In this document: piece after piece, positions 1 through 32,000 of the stretch
Position numbering within the stretch: position 1 is the stretch's first letter
Layout of the letters: the number at the start of each line of letters is the position of its first letter
Source of the DNA: Hallella mizrahii
Lineage (GTDB): Bacteria > Bacteroidota > Bacteroidia > Bacteroidales > Bacteroidaceae
NCBI RefSeq assembly: GCF_009695775.1
Contig: NZ_VUNG01000009.1
Coordinates: 5,181-37,180, forward strand
Direction of reading: 5' to 3'
Length of the DNA stretch: 32,000 nt
Program-made: the position numbers and the translations under genes
The notes under the pieces: generated by a model
Databases searched by the model: none
What the model was told of the DNA's origin: nothing
The model's input: only the letters and a program-made list of their open reading frames with translations

Positions 1-695
1 CAGGGGTCGTACTCATAAGAGATTGTCAGTGGCACGATGTGCAGAGCAGCCAAGCGATCGATGATGCTACCTTCGCCGCCCATGACCATCATCTTCAGAA
101 TGGCAGCCTGAGTGTTGTCGGTAGAGTCCTTGGAACGGCCCTCGCGCTGGGCAATCCACACGTTTTCGTTCTTCTCGCTGATGACAAAGTGCATGTATTC
201 CGACATGCGCTTGCTGGCCTTGTACATCTCCACAGCATGCAGGGCACGCTCCACGGTAAACGACTTGTTGATGCGCACGAGGTCCTTCACCCATGGAATG
301 GTGAGCAGGTTGTCGCCAATGGCGATCTCGCACGTCGTGCTGAAACCAACGTCGAGCAGCAATTTGTCGAGCAGGGCTGAGTCGAGGACGATATCGCGGT
401 GGTTGCTCACAAAGGTGTAGCGGTGGTTGATGTTTACGCTCGAAGCGTCCATGCTGCAACCGAAACTGGCCTTGTGGATGAGGTCTTGCAGTACCGGATA
501 GCAAAAAGCTTTCTGAAACTCCAGGTTGGTCTTGCAGCTTTTCATCTTCTTGCCCAGGTCTTCCAGCGATACGCCGGGGAAGAGACTGGTGATGACTTGC
601 TGAAACTGTGGGTCGGCCAACAGCCGGTCGTATACTGCGGGAAGCTCCTCAGGGGTGAAGGGGCGGATGGGATCAAATTCTGATGGAATGTTCAT
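1..695 (-). CDS. PlsC-superfamily acyltransferase (1-acyl-sn-glycerol-3-phosphate acyltransferase-like), N-terminal ~231 codons; C-terminus lies beyond position 1
   Basis: Absent from the ORF track because there is no stop in the window. My minus-strand translation from the ATG at 695-693 reads MNIPSEFDPIRPFTPEELPAVYDRLLADPQFQQV...YTFVSNHRDIVLDSALL...VWIAQREGRSKDSTDNTQAAILKMM. The SNHRD..D and AQREGRxKD blocks are typical of Bacteroidota glycerolipid acyltransferases. The listed ORFs in 39-683 are shadow frames. Confidence 0.75.
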   Translation of the reverse strand, partial: MNIPSEFDPIRPFTPEELPAVYDRLLADPQFQQVITSLFPGVSLEDLGKKMKSCKTNLEFQKAFCYPVLQDLIHKASFGCSMDASSVNINHRYTFVSNHRDIVLDSALLDKLLLDVGFSTTCEIAIGDNLLTIPWVKDLVRINKSFTVERALHAVEMYKASKRMSEYMHFVISEKNENVWIAQREGRSKDSTDNTQAAILKMMVMGGEGSIIDRLAALHIVPLTISYEYDP

Positions 696-751
696 ATTGC
701 TTATTTTTTAGAGGTGTCTATGGATGCAGATTCATTGATATCATTCAGGTA

Positions 752-1540
752 TCACTCTTTCATCTCTGCGATAATGAGCTCGATGCCCATCTCTTCGATG
801 CGGCTTCTGTCAGAAGGGCGGATATTTGAGTCGGTGATGATCGTGTCGACAGTGTCCATGTCGCAGATCTTGGCAAAGCCGCGACGGCCGAACTTCGTGG
901 AGTCAGCCAGCACGATGACGTGCTGGGCGGCCTTGATCATCTTCTGATTGAGATGGGCCTCACGCATGTCGGTCGTGGAAATGCCGAAGTCGAAGTCAAT
1001 GCCGTCAACGCCAATGAAGAGTTTGCTGAACGAGCAGTCTTCGAGGATTTTCTCACTGTATTGCCCTACGACCGAGAGGCTGCTGTGGCGCAGCATGCCG
1101 CCGAGCTGAATGATGTCGACATTCTCGTTTTTGGCCAGCGAGATAGAAGCCTGCAGTGACGCCGAGACGACGGTGAGCCGATGGTTGGTCGTGATGCAGT
1201 TGGCAAACGCGTGGATGGTCGTTCCCGAAGCAATGATGATGGAGTCGTTGTCCTCAATGAGCTTGGCGGCCTGCATGCCAATGCGGTGCTTCTCTTCGGG
1301 ACAGATATGCTCTTTTTCATTCACCGAGCGGTTGTTGGCAAAAGGATTGATGGCTATGGCCTTGCCATGGCTGCGATAGAGCTTACCTTCCTTTTCCAGT
1401 TCGGTGAGATCCTTGCGTATCGTGACCGACGAGACACCGAGTTTGTCGGCCAAATCAGACACGAGCACAACATTCTGCTTGAAGAACTGATCCATGATAG
1501 CCTCGTGCCGCTCTTCCTTGGTCATATTGCTTGTCACCAT
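752..1540 (-). CDS. DeoR/GlpR-family transcriptional regulator (N-terminal HTH plus C-terminal sugar-phosphate-binding domain)
   Basis: 262-aa ORF. HTH segment VLVSDLADKLGVSSVTIRKDLTELEKEGKLYRSHG, then a DeoR C-terminal pattern (IIIASGTT...LFIGVDGID...VIVLADSTKF). An alternative ATG lies at 1525. Confidence 0.9.
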   Translation of the reverse strand: MVTSNMTKEERHEAIMDQFFKQNVVLVSDLADKLGVSSVTIRKDLTELEKEGKLYRSHGKAIAINPFANNRSVNEKEHICPEEKHRIGMQAAKLIEDNDSIIIASGTTIHAFANCITTNHRLTVVSASLQASISLAKNENVDIIQLGGMLRHSSLSVVGQYSEKILEDCSFSKLFIGVDGIDFDFGISTTDMREAHLNQKMIKAAQHVIVLADSTKFGRRGFAKICDMDTVDTIITDSNIRPSDRSRIEEMGIELIIAEMKE

Positions 1541-1565
1541 AACGTTACTTTCGACGATTGTTTTA

Positions 1566-1573
1566 CAAATATA
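1566..1573 (-). promoter_or_regulatory. Candidate Bacteroidota -7 promoter box TATATTTG for the DeoR-family gene
   Basis: The plus strand reads caaatata, which is TAtaTTTG on the minus strand, 26 nt upstream of the ATG at 1540. It matches the TAnnTTTG consensus. Confidence 0.35.
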
Positions 1574-1824
1574 CGACTTTTTCCTATTCCACGTTTTCCT
1601 GTAAAGAGGTTTAACTATAAATTAACACAAAACGACATGGAAGCAACTACATAGCATATCCTTTCTCCTAACTATACGTTGACATGCTAATATCAGTTCT
1701 CCAATAAATGAAAAGCGAAAACGACAATCATCTACTCACATACCACGATGAAGCAGATGACTGATCGGAATAGCAGGCCTCGCGCCTTGCTGCTAAGTCC
1801 CTTCTACGCACGGACGTAGAACCT

Positions 1825-2004
1825 TTAACCTAGCACGCGTCCGGCCAGCACATCGCTTGCCAAGACATGCTTAATGTTGCCTTGTGAATCAGAATAGACA
1901 ACAGACTCGCCCCGTGAAGCCTTGTCACGAAGCATTTCCTGCTCGGCGATAGCCAGACCCTCGTCCAACTTCTTAATAAAAGCTTCAGCTTCCTGATTTG
2001 ACAT
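1825..2004 (-). CDS. Small hypothetical protein (59 aa from the ATG; the ORF-track start at 2010 is GTG)
   Basis: ORF MSNQEAEAFIKKLDEGLAIAEQEMLRDKASRGESVVYSDSQGNIKHVLASDVL... sits isolated in an otherwise ORF-free 0.8-kb gap. No motif recognised. Confidence 0.4.
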   Translation of the reverse strand: MSNQEAEAFIKKLDEGLAIAEQEMLRDKASRGESVVYSDSQGNIKHVLASDVLAGRVLG

Positions 2005-2327
2005 AATCACTAATTATTTTAAATTTGTTACTATCATCTTCCGGCTTCATTACTATCTGCTATAATATACTGATGCTTCACAATAATTGATCCTATCTGT
2101 TTCCTCCTTTATAAGAAAAGCTTGTCGTTGCAAAAATAGTCAATATTTCCTAAACCTACAAACTTCTCAATACATTTTTCCAGTCTAATTTGCACAGCCA
2201 AAACTCAACCAACAAGCAAGTAACTTAGAAATCATTACCCAAACGTTACATACAGAATGTAATCAAATCGTTGCATGTATTACACCCATATTGATACCGT
2301 TGTCATAACGATGAAACAAGTAATATC

Positions 2328-2335
2328 TACCTTTG
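2328..2335 (+). promoter_or_regulatory. Candidate -7 promoter box TACCTTTG for the lipoprotein gene
   Basis: tacctttg matches TAnnTTTG, 32 nt upstream of the ATG at 2367. Confidence 0.4.
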
Positions 2336-2366
2336 TCGCAGAAAAAGAACTTAATGTTATAAAGTT

Positions 2367-3818
2367 ATGTTTAGCAAGAATTCTATTTGGAAAAGCTTAT
2401 GCATAGTTGCTTTAGCGGCAACTTTCAGTGCATGTAACAGCAGTGACGCCCCTCTCTCACCAGAGTTCACAACCATCTCATCTTCCGTCCAAGCCGACAG
2501 TATTTCCTCAACAAGTTCCTCTCTTCTTTTTACAAATGGGAGCCCAGACATCAATGGAAAGGAGATTGGAAATGGCAGTAAGGAAATGACCTTCCGTGGC
2601 ACCCAAACTATTAATAGTGGTGTGTACGAGCTTAAAGGCATTATACGTATTGCCAAAGGGGCTAAAGTAAAGATCGAGGCAGGGGCTACTATTAAATGCG
2701 ACACCGAGAGCCCATCCGGCCTTATCGTTGAGAATGGTGGAACACTAGTAGCAGAAGGAAACGCACAGGCTCCAATCGTATTCACATCTTCTAAAGAAAC
2801 AAAAGATCGTCAACCAGGAGATTGGATAGGCCTCATTATATGTGGAAATGCAAGGAACAACCTTAAGTCGGCAGCCACAGATAAAGTCAATTTATCATAT
2901 GGGGGTGACGACGATCTGTCTGGCACGGGATTGCTTAGATATATTAGAATCGAATATGCTGGTCGAAAACTTTACGACGATCTGACACCAAGCGGACTGC
3001 TATTCGCCTCAACGGGAAAGGGCTTACAAGTTGACCATGTAGAAGTCTCAAATTCAGGAGGCGATTCTTTTAATTGGATAGGAGGTGATACAGATTGCAA
3101 ATACATCGTATCAGACCAATGTGAGCAGAATGACTTCAACGTTAGCAACGGTTATAGAGGCAACGTACAATTTGGAATATCAATCAGAGATTTGTCGACT
3201 TGCAAAGCTAATGGAAACGGTATTGAAAGTATGAATGCCGAAAGCGGGTTGCTTACAGACCCGACAACACAAGCAACATTCTCTAATATGACATTTATCA
3301 ATACATCGAATGAGACTGTAAATCTTAGCAAACAATCATTTCATTCAGCAATCTATGTAAGTAGAAGCGCATGTGTCAACTGTTACAATTCGATCTTCAT
3401 TGGATGGCCTGTCGGAGTAACTATAGATAACTATCAAAGCCTATCTAGAATGTTAGCAAAGGAAGGAAAGATGAATATCAGTAACAACACCTTCGTTAAC
3501 GTTAACACGTTGGGGTCAGATGCACAAGGTGTCATAGAAGATGTCAGAGTGGATAAGTTCACAAATGAGAATTCTCTCAAGACTAAAGGGCAGAGAAGTT
3601 TCACGAGCTGCTGGCTCAGAGACAAAGGGGAAAACAAGCAATATCTAAGTGAAGAAGAACTTAAGTTTCAAGTCCGCATAGAACCTACACTTCAAAGTCC
3701 AACAAACGAAGCAGCATCCTTTGAAGAACTCGACAATTGGTTTACAAGAGTTACCTATATCGGTGCTTTAAACACCAATGCACAATGGATAAATTTCTGG
3801 ACGCATTTTAGTTACTAA
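2367..3818 (+). CDS. Conserved uncharacterised lipoprotein, predicted parallel beta-helix-like fold
   Basis: 483 aa. Lipobox LAATFSAC at the N-terminus. It has the conserved blocks of a Bacteroidota/Leptospira lipoprotein family (GATIKCD...LIVENGGTLVAEGNAQAPIVFTS...PGDWIGLIICGNA...YGGDDD...LRYIRIEYAG...GGDSFNWIGG...NGYRGNVQFGISIRD...NGIES). Function unknown. Confidence 0.75.
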   Translation: MFSKNSIWKSLCIVALAATFSACNSSDAPLSPEFTTISSSVQADSISSTSSSLLFTNGSPDINGKEIGNGSKEMTFRGTQTINSGVYELKGIIRIAKGAKVKIEAGATIKCDTESPSGLIVENGGTLVAEGNAQAPIVFTSSKETKDRQPGDWIGLIICGNARNNLKSAATDKVNLSYGGDDDLSGTGLLRYIRIEYAGRKLYDDLTPSGLLFASTGKGLQVDHVEVSNSGGDSFNWIGGDTDCKYIVSDQCEQNDFNVSNGYRGNVQFGISIRDLSTCKANGNGIESMNAESGLLTDPTTQATFSNMTFINTSNETVNLSKQSFHSAIYVSRSACVNCYNSIFIGWPVGVTIDNYQSLSRMLAKEGKMNISNNTFVNVNTLGSDAQGVIEDVRVDKFTNENSLKTKGQRSFTSCWLRDKGENKQYLSEEELKFQVRIEPTLQSPTNEAASFEELDNWFTRVTYIGALNTNAQWINFWTHFSY

Positions 3819-3876
3819 GCACAAAAAAACAGGAAACTAGTGTAAATGTAGCAACGAATACTAATAAGCCACAAAA

Positions 3877-3900
3877 GGGGATATGCTGCGGCATATCCCC
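3877..3900. terminator. Bidirectional intrinsic terminator-like hairpin between convergent genes
   Basis: Perfect 10-bp stem ggggatatgc / gcatatcccc with loop tgcg, an A-run upstream and a T-rich tract downstream. It lies between the stops at 3818 (+) and 3996 (-). Confidence 0.6.
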
Positions 3901-3995
3901 TTCCTTTCATTAAAAAACCATACAAAACAACCGTAATGATTCTAACTATTATACACTTTTCGCTATGAATAAAAAAGTTGCTTAACAATCAAACA

Positions 3996-5189
3996 TTAGA
4001 AGAAGAATTGAATACGACCAGTAATGTAATTAAGACTCTTCATGTTGCGTAAATGAGAGTTGTCGTAATCCAACTTGAAACGCAAGAATGGCTTATAGTA
4101 GTAATTCAGACCTACAGTAAACTGATTAGTCATTCTGCCAACCATCAACGTTTCACCCTTATTCGTTGTGAAAGAGTGTACACCAAGACCTGCCTCGGGA
4201 TCTTCAAGATCAACATGAGCAAATCTTGCAACAAGCTCTAACGAACCGGGCTTGGGCAAAGCCATACGAGCCCACGAAGAAGAGTATTCATAAGGCTTTC
4301 CCAAGAGCAGGAATGCTACTTGACCATAAGCACCCCACGATTTGAAGTCACCTAAAGTAGTTTTGTCTGTGCGCTTAGTATTACTATAGATATACTCTCC
4401 TTGAAGGGCCATCCTGTCAACGGCCGCAATCAACTCTGTACCCACACGGAAATTATGCTTTGCATGATCCACATCAGCAGTATTTAGCTTTGTGCTGATG
4501 ATAGGCGTTCCCGTAGTGATACCATAAGAATCAGTCCGGTCATTGGTCGTATACTTGCCGCCTTCTACCGTAGAATATGTCCCCGCAGTAGGCACGCGGT
4601 AAGAACCTGCCACACCCACATGGAAGATCTTGCCTGGCTCATGAATTGGTGCATAAGCTACACGAGCAGTGATTGAATAGCCATCACTTGCCTGATCAGC
4701 TGTTCTTTGCTTTGCGAAATTAGCATCTGCAAAAGCACCGGCACCAACCCAAAGTCCCTTATTCCATCCAATATACTCGATACCAAGTCTACGTCCTGGA
4801 GCGAAAGCCTGCTGAACAATACCAGCATCTATAAACTTGATATTGCCAGAAGACTCCATATAATCAATTCCTAAAGGCTCGGCATAATGGCCAATGCGAG
4901 CATAAGAGTTCTTCTGAAAATTGTACTGCAAGTATACATCCTTAAATGATACAGACTTTTTGGCATAACCGATATCGATCTTTGCGCTCCACTTTTCCCA
5001 GCTACCACTCACGCCAATACGTAAGTCACTGATACTTGCACCACTCGGCATGTGCTCTTGATCGTTTTGAACTACGGCCGTTCCATCAATATATCCACGA
5101 CCACTCACTTTCAAAGAAAGCTTTTCACTCTGAGCAAAGGTAGTTGAAGCCATCATGGCTACCATTGTCAACAGTAATCCCCTCTTCAT
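3996..5189 (-). CDS. Outer-membrane beta-barrel porin, phosphate-selective porin O/P-like
   Basis: 397 aa. Signal peptide MKRGLLLTMVAMMASTTFAQ, alternating beta-strand pattern throughout, and an aromatic C-terminus ...GRIQFFF. Overall resemblance to the OprO/OprP (Porin_O_P) family. Confidence 0.7.
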   Translation of the reverse strand: MKRGLLLTMVAMMASTTFAQSEKLSLKVSGRGYIDGTAVVQNDQEHMPSGASISDLRIGVSGSWEKWSAKIDIGYAKKSVSFKDVYLQYNFQKNSYARIGHYAEPLGIDYMESSGNIKFIDAGIVQQAFAPGRRLGIEYIGWNKGLWVGAGAFADANFAKQRTADQASDGYSITARVAYAPIHEPGKIFHVGVAGSYRVPTAGTYSTVEGGKYTTNDRTDSYGITTGTPIISTKLNTADVDHAKHNFRVGTELIAAVDRMALQGEYIYSNTKRTDKTTLGDFKSWGAYGQVAFLLLGKPYEYSSSWARMALPKPGSLELVARFAHVDLEDPEAGLGVHSFTTNKGETLMVGRMTNQFTVGLNYYYKPFLRFKLDYDNSHLRNMKSLNYITGRIQFFF

Positions 5190-5282
5190 AGCAATCTAAA
5201 TTTAAAGAATTAGGTTAAAAGATTAGAGAAGAAGGGCTGCCACACTGGAAAGACAGCCCTCTTAATTTTTCTTTATTCTTTA

Positions 5283-6239
5283 TTAATAAGTGACAACAGC
5301 TGGATCAGAAACATTGGTAGTTGCATTGACTTTCACACCAAGCTTCTTGCAAGTCCAGTCAACCTTACCCTCTGGTACATCGCGCGTATACTCGATGATA
5401 CAGTTAGGATCCTGCTCCCAATATTTCTTCGCAGTCATATTCTTCATATCCTTGTTAGGTTTGGTATCATCAGGATTAAGCATAAGTTTCAAACCAACAG
5501 AGGTATTCATCATCTCCATATCACCACGACTATTACCAGCAGCAAAGAGAGGACGAGTCTTTACGAATGTATAGACACACTCTGCCTTACCATTGTCCTG
5601 AGGAGAAGGGAAGGTAATTTGGTCGGTGATCTTACCATCGCTGCTGACAGGAGACTTCACACCAATTACATGATCCTCTTGGAATCCTAATTCCTGCACA
5701 CAGAAACGCTGATAAAGAAGTTCTGGGGAAGCAGAGATCACCCATGTCTCAAATCCAAAGTTACGAAGGTTTGCTAACAAAGCCTTCATCTGAGGGTAGA
5801 ACTTGTTCTGATACTTCTCATGGAAGCAATCATCACCAATACGCTGAGCCTCCTCCGGCGTCAGCCCCGAAAGGAACTTCACACGATCACGCTCACGGCT
5901 AATGGCATCCTCGTTGATCATCTTCTTCACCAAGGCATACTTCTCCTGAGAGACCTTGTCGGTCTTTCCCTTATAGTTCTTCTCTGCATAATCGTAGAGA
6001 GACTCCTCTGCCAAGTAGTAAGGAACCTGACCAAGAAGCGTACCGTCGCAGTCAAAGACTGCTACCTTACGAATGTTCATCGGGATCGTAGAGATCATGA
6101 AGTTCTCAAGCTTTGCATTCGTGGCATCGCTCCATCCCTGAATCTTCTGATACTTGTAGGTCTGAGCCATTGTGGCCAAAACACCTACGAAAAGCAGCAT
6201 ACACAATGCTGACGCAATTCGCTTAACAGAATTAATCAT
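5283..6239 (-). CDS. Secreted HAD-superfamily phosphatase (SerB/subfamily IB-like)
   Basis: 318 aa. N-terminal signal peptide (ALCMLLFVGVLATMAQ). HAD motif I VAVFDCDGTLL (DxDGT), motif II VISASP, motif IV-like GNSRGDMEMM. Confidence 0.8.
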   Translation of the reverse strand: MINSVKRIASALCMLLFVGVLATMAQTYKYQKIQGWSDATNAKLENFMISTIPMNIRKVAVFDCDGTLLGQVPYYLAEESLYDYAEKNYKGKTDKVSQEKYALVKKMINEDAISRERDRVKFLSGLTPEEAQRIGDDCFHEKYQNKFYPQMKALLANLRNFGFETWVISASPELLYQRFCVQELGFQEDHVIGVKSPVSSDGKITDQITFPSPQDNGKAECVYTFVKTRPLFAAGNSRGDMEMMNTSVGLKLMLNPDDTKPNKDMKNMTAKKYWEQDPNCIIEYTRDVPEGKVDWTCKKLGVKVNATTNVSDPAVVTY

Positions 6240-6315
6240 AATAAAGATGTTTAAAGTTAATAATGTGTTGTTTAGTTATGAATATCAAATACCCAAAAAT
6301 ATCAATATGCCAACA

Positions 6316-7047
6316 TCAGAATGATGTAATCCAGACTCCCAGTAAGCCTGCTAAAGCACCACCTGCCAATGGACCGAGGATTGGAACCCAACTATAGCTC
6401 CAACCACTGTCTCTTTTACCCTTTATAGGTAACAAGGCATGCGCAATACGCGGTCCGAGATCACGTGCAGGATTCATTGCATAACCAGTAACGCCACCAA
6501 GAGACATACCTATAGAAACAATAACCATAGTAATTGGCCACGCACTGTTTCCACCCAAACCGACTACACCTGTGTAAGAGCTAATGCAAACGATAAGCAA
6601 CAAAAGGATGAATGCACAGATAAACTCCTGCAAGAAGTTCAATGGCTTGTTCTCTATCGCAGGCATTGTACAGAAGATAGTCAGTTTTCCTTCAGGATCA
6701 TCTGTAGCATCAAAATGATCCTTATACATTAACCATACAAGAACGGCTCCCAAAAAGGCACCAAGCATTTGGGCTATAATATATGGTATTACATTCGACC
6801 ATGGGAACATACCAGCACAAGCTAAGCCTACACTAACGGCGGGGTTGAGATGCGCACCCGAATTATGTGCAATAAACACACCTGCCATCACAGCAAGTCC
6901 CCATCCCAAGGTAATGACGACCCAACCACCGCCTTTACCTTTACTCTTGTTCAAACCCATACAGGCACATACTCCATCTCCTAGGAGAATCATTACTAAT
7001 GTTCCAAGAAACTCCAGGATACAATTGTGAAACAAGACAGCATCCAT
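6316..7047 (-). CDS. glpF: Glycerol uptake facilitator (MIP/aquaglyceroporin)
   Basis: 243 aa with six hydrophobic segments and two NPA boxes (AHLNPAVSVG, YAMNPARDLGPR). Located directly downstream of glpK. Confidence 0.9.
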   Translation of the reverse strand: MDAVLFHNCILEFLGTLVMILLGDGVCACMGLNKSKGKGGGWVVITLGWGLAVMAGVFIAHNSGAHLNPAVSVGLACAGMFPWSNVIPYIIAQMLGAFLGAVLVWLMYKDHFDATDDPEGKLTIFCTMPAIENKPLNFLQEFICAFILLLLIVCISSYTGVVGLGGNSAWPITMVIVSIGMSLGGVTGYAMNPARDLGPRIAHALLPIKGKRDSGWSYSWVPILGPLAGGALAGLLGVWITSF

Positions 7048-7084
7048 AACTCTGATATAATATTTATTCTTAGATAATATAATC

Positions 7085-8572
7085 TTATTTCTTAGTTAAG
7101 GTCCGACTGACTGCATCCTCCCAGCCTGCCTTAGCCGCCTTAATAGTATCATTCTCCGGCTCTGGTTCAAAAGTTCGCTCTACGCGCCACTGACTCTTAA
7201 CTTCATCAATGTCTTTCCAATAGCCCACAGCTAAACCTGCTAGATAGGCTGCACCCAGAGCCGTCGTCTCTGTGATCTTCGGACGCACGACGTTAATGCC
7301 CAGCAAGTTGGCCTGGAACTGCATCAGCAGGTTGTTGCGTGAGGCACCGCCATCGACCTTCAACTCTGTCAACGGAGCATTCATGTCCTTGGCCATTGCC
7401 TGTGCGATGTCATAAGTTTGGAAGGCAATGCCATCAAGGGCTGCACGGGCAATATGAGCGCGCGTCGTTCCACGGGTAATACCGCAGATAAGGCCACGGG
7501 CGTATGGATCCCAGTAAGGAGCGGCAAGGCCTGTAAGGGCAGGCACAAAGTAGACACCGCCACTGTCGGGCACGGTAGATGCCAATTCCTCAATCTCACT
7601 GCTGCTCTTGATAAAGCCGAGGCCGTCGCGTATCCACTGCACCACGCTTCCGCCAACGTAGATAGAGCCCTCAAGGGCGTAGTTGACCTTATCACCAATC
7701 TTCCACGCTACCGTGGTAAGCAGATTGTTCTTGGAAAGCACAGGCTTCTCGCCGACATTCAGCATGACAAAACAACCAGTGCCGTAAGTGTTCTTGATGG
7801 AACCAGGCTCGGTACACATCTGACCGAAAAGAGCGGCTTGCTGGTCACCGGCAACGCCGGCGATAGGCACCTCGTGGGCAAAGATGGTGGTCTTGGTATG
7901 TGCCATGACCTCTGAACTGCTCTTTACCTCAGGCATCATAGAACGTGGAATGTCGAGGAGTTTCAACAGATCGTCGTCCCACTGAAGGGTGTTGATGTTG
8001 AAGAGCATGGTACGGGATGCATTAGTGACATCGGTCACATGAGCCGTGCCGCGGGTCAGACGCCAGATGAGCCAAGAGTCTACATTACCAAAGCGCAGCT
8101 TTCCCATCTCCGCACGCTTGCGTGCTCCCGGTACGTTGTCAAGGATCCACTTGATCTTGGTACCGCTGAAGTAAGCATCAATGATCAGTCCGGTCTTCTG
8201 ACGGATTTTGTCGACAAGCCCTTGAGCTTTCAACTTGTCGCAGTACTCTGCCGTACGGCGGTCCTGCCAGACAATCGCATTGTAGATGGGCTCCTCGGTA
8301 TCAATATCCCACACGATGGTGGTCTCGCGCTGATTGGTGATACCAATGGCGGCAATGTCCAAACCATTGATGTCTATAGCTGAGATAGCTTCTGCTATAA
8401 CGGATGCCTCTGATGACCAAATCTCGTTAGGGTTATGCTCCACCCATCCCGGTTTGGGGAAGTACTGTGTAAACTCTTTCTGTGCCACGCTACATATTTG
8501 ACCATCGTGGTCAAATACTATAGCACGAGAACTAGTAGTTCCTTGGTCAAGTGCAAGAATATACTTCTTCAT
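7085..8572 (-). CDS. glpK: Glycerol kinase
   Basis: 495 aa FGGY kinase. N-terminus [21 protein letters not shown], plus [13 protein letters not shown] and GCFVMLNVG blocks characteristic of GlpK. Confidence 0.97.
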
Positions 8573-8822
8573 GATTAATTATAAGATTTATAGTTTTTAG
8601 TTTCAATCAAATCATTTATTTTCACTTCGCTTGTAACACGAATGTAATTCATATTTCAAAAATAAGATAAATAATTAGAATAAGCAAATATCTTTCATAT
8701 ATTTAACAAAAATATTTCGTTTCGAAGCATTAAACTTACGTTTTAAACTTCTAACTGCTTTTTAACAGAACAAAAAATCTTGCTAACTATAAAAAGCTCT
8801 TGCTATCTCCAATATGTAACCT

Positions 8823-10079
8823 TTAATATGAATTTACCGCTTTTGTCGCTTCCACATCAAGTGCCTCGGCAAGGATGGAGATTGGATTCATGACGGGATA
8901 GCCTGTCGACATCTCTATCTGCCACTTGCAAGTCTCGCAATCTGTAGAGACATAATCGGGATTGACCTCTTTGATCTGCTGGAAGAGTGGGGCACCAATC
9001 TTTTGTGAGCGCTCGTAATTCTCTTTCTTGAAGCCGTAAGTACCGGCGATGCCGCAACAGTGACTGTCAAGCATCATGAAGTCAAGACCGGGAATCATCT
9101 TCAGCAGCTGGGTGCTGTAGAGCGTCCAGCCCATCCGCTCCATGTGGCAGGCGGTGTGATAAGCCACCTTCTTATGATAGTCTTTGCGGAAAACCAGCTT
9201 GATCTTACCCTCATCAATCTTCTGACAGAGGAAGCGGGTAGCGAGCATCAGACTGTCGCGAACGCCCTGGTTGTCGACCTTAAGCAGGTCGGGATACTCG
9301 TCACGCATGGTGAAGGTGCAAGTGGAACTCGTGGTCAGCACGGCTTCATTGCCTTCTGACAGCGAGCGGCGCATGGCTTGCATATTGTTTTCACCCTGTC
9401 GCTTGGCCTGACCGGAAAGCCCGTTGGCTATCAGTGCCACGCCACAGCACTTCTCTTTCTCCAAGAGATGAACACCATAACCGCAGGCATTCATGATCTT
9501 GACAAAGTCCTGACCCAGCTTAGGATAGTTGTAGTTGACATAGCAACCATGGAAATAACCGACGAAATGCTTATAATTCTGCTGCTCAGCCTCAGCATGA
9601 CGATGGAACCAAGTCTCGAATTTTGTACCACTGTAAGCCGGGAACTGACGATGATGATCGATCTTCATCACCTTGTCCAACACTGTCTTTGCGGGAGAAA
9701 GGCCAAGGAAGAAGTTGGTAAGAGGTGCCACCAGTGTAGCCATCGAGCCGACGAAATCGGTATTTGCCAACATGCGGTCACGCAGACTGGGGCTATGCTG
9801 ACTGTACTGGATGCGGGCTTCTTGGATGATGTCGCCGACTTTGACACCATGCGGACAAGCTACTTCACAACGCTTACAGTTGAGGCAGAGCTTCAAGGTC
9901 TCGTTGAAGAAGTCGGGATCCTTCATTCGGTAGCGCATCAGATCCGGACCGGCATGCTTAGGTCCGGGGTAATTGGGCTCCACGGCAGAGACGGGACAGT
10001 AGACCGTACAGATGCTGCACTTCAGACATTGTTCGAAGTCGTGGGCACTGAGATTATGGAGTTGAATCTTTTCAGACAT
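8823..10079 (-). CDS. glpC: Anaerobic glycerol-3-phosphate dehydrogenase subunit C (Fe-S)
   Basis: 418 aa. Two CxxCxxCxxxCP ferredoxin motifs (CLKCSICTVYCP, CLNCKRCEVACP) and two CCG-domain signatures (EKCCGVAL, SHCCGIAG). Confidence 0.93.
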   Translation of the reverse strand: MSEKIQLHNLSAHDFEQCLKCSICTVYCPVSAVEPNYPGPKHAGPDLMRYRMKDPDFFNETLKLCLNCKRCEVACPHGVKVGDIIQEARIQYSQHSPSLRDRMLANTDFVGSMATLVAPLTNFFLGLSPAKTVLDKVMKIDHHRQFPAYSGTKFETWFHRHAEAEQQNYKHFVGYFHGCYVNYNYPKLGQDFVKIMNACGYGVHLLEKEKCCGVALIANGLSGQAKRQGENNMQAMRRSLSEGNEAVLTTSSTCTFTMRDEYPDLLKVDNQGVRDSLMLATRFLCQKIDEGKIKLVFRKDYHKKVAYHTACHMERMGWTLYSTQLLKMIPGLDFMMLDSHCCGIAGTYGFKKENYERSQKIGAPLFQQIKEVNPDYVSTDCETCKWQIEMSTGYPVMNPISILAEALDVEATKAVNSY

Positions 10080-10111
10080 AATAGATAGCGTTTAAAGAGA
10101 ATGTGTTGCAA

Positions 10112-11341
10112 TTACAAAACAGCCAAAGCTGTCAGCAAGTCAACGCCCGTGGCATCAGCCAGATGCTGTGGGTCATTGCCACTGAGAACAGAACCAATAG
10201 CATAGAGGTTGTCTATCGTCGTGCCATCTTTGCTGACTCGGAACTGGTTATCGGCTTTCACACCGAAGCTCTCGTAGGGTTGCTTGTCAAAGAGCTTGTC
10301 TGTTGTCCAGTCTACACGACTGGCAGCTCCGTTCAATTCTACGTCCAAGCCAAAGACAGACTCGCGTACGCTGTAGTAATCCGAGGAAAGACCACCACCA
10401 AGGAAAGATCCTGTTGCCAGCACAAAATCATTGGCTTCCAGACGGGTGTCGGCAAGATGCTCGGTACAAACATACTTCAGACGGTTGTTCTCAAAGCCTC
10501 CTCCCTTGACCGTGTCGTTGGGAAGCAGTGTGCCACCTAACTGCTGGAAGCGGCGTCGCAACAGACTCTGAATACGTGTGCCGGGCACCGAGGGAGGGAT
10601 CGTAGCCACAAAGCGTAGCGGTGTCTTCACGCTTTCTTTCAACAACTTCACCGCACGGTTGTTGGCAATGCCAAGGATAGCAGGCAAGAGCAACAGTTCG
10701 CAATAGCGGGGAGTGATAGAGTTCAGCCGGTCAGCGACCTCTTTCACATGGTTGTCATCATCGAGATATTTGGCAATGTTCGTTGCTCTCATCTCCGAAG
10801 GACTGCGGCGTGCGTTCTCCAACAGCGGTGTCGTGAACGAACGGACTGTCACCTCGGCACCCATATCACGCAAAGCGTCGGCAAGATAAGGGACTGCAAA
10901 ATCAAGGAATCCCACGATATTGACCAGCCCTATCTTCTTTCCTTTGAGTTCCTCCGCACTGTCGACGGAAAACATGTCTTCCATTGTCAACCAGGTGGGA
11001 ACCAACTTTCCTATCGGTGAGAGGCGGAAATGGTTGTGATGAGCATCGCCCTGCGTGCGCACACCGGCGTCGGCAAGCAACTGACAGGCTTGGGCAGCCA
11101 ACTGCTCTACATCGCCAAGACGATGATAAGGATGGCTTTCGGGAAGCGCGGCGATAGCAGCCACGGGATCACTGACCGGTTGTCCCTGCTGGTAACCCAA
11201 TAAGTCGAACGAGCCGGAATGGAAGTGGAGATTGCTTTCTCCAGCCGTGACGACTGCCACTCGCTTGCCTTTCTGAGCCTGAGCGATGGCACAAGTCATG
11301 CCACTCAGACCGCCACCTATTATAATAGTATCGAATTTCAT
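10112..11341 (-). CDS. glpB: Anaerobic glycerol-3-phosphate dehydrogenase subunit B
   Basis: 409 aa. N-terminal dinucleotide fold MKFDTIIIGGGLSGMTCA. Located between glpA and glpC with 19- and 32-nt gaps. Confidence 0.9.
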   Translation of the reverse strand: MKFDTIIIGGGLSGMTCAIAQAQKGKRVAVVTAGESNLHFHSGSFDLLGYQQGQPVSDPVAAIAALPESHPYHRLGDVEQLAAQACQLLADAGVRTQGDAHHNHFRLSPIGKLVPTWLTMEDMFSVDSAEELKGKKIGLVNIVGFLDFAVPYLADALRDMGAEVTVRSFTTPLLENARRSPSEMRATNIAKYLDDDNHVKEVADRLNSITPRYCELLLLPAILGIANNRAVKLLKESVKTPLRFVATIPPSVPGTRIQSLLRRRFQQLGGTLLPNDTVKGGGFENNRLKYVCTEHLADTRLEANDFVLATGSFLGGGLSSDYYSVRESVFGLDVELNGAASRVDWTTDKLFDKQPYESFGVKADNQFRVSKDGTTIDNLYAIGSVLSGNDPQHLADATGVDLLTALAVL

Positions 11342-11360
11342 AATCTACAAGAATTAGGTG

Positions 11361-12977
11361 TTAGTTCATTCCAAACAGTTCTTGATAAATCTTCAGCGTC
11401 AGCTGATTCTCTTTCAAAGCATCGCCCCAGGCAATCGGTCTGTCACCTTTCCAGCGTTCCTGAACGAAGGTGCTCAGATCCTCAAGTGCTTTCTTGGCTT
11501 CGCTATGACCGAGCTGGCACAGCACACTCGACGCACGGCAAGCACAAAGCTCACCTTGGCAGGTGCCCATGCCTATGCGGGTACGACGACGAAGATTGGT
11601 CAGTCCATGAACATGAAGCTTGTCAATGGCGAACTTCACCTCGCCGACACTCACCTCTTCGCACTCACAGACAAGCGCGTGGTCCTCTATCTCGCTGTAA
11701 GGAATATCCTTCGTGAAGGTGCCATGACGCCCGATCTCTGCCATCCGGCTTGTGGAGGCTGTGAGATTTCGGAAGTCGCTTTGCAACTCATTCTTAATTT
11801 CTCGCGCACTTTCCTCAGAACCTGGCAACGGCGTGGTGGCGGTCTTACAAGGTTTGTCTACACCTAATTTCTTGCAGGCCAAATTGGTAGCTTGCTCAGC
11901 CATCAGGCGATAGGTCATCATCTTTCCGCCCGTGACGGTGATGAAACCCTTGAGTCCATCGCGCTGCTCGTGGTCGAGAACGATGATGCCACGGCTGATG
12001 CTGCGGCCAGAAGGATCGTCATCAGAGGCTACCAGCGGTCTCACGCCTGCGTAAGCGCGGAGGATGCGTGAGGTGGAAAGACTGGGAGCCAACTGCATGC
12101 CTTCCCTGATGAGCAGATCCACTTCCTCCGGTGTTGCCCTCATGTCATCGATCTGATCAAAAGGAACCCGGTCGCTGGTCGTGCCAATCACGCAGACGGC
12201 ATCGTCCGGAACCAATATATCGCCATTGGCTGGCTTGCGGCAACGATTGATCACCATGTGGTTGACACGATGCCCGAAAATCAGCAGCGTACCCTTAGCC
12301 GGGAACATGTTGATCTTGATATCAGCGAGCTGAGCCACCAAATGTCCCCAGATACCTGCTGCATTGATGACTAATTTGCAATGAATATCGGTTTTCTCTC
12401 CCGTATGGTTATTGCGCAGATGCACGCCTTTCATCACTCCGTTCTCTATGATGAAGCCTACAACCTCTTCGTAGGTCATCACTTCCGCACCATGCCGCTT
12501 GGCATCCAAGATGTTGGCAGTGGTCAGACGGAAGGGATCGACAGAGGCGTCGGGCACACGAACTGCACCTTTCAATGCTGGGTTCACGGCAGGTTCCAAC
12601 CGACGCGCTTCTTCCGGAGAAAGCACATCCGCGCGGATTCCGGCCTTCTGGCAAGCTTCTACAAACTTCTGCTGATACGCCAAGTCATCCTCAGGTAAGG
12701 TGATAAAGAGACCGTCGGTCTCTTCCACGCAGTGCCGGGCAATGCGACGGAGAATCTGATTCTCCTGTATACACTCCTTGGCAGACTCCTGATCAGTGAC
12801 AGCATAACGGGCTCCGCTATGCAGAAGACCATGGTTGCGTCCCGTAGCTCCATTGGTGAAATCGCGTTTCTCCACCAACAGCACCTTCAAACCACGCATG
12901 GCACAATCCCTTGCAGTACCTGCTCCTGTGATTCCTCCGCCTATGATGACGACATCATATAGATTGTTTTCGCTCAT
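11361..12977 (-). CDS. glpA: Anaerobic glycerol-3-phosphate dehydrogenase subunit A
   Basis: 538 aa. FAD fold YDVVIIGGGITGAGTARD and the G3P oxidase/dehydrogenase core. C-terminal BFD-like Cys cluster (CECEEVS...CQGELCACR). Confidence 0.95.
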   Translation of the reverse strand: MSENNLYDVVIIGGGITGAGTARDCAMRGLKVLLVEKRDFTNGATGRNHGLLHSGARYAVTDQESAKECIQENQILRRIARHCVEETDGLFITLPEDDLAYQQKFVEACQKAGIRADVLSPEEARRLEPAVNPALKGAVRVPDASVDPFRLTTANILDAKRHGAEVMTYEEVVGFIIENGVMKGVHLRNNHTGEKTDIHCKLVINAAGIWGHLVAQLADIKINMFPAKGTLLIFGHRVNHMVINRCRKPANGDILVPDDAVCVIGTTSDRVPFDQIDDMRATPEEVDLLIREGMQLAPSLSTSRILRAYAGVRPLVASDDDPSGRSISRGIIVLDHEQRDGLKGFITVTGGKMMTYRLMAEQATNLACKKLGVDKPCKTATTPLPGSEESAREIKNELQSDFRNLTASTSRMAEIGRHGTFTKDIPYSEIEDHALVCECEEVSVGEVKFAIDKLHVHGLTNLRRRTRIGMGTCQGELCACRASSVLCQLGHSEAKKALEDLSTFVQERWKGDRPIAWGDALKENQLTLKIYQELFGMN

Positions 12978-13070
12978 GTCAAAAGACCTTTTAGGTTGAT
13001 ATTCGATGGTTTTGATACTCAGACTTTCGTTTTGTTACATTTACGAAATCATTATATCTTCAAACCGAAA

Positions 13071-13078
13071 CAAAATTA
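13071..13078 (-). promoter_or_regulatory. Candidate -7 promoter box TAATTTTG upstream of glpA
   Basis: The plus strand reads caaaatta, which is TAatTTTG on the minus strand, 94 nt upstream of the glpA ATG in a 360-bp AT-rich leader. Other AT-rich near-matches exist, so the assignment is tentative. Confidence 0.3.
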
Positions 13079-13243
13079 GGATAAAATCTCGAAAGTTGTT
13101 TCTTTTGTTAATACTAATTAACATAAAAGTGCTTTTTATGTATTTTACCCTATCCCGACGTTTCATTTCTCAACCAAAAACGAAACAGAGAAAGTATAAA
13201 AACGCTGCAAGCGCATTTTCGTCAAGCAGTATTTACTGACATG

Positions 13244-13275
13244 AAAAAAGGCGGAGCAATATGCCCCGCCTTTTT
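13244..13275. terminator. Intrinsic terminator-like hairpin (bidirectional: A6-stem-loop-stem-T5)
   Basis: aaaaaa ggcggagc aatat gccccgcc ttttt. Located 67 nt downstream of the stop of the 13342-13944 gene, so it insulates that gene from the glpA promoter region. Confidence 0.6.
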
Positions 13276-13341
13276 GAGATAGCCTGATTTGAATAAGTTG
13301 ATTGCTTGTTCTCACAAAGCTAAAAGTCTCTTTTCAGAAAG

Positions 13342-13944
13342 TTATTTGTCTGTCTTCTCTGTAGTCTTACCCGTTACTTTAGCGTCTGACTGGCAGCAGT
13401 TACTCTTTGCTTGCTGGCAATGCTCACCATCTTTCTGCTGCACATGACTGTCACAGTGCTGCTGATCAGCGTCGCAATGTTGCTGATTGCCAGCACACTG
13501 TTGCTGTGCACTGTTGTCTCCATGATGACGGCCTCGCATACCGTGTTGCGGACGCATTTGTTGGTAAGTCTTATACTGGTCTTCCGAAAGGATGTCTTTC
13601 AGCTCCTTTTCATAAGCCGCACGCTGTTCGAAACGCTGTTTCATCTGAGCTTTCTGCTCATCAGTGAGTTCTGGACGCTGTCCGCTTTCTTTGTTCTGAC
13701 CAGCACTTTGGTTCATCTGAGGGCGCGGACCACCTTTTCCTGGTCTCAGGACACTTTCGTACTTTTTGTTCAACGCTTCCACCTTCTTCTGCTGGTCGGC
13801 ATTCAATCCAAGCTTCTGCGTCATCATGGTTGTCACTGTGGCCGCATCCATCTTACGGGACTGACGGCCGTTTGCATTCTGAGCCATGGCCATTGTCATA
13901 GACAACAGTGCCACAAGCATCAACATCATCTTTTTCATATTCAT
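13342..13944 (-). CDS. Periplasmic Spy/CpxP/ZraP-like LTXXQ-motif protein (DUF4890-like) with a Cys/His/Gln-rich C-terminal tail
   Basis: 200 aa. Signal peptide MKKMMLMLVALLSMTMAMAQ. LTXXQ-type motifs (LNADQQ, LTDEQKAQ). Tail HHGDNSAQQQCAGNQQHCDADQQHCDSHVQQKDGEHCQQAKSNCCQ. Confidence 0.7.
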   Translation of the reverse strand: MNMKKMMLMLVALLSMTMAMAQNANGRQSRKMDAATVTTMMTQKLGLNADQQKKVEALNKKYESVLRPGKGGPRPQMNQSAGQNKESGQRPELTDEQKAQMKQRFEQRAAYEKELKDILSEDQYKTYQQMRPQHGMRGRHHGDNSAQQQCAGNQQHCDADQQHCDSHVQQKDGEHCQQAKSNCCQSDAKVTGKTTEKTDK

Positions 13945-14181
13945 GCGTTTTTTGTTTCAAAGCACATAAAAAGATTCGCAAGCGCCCTCCATCGGAGATA
14001 TACTGTCTACAGACGCCTTGTGCGCGCCAGACAGTCTCACTCTCTCGACTGAGCAGAATACAGATTTTTTATTGCTTCTTATTGCCTTTGACGCACGCAG
14101 CCTTCAAGTGTTTAATAGCTAAAGCGTGAAAATAAGCAAACGAAGATTAACTATTGTCGGCTAATGACACTCACAACCACA

Positions 14182-14655
14182 TCAGTCGCCCATCATATCC
14201 ACGATAGCACCCAAGTCTTCGGGGTTGATATTTCCTTTGACCAACACACCCACACAATTGCTTTCGCTATATACACAAGTAATGATTTCGCTAATCAACT
14301 CATCGTCTTTCTTGATCATCACCAGCAGGTCGCTGTCACCCTGCTTGGTGCGCGCATACTCTTCATAGCCCTCTTTACTCAAGGCAGCCACTTGTTGTGC
14401 AAACTTCTTGCGTGTGCGCTTCTTGCAATTGCCCAAACGGAGGACACGTGCAGACTTCACCTCTTTCAACACGGCCGCCACATTGTCATCCTTCACCTTG
14501 TCACCAGCCAATGCCATCAACACGCCGGGCACGCTAGTGTACTCTGCTTTCTTCTCACTGCGAAAGGCATCAAAGACCTTCTGAGCCTGTTGGGCACATG
14601 CAAACTGCGTGGCAAATGCCACCAGCAGCATCAATAACATCTTCTTCATCATCAT
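14182..14655 (-). CDS. DUF4252-family secreted protein
   Basis: 157 aa. Signal peptide MMMKKMLLMLLVAFATQFACAQ. The overall pattern is typical of Bacteroidota DUF4252 (SARVLRL...YEEY...LLVMIKKDDELISEII...VLVKGNINPEDL). Confidence 0.6.
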   Translation of the reverse strand: MMMKKMLLMLLVAFATQFACAQQAQKVFDAFRSEKKAEYTSVPGVLMALAGDKVKDDNVAAVLKEVKSARVLRLGNCKKRTRKKFAQQVAALSKEGYEEYARTKQGDSDLLVMIKKDDELISEIITCVYSESNCVGVLVKGNINPEDLGAIVDMMGD

Positions 14656-14783
14656 CTGATTTCTACCTTCTAAAACTTGTATTCCATTTATAAGTAAACG
14701 ATCTCCCCCCTACTTTATTGTCATTCAAACGGATGAAGAACTACTCTGCTTCATAATAGCCGACAGTTCTGCCATGCACAACA

Positions 14784-16127
14784 TCACAGTATTCCCAGCT
14801 GATGCAGGAATACGGCAAGGATGCACACGGGCGAGACGAAGCGGATGATAAAGAGCCAGACAGCATAGAAGCGGCCCCGCACCGTGCCCCAATTGGTAAA
14901 CTCGTCACGCACAATGCGCTTCGGCACCACCCAGCCAATGAGGATACAGGTGAAGAAAGAACCTAAAGGCAAAAGAATATTGGAGGTCAGATAATCGCAG
15001 CACTCCAAGAAGGTCTTTCCGAAAAGACTGATGTCTGCCGCACCACAAGACAGAGAGCAGAGCACTCCGATGGTCACACACACCAACGTCTCCATGATGG
15101 CTCCCTTCTTGCGCGAGATATGCAACTCCTCATAAAACATTGCTGTGCCGATCTCGTGCATGGAAATGGTCGAAGTCAGTGCCGCCAAGGCCAGAAGCGC
15201 ATAGAACAGCACGCTGATGATATAACCGAGCGCGGGGCTGAACGCTTGCTGAAAGACATTGGGCAAGGTGATGAAGATGAGTGAGGGACCGCTGTCGGGA
15301 CGCACACCCACCGAGAAAGCTGCAGGGAAGATCATCAGTCCGGCCAACACAGCGATGAATGTGTCGATACCGGCAATCTGCAAGGCAGACTGTGACAGAT
15401 TGGTTTGCCGGCTGAAATAAGAGGCGTAGGTACACAGACAAGCTGTACCGAGCGACAACGAGAAAAAGCTCTGTCCCAAGGCATCAAGGAGGACATTGCT
15501 GTCGATCTTACTGAAGTCGGGCTTGAACAAGAAAGCGATACCCTTACCGGCACCGGGCAACAGACAGGAGGCCACCACAATGATAAGCAACAATATAAAT
15601 AAGGTGGGCATGAGCATATTACTAAACTTCTCAATACCCTTCCTCACGCCGCGGATGACAACCAAATGGGTCAGCACGATGAAAGCGACGGTCCACAGCA
15701 ATGGCTTCACGGGGTCGGAAGAGAAGTTTTTGAAATAGGCTGCCACATAAGCGGGGTCGCCATGGATGCCACCCAGCAAGGAGACCACAAGATATTGCAG
15801 ACACCATCCTGCCACCACGGCATAGAAACCTAAGATGATCATAGACGTGACGGCTCCCATATAACCGATCAGCGACCACCATCGCCCTCCCAACTGGTAA
15901 TAAGCACGGGCTGCGTTGGAGGCTCCATGCCGCCCAACGATAAACTCAGCGACCATTCCGGGGATGCCGAGAATAAGTATACTCACCAGATAGACAAGCA
16001 AGAAGGCGGCACCGCCGTCTTGTCCTGTCAGATAAGGGAAGCGCCAGATGTTGCCAAGTCCCACGGCTGATCCAGCCGTAGCAAGAATGACGCCTATCTT
16101 AGTTCCAAAGCTACCACGTTCAGACAT
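14784..16127 (-). CDS. Sodium-dependent transporter, SNF/NSS family (paralog 1)
   Basis: Start taken at MSERGSFGTKIGVILATAGSAVGLGNIWRFPY (ATG 16127); the ORF-track extension to 16154 is unlikely. It has the NSS signature GLGNIWRFPY and about 11-12 TM segments. Confidence 0.9.
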   Translation of the reverse strand: MSERGSFGTKIGVILATAGSAVGLGNIWRFPYLTGQDGGAAFLLVYLVSILILGIPGMVAEFIVGRHGASNAARAYYQLGGRWWSLIGYMGAVTSMIILGFYAVVAGWCLQYLVVSLLGGIHGDPAYVAAYFKNFSSDPVKPLLWTVAFIVLTHLVVIRGVRKGIEKFSNMLMPTLFILLLIIVVASCLLPGAGKGIAFLFKPDFSKIDSNVLLDALGQSFFSLSLGTACLCTYASYFSRQTNLSQSALQIAGIDTFIAVLAGLMIFPAAFSVGVRPDSGPSLIFITLPNVFQQAFSPALGYIISVLFYALLALAALTSTISMHEIGTAMFYEELHISRKKGAIMETLVCVTIGVLCSLSCGAADISLFGKTFLECCDYLTSNILLPLGSFFTCILIGWVVPKRIVRDEFTNWGTVRGRFYAVWLFIIRFVSPVCILAVFLHQLGIL

Positions 16128-16361
16128 AAGCAATGAAGAATGATGAATGATCAATTATAAGTGATGAATTGCAAAGGAGGACGGTACACAGCACCGTCGT
16201 ACAGAACCAAGCTAACCACAAAGGGTGCTCATTCCCTCTCTCCTCACTCTTGAAGCATGCTACGCACCTCTCCTTGGGAAAGAGGACAGGGGGGAGGCCA
16301 TCGGGGAGCAGGGGCATTGCCATAGGGGAACAGGAGCAAGGCCATCGGAGAGCAAGCCCTT

Positions 16362-17720
16362 CTATATCACATTGAACTGATGCAGGAAAATGCCCAAGAT
16401 AGCCAGCGGACAGACGAAACGCACCAAGAAAAGGAAGACACCGAAGAAGCGACCCCGCAACGTGCCCCAGTTGGTAAACTCATCCTTGACAACCGTCTTA
16501 GGAATAAACCATCCCAGGAAGATGCAGGTCAGGAAGCCACCGACCGGCAGGAAGATCTGTCCCGTGACGAAGTCAAACACATCAAACAGTGTCTTGTCGC
16601 CCACATACAGCCAGTTGACAGCCCCCAATGACAAAGAACAGAAAGCACCGATGATGGTAGTGGCGACTGTCACAATCGTTGCTCCCGTCTTGCGCGACAG
16701 GTGCAGCTCTTCACTGAAAAACGACGTGCTCACTTCGTGCAAAGAGATCAGAGAGGTCAACGCTGCCAGACTGAGCAGAGAATAGAACATCAGTGACACG
16801 ATCCAACCGATGACGGGCATACCCGAGAAAGCCTCATTGAAGACATTGGGCAAGGTGATGAACACCAGCGAAGGACCACTGCCTGGGTTTACGCCCACCG
16901 AGAACGCAGCAGGAAAGATCACCAGTCCGGCAAGGATAGCCACGAAGGTATCGACCAATGCCACCTGAATGGCAGAGTTGGCGAGATTGGTCTGTCGGGT
17001 GTAATAGGAGGCATAGGTACAGATACAGCCCATGGCGATGCTCAGCGAATAGAAGCTTTGTCCCAGCGCATTGAGGAAAGTCTGATGCGTCACCTTAGAG
17101 AAGTCGGGCTTCAGCAGGAAGCTGATGCCTTTCTCTGCGCCGGGGAGCAGACAAGCGGCCACCACGATGACAAGCAGCAAAACGAAGAGTGTGGGCATCA
17201 ACAGCTTCGAAGCTTTCTCTATTCCTCCGCGGATGCCGTGGATAATCACGAAGTGGGTGACCCACAGGATGACGACCGTCCAGAAGATCGGCCGCACCGG
17301 GCTTGTGGCAAACGTGTCGAAATAGGTTTTCACCGCCGTGGGATCGCCATGCAGTTCACCCATGACCGACGCATAGATATATTGCAGGCACCATCCCGAG
17401 ACGACGGCATAGTAGCCCGTGATCAGGAATCCCGTGAGCACACCCAGCAGTCCCACATACTTCCACGCCTTTCCTCCGGACATCTTGGAATAGGCGCGAA
17501 AGGTGTTTGACGCACCGTGGCGGCCAATGATAAATTCCGATATCATACACGGAATACCCAACAGCAACACACATCCTATATATATAAGGATAAAGGCAGC
17601 ACCACCGTTCTGCCCTGTCATATAGGGGAAACGCCACACATTTCCCAAGCCTACGGCACCACCGGCCGTGGCCAATATCATGCCTAACTTACTTCCGAAG
17701 CTTGCTCTTTCTTCTGCCAT
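16362..17720 (-). CDS. Sodium-dependent transporter, SNF/NSS family (paralog 2)
   Basis: Start taken at MAEERASFGSKLGMILATAGGAVGLGNVWRFPY (ATG 17720). Collinear and highly similar to paralog 1 along its full length. Confidence 0.9.
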   Translation of the reverse strand: MAEERASFGSKLGMILATAGGAVGLGNVWRFPYMTGQNGGAAFILIYIGCVLLLGIPCMISEFIIGRHGASNTFRAYSKMSGGKAWKYVGLLGVLTGFLITGYYAVVSGWCLQYIYASVMGELHGDPTAVKTYFDTFATSPVRPIFWTVVILWVTHFVIIHGIRGGIEKASKLLMPTLFVLLLVIVVAACLLPGAEKGISFLLKPDFSKVTHQTFLNALGQSFYSLSIAMGCICTYASYYTRQTNLANSAIQVALVDTFVAILAGLVIFPAAFSVGVNPGSGPSLVFITLPNVFNEAFSGMPVIGWIVSLMFYSLLSLAALTSLISLHEVSTSFFSEELHLSRKTGATIVTVATTIIGAFCSLSLGAVNWLYVGDKTLFDVFDFVTGQIFLPVGGFLTCIFLGWFIPKTVVKDEFTNWGTLRGRFFGVFLFLVRFVCPLAILGIFLHQFNVI

Positions 17721-17747
17721 AACATACAATTCATTTCTATTTGAATG

Positions 17748-17755
17748 CAAAATTA
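17748..17755 (-). promoter_or_regulatory. Candidate -7 box TAATTTTG for SNF paralog 2
   Basis: The plus strand reads caaaatta, which is TAatTTTG on the minus strand, 28 nt upstream of the ATG at 17720. Confidence 0.4.
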
Positions 17756-17768
17756 TAAAATAATATTG

Positions 17769-17776
17769 TAATTTTG
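17769..17776 (+). promoter_or_regulatory. Candidate -7 box TAATTTTG for the VanZ-like gene (divergent partner of the previous box)
   Basis: taattttg lies 29 nt upstream of the ATG at 17805. Confidence 0.4.
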
Positions 17777-17804
17777 CAGAAAAAAGCAATAAAAGATAAC
17801 AGAT

Positions 17805-18236
17805 ATGTACAACATCCTAAAGTCGTACCCCTTGTCAGTGCTCAGTGTTGTGGTAATATGGGTGCTCTGTTTGATTCCTATTCCAGAGACGCCCTTGAGC
17901 GACATCCGCATGATCGACAAATGGACACACTTCGTTCTTTACGGTGGTCTGTGCGTCGTCGAATGGGCAGAATACGGCCGTCAGCATGCCCGTCCGCTCA
18001 ACAGACGAGCATGGATCTACACGCTTTTGCTACCCGTGATCATGGGCGGCTTGATAGAAATCGTTCAAGCCACATGCACAGGCGGCAACCGTAGCGGCGA
18101 CATCATGGACTGGGCTGCCGACAACATCGGCGTGGTACTTGGCCAGCTTATCGGTATTCCTCTGGCACTAACTCTTTCCAAGTGGAGAAGGGGTGGGCAA
18201 GCATGTGAGAATTGTAGAAGTGAGGATCCCCAGTGA
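17805..18236 (+). CDS. VanZ-like family membrane protein
   Basis: 143 aa with 3-4 hydrophobic segments and VanZ-like blocks (DKWTHFVLYGGL, GGLIEIVQ...R.GDI.DW.AD..GVVLG). The last 29 codons overlap the convergent CYTH gene. Confidence 0.65.
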   Translation: MYNILKSYPLSVLSVVVIWVLCLIPIPETPLSDIRMIDKWTHFVLYGGLCVVEWAEYGRQHARPLNRRAWIYTLLLPVIMGGLIEIVQATCTGGNRSGDIMDWAADNIGVVLGQLIGIPLALTLSKWRRGGQACENCRSEDPQ

Positions 18237-18648
18237 CCTCCGGTCCGATGAAGTCGGGCTTCACAAAGTTTTCCGTCTCACTGCCGAGTTCCACCTCTGC
18301 CATGACCAGTCCGTCGTTGTCGCCATGAAACTCATCCACCTCGAAGGTATGGCTTCCGCTCTTGACCAGATAGCGGTGCTTGTCGATAACGCCGCCCTGA
18401 CAGAGCTGCATCAGATGGGCCGCCTCGTCGAGCGTAATCTCTTTTTCAAACTCATAGCGTGTCATCCCACCGTCACGGCTCTTGCCCTTGATGGTGAGGT
18501 ATGCTTTGTCGTCACGCACACGGACACGCACCGTGGCCCCCTCAGCAGGGATATATCCTTGCTGGATATGGGAAGAAGAAAAGGCGGCACGCTTGTACGC
18601 ATCGCCTTTCTTCACGAGGAATTTTCGTTCTATCTCCAGTCCACTCAT
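18148..18648 (-). CDS. CYTH-domain protein (triphosphate tunnel metalloenzyme)
   Basis: Start taken at MSGLEIERKFLV (ATG 18648). It has the ExExK signature (LEIERK) and the downstream CYTH acidic/basic pattern (RVRVRDDKAYLTIKG...YEFE...FEVDEFHG...LVMAEVEL). Confidence 0.85.
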   Translation of the reverse strand: MSGLEIERKFLVKKGDAYKRAAFSSSHIQQGYIPAEGATVRVRVRDDKAYLTIKGKSRDGGMTRYEFEKEITLDEAAHLMQLCQGGVIDKHRYLVKSGSHTFEVDEFHGDNDGLVMAEVELGSETENFVKPDFIGPEVTGDPHFYNSHMLAHPFSTWKELVPEEYR

Positions 18649-18702
18649 CGCACAAAATGATTTTATTGGGTTTACATCCTTCCGCAGGCCGCGCCCCACA
18701 GC

Positions 18703-18894
18703 TTACTGCACGATGAAGAAGGACCAGATGATGTAGATGACAGCGAGCACAATCAGCGCGCCAAAGATGATCTTCACGATCTTGTCGCCCTGGTCTTTCT
18801 GCTTGGCCTCGTGATTCACTCTTTTCACTTGCGGTGCCACATTGTTCACAGCCTCAGCCGGAATGTGACTGTTGTTTTTCTTCTTGTTACTCAT
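18703..18894 (-). CDS. Small tail-anchored membrane protein (64 aa), hypothetical
   Basis: MSNKKKNNSHIPAEAVNN...DKIVKIIFGALIVLAVIYIIWSFFIVQ. It has a basic N-terminus and a single C-terminal TM helix. Sits between prfB and the CYTH gene on the same strand. Confidence 0.5.
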   Translation of the reverse strand: MSNKKKNNSHIPAEAVNNVAPQVKRVNHEAKQKDQGDKIVKIIFGALIVLAVIYIIWSFFIVQ

Positions 18895-18951
18895 AATTTT
18901 TAATTTTTTAGGTAAGGTAAGTATTGATATGAGCATGCTGCCCCACCCTTT

Positions 18952-20079
18952 TTACAGGTGAGCCTGCTCCTCTTCGGGGAACTCCATCAGGTAGGCTTTG
19001 ATGAATCCGTCGATTTTTCCGTCCATCACACCGTCTACGTCAGAGGTCTGATAGCCTGTACGGTGATCCTTCACACGGCGGTCATCAAAGACATAACTTC
19101 TGATCTGACTTCCCCACTCTATCTTTTTCTTTCCTGCTTCGATCTTTGCCTGAGCCTCCATGCGCTTCTTCATGGCCCGGTCATAGAGCTGACTTTTCAA
19201 CAGCAACATGGCCTTGGCACGGTTCTTTGGCTGGTCGCGCGTCTCTGTGTTTTCGATGAGGATCTCCTCTTTCTCGCCCGTGTCGGGGTCTTCATACTGG
19301 TAGCGCAGGCGCACACCCGACTCCACCTTGTTGACATTCTGACCGCCGGCGCCACTGGAGCGGAACGTATCCCAGCTCACACGTGCCGGATCTACATACA
19401 CCTCGATGGTGTCGTCAACGAGAGGCGTGACAAAGACGCTGGCAAAACTCGTCATGCGCTTACCCTGAGCGTTGTAGGGCGAGACACGCACCAGGCGGTG
19501 TACGCCATTCTCGCTCTTGAGGAAGCCATAGGCATACTCGCCGCCCTCGATGGTCATCGTCACGCTCTTGATGCCGACCTCCTCGCCTTCCTGCATATTG
19601 GTGATCGTCACCTTATAGCCGTGAGCATCGCACCACCGCATATACATACGCATGAGCATCGAGGCCCAGTCCTGACTCTCGGTACCGCCGGCACCGGAGT
19701 TGATCTTCATCACAGCGTCCATCGAGTCCTCTTCCTGACGTAGCATGTTACGCAACTCCAGATCTTCGATAGACTTGATAACCTTGGCATAGTCGTCATC
19801 GACTTCCTGTTCGGTCACCATCTCCTCCTTGTAGAAGTCGAAGGCAAGCTGCAGCTCATCGGCCTGCTGCTTGACGGTCTTATAGCCGTCGAGCCATTTC
19901 TGTATGCCCTTTACTTTTTTCATCTGTGCCTCGGCACGTTTCGGGTCATCCCAAAAATCGGGAGCCTGCGTGCGAAGCTGCTCTTCTTCAAACTCTACTT
20001 TCTTTTGGTCGATATTGAGATAATGATGGAGTTTCTCTGTGCGGTCCATCACATCTTTCAATTGATCTGCTGTGATCAT
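18952..20079 (-). CDS. prfB: Peptide chain release factor 2 (single uninterrupted ORF)
   Basis: 375 aa. GGQ motif SSGAGGQNVNKVESGVRL. RF2-type decoding region VRVSPYNAQGKRMTSFASV. N-terminal coiled region APDFWDDPKRAEAQMKK. Confidence 0.95.
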   Translation of the reverse strand: MITADQLKDVMDRTEKLHHYLNIDQKKVEFEEEQLRTQAPDFWDDPKRAEAQMKKVKGIQKWLDGYKTVKQQADELQLAFDFYKEEMVTEQEVDDDYAKVIKSIEDLELRNMLRQEEDSMDAVMKINSGAGGTESQDWASMLMRMYMRWCDAHGYKVTITNMQEGEEVGIKSVTMTIEGGEYAYGFLKSENGVHRLVRVSPYNAQGKRMTSFASVFVTPLVDDTIEVYVDPARVSWDTFRSSGAGGQNVNKVESGVRLRYQYEDPDTGEKEEILIENTETRDQPKNRAKAMLLLKSQLYDRAMKKRMEAQAKIEAGKKKIEWGSQIRSYVFDDRRVKDHRTGYQTSDVDGVMDGKIDGFIKAYLMEFPEEEQAHL

Positions 20080-20114
20080 TGTACTTAATTTACAATCAAA
20101 AGCCTCACCCCCAG

Positions 20115-20135
20115 CCCCTCTGCCAAAGAGAGGGG
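20115..20135. other. GC-rich hairpin (cccctct gccaaag agagggg) between the acyl-CoA synthetase and prfB genes; possible terminator or small dispersed hairpin element
   Basis: 7-bp perfect stem with a 7-nt loop, 76 nt downstream of the stop at 20211. The T-run is not immediately adjacent, so terminator function is uncertain. Confidence 0.3.
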
Positions 20136-20210
20136 AGTAAAATGCTGCAAGGGAAGACGTTATTTCCTATATATATGACTTATTGTTGATAACTGAATGC
20201 AAACTTACAT

Positions 20211-22019
20211 CTAACATTCATACATTTTGTCGATGACTGCCGCATAGTTTTTGTAGATGACAGGGCGGCGCATCTTCAGCGTATTGGTCAATTCTCCCGA
20301 TTCCATCGAGAAATGGTGAGGCAGGAGCGTGAAGCGCTTGATCTTCTCATAGTTGGCCAAGCCTTGTTGCAAGGTCTCTATGCGCTCCATCATCATGTCG
20401 TGGATTTCCTTATTTTCGCAGAGGTCTTCGCGACGTTCATACTTGATGTTGTGCGCACGCGCATAGTCCTCCAACATGCGGAACTCCGGCACGATCAGCG
20501 CGGAAACGAACTTTCGCTGGTCGGCGATGACTGCTACCTGGTCGATGAACTTATCCACGAGCAGCAGAGACTCGACCATCTGCGGTGCGATATACTTACC
20601 ATTGCTGGTCTTGAAGAGATCCTTGATGCGCTCCTTGAGGAAGAGCTCTCCGTCTTTGAGATAGCCGGCGTCACCGGTATGGAAGAAGCCCTGCTCATCG
20701 AAAGCCTGCTTGTTGAGCTCGTCGCGATGGTAGTATCCCTTGGTGATTGTCGGGCCTTTGAGCAGAATCTCACTGTTCTCGCCGATTTTCACCTCTATGC
20801 CCTGTATGGGCCGGCCCACAGAGCCAATGGTGATCTTCTCACCGATATGGTCGCAAGAAACAGTGGCCAAGCTTTCCGTCAAACCGTAGCCCACGATCAT
20901 ATTGATGCCGATGGAATGGATGAAATTCTCCACTTCGGGCGACACGTACGCGCCTGCCGTTGGGAAGATATTGGGATGTTCCAGTCCCATCACCTTGCGC
21001 ACGAGGCTGAGCACCGACTTGTCGAGCACCTTATATTCCAAAGCCAGATGCAAGGGCGGACGCTTGCCGTTGCAGATATAGTCCACATTATATTTCTTAC
21101 CGACGCTCAGGGCATGATAGAAAAGTTTCTTCTGCCATGCGCTCGAGCGGTCCATCTTGTCCTTGACTGCCTGATAGACCTTTTCCCAAAAGCGCGGCAC
21201 ACTCGACATAGACGTAGGATGGGTCTCGCGCATGCTTTCCTGAATCTCCTTGGGATAGGTGTTGACGATGAGCTGTGCACCCTCGGTCAAGGCCAGATAA
21301 GCCCATCCGCGCTCAAAGATATGGGTGAAGGGCAGGAAATCGATGACGCGATCGTTCTCCGTGACCGGCACACAGGCGTCGTTGGCTTTCAAGGCTGCCG
21401 CATACTGCCCGTAGCTGAGCATCACACCTTTGCTGTCGCCCGTGGTGCCACTGGTGTAGAGAATATTGCAGAGATCATCGTCGTTGGCCTGCTTGTAGAG
21501 TGCTTCCACTTCGGTCTGGCGGGGCAGATCCTCGCCGAGCTTCAGGAAGTCTTCGAAGTAAAGGGCGTTGGGGTCATGCGAACTGATACGGACACTGTCG
21601 TCGTAGATGATGATACGCTCCAGCGAAGGACACAGGGCAAACACGCGGTGTGCCTTGTTGTATTGCTCCTGCTCACCGACGAAGAGAAAACGCACCTGAG
21701 CATCGTTGATGATAAACTGTATCTGCTGTTCCGAGCTGGTGGCATAGATAGGGATAGAGCATGCCCGGATGCCGTACGCGCCAAAGTCGGTGTAGAGATA
21801 CTGCACACAGTTTTGCGAGAACACAGCAATATTTTCCTGGGGCTTGATGCTCAAGTTCAGCATGGCATTGCTCACTTGCTTGACACGCAAAGAGAACTGT
21901 TTCCAGGAAACAGTCTTCCATTTCAAGCTTCCAAACGTACGGAACGTCAGGGCACCCCGCGACCCGTACTTCTTTGCCTGCTCATGTATCAGCACAGACA
22001 GATGACTTCTATTCTGCAT
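20211..22019 (-). CDS. Long-chain-fatty-acid--CoA ligase (AMP-dependent synthetase/ligase)
   Basis: AMP-binding signature LYTSGTTGDSKGVML, plus GYGLTE and FHTGDAGY...ERIKDLFK blocks. Start taken at ATG 22019 (MQNRSHLSV...), because the ORF-track start at 22046 is a TTG lying inside the -7 promoter box. Confidence 0.9.
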   Translation of the reverse strand: MQNRSHLSVLIHEQAKKYGSRGALTFRTFGSLKWKTVSWKQFSLRVKQVSNAMLNLSIKPQENIAVFSQNCVQYLYTDFGAYGIRACSIPIYATSSEQQIQFIINDAQVRFLFVGEQEQYNKAHRVFALCPSLERIIIYDDSVRISSHDPNALYFEDFLKLGEDLPRQTEVEALYKQANDDDLCNILYTSGTTGDSKGVMLSYGQYAAALKANDACVPVTENDRVIDFLPFTHIFERGWAYLALTEGAQLIVNTYPKEIQESMRETHPTSMSSVPRFWEKVYQAVKDKMDRSSAWQKKLFYHALSVGKKYNVDYICNGKRPPLHLALEYKVLDKSVLSLVRKVMGLEHPNIFPTAGAYVSPEVENFIHSIGINMIVGYGLTESLATVSCDHIGEKITIGSVGRPIQGIEVKIGENSEILLKGPTITKGYYHRDELNKQAFDEQGFFHTGDAGYLKDGELFLKERIKDLFKTSNGKYIAPQMVESLLLVDKFIDQVAVIADQRKFVSALIVPEFRMLEDYARAHNIKYERREDLCENKEIHDMMMERIETLQQGLANYEKIKRFTLLPHHFSMESGELTNTLKMRRPVIYKNYAAVIDKMYEC

Positions 22020-22043
22020 AGTACTACGTATTTTTTGTTGTTG

Positions 22044-22051
22044 CAAAGATA
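22044..22051 (-). promoter_or_regulatory. Candidate -7 box TATCTTTG for the acyl-CoA synthetase gene
   Basis: The plus strand reads caaagata, which is TAtcTTTG on the minus strand, 25 nt upstream of the ATG at 22019. Confidence 0.45.
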
Positions 22052-22093
22052 AAGAATTCCTATTAAAAAGTGAAATGTTTAGGCAGTTTTTAT

Positions 22094-22101
22094 TAATTTT
22101 G
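22094..22101 (+). promoter_or_regulatory. Candidate -7 box TAATTTTG for the M20 deacylase gene
   Basis: taattttg lies 29 nt upstream of the ATG at 22130, divergent from the previous box. Confidence 0.45.
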
Positions 22102-22129
22102 CCTACATAACCATTTCTATTTCCGCAAC

Positions 22130-23215
22130 ATGAGACACCAAGACTATATCAACGACGCCGTGGAGCTGCTCTCCCGCCTCATCGCCACGCCGTCGGTCAG
22201 CCGCAACGAGAAAGAGGCCGCAGACGTGATGCAACATCAGATGAGCACCTACGGGCTCGCCACGCACCGCGAGGCCAACAACGTCTGGGCGATATGCCCG
22301 GACTATGACAGTGCCAAGCCTACGATTCTGCTCAACGCACATACCGATACGGTGAAACCGGCCATTTCGTGGGTTCGCGACCCTTTCAAGCCTACACACG
22401 AGGGCGATCTTCTCTACGGCTTAGGAAGCAATGACTGTGGCGGCGGTTTGGTCACGCTATTGCAGGTGTTCAGATATATGACGCTGCGCACGCAGCCTTA
22501 CAACCTCGTCTACTTGGCTTCCGCCGAGGAAGAGGTGTCGGGAAAAGACGGTATCAGCCGTGTCTTGCCGCTGCTGCCCCATATCGACGTGGCCATCGTG
22601 GGTGAGCCGACGGGCATGCAACCCGCCATCGCGGAGAAAGGACTGATGGTGCTCGATGTCGTCAGCCACGGCAAGAGTGGTCATGCGGCACGCAACGAGG
22701 GCATCAACGCGATCTATGAGGCACTCGACGACATGCGATGGATTCGGGATTTTCGGTTCGAGAAGGTGAGCCCTTTCCTCGGTCCCACAAAGATGACGCT
22801 CACGGTGGTCCATGCGGGCACGCAGCACAACGTCATCCCCGACGAATGCCGGATGCTCGTCGACGTGCGCACCAACGAATACTACACCAATGAGGAGGTT
22901 TACGACATCGTGCGCTCGCATGTCAAGAGTGATGTCCACGCACATTCGTTCCGCTTGCATTCTTCGCACATCGACCCGGAACATCCGCTCGTCAAGCGTT
23001 GTGTGTCACTTGGCCTGCAGCCTTTCGGCTCGCCGACACTCAGTGATCAGGCACTGATGCCCTTCCCCTCGCTGAAACTCGGCCCCGGCGAGTCGTCGCG
23101 CTCCCACAGTGCCGATGAATTCATCAAGATCAGCGAAGTCGACCATGCCTTCACGACCTACCTGCAAGTGTTGGAAGGACTGAAGGAGAGGATACCGAGG
23201 TGGGAGGGTAAATAA
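22130..23215 (+). CDS. M20-family metallohydrolase (ArgE/DapE-like deacylase)
   Basis: 361 aa. Metal-ligand blocks ILLNAHTDTVKP, GSNDCGGG, ASAEEEVSGKDG, GHAARNEG. Size and motifs match acetylornithine deacetylase / succinyl-DAP desuccinylase relatives. Confidence 0.85.
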   Translation: MRHQDYINDAVELLSRLIATPSVSRNEKEAADVMQHQMSTYGLATHREANNVWAICPDYDSAKPTILLNAHTDTVKPAISWVRDPFKPTHEGDLLYGLGSNDCGGGLVTLLQVFRYMTLRTQPYNLVYLASAEEEVSGKDGISRVLPLLPHIDVAIVGEPTGMQPAIAEKGLMVLDVVSHGKSGHAARNEGINAIYEALDDMRWIRDFRFEKVSPFLGPTKMTLTVVHAGTQHNVIPDECRMLVDVRTNEYYTNEEVYDIVRSHVKSDVHAHSFRLHSSHIDPEHPLVKRCVSLGLQPFGSPTLSDQALMPFPSLKLGPGESSRSHSADEFIKISEVDHAFTTYLQVLEGLKERIPRWEGK

Positions 23216-23274
23216 AGCGTGCGCGGTCAATCATCTCCGCATCGTTTCACAACAATCAACACATAGAGAAGTCT

Positions 23275-23718
23275 ATGAGTTACACACAACTGATGTACCA
23301 CATCGTCATCGGTACAAGAAGTCACAGACCTGTTATTGACCAAAACTACGAACGGGAGCTATACAGTTATATACTTTCGTTCACAAAAAACAAGAACGGC
23401 CACCTATATAGAGTAGGTGGCATGCCTAATCACGTCCATCTCTTAGTGGGTCTACCTTCCACTTTGACAGTTGCAGATTTCGTTCGCATGCTGAAGATCT
23501 CTACGAATAACTTCATGAAGGAACATCAACCTGAGTTCCCGATGTTCGAAGGATGGCGCAGCGAATACTTTGCTGCCACATGTTCACTTCGTGAGAAAGA
23601 TAAGATCATCGAATATATCAAGAACCAGAAAACGCATCATGCGAAGGTCTGCTTCAAGGATGAGCTAAAGCAGCTACTGGAAGAGTACGGCATCTCGTAC
23701 AACGAAGATTACCTATAA
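23275..23718 (+). mobile_element. Y1 HUH tyrosine transposase of the IS200/IS605 TnpA superfamily, RAYT-like (no TnpB partner in the window)
   Basis: 147 aa. N-terminal YHIV block (LMYHIVIGTRSHRPVI), HUH motif PNHVHLLV (H53-V-H55), and the catalytic Tyr helix IIEYIKNQKTHH (Y114). The ORF is intact. It stands alone as a single gene and is followed 46 nt later by a palindrome array. Confidence 0.85.
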
Positions 23719-23764
23719 CTTCCACGCGAGACATTTTCAAGGTCATGGCCCTGCGACTCATCTC

Positions 23765-24311
23765 TACACCGAGTCGCTCACTCGTAAGGATTTCCGCTAC
23801 GCTCCAGTCCTTACTCGTTCGACGACTCGGTTCTTTTCATCGTGTGACCTTTTCAAGATCATTATACACACAACAACCAAGTATGTTGCTACCAAGTTCC
23901 TTGCGGGAGTACTAAAAGAGCACTGGGCAACTATCAAACCAAAAGCAAAGTGCTTTGATGTGACTCATGTCCCTGAAAGGGACACACTCTTAATGACCCC
24001 AAGTCGTCGAGCAAGTAAGGGCCGAAGCGAAGCGGAGGTCCTTACTTGCTCGACGACTTGGGGTAGAGTCGGTGGCAATGCAATGACCTCGGAGAGGTCT
24101 CACGTGGACGTATTACAAAGCCTTGATAACAAGTTACTTCACCCGTCCACGTGAGTCCTCTTCGAGGACATCTTCCCGCACACGAACTACCCCAGGTCGC
24201 TCACTTTTGTGATGCTTCGCCATCACAAAAGCTCGACGACCTGGGGTCAATCATAGTGTGTCCCTTTCAGGGACATTATACGCTGAGAGCTTAATCACCC
24301 ACTCTTATGAA
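23765..24311. repeat. Array unit 1
   Basis: See the array entry. Contains H1 (23768-23831), a 135-nt less-structured spacer, the dyad module (23967-24276) and a 35-nt tail. Confidence 0.9.
23967..24276. repeat. 310-bp dyad-symmetric hairpin module of unit 1, bounded by perfect 22-nt inverted repeats
   Basis: IR-L atgtccctgaaagggacacact (23967-23988) is the exact reverse complement of IR-R agtgtgtccctttcagggacat (24255-24276). Each 22-mer is itself a hairpin (gtccct/agggac). Internal hairpins are H2 23997-24063 (24-bp stem), H3 24085-24099, H4 24099-24155 (12-bp stem), H5 24155-24169 and H6 24190-24246. Confidence 0.9.
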
Positions 24312-24858
24312 TACACCGAGTCGCTCACTCGTAAGGATTTCCACTACGCTCCAGTCTTTACTCGTTCGACGACTCGGTGCTTTTCATCGTGTGACCTTTT
24401 CAAGATCATTATACACACAACAACCAAGTATGTTGCTACCAAATTACTTGCGGGACTACTAAAAGAGCACTGGGCAACTATCAAACCAAAAGCAAAGTGC
24501 TTTGATGTGACTCATGTCCCTGAAAGGGACACACTCTTAATGACCCCAAGTCGCCGAGCAAGTAAGGGCCGAAGCGAAGCGGAGGTCCTTACTTGCTCGA
24601 CGACTTGGGGTAGAGTCGGTGGCAATGCAATGACCTCGGAGAGGTCTCACGTGGACGTATTACAAAGCCTTGATAACAAGTTACTTCACCCGTCCACGTG
24701 AGTCCTCTTCGAGGACATCTTCCCGCACACGAACTACCCCAGGTCGCTCACTTTTGTGATGCTTCGCCATCACAAAAGCTCGACGACCTGGGGTCAATCA
24801 TAGTGTGTCCCTTTCAGGGACATTATACGCTGAGGGTTTAATCACCCTCTCTTATGAA
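24312..24858. repeat. Array unit 2
   Basis: Dyad module at 24514-24823. The inverted 22-mers were verified at 24514-24535 and 24802-24823. Confidence 0.9.
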
Positions 24859-25404
24859 TACACCGAGTCGCTCACTCGTAAGGATTTCCGCTACGCTCCA
24901 GTCCTTGCTCGTTCGACGACTCGGTTCTTTTCATCGTGTGACCTTTTCAAGATCATTATACACACAACAACCAAGTATGTTGCTACCAAGTTCCTTGCGG
25001 GACTACTAAAAGAGCACTGGGCAACTATCAAACCAAAAGCAAAGTGCTTTGATGTGACTCATGTCCCTGAAAGGGACACACTCTTAATGACCCCAAGTCG
25101 TCGAGCAAGTAAGGGCCGAAGCGAAGCGGAGGTCCTTACTTGCAAGCGACTTGGGGTAGAGTCGGTGGCGAAGCAATGACCTCGGAGAGGTCTCACGTGG
25201 ACGTATTACAAAGCCTTGATAACAAATCACTTCACGCGTCCACGTGAGTCCTCTTCGAGGACATCTTCCCGCACACGAACTACCCCAGGTCGCCCGCTTT
25301 TGTGATGCTTCGCCATCACAAAAGCTCGACGACCTGGGGTCAATCATAGTGTGTCCCTTTCAGGGACATTATACGCTGAGAGCTTAATCACCCACTCTTA
25401 TGAA
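24859..25404. repeat. Array unit 3 (1-nt shorter; right arm of hairpin H2 degraded)
   Basis: Dyad module at 25061-25369. The inverted 22-mers were verified at 25061-25082 and 25348-25369. It reads cttacttgcaagcgacttgggg where units 1 and 2 read cttacttgctcgacgacttgggg. Confidence 0.9.
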
Positions 25405-25535
25405 GTAACAACCATTTTTTCCGACAAAAACACGTCCGCAAGAAGTTGCAATCTAGAGAAGCGGAAAACGGAGGAAGAAGGATAAAACTACTATTTCATC
25501 GATTTTTCTCGGTCAAAAGCCTAAGATGATGCTAA

Positions 25536-25593
25536 GAAAACGGTACTTTGATGGAAAATTCTCTAGAGAATTTTCCATCAAAGTACCGTTTTC
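25536..25593. repeat. Perfect 58-bp palindrome (29-nt arms, zero spacer)
   Basis: gaaaacggtactttgatggaaaattctct|agagaattttccatcaaagtaccgttttc, checked base by base. A further direct copy of caaagtacc lies at 25601-25609, 22 nt after the copy at 25579-25587. Confidence 0.95.
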
Positions 25594-26018
25594 ACACGGT
25601 CAAAGTACCTTTTTGATCACTAAAAACGGGCGTTTTGGCGAAGTAAACAGCTAATTTTGACAAGTAAAAAAGTGGATTATCGAAGTAAAATCACATAAAT
25701 CGCTAATATACAAGCAATTATGAAAAAATCTCCATTTTGGGCTTCTTTTCGGCCAACACCCATGTTGCTTCTGAAAATCGTCGAAAAATTGGCCGAAAAA
25801 TGTCAGTTTACACGACAAAATAAAACAAGGGGGACAAGAATACAAAAATAGGCAGATGCAGTAACGAACGCTCCTTAAAGGATGCTCCATTACCACATCT
25901 GCCTATTCTGCGACAATATGTGTTTACTATGTTACTCTGTCTTATGACAAGGCGTCGCTCTGTATGCCTACTATGCAATCTGTCTTATAACGAGCCGAGA
26001 CATTGACTTTTTACTCTG

Positions 26019-27821
26019 TCATCTTCCGAGCCATGCCTCGGGATTGAGCTTTGTTCTCTCCTTGCGCAGTTGGAACTGCAGGATATGATCAGGGCCGACA
26101 GTGCCGAGGATCTGCCGTGTGCGTACCTTCTGTCCACGGCTGACGCTCACCGATCTGAGGTTGCAGTAGACCGAGATATAGGCACCGTGGCGCACCATCA
26201 CCACCATACTGCCACCATAACCGATGACAGCGCTGACCTCACCATCGTAAACACAACGTGCCTGCGCGCCGGGGCCGCCCATGATATTGATGCCCTTGTT
26301 GTCGAGCGTCACGCCTTTCAATCCGTCAACATTGTACTGTCCGAAGTGGCTCACGATGCGATAGTTGCCCGTGATCGGCATTGGCAGTCGTCCGCGGTTG
26401 GCTTCGAAGCCATTGTTCATCATGCGGTCGACGGTAGAGAATTGCTGCGCCTCCTGGTTCTGCTGTTGCACGTGCTTGATCTCCTGCTGAGCGCGTTGTG
26501 CATCGACCCGCTGTTTCAGCTCAGCAGCCCGTCGCATAGACTCCGCCTCACGGGCAGCCTGCTCCGCAGCCGCCTTCCGAGCCTCAGCCTCACGCTCCGC
26601 TGCCTCGCGTGCTGCCAACTCCCGTGCCGCAGCCTGCTGAGCCGCACGCTCACTGGCCAACGCCTTTGCGGCGGCTTCCTGACGGGCCTTGGCCGCGGCC
26701 GCCTCACGGGCACGCTGGGCAGCAGCCTCTGCCAAGGCAGCCTGACGGGCTTGTTCCTTGAGCTGAGCCTCACGCTGGCGTGCCTCAGCAATACGGCGAG
26801 CGTTCTCGCGGGCAGCGGCCTCCGCGGCCGCCTTCTTCTGTGCTAGAAGAGCAGCACGCTGTTTGGCGGCGGCCTCCGCGGCGGCTTTGCGTTTCGCCTC
26901 GGCGGCAGCACGGGCGCGCACCTTCTGCACTTCTATCTCCACGAGCTGGTCGATCTTGGCATTGAGTGCGGCGTCTTTCTTATGCTGTTCAGCGATGATG
27001 GTCTGTATCGTCTTTTGCTGTTGCTGCAAGCTCGCCACCACCTGCTGCTGCTCAGCCTTGTTGCCTTCGAGTTTATGCTTCTCCTGCTGTCCCTTATATA
27101 ATAAGGTGTTTTTCTGTCCTTTGACGTGCTGTAGCTGACGATGCTTGTCATTGACCTGTCCCTGCTTGGCTCTGACAGCCTCGCCTTGCGCCCTCTGGTA
27201 CTGAGCATACTCACGTACGAAGCGCAGGCGTCGGTACATCTGATAGAAGTTCTTCGCTGAGAAAATAAACATCAGCCGGTCCTGCACCGAGCGGTGGCGC
27301 GCCATATAGCGCATCGATTTGATGTATTTCTGCTGCCGGTCGCGCAATTGCTGCTGCAAGGTCTTCAGCTGCGAGTTGAGGATGCCAATGTTTCCCTCGA
27401 TATGATGGATGTCTTTTTGTATACCTTCGATATTGTGCTGTCGCTGATCGATTTCGCCATTGATAACCATCAGGTGCTGCAGCCGCTCAGCGACATCAGC
27501 CTTGTTTTTCTTCAAAGCGGCTTCCTGCTCCCTTATCTTCTTCTGTATGGCCGCCCGCTGGTTTTGCAGTCCACGGATAGAAGCATTGGTGTAGACCTTG
27601 GCATTGCTGGATTTTGTCGCAGACCGAGCGTTTTTTCGTCCATTTCTCCGGCTGTTGCTGCTCTTTGCCTTTGTGTGTGTAGAAGCAGTTGTCGCCGTCT
27701 TCCGACGCGACATCTGCTCTGTGCGGCTGTTTTTCCGCTCCGTTGCAGTCTTGCGTCGGTTTTGCGCGTTCAGAGTGAGCACGAGGCTCACGGTAATCAT
27801 TAAAGTGACTATTCGTCTCAT
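26019..27821 (-). CDS. EnvC-like murein hydrolase activator: signal peptide, coiled coil, long Ala/Glu/Arg/Gln-rich region, and a degenerate LytM (M23) domain
   Basis: 600 aa. Coiled-coil heptads (IEGIQKDIHHIEGNIGILNSQLKTLQQQL). The C-terminal M23 fold is recognisable, but the metal-ligand positions are substituted: LDNKGINI replaces HxGxD, VYCNL replaces YxHL, and ILQFQL replaces HLHFE. Confidence 0.85.
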   Translation of the reverse strand: MRRIVTLMITVSLVLTLNAQNRRKTATERKNSRTEQMSRRKTATTASTHTKAKSSNSRRNGRKNARSATKSSNAKVYTNASIRGLQNQRAAIQKKIREQEAALKKNKADVAERLQHLMVINGEIDQRQHNIEGIQKDIHHIEGNIGILNSQLKTLQQQLRDRQQKYIKSMRYMARHRSVQDRLMFIFSAKNFYQMYRRLRFVREYAQYQRAQGEAVRAKQGQVNDKHRQLQHVKGQKNTLLYKGQQEKHKLEGNKAEQQQVVASLQQQQKTIQTIIAEQHKKDAALNAKIDQLVEIEVQKVRARAAAEAKRKAAAEAAAKQRAALLAQKKAAAEAAARENARRIAEARQREAQLKEQARQAALAEAAAQRAREAAAAKARQEAAAKALASERAAQQAAARELAAREAAEREAEARKAAAEQAAREAESMRRAAELKQRVDAQRAQQEIKHVQQQNQEAQQFSTVDRMMNNGFEANRGRLPMPITGNYRIVSHFGQYNVDGLKGVTLDNKGINIMGGPGAQARCVYDGEVSAVIGYGGSMVVMVRHGAYISVYCNLRSVSVSRGQKVRTRQILGTVGPDHILQFQLRKERTKLNPEAWLGR

Positions 27822-28721
27822 TTACATGCTGAGTATTTTACCAAAAACATCCTTTACGTCCATCTGCTTATAGCGGTCCGACACCGTTGACTGTTCCTCC
27901 CAGTCGCTGTCGGTCTTGAACTTTCCCAACTCCAGTCTGACGGTGCACTTCTGCGTTTTCTTCGTTGCTGTCGTGGTGAAAGAGAAAGACTGCGTGGCAG
28001 GGAACATCTTATTGCCAAGTGCCTTGAAGTCGGAGTAGAGCCACACCAGCGAAGAATTGCCGTGTACCGCACTCTTATAGTTGACGTCAGTCTGCAAGAT
28101 ACGTGCACTGGCCGTGTCGGCTTTCCACGTAAAGGTCATGTTGCCGTTTTGCAGCGTGATGGGTCTGAGAGTGCCCATTTCATCGGTTTTCACCGTATAT
28201 CTCGACAGATCGCCCTCACCCACCTTCTGTGTTCCCGGGAGGAAGAGCTGATTCCAGAACAGTGCCTGAAGGGAATAGAAGTTCAGACCATTGTCGCGGA
28301 GGAAGTCCAACTGGTTGTAGTCGCCCTTGAGATACTCTTTGTGCATCCGGTCGATGACCAGCACGTAGTTGGGCGTAAACTCCAGACGTCCCACCTCACT
28401 GCCCAAGAGCGGGATGAAGAGCTGCAAGCGGATCACCTTGTCGCGGCGCATGTGCAAGGACCCGGGCACGGTGATCTCCTTATCACCCATGGTTGCAGTG
28501 AACGTCATGGAGCTGACAATGTTCTGGGCATACACCTTTTGGTCGCTGACGCGCTGCACAAAAGCCAGACTCTGAAGATGGTCGGCTTTAGCAGTTTTGG
28601 GAGTTGCCTTGGAGGCAGAGGACAAGGTCACCGTGTCCTTGACGGCAGCCTTTTGTGCGCCACAAGACGTAAACGCCATCAGTCCGGCGAAGAGCGTGAG
28701 AAAGATATGAGTTTTCTTCAT
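27822..28721 (-). CDS. DUF4292-family lipoprotein
   Basis: Start taken at MKKTHIFLTLFAGLMAFTSCGAQ (ATG 28721; lipobox FTSC). Its stop codon abuts the ATG of the downstream gene (TAAATG). The conserved dut-TPR-DUF4292-M23 gene order of Bacteroidota supports the call. Confidence 0.75.
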   Translation of the reverse strand: MKKTHIFLTLFAGLMAFTSCGAQKAAVKDTVTLSSASKATPKTAKADHLQSLAFVQRVSDQKVYAQNIVSSMTFTATMGDKEITVPGSLHMRRDKVIRLQLFIPLLGSEVGRLEFTPNYVLVIDRMHKEYLKGDYNQLDFLRDNGLNFYSLQALFWNQLFLPGTQKVGEGDLSRYTVKTDEMGTLRPITLQNGNMTFTWKADTASARILQTDVNYKSAVHGNSSLVWLYSDFKALGNKMFPATQSFSFTTTATKKTQKCTVRLELGKFKTDSDWEEQSTVSDRYKQMDVKDVFGKILSM

Positions 28722-28725
28722 GATT

Positions 28726-30531
28726 TTATCTTCTGTTTTTTCGTTTACTGGTTTGTTTTCCTGCCATTCCACCGGCAATCTTTTGTCGCAGTACGGCGGC
28801 ATTGCCGCTACCAGCCTTCACAGCCTGCATCCAATATTTCTGTGCTTGCTCACGCAGTCCGGCTGCCCAATAGATGTCTCCGGCATGCTCCAACAGGTCA
28901 GCGCGCATGTCAGAGTCAGAGAGATTGGCCAAAGCCTGGTCGATATAAAGTTTGGCTTCAGTATAGCGGTCTTCCTTATATAATATCCAGGCATAGGTGT
29001 CGAGATAGGTCGAATTTTTCGGTTCGGCCTTGATGGTCTTGGCACTCATCTCCTCGGCCTTTTTGAGATCTTTGCCATCAACACTCAAGAAGTAGGCATA
29101 GTTGTTGAGCGTCATCACCTGGTCGGGCTTCCACTGCAGGCAACTGTCAAACGCGGCGTAAGCTTTGTCGTTCTGTCCTTTGTTGTGATAGATCTCTCCC
29201 ATGATGGCATAGAAGTCGCTTACGATGTCGGGATTGCTCTTGGAGTTGATCACGGAAGTACCGCGTTGGAAGGCATCCAAGGCACCGTCATCGTCCTTCT
29301 GATAGTAGCGCGCGAGCCCCGTGAAGTAATAAAACGCCATCTCATCGGGATTATAGAGCATACCCGGCTCGCTGAGCGCGGCAATCTCCTTCCAGTTTTG
29401 CTTTGACCAATTGTTTTGGATGAGCTGGAAACGGGCACTGCCGTTGTCGGGTGCAAGCTTCAGGAGGTAGACGAGCGCGCTGTCGAGCATCGCCGTCGGC
29501 ATCTTCTTGACCGTGTAGTAAGCTACGCGCATCTCTGCCACGTCAGTGTCGCGGGGCATCGCCTCCTGCATGCGGTCGAGCAGTCTCACCACGCTGAGGG
29601 AGTCACCCTTGGCGTCGCACTCCTGCACGGCCTGCTTGAGAAACATGGCGCGCGTCTGTGCCGGTGTGTTCTTGCCCAAGAGTACTTCGGTCATCATCCG
29701 GCGGGCAAGAGAATCCTGACCCGTGGCACGGTAATAGTCATACATGGAACTCTGGGCATAGACATTGGTGGGATCGGCTTTCAACACCTGTGTGAGAAGT
29801 TTATAAGCCTCGCCGCCGCGTTTGTTCTGCATGAGCCAGTTGCCCAACATCACGGTGAAACTGGGATCATTGGGATGGCTGTCGGCAAGTCCTCTCAGTG
29901 TTTTATATGCCATCTTCTTATCTCCCATCATCTCGTAGACACTCATCTTGCCCAGCGTGAAAGAGTCGTTGGGTCCCTCGATCTGTTCGAGTCGTCCGAT
30001 GGTATTGAGCATCATCGGATAGTTCTGCTGCTGTTTGTAGAGTTGGACGAGGATGTTCAGCACATCGCTGCGGTCGCGGTTGGCGGCAAAGAATCGCTCG
30101 TAGGACTGGATAGCCTGGGCGTAGTTGCCGGTGCCAATATAGAACTGGGCGAGCCGCTCTTGGTAGGTGTCGTTCTCCGGACTGAGCATTGTGGCCTTTT
30201 CGAGACATTTCATCGCCAGTGTGTCTTGCTTGAGTTGGGAGAGATACATGGCTTTGAAATACCACGCGTCAGCCGCGTTGGGATTGATGTCAAGACAATG
30301 GTTGAGCAAGTCAAAGGCTGCATCATAGTGTCCTGCCTCTTGCTGGCGGATCGCCTCCAGGAAGAAGAAGTCATACCGGCGGCTGTCGTTATAGCTCAAC
30401 GGCGGCAGGGTGACAGTCGTCCTGACCGTTGCTTTCTTGGCTGCGGGCCGCTTGCGGTCCTTGGCGGCAAGCAAGCCCGGCACGAGCAACAGAATGAAAA
30501 GACTGAAAAGAAAGATGCGAAGTTGCTTCAT
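28726..30531 (-). CDS. Tetratricopeptide-repeat (TPR) protein with signal peptide
   Basis: 601 aa. N-terminus MKQLRIFLFSLFILLLVPGLLAA. Many TPR-like helical repeats, for example YDAAFDLLNHCLDINPNAADAWYFKAMYL and GNYAQAIQSYERFFAAN. Confidence 0.85.
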   Translation of the reverse strand: MKQLRIFLFSLFILLLVPGLLAAKDRKRPAAKKATVRTTVTLPPLSYNDSRRYDFFFLEAIRQQEAGHYDAAFDLLNHCLDINPNAADAWYFKAMYLSQLKQDTLAMKCLEKATMLSPENDTYQERLAQFYIGTGNYAQAIQSYERFFAANRDRSDVLNILVQLYKQQQNYPMMLNTIGRLEQIEGPNDSFTLGKMSVYEMMGDKKMAYKTLRGLADSHPNDPSFTVMLGNWLMQNKRGGEAYKLLTQVLKADPTNVYAQSSMYDYYRATGQDSLARRMMTEVLLGKNTPAQTRAMFLKQAVQECDAKGDSLSVVRLLDRMQEAMPRDTDVAEMRVAYYTVKKMPTAMLDSALVYLLKLAPDNGSARFQLIQNNWSKQNWKEIAALSEPGMLYNPDEMAFYYFTGLARYYQKDDDGALDAFQRGTSVINSKSNPDIVSDFYAIMGEIYHNKGQNDKAYAAFDSCLQWKPDQVMTLNNYAYFLSVDGKDLKKAEEMSAKTIKAEPKNSTYLDTYAWILYKEDRYTEAKLYIDQALANLSDSDMRADLLEHAGDIYWAAGLREQAQKYWMQAVKAGSGNAAVLRQKIAGGMAGKQTSKRKNRR

Positions 30532-30541
30532 GTTATCTTTG

Positions 30542-30979
30542 TTATTTTACACCGGTATGTCCATATCCTCCCTCGCCGCGCTCGGTTTCATCGAGCACTT
30601 CCACGCTTTCAAACGTAGCTTTGGCATATTGGGCGATGACCATCTGGGCAATACGCTCCCCGTCTTTCACCACGAAGTCCTCGTTGGAGAAATTGACGAG
30701 CAGCACCATGATCTCGCCGCGATAGTCAGCGTCTACGGTGCCAGGAGTGTTGAGCACGGTGATGCCATGCTTCAACGCCAGACCGCTGCGCGGACGAACC
30801 TGTGCCTCGTAGCCGTCAGGCAAGGCAATGTGAAGGCCCGTAGGCACTAAGCGACGCTCCAAAGGATGCAGCGTGATCGGCGCCTCGATGTTGGCGCGCA
30901 AGTCCAGACCGGCGCTCTGAGGGGTAGCGTAGGCTGGTAAGGGCTGATGACCCGTGTTGACTACTTTGATTTTAACCAT
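30542..30979 (-). CDS. dut: dUTP diphosphatase
   Basis: Start at ATG 30979 (MVKIKVVN...); the ORF-track start at 31000 is TTG. All dUTPase motifs are present: [50 protein letters not shown]. Confidence 0.95.
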
Positions 30980-31068
30980 ATTAGATGCAAAATTAAGCAA
31001 TTATCCCCACATTGCTTTATTTTTTTGATTAAAAAGACGAAAATCGTTGGATAGAAGACGAAGAAAGA

Positions 31069-31076
31069 GTAACTTT
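31069..31076 (+). promoter_or_regulatory. Candidate -7 box TAACTTTG for dgt
   Basis: taactttg lies 27 nt upstream of the ATG at 31103. Confidence 0.4.
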
Positions 31077-31102
31077 GCGAGAAAACACTCAGCAACAACG
31101 AC

Positions 31103-32000
31103 ATGAACTGGCAACAACTGATCTCTAACAAGCGTCTCGGGCAGGAACTGCGCCATCCGCTCAGACACGACGCGCGCTCGGAGTTTAAGCGCGACGGCGA
31201 CCGCCTGATCTACTCCGCGCCTTTCCGAAGACTACAAAACAAGACGCAGGTGTTCCCGCTTCCGGGCAGTATCTTTGTGCACAACCGTCTCACCCACTCT
31301 CTGGAGGTGAGCTCGCTCGGAAAATCCTTAGGCGATGACGTGGCGCGACAACTCATTGAGAAGCATCCTGAACTCAGAGGTACGCTCTTTGAGGAAATCG
31401 GCACCATCGTGCAAACGGCCGGGCTGGCTCACGACATGGGCAATCCGCCCTTCGGACACTCAGGCGAGAAGGCTATACAGACTTACTTCTCCGAGGGTGA
31501 GGGAAGCTATTTGAAGGAGAAGGTAAGCCCCGGTTTCTGGGACGATCTGACACACTTCGAGGGCAACGCCAACGCTTTCCGACTGCTGACTCACCGCTTT
31601 GTGGGACGACGACCGGGAGGATACGCGATGACCTACTCCACGCTGGCCTCGATCGTGAAGTATCCTTTTGCCAGCAGCATGGCGGGAGAGCATGGCAAGT
31701 TTGGATTTTTCCAAAGCGAGGCAGAGGTGTTTCGCCGGATAGCCACTGAGCTCGGCATGATATGCAACAATGAAAACAGGTCGCAACTAAGCTACTGCCG
31801 CTACCCACTCGTCTACTTGATGGAGGCGGCCGACGACATCTGCTATGAGATCATGGACATTGAGGACTCGCACAAACTGAAGATTCTGACCTTTGCGGAA
31901 ACCTCTGACCTGTTGCTCGGATTCTTTGACGAGGACGGGCGAAACCACATCCTGCAGCGGCTGAAAGACGAGGATGTGACAGATCGCAACGAGCAGATCG
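31103..32000 (+). CDS. dgt: dGTPase-family triphosphohydrolase (HD domain), 5' part; continues beyond the window
   Basis: Not in the ORF track because there is no stop in the window. My translation reads MNWQQLISNKRLGQELRHPLRHDARSEFKRDGDRLIYSAPFRRLQNKTQVFPLPGSIFVHNRLTHSLEVSSLG...AHDMGNPPFGHSGE...YLMEAADDICY. This is the canonical Dgt-family block order. Confidence 0.9.
   Translation, partial: MNWQQLISNKRLGQELRHPLRHDARSEFKRDGDRLIYSAPFRRLQNKTQVFPLPGSIFVHNRLTHSLEVSSLGKSLGDDVARQLIEKHPELRGTLFEEIGTIVQTAGLAHDMGNPPFGHSGEKAIQTYFSEGEGSYLKEKVSPGFWDDLTHFEGNANAFRLLTHRFVGRRPGGYAMTYSTLASIVKYPFASSMAGEHGKFGFFQSEAEVFRRIATELGMICNNENRSQLSYCRYPLVYLMEAADDICYEIMDIEDSHKLKILTFAETSDLLLGFFDEDGRNHILQRLKDEDVTDRNEQI

Follow-up and report, generated by a model that had tools for sequence, protein, structure and literature searches.

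A strain-variable tandem array of hairpin modules beside an IS200-like Y1 gene in Hallella mizrahii resembles REP/BIME clusters

The window analysed here, a 32,000-nucleotide stretch of the Hallella mizrahii genome, contains a Y1 (HUH) transposase-like gene followed by three head-to-tail units packed with hairpins. Gene and array together probably represent a system of the REPtron/BIME type in a Prevotella-like bacterium, made up of a Y1 enzyme, its partner module and a locally amplified array. The 3 x 547-bp array is neither a gene nor a mobile unit, but a local, strain-variable amplification of an inverted module doublet with pieces of the adjacent arm and flank. REP, BIME and REPIN sequences are the classic case in which a host has retained a transposase along with a population of hairpin repeats; to our knowledge, they have so far been linked with Y1 enzymes of class 2, mostly from Proteobacteria. 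The array is of interest mainly because the branch of Y1 proteins found here, the IS200-like subclass 1.2, was published as having no such repeats; its REP-type organisation suggests that the partnership arose more than once.

Classification of the Y1 protein

The gene is as follows.

23275..23718, plus strand: Y1 (HUH) ssDNA transposase-like gene, 147 aa, IS200-like 'subclass 1.2' (Pfam, NCBIfam, motifs, AF2 model)

The Pfam family Y1_Tnp (PF01797) covers the entire 147-aa ORF (E=9e-23; 81 bits, cut-off 23), with the HUH motif at H53-V54-H55 and the tyrosine motif at Y114-I-K-N-Q118. In an alignment of 16 homologues, 147-154 aa long, Y114, Q118, H121 and H122 were found to be invariant and residues 122-147 to form a conserved C-terminal tail. 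The Pfam match and the invariant residues bear out the first-pass annotation, which had recognised an intact Y1 gene from HVH at residues 53-55 and YIKNQ. The same annotation had also described the gene as having the configuration of a RAYT, and here the models speak against it. The protein passes the NCBIfam IS200 model NF033573 (65.2 bits, cut-off 55) and fails the REP_Tyr_transpos model NF047646 (21.7 bits, cut-off 80), and its tyrosine motif, YIKNQKTHH, differs from the YxxxNP of RAYTs. The AF2 model (pLDDT 90.6) shows a Y1 fold. With this model, the top 29 Foldseek matches were ISDra2, IS608, IS200 and related Y1 TnpA chains, with E down to 8e-9; TnpAREP (4er8) was matched at E 5e-5. Membership in class 2 (RAYT/TnpAREP) was rejected, the IS200 models and the IS608/ISDra2 structures being the best matches.

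The protein fits the IS200-like subclass 1.2 of the HUH/Y1 superfamily. Proteins of this subclass carry the motif Y---Q--HH and a C-terminal tail of their own, measure ~148 aa, and occur at low copy number in Bacteroidetes and Cyanobacteria (Quentin et al., 2018, PMC6006769); the window Y1 shares the motif, the length, the tail, the low copy number and a Bacteroidetes host. That the host belongs to Bacteroidota was read from a LolB1_Flavo match and from the relatives in Prevotella MAGs. The HUH motif, however, reads NHVH in the window, as against DH[IV]H in the published consensus.

The gene was found in one copy in the window, among housekeeping genes, and neither TnpB nor IscB was found beside it, as had been noted earlier. 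Comparison with a 91%-identical relative that carries it at the same locus gave dN/dS 0.04 at dS 0.59, which shows strong purifying selection. The gene keeps this locus in relatives of 91-97% identity and is missing from the equivalent locus in one 90%-identical relative. Genomic context differs among orthologues, with peptidase genes in the window and ROK elsewhere. A single metagenome-assembled genome (MAG), UMGS580, carries two Y1 copies that are ~75% identical and saturated at synonymous sites, and blastn against plasmid and phage collections returned no match. Near-identical copies and horizontal spread, expected for IS200/IS605 elements, were thus seen neither for the window copy, nor in the UMGS580 pair, nor in the plasmid and phage searches. 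Being single-copy, vertically kept and under purifying selection, the window Y1 behaves in this respect as RAYT genes do.

The tandem array

The array starts at 23765, 46 nt past the Y1 stop codon, and consists of three units.

23765..24311, no strand: tandem unit 1, 547 bp (repeat search, families D1/D2; pairwise identities)
24312..24858, no strand: tandem unit 2, 547 bp (repeat search; pairwise identities)
24859..25404, no strand: tandem unit 3, 546 bp (repeat search; pairwise identities)

The units lie head to tail, with pairwise identities of 98.2, 97.8 and 96.3%. They were delineated by a separate repeat search, since Tandem Repeats Finder, with a maximum period of 500, misses the array. 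Three hairpin-packed units at this distance from the stop codon had been described in the first-pass annotation and were recovered at 547/547/546 bp. Its period of exactly 547 bp holds for the first two units, the third being 546 bp, and its identity of about 98% is slightly generous for values of 96-98%. One unit was calculated to fold at -253 kcal/mol on the plus strand and -269 kcal/mol on the minus strand, compared with -149 and -167 kcal/mol for shuffled sequences (z about -14.7 for both strands), and the 22-mer ATGTCCCTGAAAGGGACACACT occurs 6 times against 0 expected. 

An assembly artefact, raised earlier as a concern, can be dismissed because the units differ at 2-4% of positions and the unit-to-unit junction was found in three independent metagenome assemblies (L003, L030, L034). 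Comparison of copy number between strains, also proposed at that stage, gave 1 to 3 units among close strains on metagenome contigs. From the 2-4% divergence the amplification is judged to be old, so that its mechanism is not directly readable. The array sits between convergent genes. Two ORFs within it (147 aa and 86 aa) were rejected as spurious because they match no Pfam family and read through hairpins. An integron-like arrangement was likewise rejected, with no integrase in the window, housekeeping neighbours and near-identical units.

Composition of the repeat unit

The basic element of the repeat unit is a conserved module of ~145 nt with three hairpins: a small hairpin a, a big bulged hairpin and a small hairpin b, which is followed by CACGTGGAC. 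Two inverted modules form a doublet of ~310 nt; modules also occur as singlets. The parts of the first unit, with the decayed module that precedes and enters it, are listed below.

23719..23862, minus strand: M1, decayed inverted module directly after the stop codon (BLAST within the window; 15-module alignment)
23719-23750, minus strand: degenerate b hairpin of M1
23765..23832, minus strand: H1, the 68-nt bulged big hairpin of M1 and first element of each unit (fold), with copies at 24312-24379 and 24859-24926
23842-23861, minus strand: degenerate a hairpin of M1
23931..24282, no strand: REPIN-like doublet, comprising M2, spacer, M3 and the small leader hairpin AAAGCAAAGTGCTTT (occurs at other genomic loci)
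23967..24110, plus strand: M2, intact module (repeat search, alignment, folds), with copies at +547 and +1094
23967-23988, plus strand: hairpin a of M2
23996-24064, plus strand: big hairpin H2 of M2
24083-24110, plus strand: hairpin b of M2 with CACGTGGAC
24111..24143, no strand: 33-nt spacer between the inverted modules of the doublet (arms 24083-24110 / 24144-24171)
24144..24276, minus strand: M3, intact module (repeat search, alignment, folds), with copies at +547 and +1093
24144-24171, minus strand: b-type hairpin of M3
24189-24247, minus strand: big hairpin H4 of M3
24255-24276, minus strand: hairpin a of M3
24277..24311, no strand: 'tail', a locus-specific flank within each unit, ending ...CTTATGAA and adjoining the flank GTAACAACC at 25405

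Within each unit, M1 (minus), M2 (plus) and M3 (minus) alternate in orientation, and the three tandem units are extragenic. In a BLAST search within the window, M1 aligned with the module in minus orientation over 113 columns (72.8% identity), and its geometry is common to the orthologous loci L005, L006, L019, L020 and L043. The earlier statement that no recognisable IS ends surround the gene is not entirely correct: 23719-23862 is a decayed inverted copy of the module that brackets orthologues. There is no upstream arm.

Among modules across Prevotella contigs, compensatory changes were found to preserve pairing in 18 of 37 stem pairs. The loops of the module are strand-asymmetric, every loop on one strand being a G-N-A triloop, a type especially stable in DNA. 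Such loops were counted in 21 of 23 a hairpins and 22 of 23 b hairpins, while CGAAG was present in 17 of 23 big hairpins and CTTCG in none (0/23). The plus strand of the module was the more stable as ssDNA in all three tests (3/3).

Association of the modules with Y1 genes

Orthologues 73-77% identical to the window Y1 carry these same hairpin modules, inverted, on both sides. At L005, L006, L019, L020 and L043, full modules flank the gene as 45-104-nt inverted repeats that are 88-98% complementary. The bracketing inverted-repeat score was 13-42 at 10 of 13 Y1 loci, compared with a maximum of 12 among 75 control genes from the same loci. The repeat itself differs between lineages: L040, L044, L045 and L046 have their own GC-rich hairpin with a GGA/GAA loop on both sides of Y1, and L038 is bracketed by an AT-rich hairpin with a TCAG-type loop. 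Thus, a gene flanked by its own inverted repeats, as in RAYT systems, was found in the orthologues and in most other subclass-1.2 lineages. This is unlike subclass 1.2 as published, for which REPs are given as absent and secondary structures at the ends as 'generally no' (Quentin et al., 2018, PMC6006769), the bracketing repeats being present here in most lineages sampled. The window Y1 retains only the decayed downstream arm, and the homologue lineage P0008 likewise has no upstream arm. Tandem reiteration beside Y1 was also observed in other lineages, with periods of 31, 33-35, 54, 63-64 and 194-200 nt.

Away from the gene, the modules are intergenic and scattered in a Prevotella MAG and in metagenome contigs, occurring as singlets and inverted doublets. 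The exact b motif lies in 8 DNA stretches on 7 contigs of one incomplete Prevotella MAG with two Y1 genes; the tally for the same MAG is 10 matches, both Y1-bracketing pairs included. These counts come from related Prevotella MAGs rather than from the window species, and they indicate a low copy number of ~10 per genome seen, compared with hundreds. Doublets were found at at least three other loci in metagenomes, as ~82%-identical copies at unrelated loci (L023/L026/L027/L031), and partial copies in L024/L025/L032 and L029; only the inner ~350 nt of the 547-bp unit recurs in this way. UMGS868 (L022) also gave a match, which may count against the tie between modules and Y1.

Judged from adjacency, co-variation and co-occurrence, the modules are supported as partners of the Y1 enzyme in the RAYT/REP sense. 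The link between hairpins and Y1 postulated in the first-pass annotation is upheld by the inverted modules around 73-77%-identical orthologues and by the intergenic dispersal.

Breakpoints and a possible mechanism

Adjacent units meet 2 nt outside the H1 foot, at a junction without microhomology. The tail is present once beside the same flank in L028, which has no Y1 and no array, in L037 and in OGJK01000016. H1 is an indel polymorphism between strains, missing from contig OGJK01000016 (L035) and from L037; the ends of this indel are uncertain by several nucleotides because MAFFT gap placement differs from the manual alignment. L037 contains an independent duplication; one of its breakpoints falls at the corresponding position in another module, and the second lies at most 4 nt from the flank breakpoint of the window. 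A single rule of cleavage 'after GTA', drawn from the two duplications, was rejected since the L037 junction has one extra A. The breakpoint case thus consists of two duplications and one indel, with no one simple cleavage rule fitting both duplications.

On sequence grounds, we infer that the Y1 enzyme may be the maker of the array. The gene product is predicted to be a functional HUH/Y1 ssDNA endonuclease-ligase. Judging from orthologues, modules would have formed two inverted arms around Y1, of which the window lineage retains only the decayed downstream one. When the region becomes single-stranded at the replication fork, the enzyme would bind the small hairpins, cut a few nucleotides outside a hairpin foot with formation of a 5'-phosphotyrosine link, and join the free 3'-OH to another cut site. 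In the first duplication, the H1-foot site (minus strand ...CTCGGTGTA^) would have been joined to the right-flank site (minus strand GTTAC^TTCATAAG), and later changes in copy number could have occurred by ordinary homologous recombination between units. The small GGA/GAA-loop hairpins, which have CAC after them in the module family of the window itself, are candidate recognition elements, and the foot of the big hairpin is a candidate cleavage site. Precedents exist in that TnpAREP cleaves ssDNA near REPs and strand transfer builds tandem BIMEs in vitro (PMC3333891), and that REP clusters include dimers tandemly reiterated with flanking DNA (PMC3733652).

Alternative explanations

The modules might be partners of Y1 and the array nevertheless a product of the host, made by illegitimate recombination or by fork stalling and template switching at the highly stable hairpins, followed by unequal crossing-over, with no role for the enzyme. 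Fork stalling and rearrangement at long palindromes are known, a stalled polymerase would also switch template at the foot of a hairpin, and the 2-4% divergence and strain-variable number of the units fit ordinary repeat dynamics. However, the junction has no microhomology, both breakpoint regions are common to two independent duplications, and tandem arrays of different hairpins lie directly beside Y1 in several unrelated lineages, which leaves this origin somewhat doubtful. It is unlikely that module-Y1-module is an active autonomous IS with long inverted ends, selfish rather than domesticated, from which the doublets arose as MITE-like deletion derivatives. Although the doublet exactly equals the bracketed gene unit with the 33-nt spacer in place of the gene, contexts differ between orthologues (peptidase genes or ROK), one MAG has two Y1 copies and a 90%-identical relative lacks Y1 at the corresponding locus, an active IS would be expected in near-identical copies, and the same-genome copies are only ~75% identical with saturated synonymous sites. 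Moreover, one locus has been kept across dS 0.59 at dN/dS 0.04, the plasmid and phage collections searched contain no copies, and the window has only one arm, itself decayed.

The first-pass annotation had also considered the 547-bp unit as a non-autonomous, PATE-like element of the IS200/IS605 type, inserted three times head to tail, with the junction as a right-end/left-end joint. A precise junction without target duplication or microhomology would suit such an element, and the minus-strand array follows TTAC, the IS608 target, which is probably a coincidence. This proposal is nonetheless very improbable: the whole unit was found nowhere else, the inner ~350 nt alone being dispersed, its first 100 nt belong to the Y1-adjacent module M1, and its last 35 nt are a locus-specific flank also present in L028 without Y1 or array. 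It is equally hard to credit that the array works at the RNA level, either as a source of one structured RNA per unit or as a terminator or stabiliser, with the DNA repeats secondary. The extreme folding z-score, the location between convergent genes and the reported effect of REPs on mRNA stability (PMC3733652) would agree with an RNA. On the other side, both strands fold equally well as RNA, the loops are of the G-N-A type specially stable in DNA, unit number varies from 1 to 3 among close strains, and the ORFs of the array have no Pfam match. Rfam 15 gave no match in the whole window at gathering score, the region showing only generic miRNA-hairpin noise at E<=10.

Comparison with known systems

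By this comparison, array and Y1 appear to be a Bacteroidota counterpart of the E. coli REP/BIME clusters and to match the known REPtron/BIME principle; the array has alternating hairpin repeats with linkers, in tandem and extragenic. As in the REPtron of E. coli TnpAREP (Ton-Hoang et al., 2012, PMC3333891), a single-copy Y1 gene is bracketed by inverted hairpin repeats, repeats of alternating orientation form mosaic clusters, tandem reiterations are found by the gene and elsewhere, and the proposed chemistry would be ssDNA cleavage near a hairpin followed by strand transfer. What differs from known REP systems is the subclass-1.2 enzyme and the more complex three-hairpin module. The window enzyme belongs to class 1 whereas TnpAREP belongs to class 2, its hairpin has no 5' GTAG, the module measures 145 nt rather than the 35 nt of a REP, the period is 547 bp instead of ~100 bp, ~10 copies per genome were seen as against hundreds, and the phylum is Bacteroidota.

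The REPIN-RAYT systems (Bertels and Rainey, 2011, PMC3116915; Bertels et al., 2017, PMC5581495) resemble the present one in their dispersed unit of two inverted repeats with a short spacer forming a long hairpin, in an enzyme gene kept vertically under purifying selection, and in diverged paralogues of the same genome each with its own flanks. Unlike them, the window protein falls short of the RAYT model cut-off, the doublet consists of two halves with three hairpins each, and the population is small. IS200/IS605 TnpA (IS608, ISDra2) and PATEs give the best sequence and fold matches and share HUH and Tyr catalysis, ssDNA hairpin recognition and rearrangement without target duplication. However, the orthologues here end in long inverted repeats, where those elements have a left and a right end that differ and lie on one strand, and there are no near-identical copies, no TnpB, and a gene stable at one locus. 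REP clusters made of a dimer with flanking DNA, head to tail (2013, PMC3733652), have the exact composition of the array, although REP families of that kind are GTAG- or CGTC-tagged single hairpins, mostly from Proteobacteria. Considering that tandem REP dimers with flanks and REPtrons have been described (PMC3733652, PMC3333891), the earlier suggestion of an undescribed RAYT-repeat architecture was overstated.

More tentatively, the subclass-1.2 Y1 could be a second, independent recruitment, from class 1 (the IS200 side), into a REP/REPIN-like partnership that is widespread in Bacteroidota, with lineage-specific hairpins and enzyme-built arrays. The enzyme lineage would then co-evolve with its short hairpin, the G-N-A triloop being kept and the stem changing, and the enzyme itself would build and remodel mosaic clusters and tandem arrays through cuts placed a couple of nucleotides beyond the hairpin feet. 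If true, such a recruitment would open BIME-type amplification to experiments in a gut commensal.

L004 departs from the window sequence after 23740, through either a chimera or a real rearrangement. Four contigs encode the identical Y1 protein, and three of the four stop at most ~200 nt past the gene or within the array; such hairpin clusters disrupt short-read assembly of Prevotella genomes.

The Y1 gene and its surroundings

The Y1 gene and the array downstream of it comprise the following features.

23275-23718 (+): Y1 ORF, 147 aa
23719-23750: degenerate b hairpin of module M1, outside the array and touching the Y1 stop codon
23765-24311: unit 1
24312-24858: unit 2
24859-25404: unit 3

The Y1 protein was found to match Pfam Y1_Tnp over its full length (E=9e-23). 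It scores 65.2 bits against the NCBIfam IS200/IS605 transposase model, exceeding the cut-off of 55, and 21.7 bits, far under the cut-off of 80, against the REP-associated tyrosine transposase model of the same collection. The protein contains an HUH motif (H53-V-H55) and a tyrosine helix (Y114-IKN-Q118), and aligning it with 15 homologues shows Y114, Q118, H121 and H122 to be invariant. The best structural matches of its AlphaFold model (pLDDT 90.6) are ISDra2 and IS608 TnpA (E about 1e-8), with E. coli TnpAREP (4er8) a weaker match (E 5e-5); a PDB sequence search gave the same ranking. The motif, size, tail, copy number and host of the protein place it in subclass 1.2, a group described as IS200-related, without IS properties, generally lacking terminal secondary structures and scored 'no' for REP (Quentin et al., 2018, PMC6006769). 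Between the window and L037, a related metagenome locus, dS is 0.59 and dN/dS only 0.04, indicating that the gene has long been retained under selection at one locus.

The Y1 gene sits among ordinary chromosomal genes. An M20 peptidase gene precedes it; downstream, on the opposite strand, are those for an EnvC-like M23 peptidase and LolB1; genes for glycerol metabolism, a release factor and an acyl-CoA ligase lie farther off. Neither TnpB/IscB nor an integrase was found in the window. A separate long palindrome (25503-25626, core 25541-25588), with a perfect 20-bp stem and a T-run, separates the array from the EnvC-like gene. On the minus strand it resembles a terminator. It shows about 80% conservation in the related loci L028 and L037, bears no relation to the Y1 modules, and accounts for the miRNA-model noise in the Rfam search.

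Units and modules

The array begins 46 nt 3' of the Y1 stop codon and consists of three head-to-tail units, 96.3-98.2% identical to one another. Because the units are distinguishable and three further, independent metagenome assemblies (L003, L030 and L034) share the unit-to-unit junction, an assembly artefact is ruled out. Folding of the unit is about 100 kcal/mol better than that of shuffled sequences on both strands (z about -14.7). The first-pass annotation took the 547-bp unit to be the element itself; comparison with related contigs shows instead that copies of a smaller, well-defined repeat make up the unit as a mosaic, the repeat being a module of about 145 nt made of three hairpins.

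Hairpin a: 7-bp stem, 3-nt loop; TGTCCCT-GAA-AGGGACA in the window, TGACCCC-GGA-GGGGTCA in other Prevotella; CAC follows
Big hairpin: 55-70 nt, bulged; the feet (ACCCCAGGTCGTCG...CGAGCGACCTGGGGT) are conserved and the interior varies; next comes a linker, also variable, of about 20 nt, starting AG in many copies
Hairpin b: GACCTC-GGA-GAGGTC, then TCACGTGGAC

Among 23 module copies, 18 of the 37 predicted stem pairs are preserved by two-sided changes. Each unit opens with part of the decayed M1 on the minus strand, of which it holds H1, the big hairpin, together with the degenerate hairpin a. There follow, in order, about 100 nt with less structure, an intact M2 (+), a 33-nt spacer, an intact M3 (-) and a 35-nt tail. 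M2, spacer and M3 form a near-palindrome of about 310 nt, the analogue of a REPIN.

Inverted modules around Y1 genes

An intact, selected Y1 enzyme is accompanied by a co-varying hairpin partner that brackets its gene in most lineages sampled. The central idea of the earlier proposal, a domesticated-type Y1 enzyme with hairpin substrates, holds. Orthologues 73-77% identical to the Y1 protein occur in other Prevotella, on three metagenome contigs (L005, L006 and L043) and at two loci of the MAG UMGS580 (L019 and L020). All five have full modules on both sides, inverted and with the b end toward the gene, the arms being 45-104 nt long and 88-98% complementary. A dispersed doublet, two modules inverted around a short spacer, thus equals the bracketed unit with its gene exchanged for the spacer.

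Subclass-1.2 homologues at 45-54% identity have unrelated flanks, yet inverted repeats bracket the gene. Mostly, the coding strand carries upstream a short hairpin, GC-rich and with GGA or GAA as its loop, and the complement of this hairpin downstream (GCATCTC-GGA-GAGATGC in L040, GCATGCC-GGA-GGCATGC in L046 and L047, GCCTC-GGA-GAGGC in L045, CTCTC-GAA-GAGAG in L044); in L038 the bracket is a 28-nt inverted repeat with an AT-rich hairpin and a loop of the TCAG type. Scored as an inverted repeat around the gene within 130 nt, bracketing reached 13-42 at 10 of 13 Y1 loci, and none of 75 long ORFs of those loci scored above 12. The exceptions are the window and L037, of the same lineage, which retain only a decayed downstream arm, and P0008, in polysaccharide loci, which has only a downstream doublet.

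P0008 (L007-L013) is a 50%-identical subclass-1.2 homologue found inside polysaccharide-biosynthesis clusters on at least 24 contigs. Its position is fixed (6001-6453; 3868-4320 in L012) while the upstream glycosyltransferase genes differ. On the closely related contigs L005 (5300-7130) and L006 (5000-7900), the module-Y1-module segment is flipped relative to the adjoining ROK gene, as expected from recombination between inverted arms.

Dispersal and strand asymmetry

The modules are dispersed and lie outside genes. Of 185,579 representative genomes scanned, only 2 contain the exact 25-nt b motif: once in UMGS868, and in Prevotella sp. UMGS580 in eight DNA stretches on seven contigs, with 10 matches including two Y1-bracketing pairs. 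UMGS580 also carries two diverged Y1 genes. The a motif of the window occurs in 15 metagenome stretches, some of them the same locus in relatives; the others represent at least three unrelated loci, where doublets, whole or partial, share about 82% identity with that of the window. On a 1.5-kb metagenome contig (L033, 100-300), a-type hairpins (GTCCCTGAAAGGGAC and its complement) occur three times, in another arrangement and without big hairpins; this may be another member of the repeat family.

On the module + strand, a G-N-A loop is present in 21 of 23 a hairpins and 22 of 23 b hairpins, and the big hairpin contains CGAAG in 17 of 23 copies and CTTCG in none. In DNA, exceptional stability is known for both d(GNA) triloops and GCGAAGC mini-hairpins (PMC3201870, PMC13037366). 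With DNA folding parameters, the + strand was more stable than its complement in all three modules tested. The asymmetry and stability point to a strand-specific ssDNA form, as expected for a Y1 enzyme. An RNA gene was also considered for the array; the strand-specific DNA-type loops argue against it, and the Rfam search returned no family matches.

The locus in relatives

State of the locus in relatives (identity to the window)
L002 (98%): one unit, possibly collapsed because of short-read assembly
L003, L030, L034 (96-98%): more than one unit
OGJK01000016, 177 kb (95%): Y1 gene and a single unit without H1
L037 (91%): Y1 gene, doublet and partial second copy
L028 (90%): no Y1 gene; small HTH-containing two-gene cassette, single M3 module and tail beside the same flank

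Divergence among the units of the window equals that from units of other strains; the amplification is thus old and without ongoing homogenisation. Strains either carry or lack H1 as a discrete block of about 68 nt; as the flanks have diverged, its ends are uncertain by several nt.

In L028 (10074-10836), the cassette stands in place of the Y1 gene but on the opposite strand, and the single module follows it. Its two genes encode an HTH_3 (XRE-type) protein of 94 aa and a protein of 161 aa that has no Pfam match, and the pair looks toxin-antitoxin-like. The intergenic site seems to act as a hot spot of gene-content change. The unitig L004 (745-935), with an identical Y1 gene, departs from the window at 23740, within the decayed b hairpin, into unrelated coding DNA; either the assembly is chimeric at a repeat here, or the hairpin was the site of a real rearrangement.

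Breakpoints and proposed mechanism

In the sequences compared, breakpoints fall at hairpin feet. On the minus strand, every unit terminates in ...CGACTCGGTG-TA, 2 nt past the H1 foot, and is joined to TTCATAAG..., the sequence after GTTAC in the right flank; no microhomology was found at the unit junction. In L037, where a partial duplication arose independently, one breakpoint lies after GGGGTA or 1 nt away, at the equivalent place in another module, and the other at most 4 nt from the flank breakpoint of the window.

In the mechanism proposed here, the Y1 enzyme would bind the small hairpins on ssDNA, cut nearby and transfer strands, and such transfer could move modules and doublets. The first 547-bp duplication may have arisen by the enzyme joining two cut sites; homologous recombination would suffice for later gain and loss of units. 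The same model has been proposed for TnpAREP in the amplification of BIMEs; in vitro, TnpAREP cleaves close to REPs, its sequence specificity being low, and assembles BIMEs in tandem (PMC3333891). The main rival explanation invokes the very stable palindromes themselves, at which fork stalling and template switching would have built the array with the enzyme uninvolved; we regard it as plausible though less likely. The architecture, first thought to be perhaps undescribed, has the organisation of a REPtron/BIME or REPIN-RAYT system. What is new is such a partnership in this enzyme branch and phylum, and a partner that is a three-hairpin module with conserved G-N-A loops.

Other tandem repeats directly beside Y1 genes (L005, L006, L038 and L045) have periods of 31, 33-35, 54, 63-64 and 194-200 nt. 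Immediately downstream of distant subclass-1.2 Y1 genes, hairpin-bearing units are repeated about five times with a 54-nt period in L038 (3518-3756) and three to four times with a 63-64-nt period in L045 (2950-3146); these short arrays are the small-scale counterpart of the 547-bp array of the window.

Follow-up and report, generated by a model that had tools for sequence, protein, structure and literature searches.

Y1 HuH transposases and domesticated RAYTs shape bacterial genomes via hairpin repeats, and the step that leads from a selfish IS200 to a host-kept REP system is poorly documented. In the IS200/IS605 family, TnpA works on a single strand, at LE and RE hairpins that differ from each other, and long inverted-repeat ends are atypical. 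Y1 transposases with cognate palindromic repeats, present as singles, dimers and clusters, have been described as well, in the parts of three papers drawn on here (PMC3733652, PMC3116915, PMC6006769). These include the REPtron, in which REP, BIME and REPIN sequences go together with a RAYT (Nunvar 2010; Bertels & Rainey 2011, PMC3116915; Ton-Hoang 2012), and RAYTs, according to the part of PMC3733652 that we used, cleave at the GTAG of REPs. The same part of that paper (Di Nocera et al. 2013) sets out the TIRtron, in which the Y1 gene, or TIRYT, has long TIRs that are not classical REPs; these recur in moderate numbers at other sites, whether single, dimeric or clustered, and some are self-complementary, while no Bacteroidota or Prevotella examples and no tandem 547-bp arrays are described in that part. 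Finally, subclass 1.2 of TnpA_Y1 proteins (Y---Q--HH, about 148 aa, Bacteroidetes or Cyanobacteria, low copy) has been described as being without REPs or IS features (Quentin, Siguier, Chandler & Fichant 2018, PMC6006769), and a putative equivalence has also been drawn to a 2017 paper (PMC5581495).

The locus that concerns us lies in a window (the whole 32-kb stretch of DNA that was analysed) and consists of a tandem array built around a 310-nt palindromic module, each module being made of two half-modules (HMs). An earlier, sequence-only reading, which had picked out the module, overlooked the Y1 transposase gene whose stop codon lies 46 bp upstream of the array start. The features are as follows.

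23275-23718, plus strand: tnpA, a 147-aa Y1 (HuH) tyrosine transposase, IS200-like
23705-23861, minus strand: HM0, a degenerate half-module (nhmmer E 2e-16 with the seed model, 9e-30 with the family model)
23765-25404: tandem array of three units of 547/547/546 bp, from a repeat search and unit alignment
23765-24311, 24312-24858 and 24859-25404: the array units, 96-99% identical
23897-23966 (approximate), plus strand: flank A, the left extension, which includes the small hairpin CAAAGTGCTTTG
23967-24125, plus strand: L-type half-module, left half of the module (nhmmer E 1.5e-48), with terminal hairpin 23968-23984, long hairpin 23996-24064 (H2; 28-nt arms, 96%), small hairpin 24085-24099 (H3) and TCACGTGGAC at 24100-24109
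24099-24110 with 24144-24155: stem of H4, with a 33-nt loop
24127-24276, minus strand: R-type half-module, right half of the module (nhmmer E 1.3e-43), with small hairpin 24155-24169 (H5), long hairpin 24189-24247 (H6; internal loop kept) and terminal hairpin 24259-24275
24277-24311, plus strand: flank B, the right extension, TATACGCTGAGAGCTTAATCACCCACTCTTATGAA, whose outer end, read directly, is the tandem-repeat junction
24311-24408, minus strand: truncated HM0 of unit 2 (nhmmer, model positions 2-99)
24514-24823: module copy 2, with HM(+) 24514-24672 and HM(-) 24674-24823
24849-24955, minus strand: truncated HM0 of unit 3 (nhmmer)
25061-25369: module copy 3, with HM(+) 25061-25218 and HM(-) 25220-25369

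The product of tnpA matches Pfam Y1_Tnp (PF01797) at E 9e-23 and reaches 65.2 bits against the NCBIfam model transpos_IS200 (NF033573, cutoff 55), but just 21.7 bits against REP_Tyr_transpos (NF047646, cutoff 80), which places it outside the RAYT class by that test; its best genuine PDB matches are to ISDra2 TnpA (2FYX/2XM3), and its translation carries an HVH motif (NHVH) and the Y motif YIKNQKTHH, of the Y---Q--HH form of subclass 1.2. In all lineages examined the gene is intact and retains its HuH and Tyr motifs. The exact window tnpA was found on four contigs, three of them under 2 kb, and the longest of the four (L001, 9.5 kb) ends 76 bp past the gene. Each array unit opens with 97 nt of a truncated HM0, continues through a spacer and flank A into the 310-nt module, and closes with flank B, so that a third, degenerate half-module is present in every 547-bp unit. 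The first HM0 covers model positions 2-155, abuts and overlaps the tnpA stop codon, and has its inner end facing tnpA, as does the right-hand HM of full-length elements; its fold is weak (z -0.98). On the plus strand TTCTTTTC, a T-run, comes after the long hairpin of this HM0 (23769-23833), the two together looking like a tnpA terminator. The HM0 of unit 2 reaches only as far as GTA|G, the foot of its long hairpin. Copy number differs by strain, with one unit in L002 and at least two in L003, L048 and L052, and no HM copy was found elsewhere in the 32-kb window outside the array region. A search with the family HMM (nhmmer, E up to 10) for a left-hand HM 5' of the window tnpA was likewise negative; in the window lineage and its syntenic relatives, HMs stand on the 3' side of tnpA only. 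The tRNA/tmRNA scan found none, and open reading frames in the array (for example, 23960-24154 and 24258-24701) were dismissed as genes because the conservation pattern is one of base pairs and copies in both orientations.

Much of what had been read directly from the letters of the module holds. Positions 23967-24276 form an imperfect palindrome whose 22-nt ends, IR-L (23967-23988) and IR-R (24255-24276), are exact reverse complements, as claimed, and all seven proposed hairpins are found in their places. End complementarity reaches 46-nt arms at 91%, the entire module aligns with its own reverse complement at about 70% identity, and the 21-mer ATGTCCCTGAAAGGGACACAC occurs six times in the window, every time inside the array, against 0.00 expected. 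Folding of both strands with DNA and RNA parameters gives minimum free energies of -111 kcal/mol (DNA) and -195 to -199 (RNA) on either strand, far more stable than shuffles, none of which folds as well (z about -18, range -17 to -19). The idea that the module might form either a row of local hairpins or one long structure is borne out by these folds; in the minimum-energy one, H3, H4 and H5 fuse into a single stem with 28-nt arms, and IR-L pairs with IR-R. Other parts of the description need amending. The stem of H2 is indeed perfect in units 1 and 2, but this is not a feature of the family, since copy 3 (which is followed by flank B at 25370-25404) keeps the ancestral internal loop (GC-AAG-CGAC), as do other strains; judged by these copies, the perfect stem is a derived state. 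Nor are IR-L and IR-R the limits of the element, because conservation in independent loci runs past both, by about 65-70 nt to the left of IR-L and 35-40 nt to the right of IR-R. Flank A is common to the independent loci L030/L035, L032 and L021 and partly to L020, and flank B is common to L020, L013, L021, L041, L029 and L030.

The palindrome is real, but its 'global dyad symmetry' exists because the module is simply two inverted copies of an HM, HM(+) joined to HM(-). By comparison of sequences, then, the basic repeat unit is the half-module of about 150 nt, which runs from a terminal hairpin through a long hairpin with a conserved asymmetric internal loop to a small hairpin and then TCACGTGGAC. 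Each half folds alone into three hairpins, the L-type with z -10.6 and the R-type with z -9.3. An alignment of 74 distinct HMs shows compensatory changes in 22 of the 37 base pairs; 95.8% of alignment cells are paired, compared with 33-46% in slid controls, and the covariation score of 0.372 (no more than 0.098 in controls) was reached by none of 500 shuffles. Between species, the base of the long hairpin, the internal loop and GACCTCGGAGAGGTCTCACGTGGA are invariant while the distal stems covary. The invariant base is CCCCAGGTCG/CGACCTGGGG, the internal loop has 5' TCGAG and 3' GAG, and GTAG sits at the 3' foot of this long, middle hairpin. Window units 1 and 2, L040 and L007 all show templated perfecting of the long stem, and quasi-palindrome correction, rather than selection, could account for part of this 'covariation'.

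What the half-module might be for is suggested by where it lies in relatives. The likening of the module ends to IS or MITE inverted repeats proved well founded, in that the same sequences flank the transposase gene, inverted, in related genomes: homologues of tnpA with 73-77% identity have HMs on both sides with their inner ends toward the gene (L018 69-965; L022 961-1789; L006 4739-5617; also L005/L007/L008). These full elements are small, about 880 bp, each a lone tnpA gene with hairpins at each end, the ends being inverted HM copies of about 150 nt that are 81-92% complementary. When the full element of L022 is aligned with the module of L007, both HMs align and a central stretch of about 540 nt spanning tnpA is essentially unaligned, which marks the module, on alignment, as a deletion derivative, namely the full element minus its tnpA core of about 540 nt. 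The syntenic genomes L020 and L013 (84-95% nucleotide identity) have tnpA and one module at the same locus. The association reaches much further, with tnpA remaining beside HMs across 50-97% protein divergence: P0008 (50% identity) has a palindrome of about 230 nt directly after the gene, made of two three-hairpin halves, and the gene of P0019 (54% identity), which lies between inverted copies of a 28-mer, is followed by 5-6 tandem 54-nt units that contain two HM-like hairpins.

HM loci are dispersed as singles, dimers and clusters and lie nearly all outside long ORFs (about 19 loci in UMGS580). The core GWCCTCGRAGAGGWCTCACGTGGA matches 25 loci, of which four Prevotella MAGs contribute 24 (about 19 from UMGS580 alone), whereas the closest genome, UMGS868, has just three, far below REP abundance, and the other MAGs have 1-3, all these counts being from fragmented MAGs whose contigs break at repeats. 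The window-type terminus matches 24 metagenome loci. Two tnpA genes, 75.5% identical, were seen in UMGS580, bearing in mind that MAG assemblies may collapse or lose repeats. Carriage by phage or plasmid was rejected because the 547-bp unit had no blastn match in plasmid and phage collections and viral contigs gave no hit in three pattern scans. No filled/empty site pair was recovered among the loci, and the neighbouring M20 peptidase, looked up by exact match in search of an empty site or a tnpA-less allele, had no entry. The contig of L004 departs from the window after GACATTTTCAA, and its new part matches nothing else in the window; this could be a rearrangement or a chimera.

Rearrangement is a recurrent theme at these loci. 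L006 and L007 carry the tnpA segment of about 900 bp in opposite orientations between flanks of 95-98% identity, and in the L021 group it is the interior of the module that has turned round with respect to flanks A and B. GTA|G, the foot of the long hairpin, is where the truncation or junction falls in four independent cases (the window array junction, L056, L024 and L043), and the break in L032 is 6 nt from it. Tandem junctions have GTA microhomology with native flank (GTAACAACC), and slippage could therefore explain the array junctions without an enzyme. As for a target site, U580-type outer flanks (36 loci) are conserved to AGCAC only, with no TTAC-like motif beyond, a TWAC-like sequence abuts window-type flank B in just four loci, and no target-site duplication was found, flanks A and B being different and no direct repeat bordering the conserved element.

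It is natural to ask whether these hairpins act as RNA, that is, as a 3'-UTR or terminator of tnpA or as a small-RNA gene, with the dispersed copies secondary; like REPs and the IS200 leader, they might then end read-through, shield mRNA from 3' exonucleases or control tnpA. The very stable RNA fold on both strands, the T-run after the HM0 hairpin directly past tnpA, a covariation that fits RNA equally well and the known ability of REPs to stabilise or terminate transcripts (in the part of PMC3733652 used here) all speak for this, but we consider it quite unlikely as the main explanation. Rfam gave nothing at gathering thresholds across the whole window and only sub-threshold miRNA-hairpin chance matches at E up to 1 in 23200-25700, the Bacteroidetes promoter motif TAnnTTTG is absent from both strands of the array, and stem mismatches (G:T 36 versus A:C 27) give no strand signal, without the one-strand excess of G:U-compatible mismatches that an RNA might leave. 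In addition, HMs occur in both orientations to tnpA and neighbouring genes, upstream as well as downstream, and the unpaired internal loop and GTAG foot look like features for protein/DNA recognition. The missing promoter motif also counts, inside the module, against an invertible phase-variation switch ('inverton') flipped by a recombinase, which strikes us as highly improbable, even with exact 22-nt inverted repeats 266 nt apart and the flipped segments of the L021 group and of L006 and L007 to recommend it. The module interior is itself palindromic and therefore flipping changes little, no recombinases or invertases were found among the neighbouring ORFs scanned with Pfam, and the same units are found as solo halves and flanking a transposase gene; the invertible promoter and recombinase of a Bacteroidales inverton were not found, and the inversions that we do see are between lineages.

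The HMs might also be selfish or neutral palindromic DNA without a current enzyme, relics of an extinct element that are maintained by slippage, quasi-palindrome correction and homologous recombination, with the array a product of strain-level unequal crossover. This would sit well with the 1 to 3 copies among near-identical strains, the junction microhomology, the templated perfecting of stems, the degenerate HM0 and the few copies in the closest genomes. We think it unlikely nonetheless, for it does not readily accommodate a tnpA that is intact in each lineage examined, an adjacency of gene and HM kept across such a span of protein divergence, or invariant HM blocks that are kept between species while distal stems covary. 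Because an HM normally brackets a Y1 gene, and one stands just upstream here, we think it probable that the module is a gene-less derivative, a tnpA-less dimer of the ends of a Prevotella Y1 element with an IS200-like subclass-1.2 TnpA, analogous to a REPIN, a MITE or a 'TIR dimer', in which each HM is a cis-acting end.

How such a derivative would work can be sketched by analogy with the IS200/IS605 and RAYT paradigm, from which we take TnpA binding and cleavage, a single-stranded DNA form and transposition itself. In single-stranded DNA, for example the lagging-strand template, an HM would extrude its three hairpins, to be recognised by the neighbouring HuH/Tyr enzyme, the likeliest target being the long hairpin with its invariant base and asymmetric internal loop, and TnpA would nick and rejoin at or beside the GTAG of its 3' foot. 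Two inverted HMs would present an identical hairpin set on both strands. TnpA activity, together with recombination among inverted and direct HMs, might then give rise to the scattered singles, dimers and clusters, to inversion of the segments that lie between inverted HMs and, in this window, to the three-fold amplification of the 547-bp block beside tnpA. A broader idea, which we regard as a real possibility but hold only tentatively, is that subclass-1.2 Y1 HuH proteins are the enzymes of an unrecognised REPtron-like system, with a composite 150-nt cognate unit whose loop is read and whose GTAG is cut to yield singles, dimers, arrays and inversions. If so, this would be a third, independent solution beside IS200/IS605 ends and REP/RAYT, or could even be an evolutionary intermediate between them.

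Subclass 1.2 is common in Bacteroidota and had no known DNA partner, and HMs are a candidate for that partner. Their well-defined anatomy, in which blocks are invariant, stems covary and a nick site can be proposed, makes the biochemistry testable with short oligonucleotides. HM repeats also break metagenome assemblies, vary in copy number by strain and mediate inversions, all of which bears on genomic work in Prevotella, an important genus of the gut and rumen.

The module had been thought to fall in no named class, which is right insofar as no Rfam family fits, but there is precedent: the closest known kinds are the REPtron/REPIN and 'TIRtron' systems. As in a REPtron, the Y1 gene is present in one or few copies and inherited vertically at a fixed locus (the same one in L020 and L013, with paralogues only 75.5% identical), has cognate extragenic palindromes adjoining, lies between inverted cognate repeats in L018, L022, L006 and L005/L007/L008, and is accompanied by inverted doublets that form a long hairpin (as REPINs), tandem clusters (as BIMEs) and GTAG at a hairpin foot. 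However, a REP is one hairpin of 20-40 nt with a 5' GTAG in hundreds of copies, and no such palindrome is present here, an HM having about 150 nt, three hairpins, its GTAG at the 3' foot of the middle one and about 3-20 loci seen per genome; moreover, the TnpA is not a class-2 TnpA_REP (YIKNQKTHH, not Y..xNP). The TIRtron is matched by a Y1 gene between long TIRs that recur as singles, dimers and groups. Some TIRs have GGGGWSAS, in the part of PMC3733652 used here, and the terminal hairpin ends in GGGGTCAC in the U580 type, GGGGACAC in L022 and AGGGACAC in the window, although homology between the two is only a lead. The HM differs in being a 150-nt three-hairpin unit with extensive covariation, and, since TIRYTs carry the motifs that separate RAYTs from IS200 transposases (same part of PMC3733652), the IS200-type rather than REP-type score of the window TnpA, taken from its predicted protein, argues against TIRYT membership. 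With MITEs the module shares a small, non-coding make-up and TIRs like those of the autonomous element (22 nt exact, 46 nt at 91%), but not a target-site duplication. The likeness to IS200/IS605 is in the enzyme, a Y1 HuH TnpA with HUH motif and catalytic Tyr that Pfam, NCBIfam and PDB similarity to ISDra2 TnpA all mark as IS200-type, and, as in PATEs and MITEs, in tnpA-less derivatives that keep both ends; the ends here, however, are long inverted repeats and not distinct LE and RE, no near-identical multi-copy IS population was seen in these MAG assemblies, and the tnpA of the window lineage stands without a left end at a conserved locus. Subclass 1.2, lastly, is matched in the Y motif (YIKNQKTHH), length (147 aa), host (Prevotella), low copy number and divergent paralogues, and the HuH motif differs (NHVH here, DH[IV]H there), as does the company that the gene keeps, elaborate cognate hairpin repeats adjoining it in all four further lineages examined besides that of the window.

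Each half of the module, the 310-nt imperfect palindrome at 23967-24276, proved in profile searches to be one copy of a ~150-nt half-module (HM), and the 'spacer' of every 547-bp unit around it contains a third, degenerate copy on the minus strand (HM0). The global dyad symmetry described in the sequence-only reading is present, with end complementarity of 46 nt at 91% and ~70% agreement when the module is aligned with its own reverse complement, but it amounts to HM(+) joined head-to-head to HM(-), because single HMs each form the same three hairpins in the same order. They do so in the window, in another Prevotella clade and in a lineage whose transposase is only 50% identical. The ends IR-L (23967-23988) and IR-R (24255-24276) are exact reverse complements, as claimed, and the window has six copies of the 21-mer ATGTCCCTGAAAGGGACACAC, all inside the array, against 0.00 expected. 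Local hairpins lie where they had been placed, although in the minimum-energy fold H3, H4 and H5 merge into a single stem (arms of 28 nt) and the two IRs pair with each other; the proposed folding of both strands, as DNA and as RNA, gave z of -17 to -19, with no shuffle as good. Conserved sequence does not stop at the IRs: flank A reaches about 65-70 nt further to the left and flank B 35-40 nt further to the right, and the two are dissimilar to one another. The features are as follows.

23705-23861, minus strand: HM0 of the first unit, from the profile search; overlaps the tnpA stop
23765-25404: tandem array, 547-bp unit in exactly three copies at 96-99% identity; the module lies within the unit
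HM part 1: terminal hairpin, 7 bp
HM part 2: conserved single strand CACAC..TGAATGA
HM part 3: long hairpin; its 10-bp base is invariant (CCCCAGGTCG/CGACCTGGGG), its asymmetric internal loop conserved (5' TCGAG, 3' GAG) and its ~11-bp distal stem variable, with a GCGAAGC-type loop
HM part 4: GTAG, at the long hairpin's 3' foot
HM part 5: small hairpin GACCTC-GRA-GAGGTC
HM part 6: TCACGTGGAC

The tandem array escaped TRF because its period exceeds 500. Beyond it, a perfect palindrome of ~56 nt (GAAAACGGTACTTTGATGGAAAATTCTC / TAGAGAATTTTCCATCAAAGTACCGTTTTC) occupies 25541-25596. T-runs on its two strands give it the look of a bidirectional terminator, and it recurs both at the syntenic L013 and L020 and at 788-843 of L030, which is not syntenic, so it may represent another small repeat family. 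Further repeats in the window include a 251-nt direct repeat (15240-15490 and 16827-17077, 71% identity, 1587 bp apart) in the 15000-17000 stretch, where AT skew is unusually strong (+0.28 to +0.30), a tandem repeat of 22 nt at 16295-16354, and four imperfect 29-nt direct repeats (CCGCCTCACGGGCAGCCTGCTCCGCAGCC-like) at 26543-26829, inside the M23-peptidase gene and in the window's 62% GC part, which presumably encode a repetitive protein segment. Two ~600-aa ORFs overlap on opposite strands at 20211-22046 (-) and 20313-22052 (+): the former is the AMP-binding enzyme gene as called in L001, and the latter, of 579 aa and with no Pfam match, is probably a shadow ORF.

The array begins 46 bp past the stop codon of tnpA (23275-23718, plus strand), whose 147-aa product is a Y1_Tnp/IS200-like transposase (Pfam E 9e-23; NCBIfam transpos_IS200 65 bits, over cutoff). 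Its closest solved structures are ISDra2-type TnpA proteins; the REP-associated transposase model, whose cutoff is 80 bits, gave just 21.7. The tyrosine motif, YIKNQKTHH, carries the Y---Q--HH signature of TnpA_Y1 subclass 1.2 (Quentin et al. 2018). The surrounding genes are ordinary housekeeping ones, encoding M20 and M23 peptidases, a peptide-chain release factor (PCRF/RF-1 domains) and DUF4292. One relative, L004 (723-935 vs window 23741 onward), encodes an identical TnpA protein, with 98.5% nucleotide identity over the shared stretch, and departs from the window right after GACATTTTCAA (window 23740). What follows is unrelated and looks like coding sequence, and either a rearrangement where HM0 starts or an assembly chimera could account for it.

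Exact-protein look-ups and two collection scans yielded 57 related loci. Around human-gut Prevotella tnpA homologues of 73-77% identity (L018, L022, L006, L005/L007/L008), HMs flank both sides of the gene, inverted, with inner ends facing it. When the ~860-nt L022 element is aligned with a gene-less module in L007, both HMs match while the central ~540 nt spanning tnpA is essentially unaligned; the module is a deletion derivative of an element that carries tnpA. HMs are also dispersed, singly, as inverted dimers, in 'tail-to-tail' pairs or in clusters, nearly all outside long ORFs: a 24-nt core was found at ~19 loci on 15 contigs of the Prevotella MAG UMGS580, while three further Prevotella MAGs have it at 1-3 loci, with no matches to the repeat in the viral contigs, phage genomes and plasmids searched. 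In UMGS580, a second, unrelated ~600-nt palindromic repeat family occupies the gap between two inverted HMs (L016 2320-2913) and abuts the inner end of solo HMs in L012, L017, L031 and L010. A complete module also occurs in L030 (CAVKHS010000015.1; 50% GC), labelled Paratractidigestivibacter (Actinomycetota); module and immediate flanks are near-identical to metagenome loci L035, L040, L042 and L049, and the contig is probably misbinned Prevotella.

Two more distant subclass-1.2 genes have repeats of their own. Directly after P0008, which has 50% identity and is found in polysaccharide-biosynthesis loci, comes a ~230-nt palindrome of two three-hairpin halves, including a small hairpin, GTCCTC-TAC-GAGGAC, that resembles H5. 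An inverted 28-mer flanks P0019 (54% identity) on both sides, followed by 5-6 tandem 54-nt units, each with a terminal hairpin, ATGTGAATAACC and a second hairpin with a GCGTAGCGA loop. Cognate structured repeats thus accompany all four further tnpA lineages examined in addition to that of the window (two UMGS580 paralogue types, P0008 and P0019). In L058, L059 and L060 (2501-2953 plus flanks), polysaccharide-biosynthesis loci house a subclass-1.2 tnpA of 50% identity; all three contigs have the same downstream gene, for a DegT-family aminotransferase, but differ in the upstream genes, so that tnpA sits at a boundary of a variable region.

We think that these data are best explained by a REPtron/TIRtron-like system whose Y1 HuH enzyme, encoded next to the HM, uses it as its cis element. 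Working like IS608/ISDra2 TnpA and E. coli TnpA_REP, this enzyme would recognise HM hairpins in single-stranded DNA and cut at the hairpin foot, the module would be a non-autonomous inverted dimer, and the three-unit array would reflect local amplification. The data show the association and homology, the deletion relationship, the dispersal of HMs, their covariation, the inversions and the recurrent breakpoints, whereas binding, cleavage, a single-stranded DNA state and transposition are inferred. Three rivals are less well supported: an RNA role for HMs (as 3'-UTR, terminator or stabiliser), palindrome dynamics independent of any enzyme, and an inverton. The covariation check suggested for homologous modules, run on 74 distinct aligned HMs, found two-sided, pair-keeping changes at 22 of the 37 predicted pairs. 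Column 4-16 of the terminal hairpin is evenly split, with 37 sequences having U-A and 37 A-U; at column 127-139 of the small hairpin, 55 have A-U and 19 have U-A; and all pairs of the distal long stem covary. Paired cells make up 95.8%, against 33-46% with partners slid by 1-3 columns, and the covariation score of 0.372 compares with 0.098 at most, none of 500 shuffles equalling it. Stem mismatches (G:T 36, A:C 27) lack strand bias, and the HM data therefore do not separate DNA from RNA function.

Such covariation must be read with the caveat that templated mutation can also 'repair' palindromes, as has visibly occurred in HMs. The H2 stem is perfect in window units 1 and 2, where TCGA replaces the family internal loop, while unit 3 and other strains keep the loop GC-GAG/AAG-CGAC. 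The same conversion arose independently in L040 and L007 (a multi-base templated change of GAG/AAG to TCGA: window 23996-24064 vs 25090-25157; L040 219-363; L007 4386-4544), a textbook signature of quasi-palindrome correction. Internal HM truncations and junctions concentrate at GTA|G, the 3' foot of the long hairpin: the window tandem junction 24311|24312 joins the outer flank B end (...CTCTTATGAA) to the foot of the HM0 long hairpin, L056 joins the same end to GTA-AGAGTCGG of an L-type (left-half) HM, L024 and L043 break there too, and L032 is 6 nt off. By an informal count, ~4 of 13 internal breakpoints fall within this 3-nt interval of the 156-position model, against ~0.25 expected, which is suggestive even allowing for post-hoc choice of the interval. 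Because the native flank also starts with GTA, microhomology-mediated slippage is an alternative for these junctions; a second small cluster lies at GTCGTC| (L034/L039, L057). Di Nocera et al. (PMC3733652) summarise work in which a RAYT cleaved the GTAG motif in vitro. L006 and L007, with flanks 95-98% identical, carry the ~900-bp tnpA+HM segment in opposite orientations, and in the L021 group it is the HM pair that is flipped with respect to the conserved flanks A and B. Relatives also differ in their number of 547-bp units, from one in L002 (same right flank) to at least two in L003, L048 and L052. Since the syntenic L020 (95%/86% identity) and L013 (84-90%) carry tnpA and one module, without HM0, the locus is old and vertically kept, with changing repeat content. 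Just outside complete HMs in L005 (4398-4552), L007 (4050-4204) and L006 (4652-4761 and 5609-5789) sit tandem 31-35-nt partial copies (e.g. TTCGGTGTAGCGCTGCCCCCGGAGCCAGAAC x4), and it looks as if the HM terminus has been duplicated repeatedly there.

The general kind of system favoured here, a Y1 enzyme with its cognate repeat, is already known from REP/BIME/REPIN elements with RAYTs and from 'TIRtrons'. In the latter, described by Di Nocera et al. (2013, PMC3733652), long TIRs flank Y1 transposase genes and are found elsewhere singly, as dimers or in groups, some of them with a GGGGWSAS motif; the terminal hairpin of UMGS580-type HMs carries this motif as GGGGTCAC. The element differs from REPtrons in protein class and repeat anatomy, and from classical IS200/IS605 insertion sequences in having inverted-repeat ends and in that no near-identical copies were seen. 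Quentin et al. (2018, PMC6006769) summarise subclass 1.2 as a low-copy group of Bacteroidetes/Cyanobacteria with 'REP: no' and without shared IS properties, in contrast to the lineages examined here, which have cognate structured repeats. Three things appear to be new: the pairing of a TnpA of subclass 1.2 with a cognate repeat, the composite 150-nt unit of three hairpins with its conserved internal loop, and the distribution in Prevotella.
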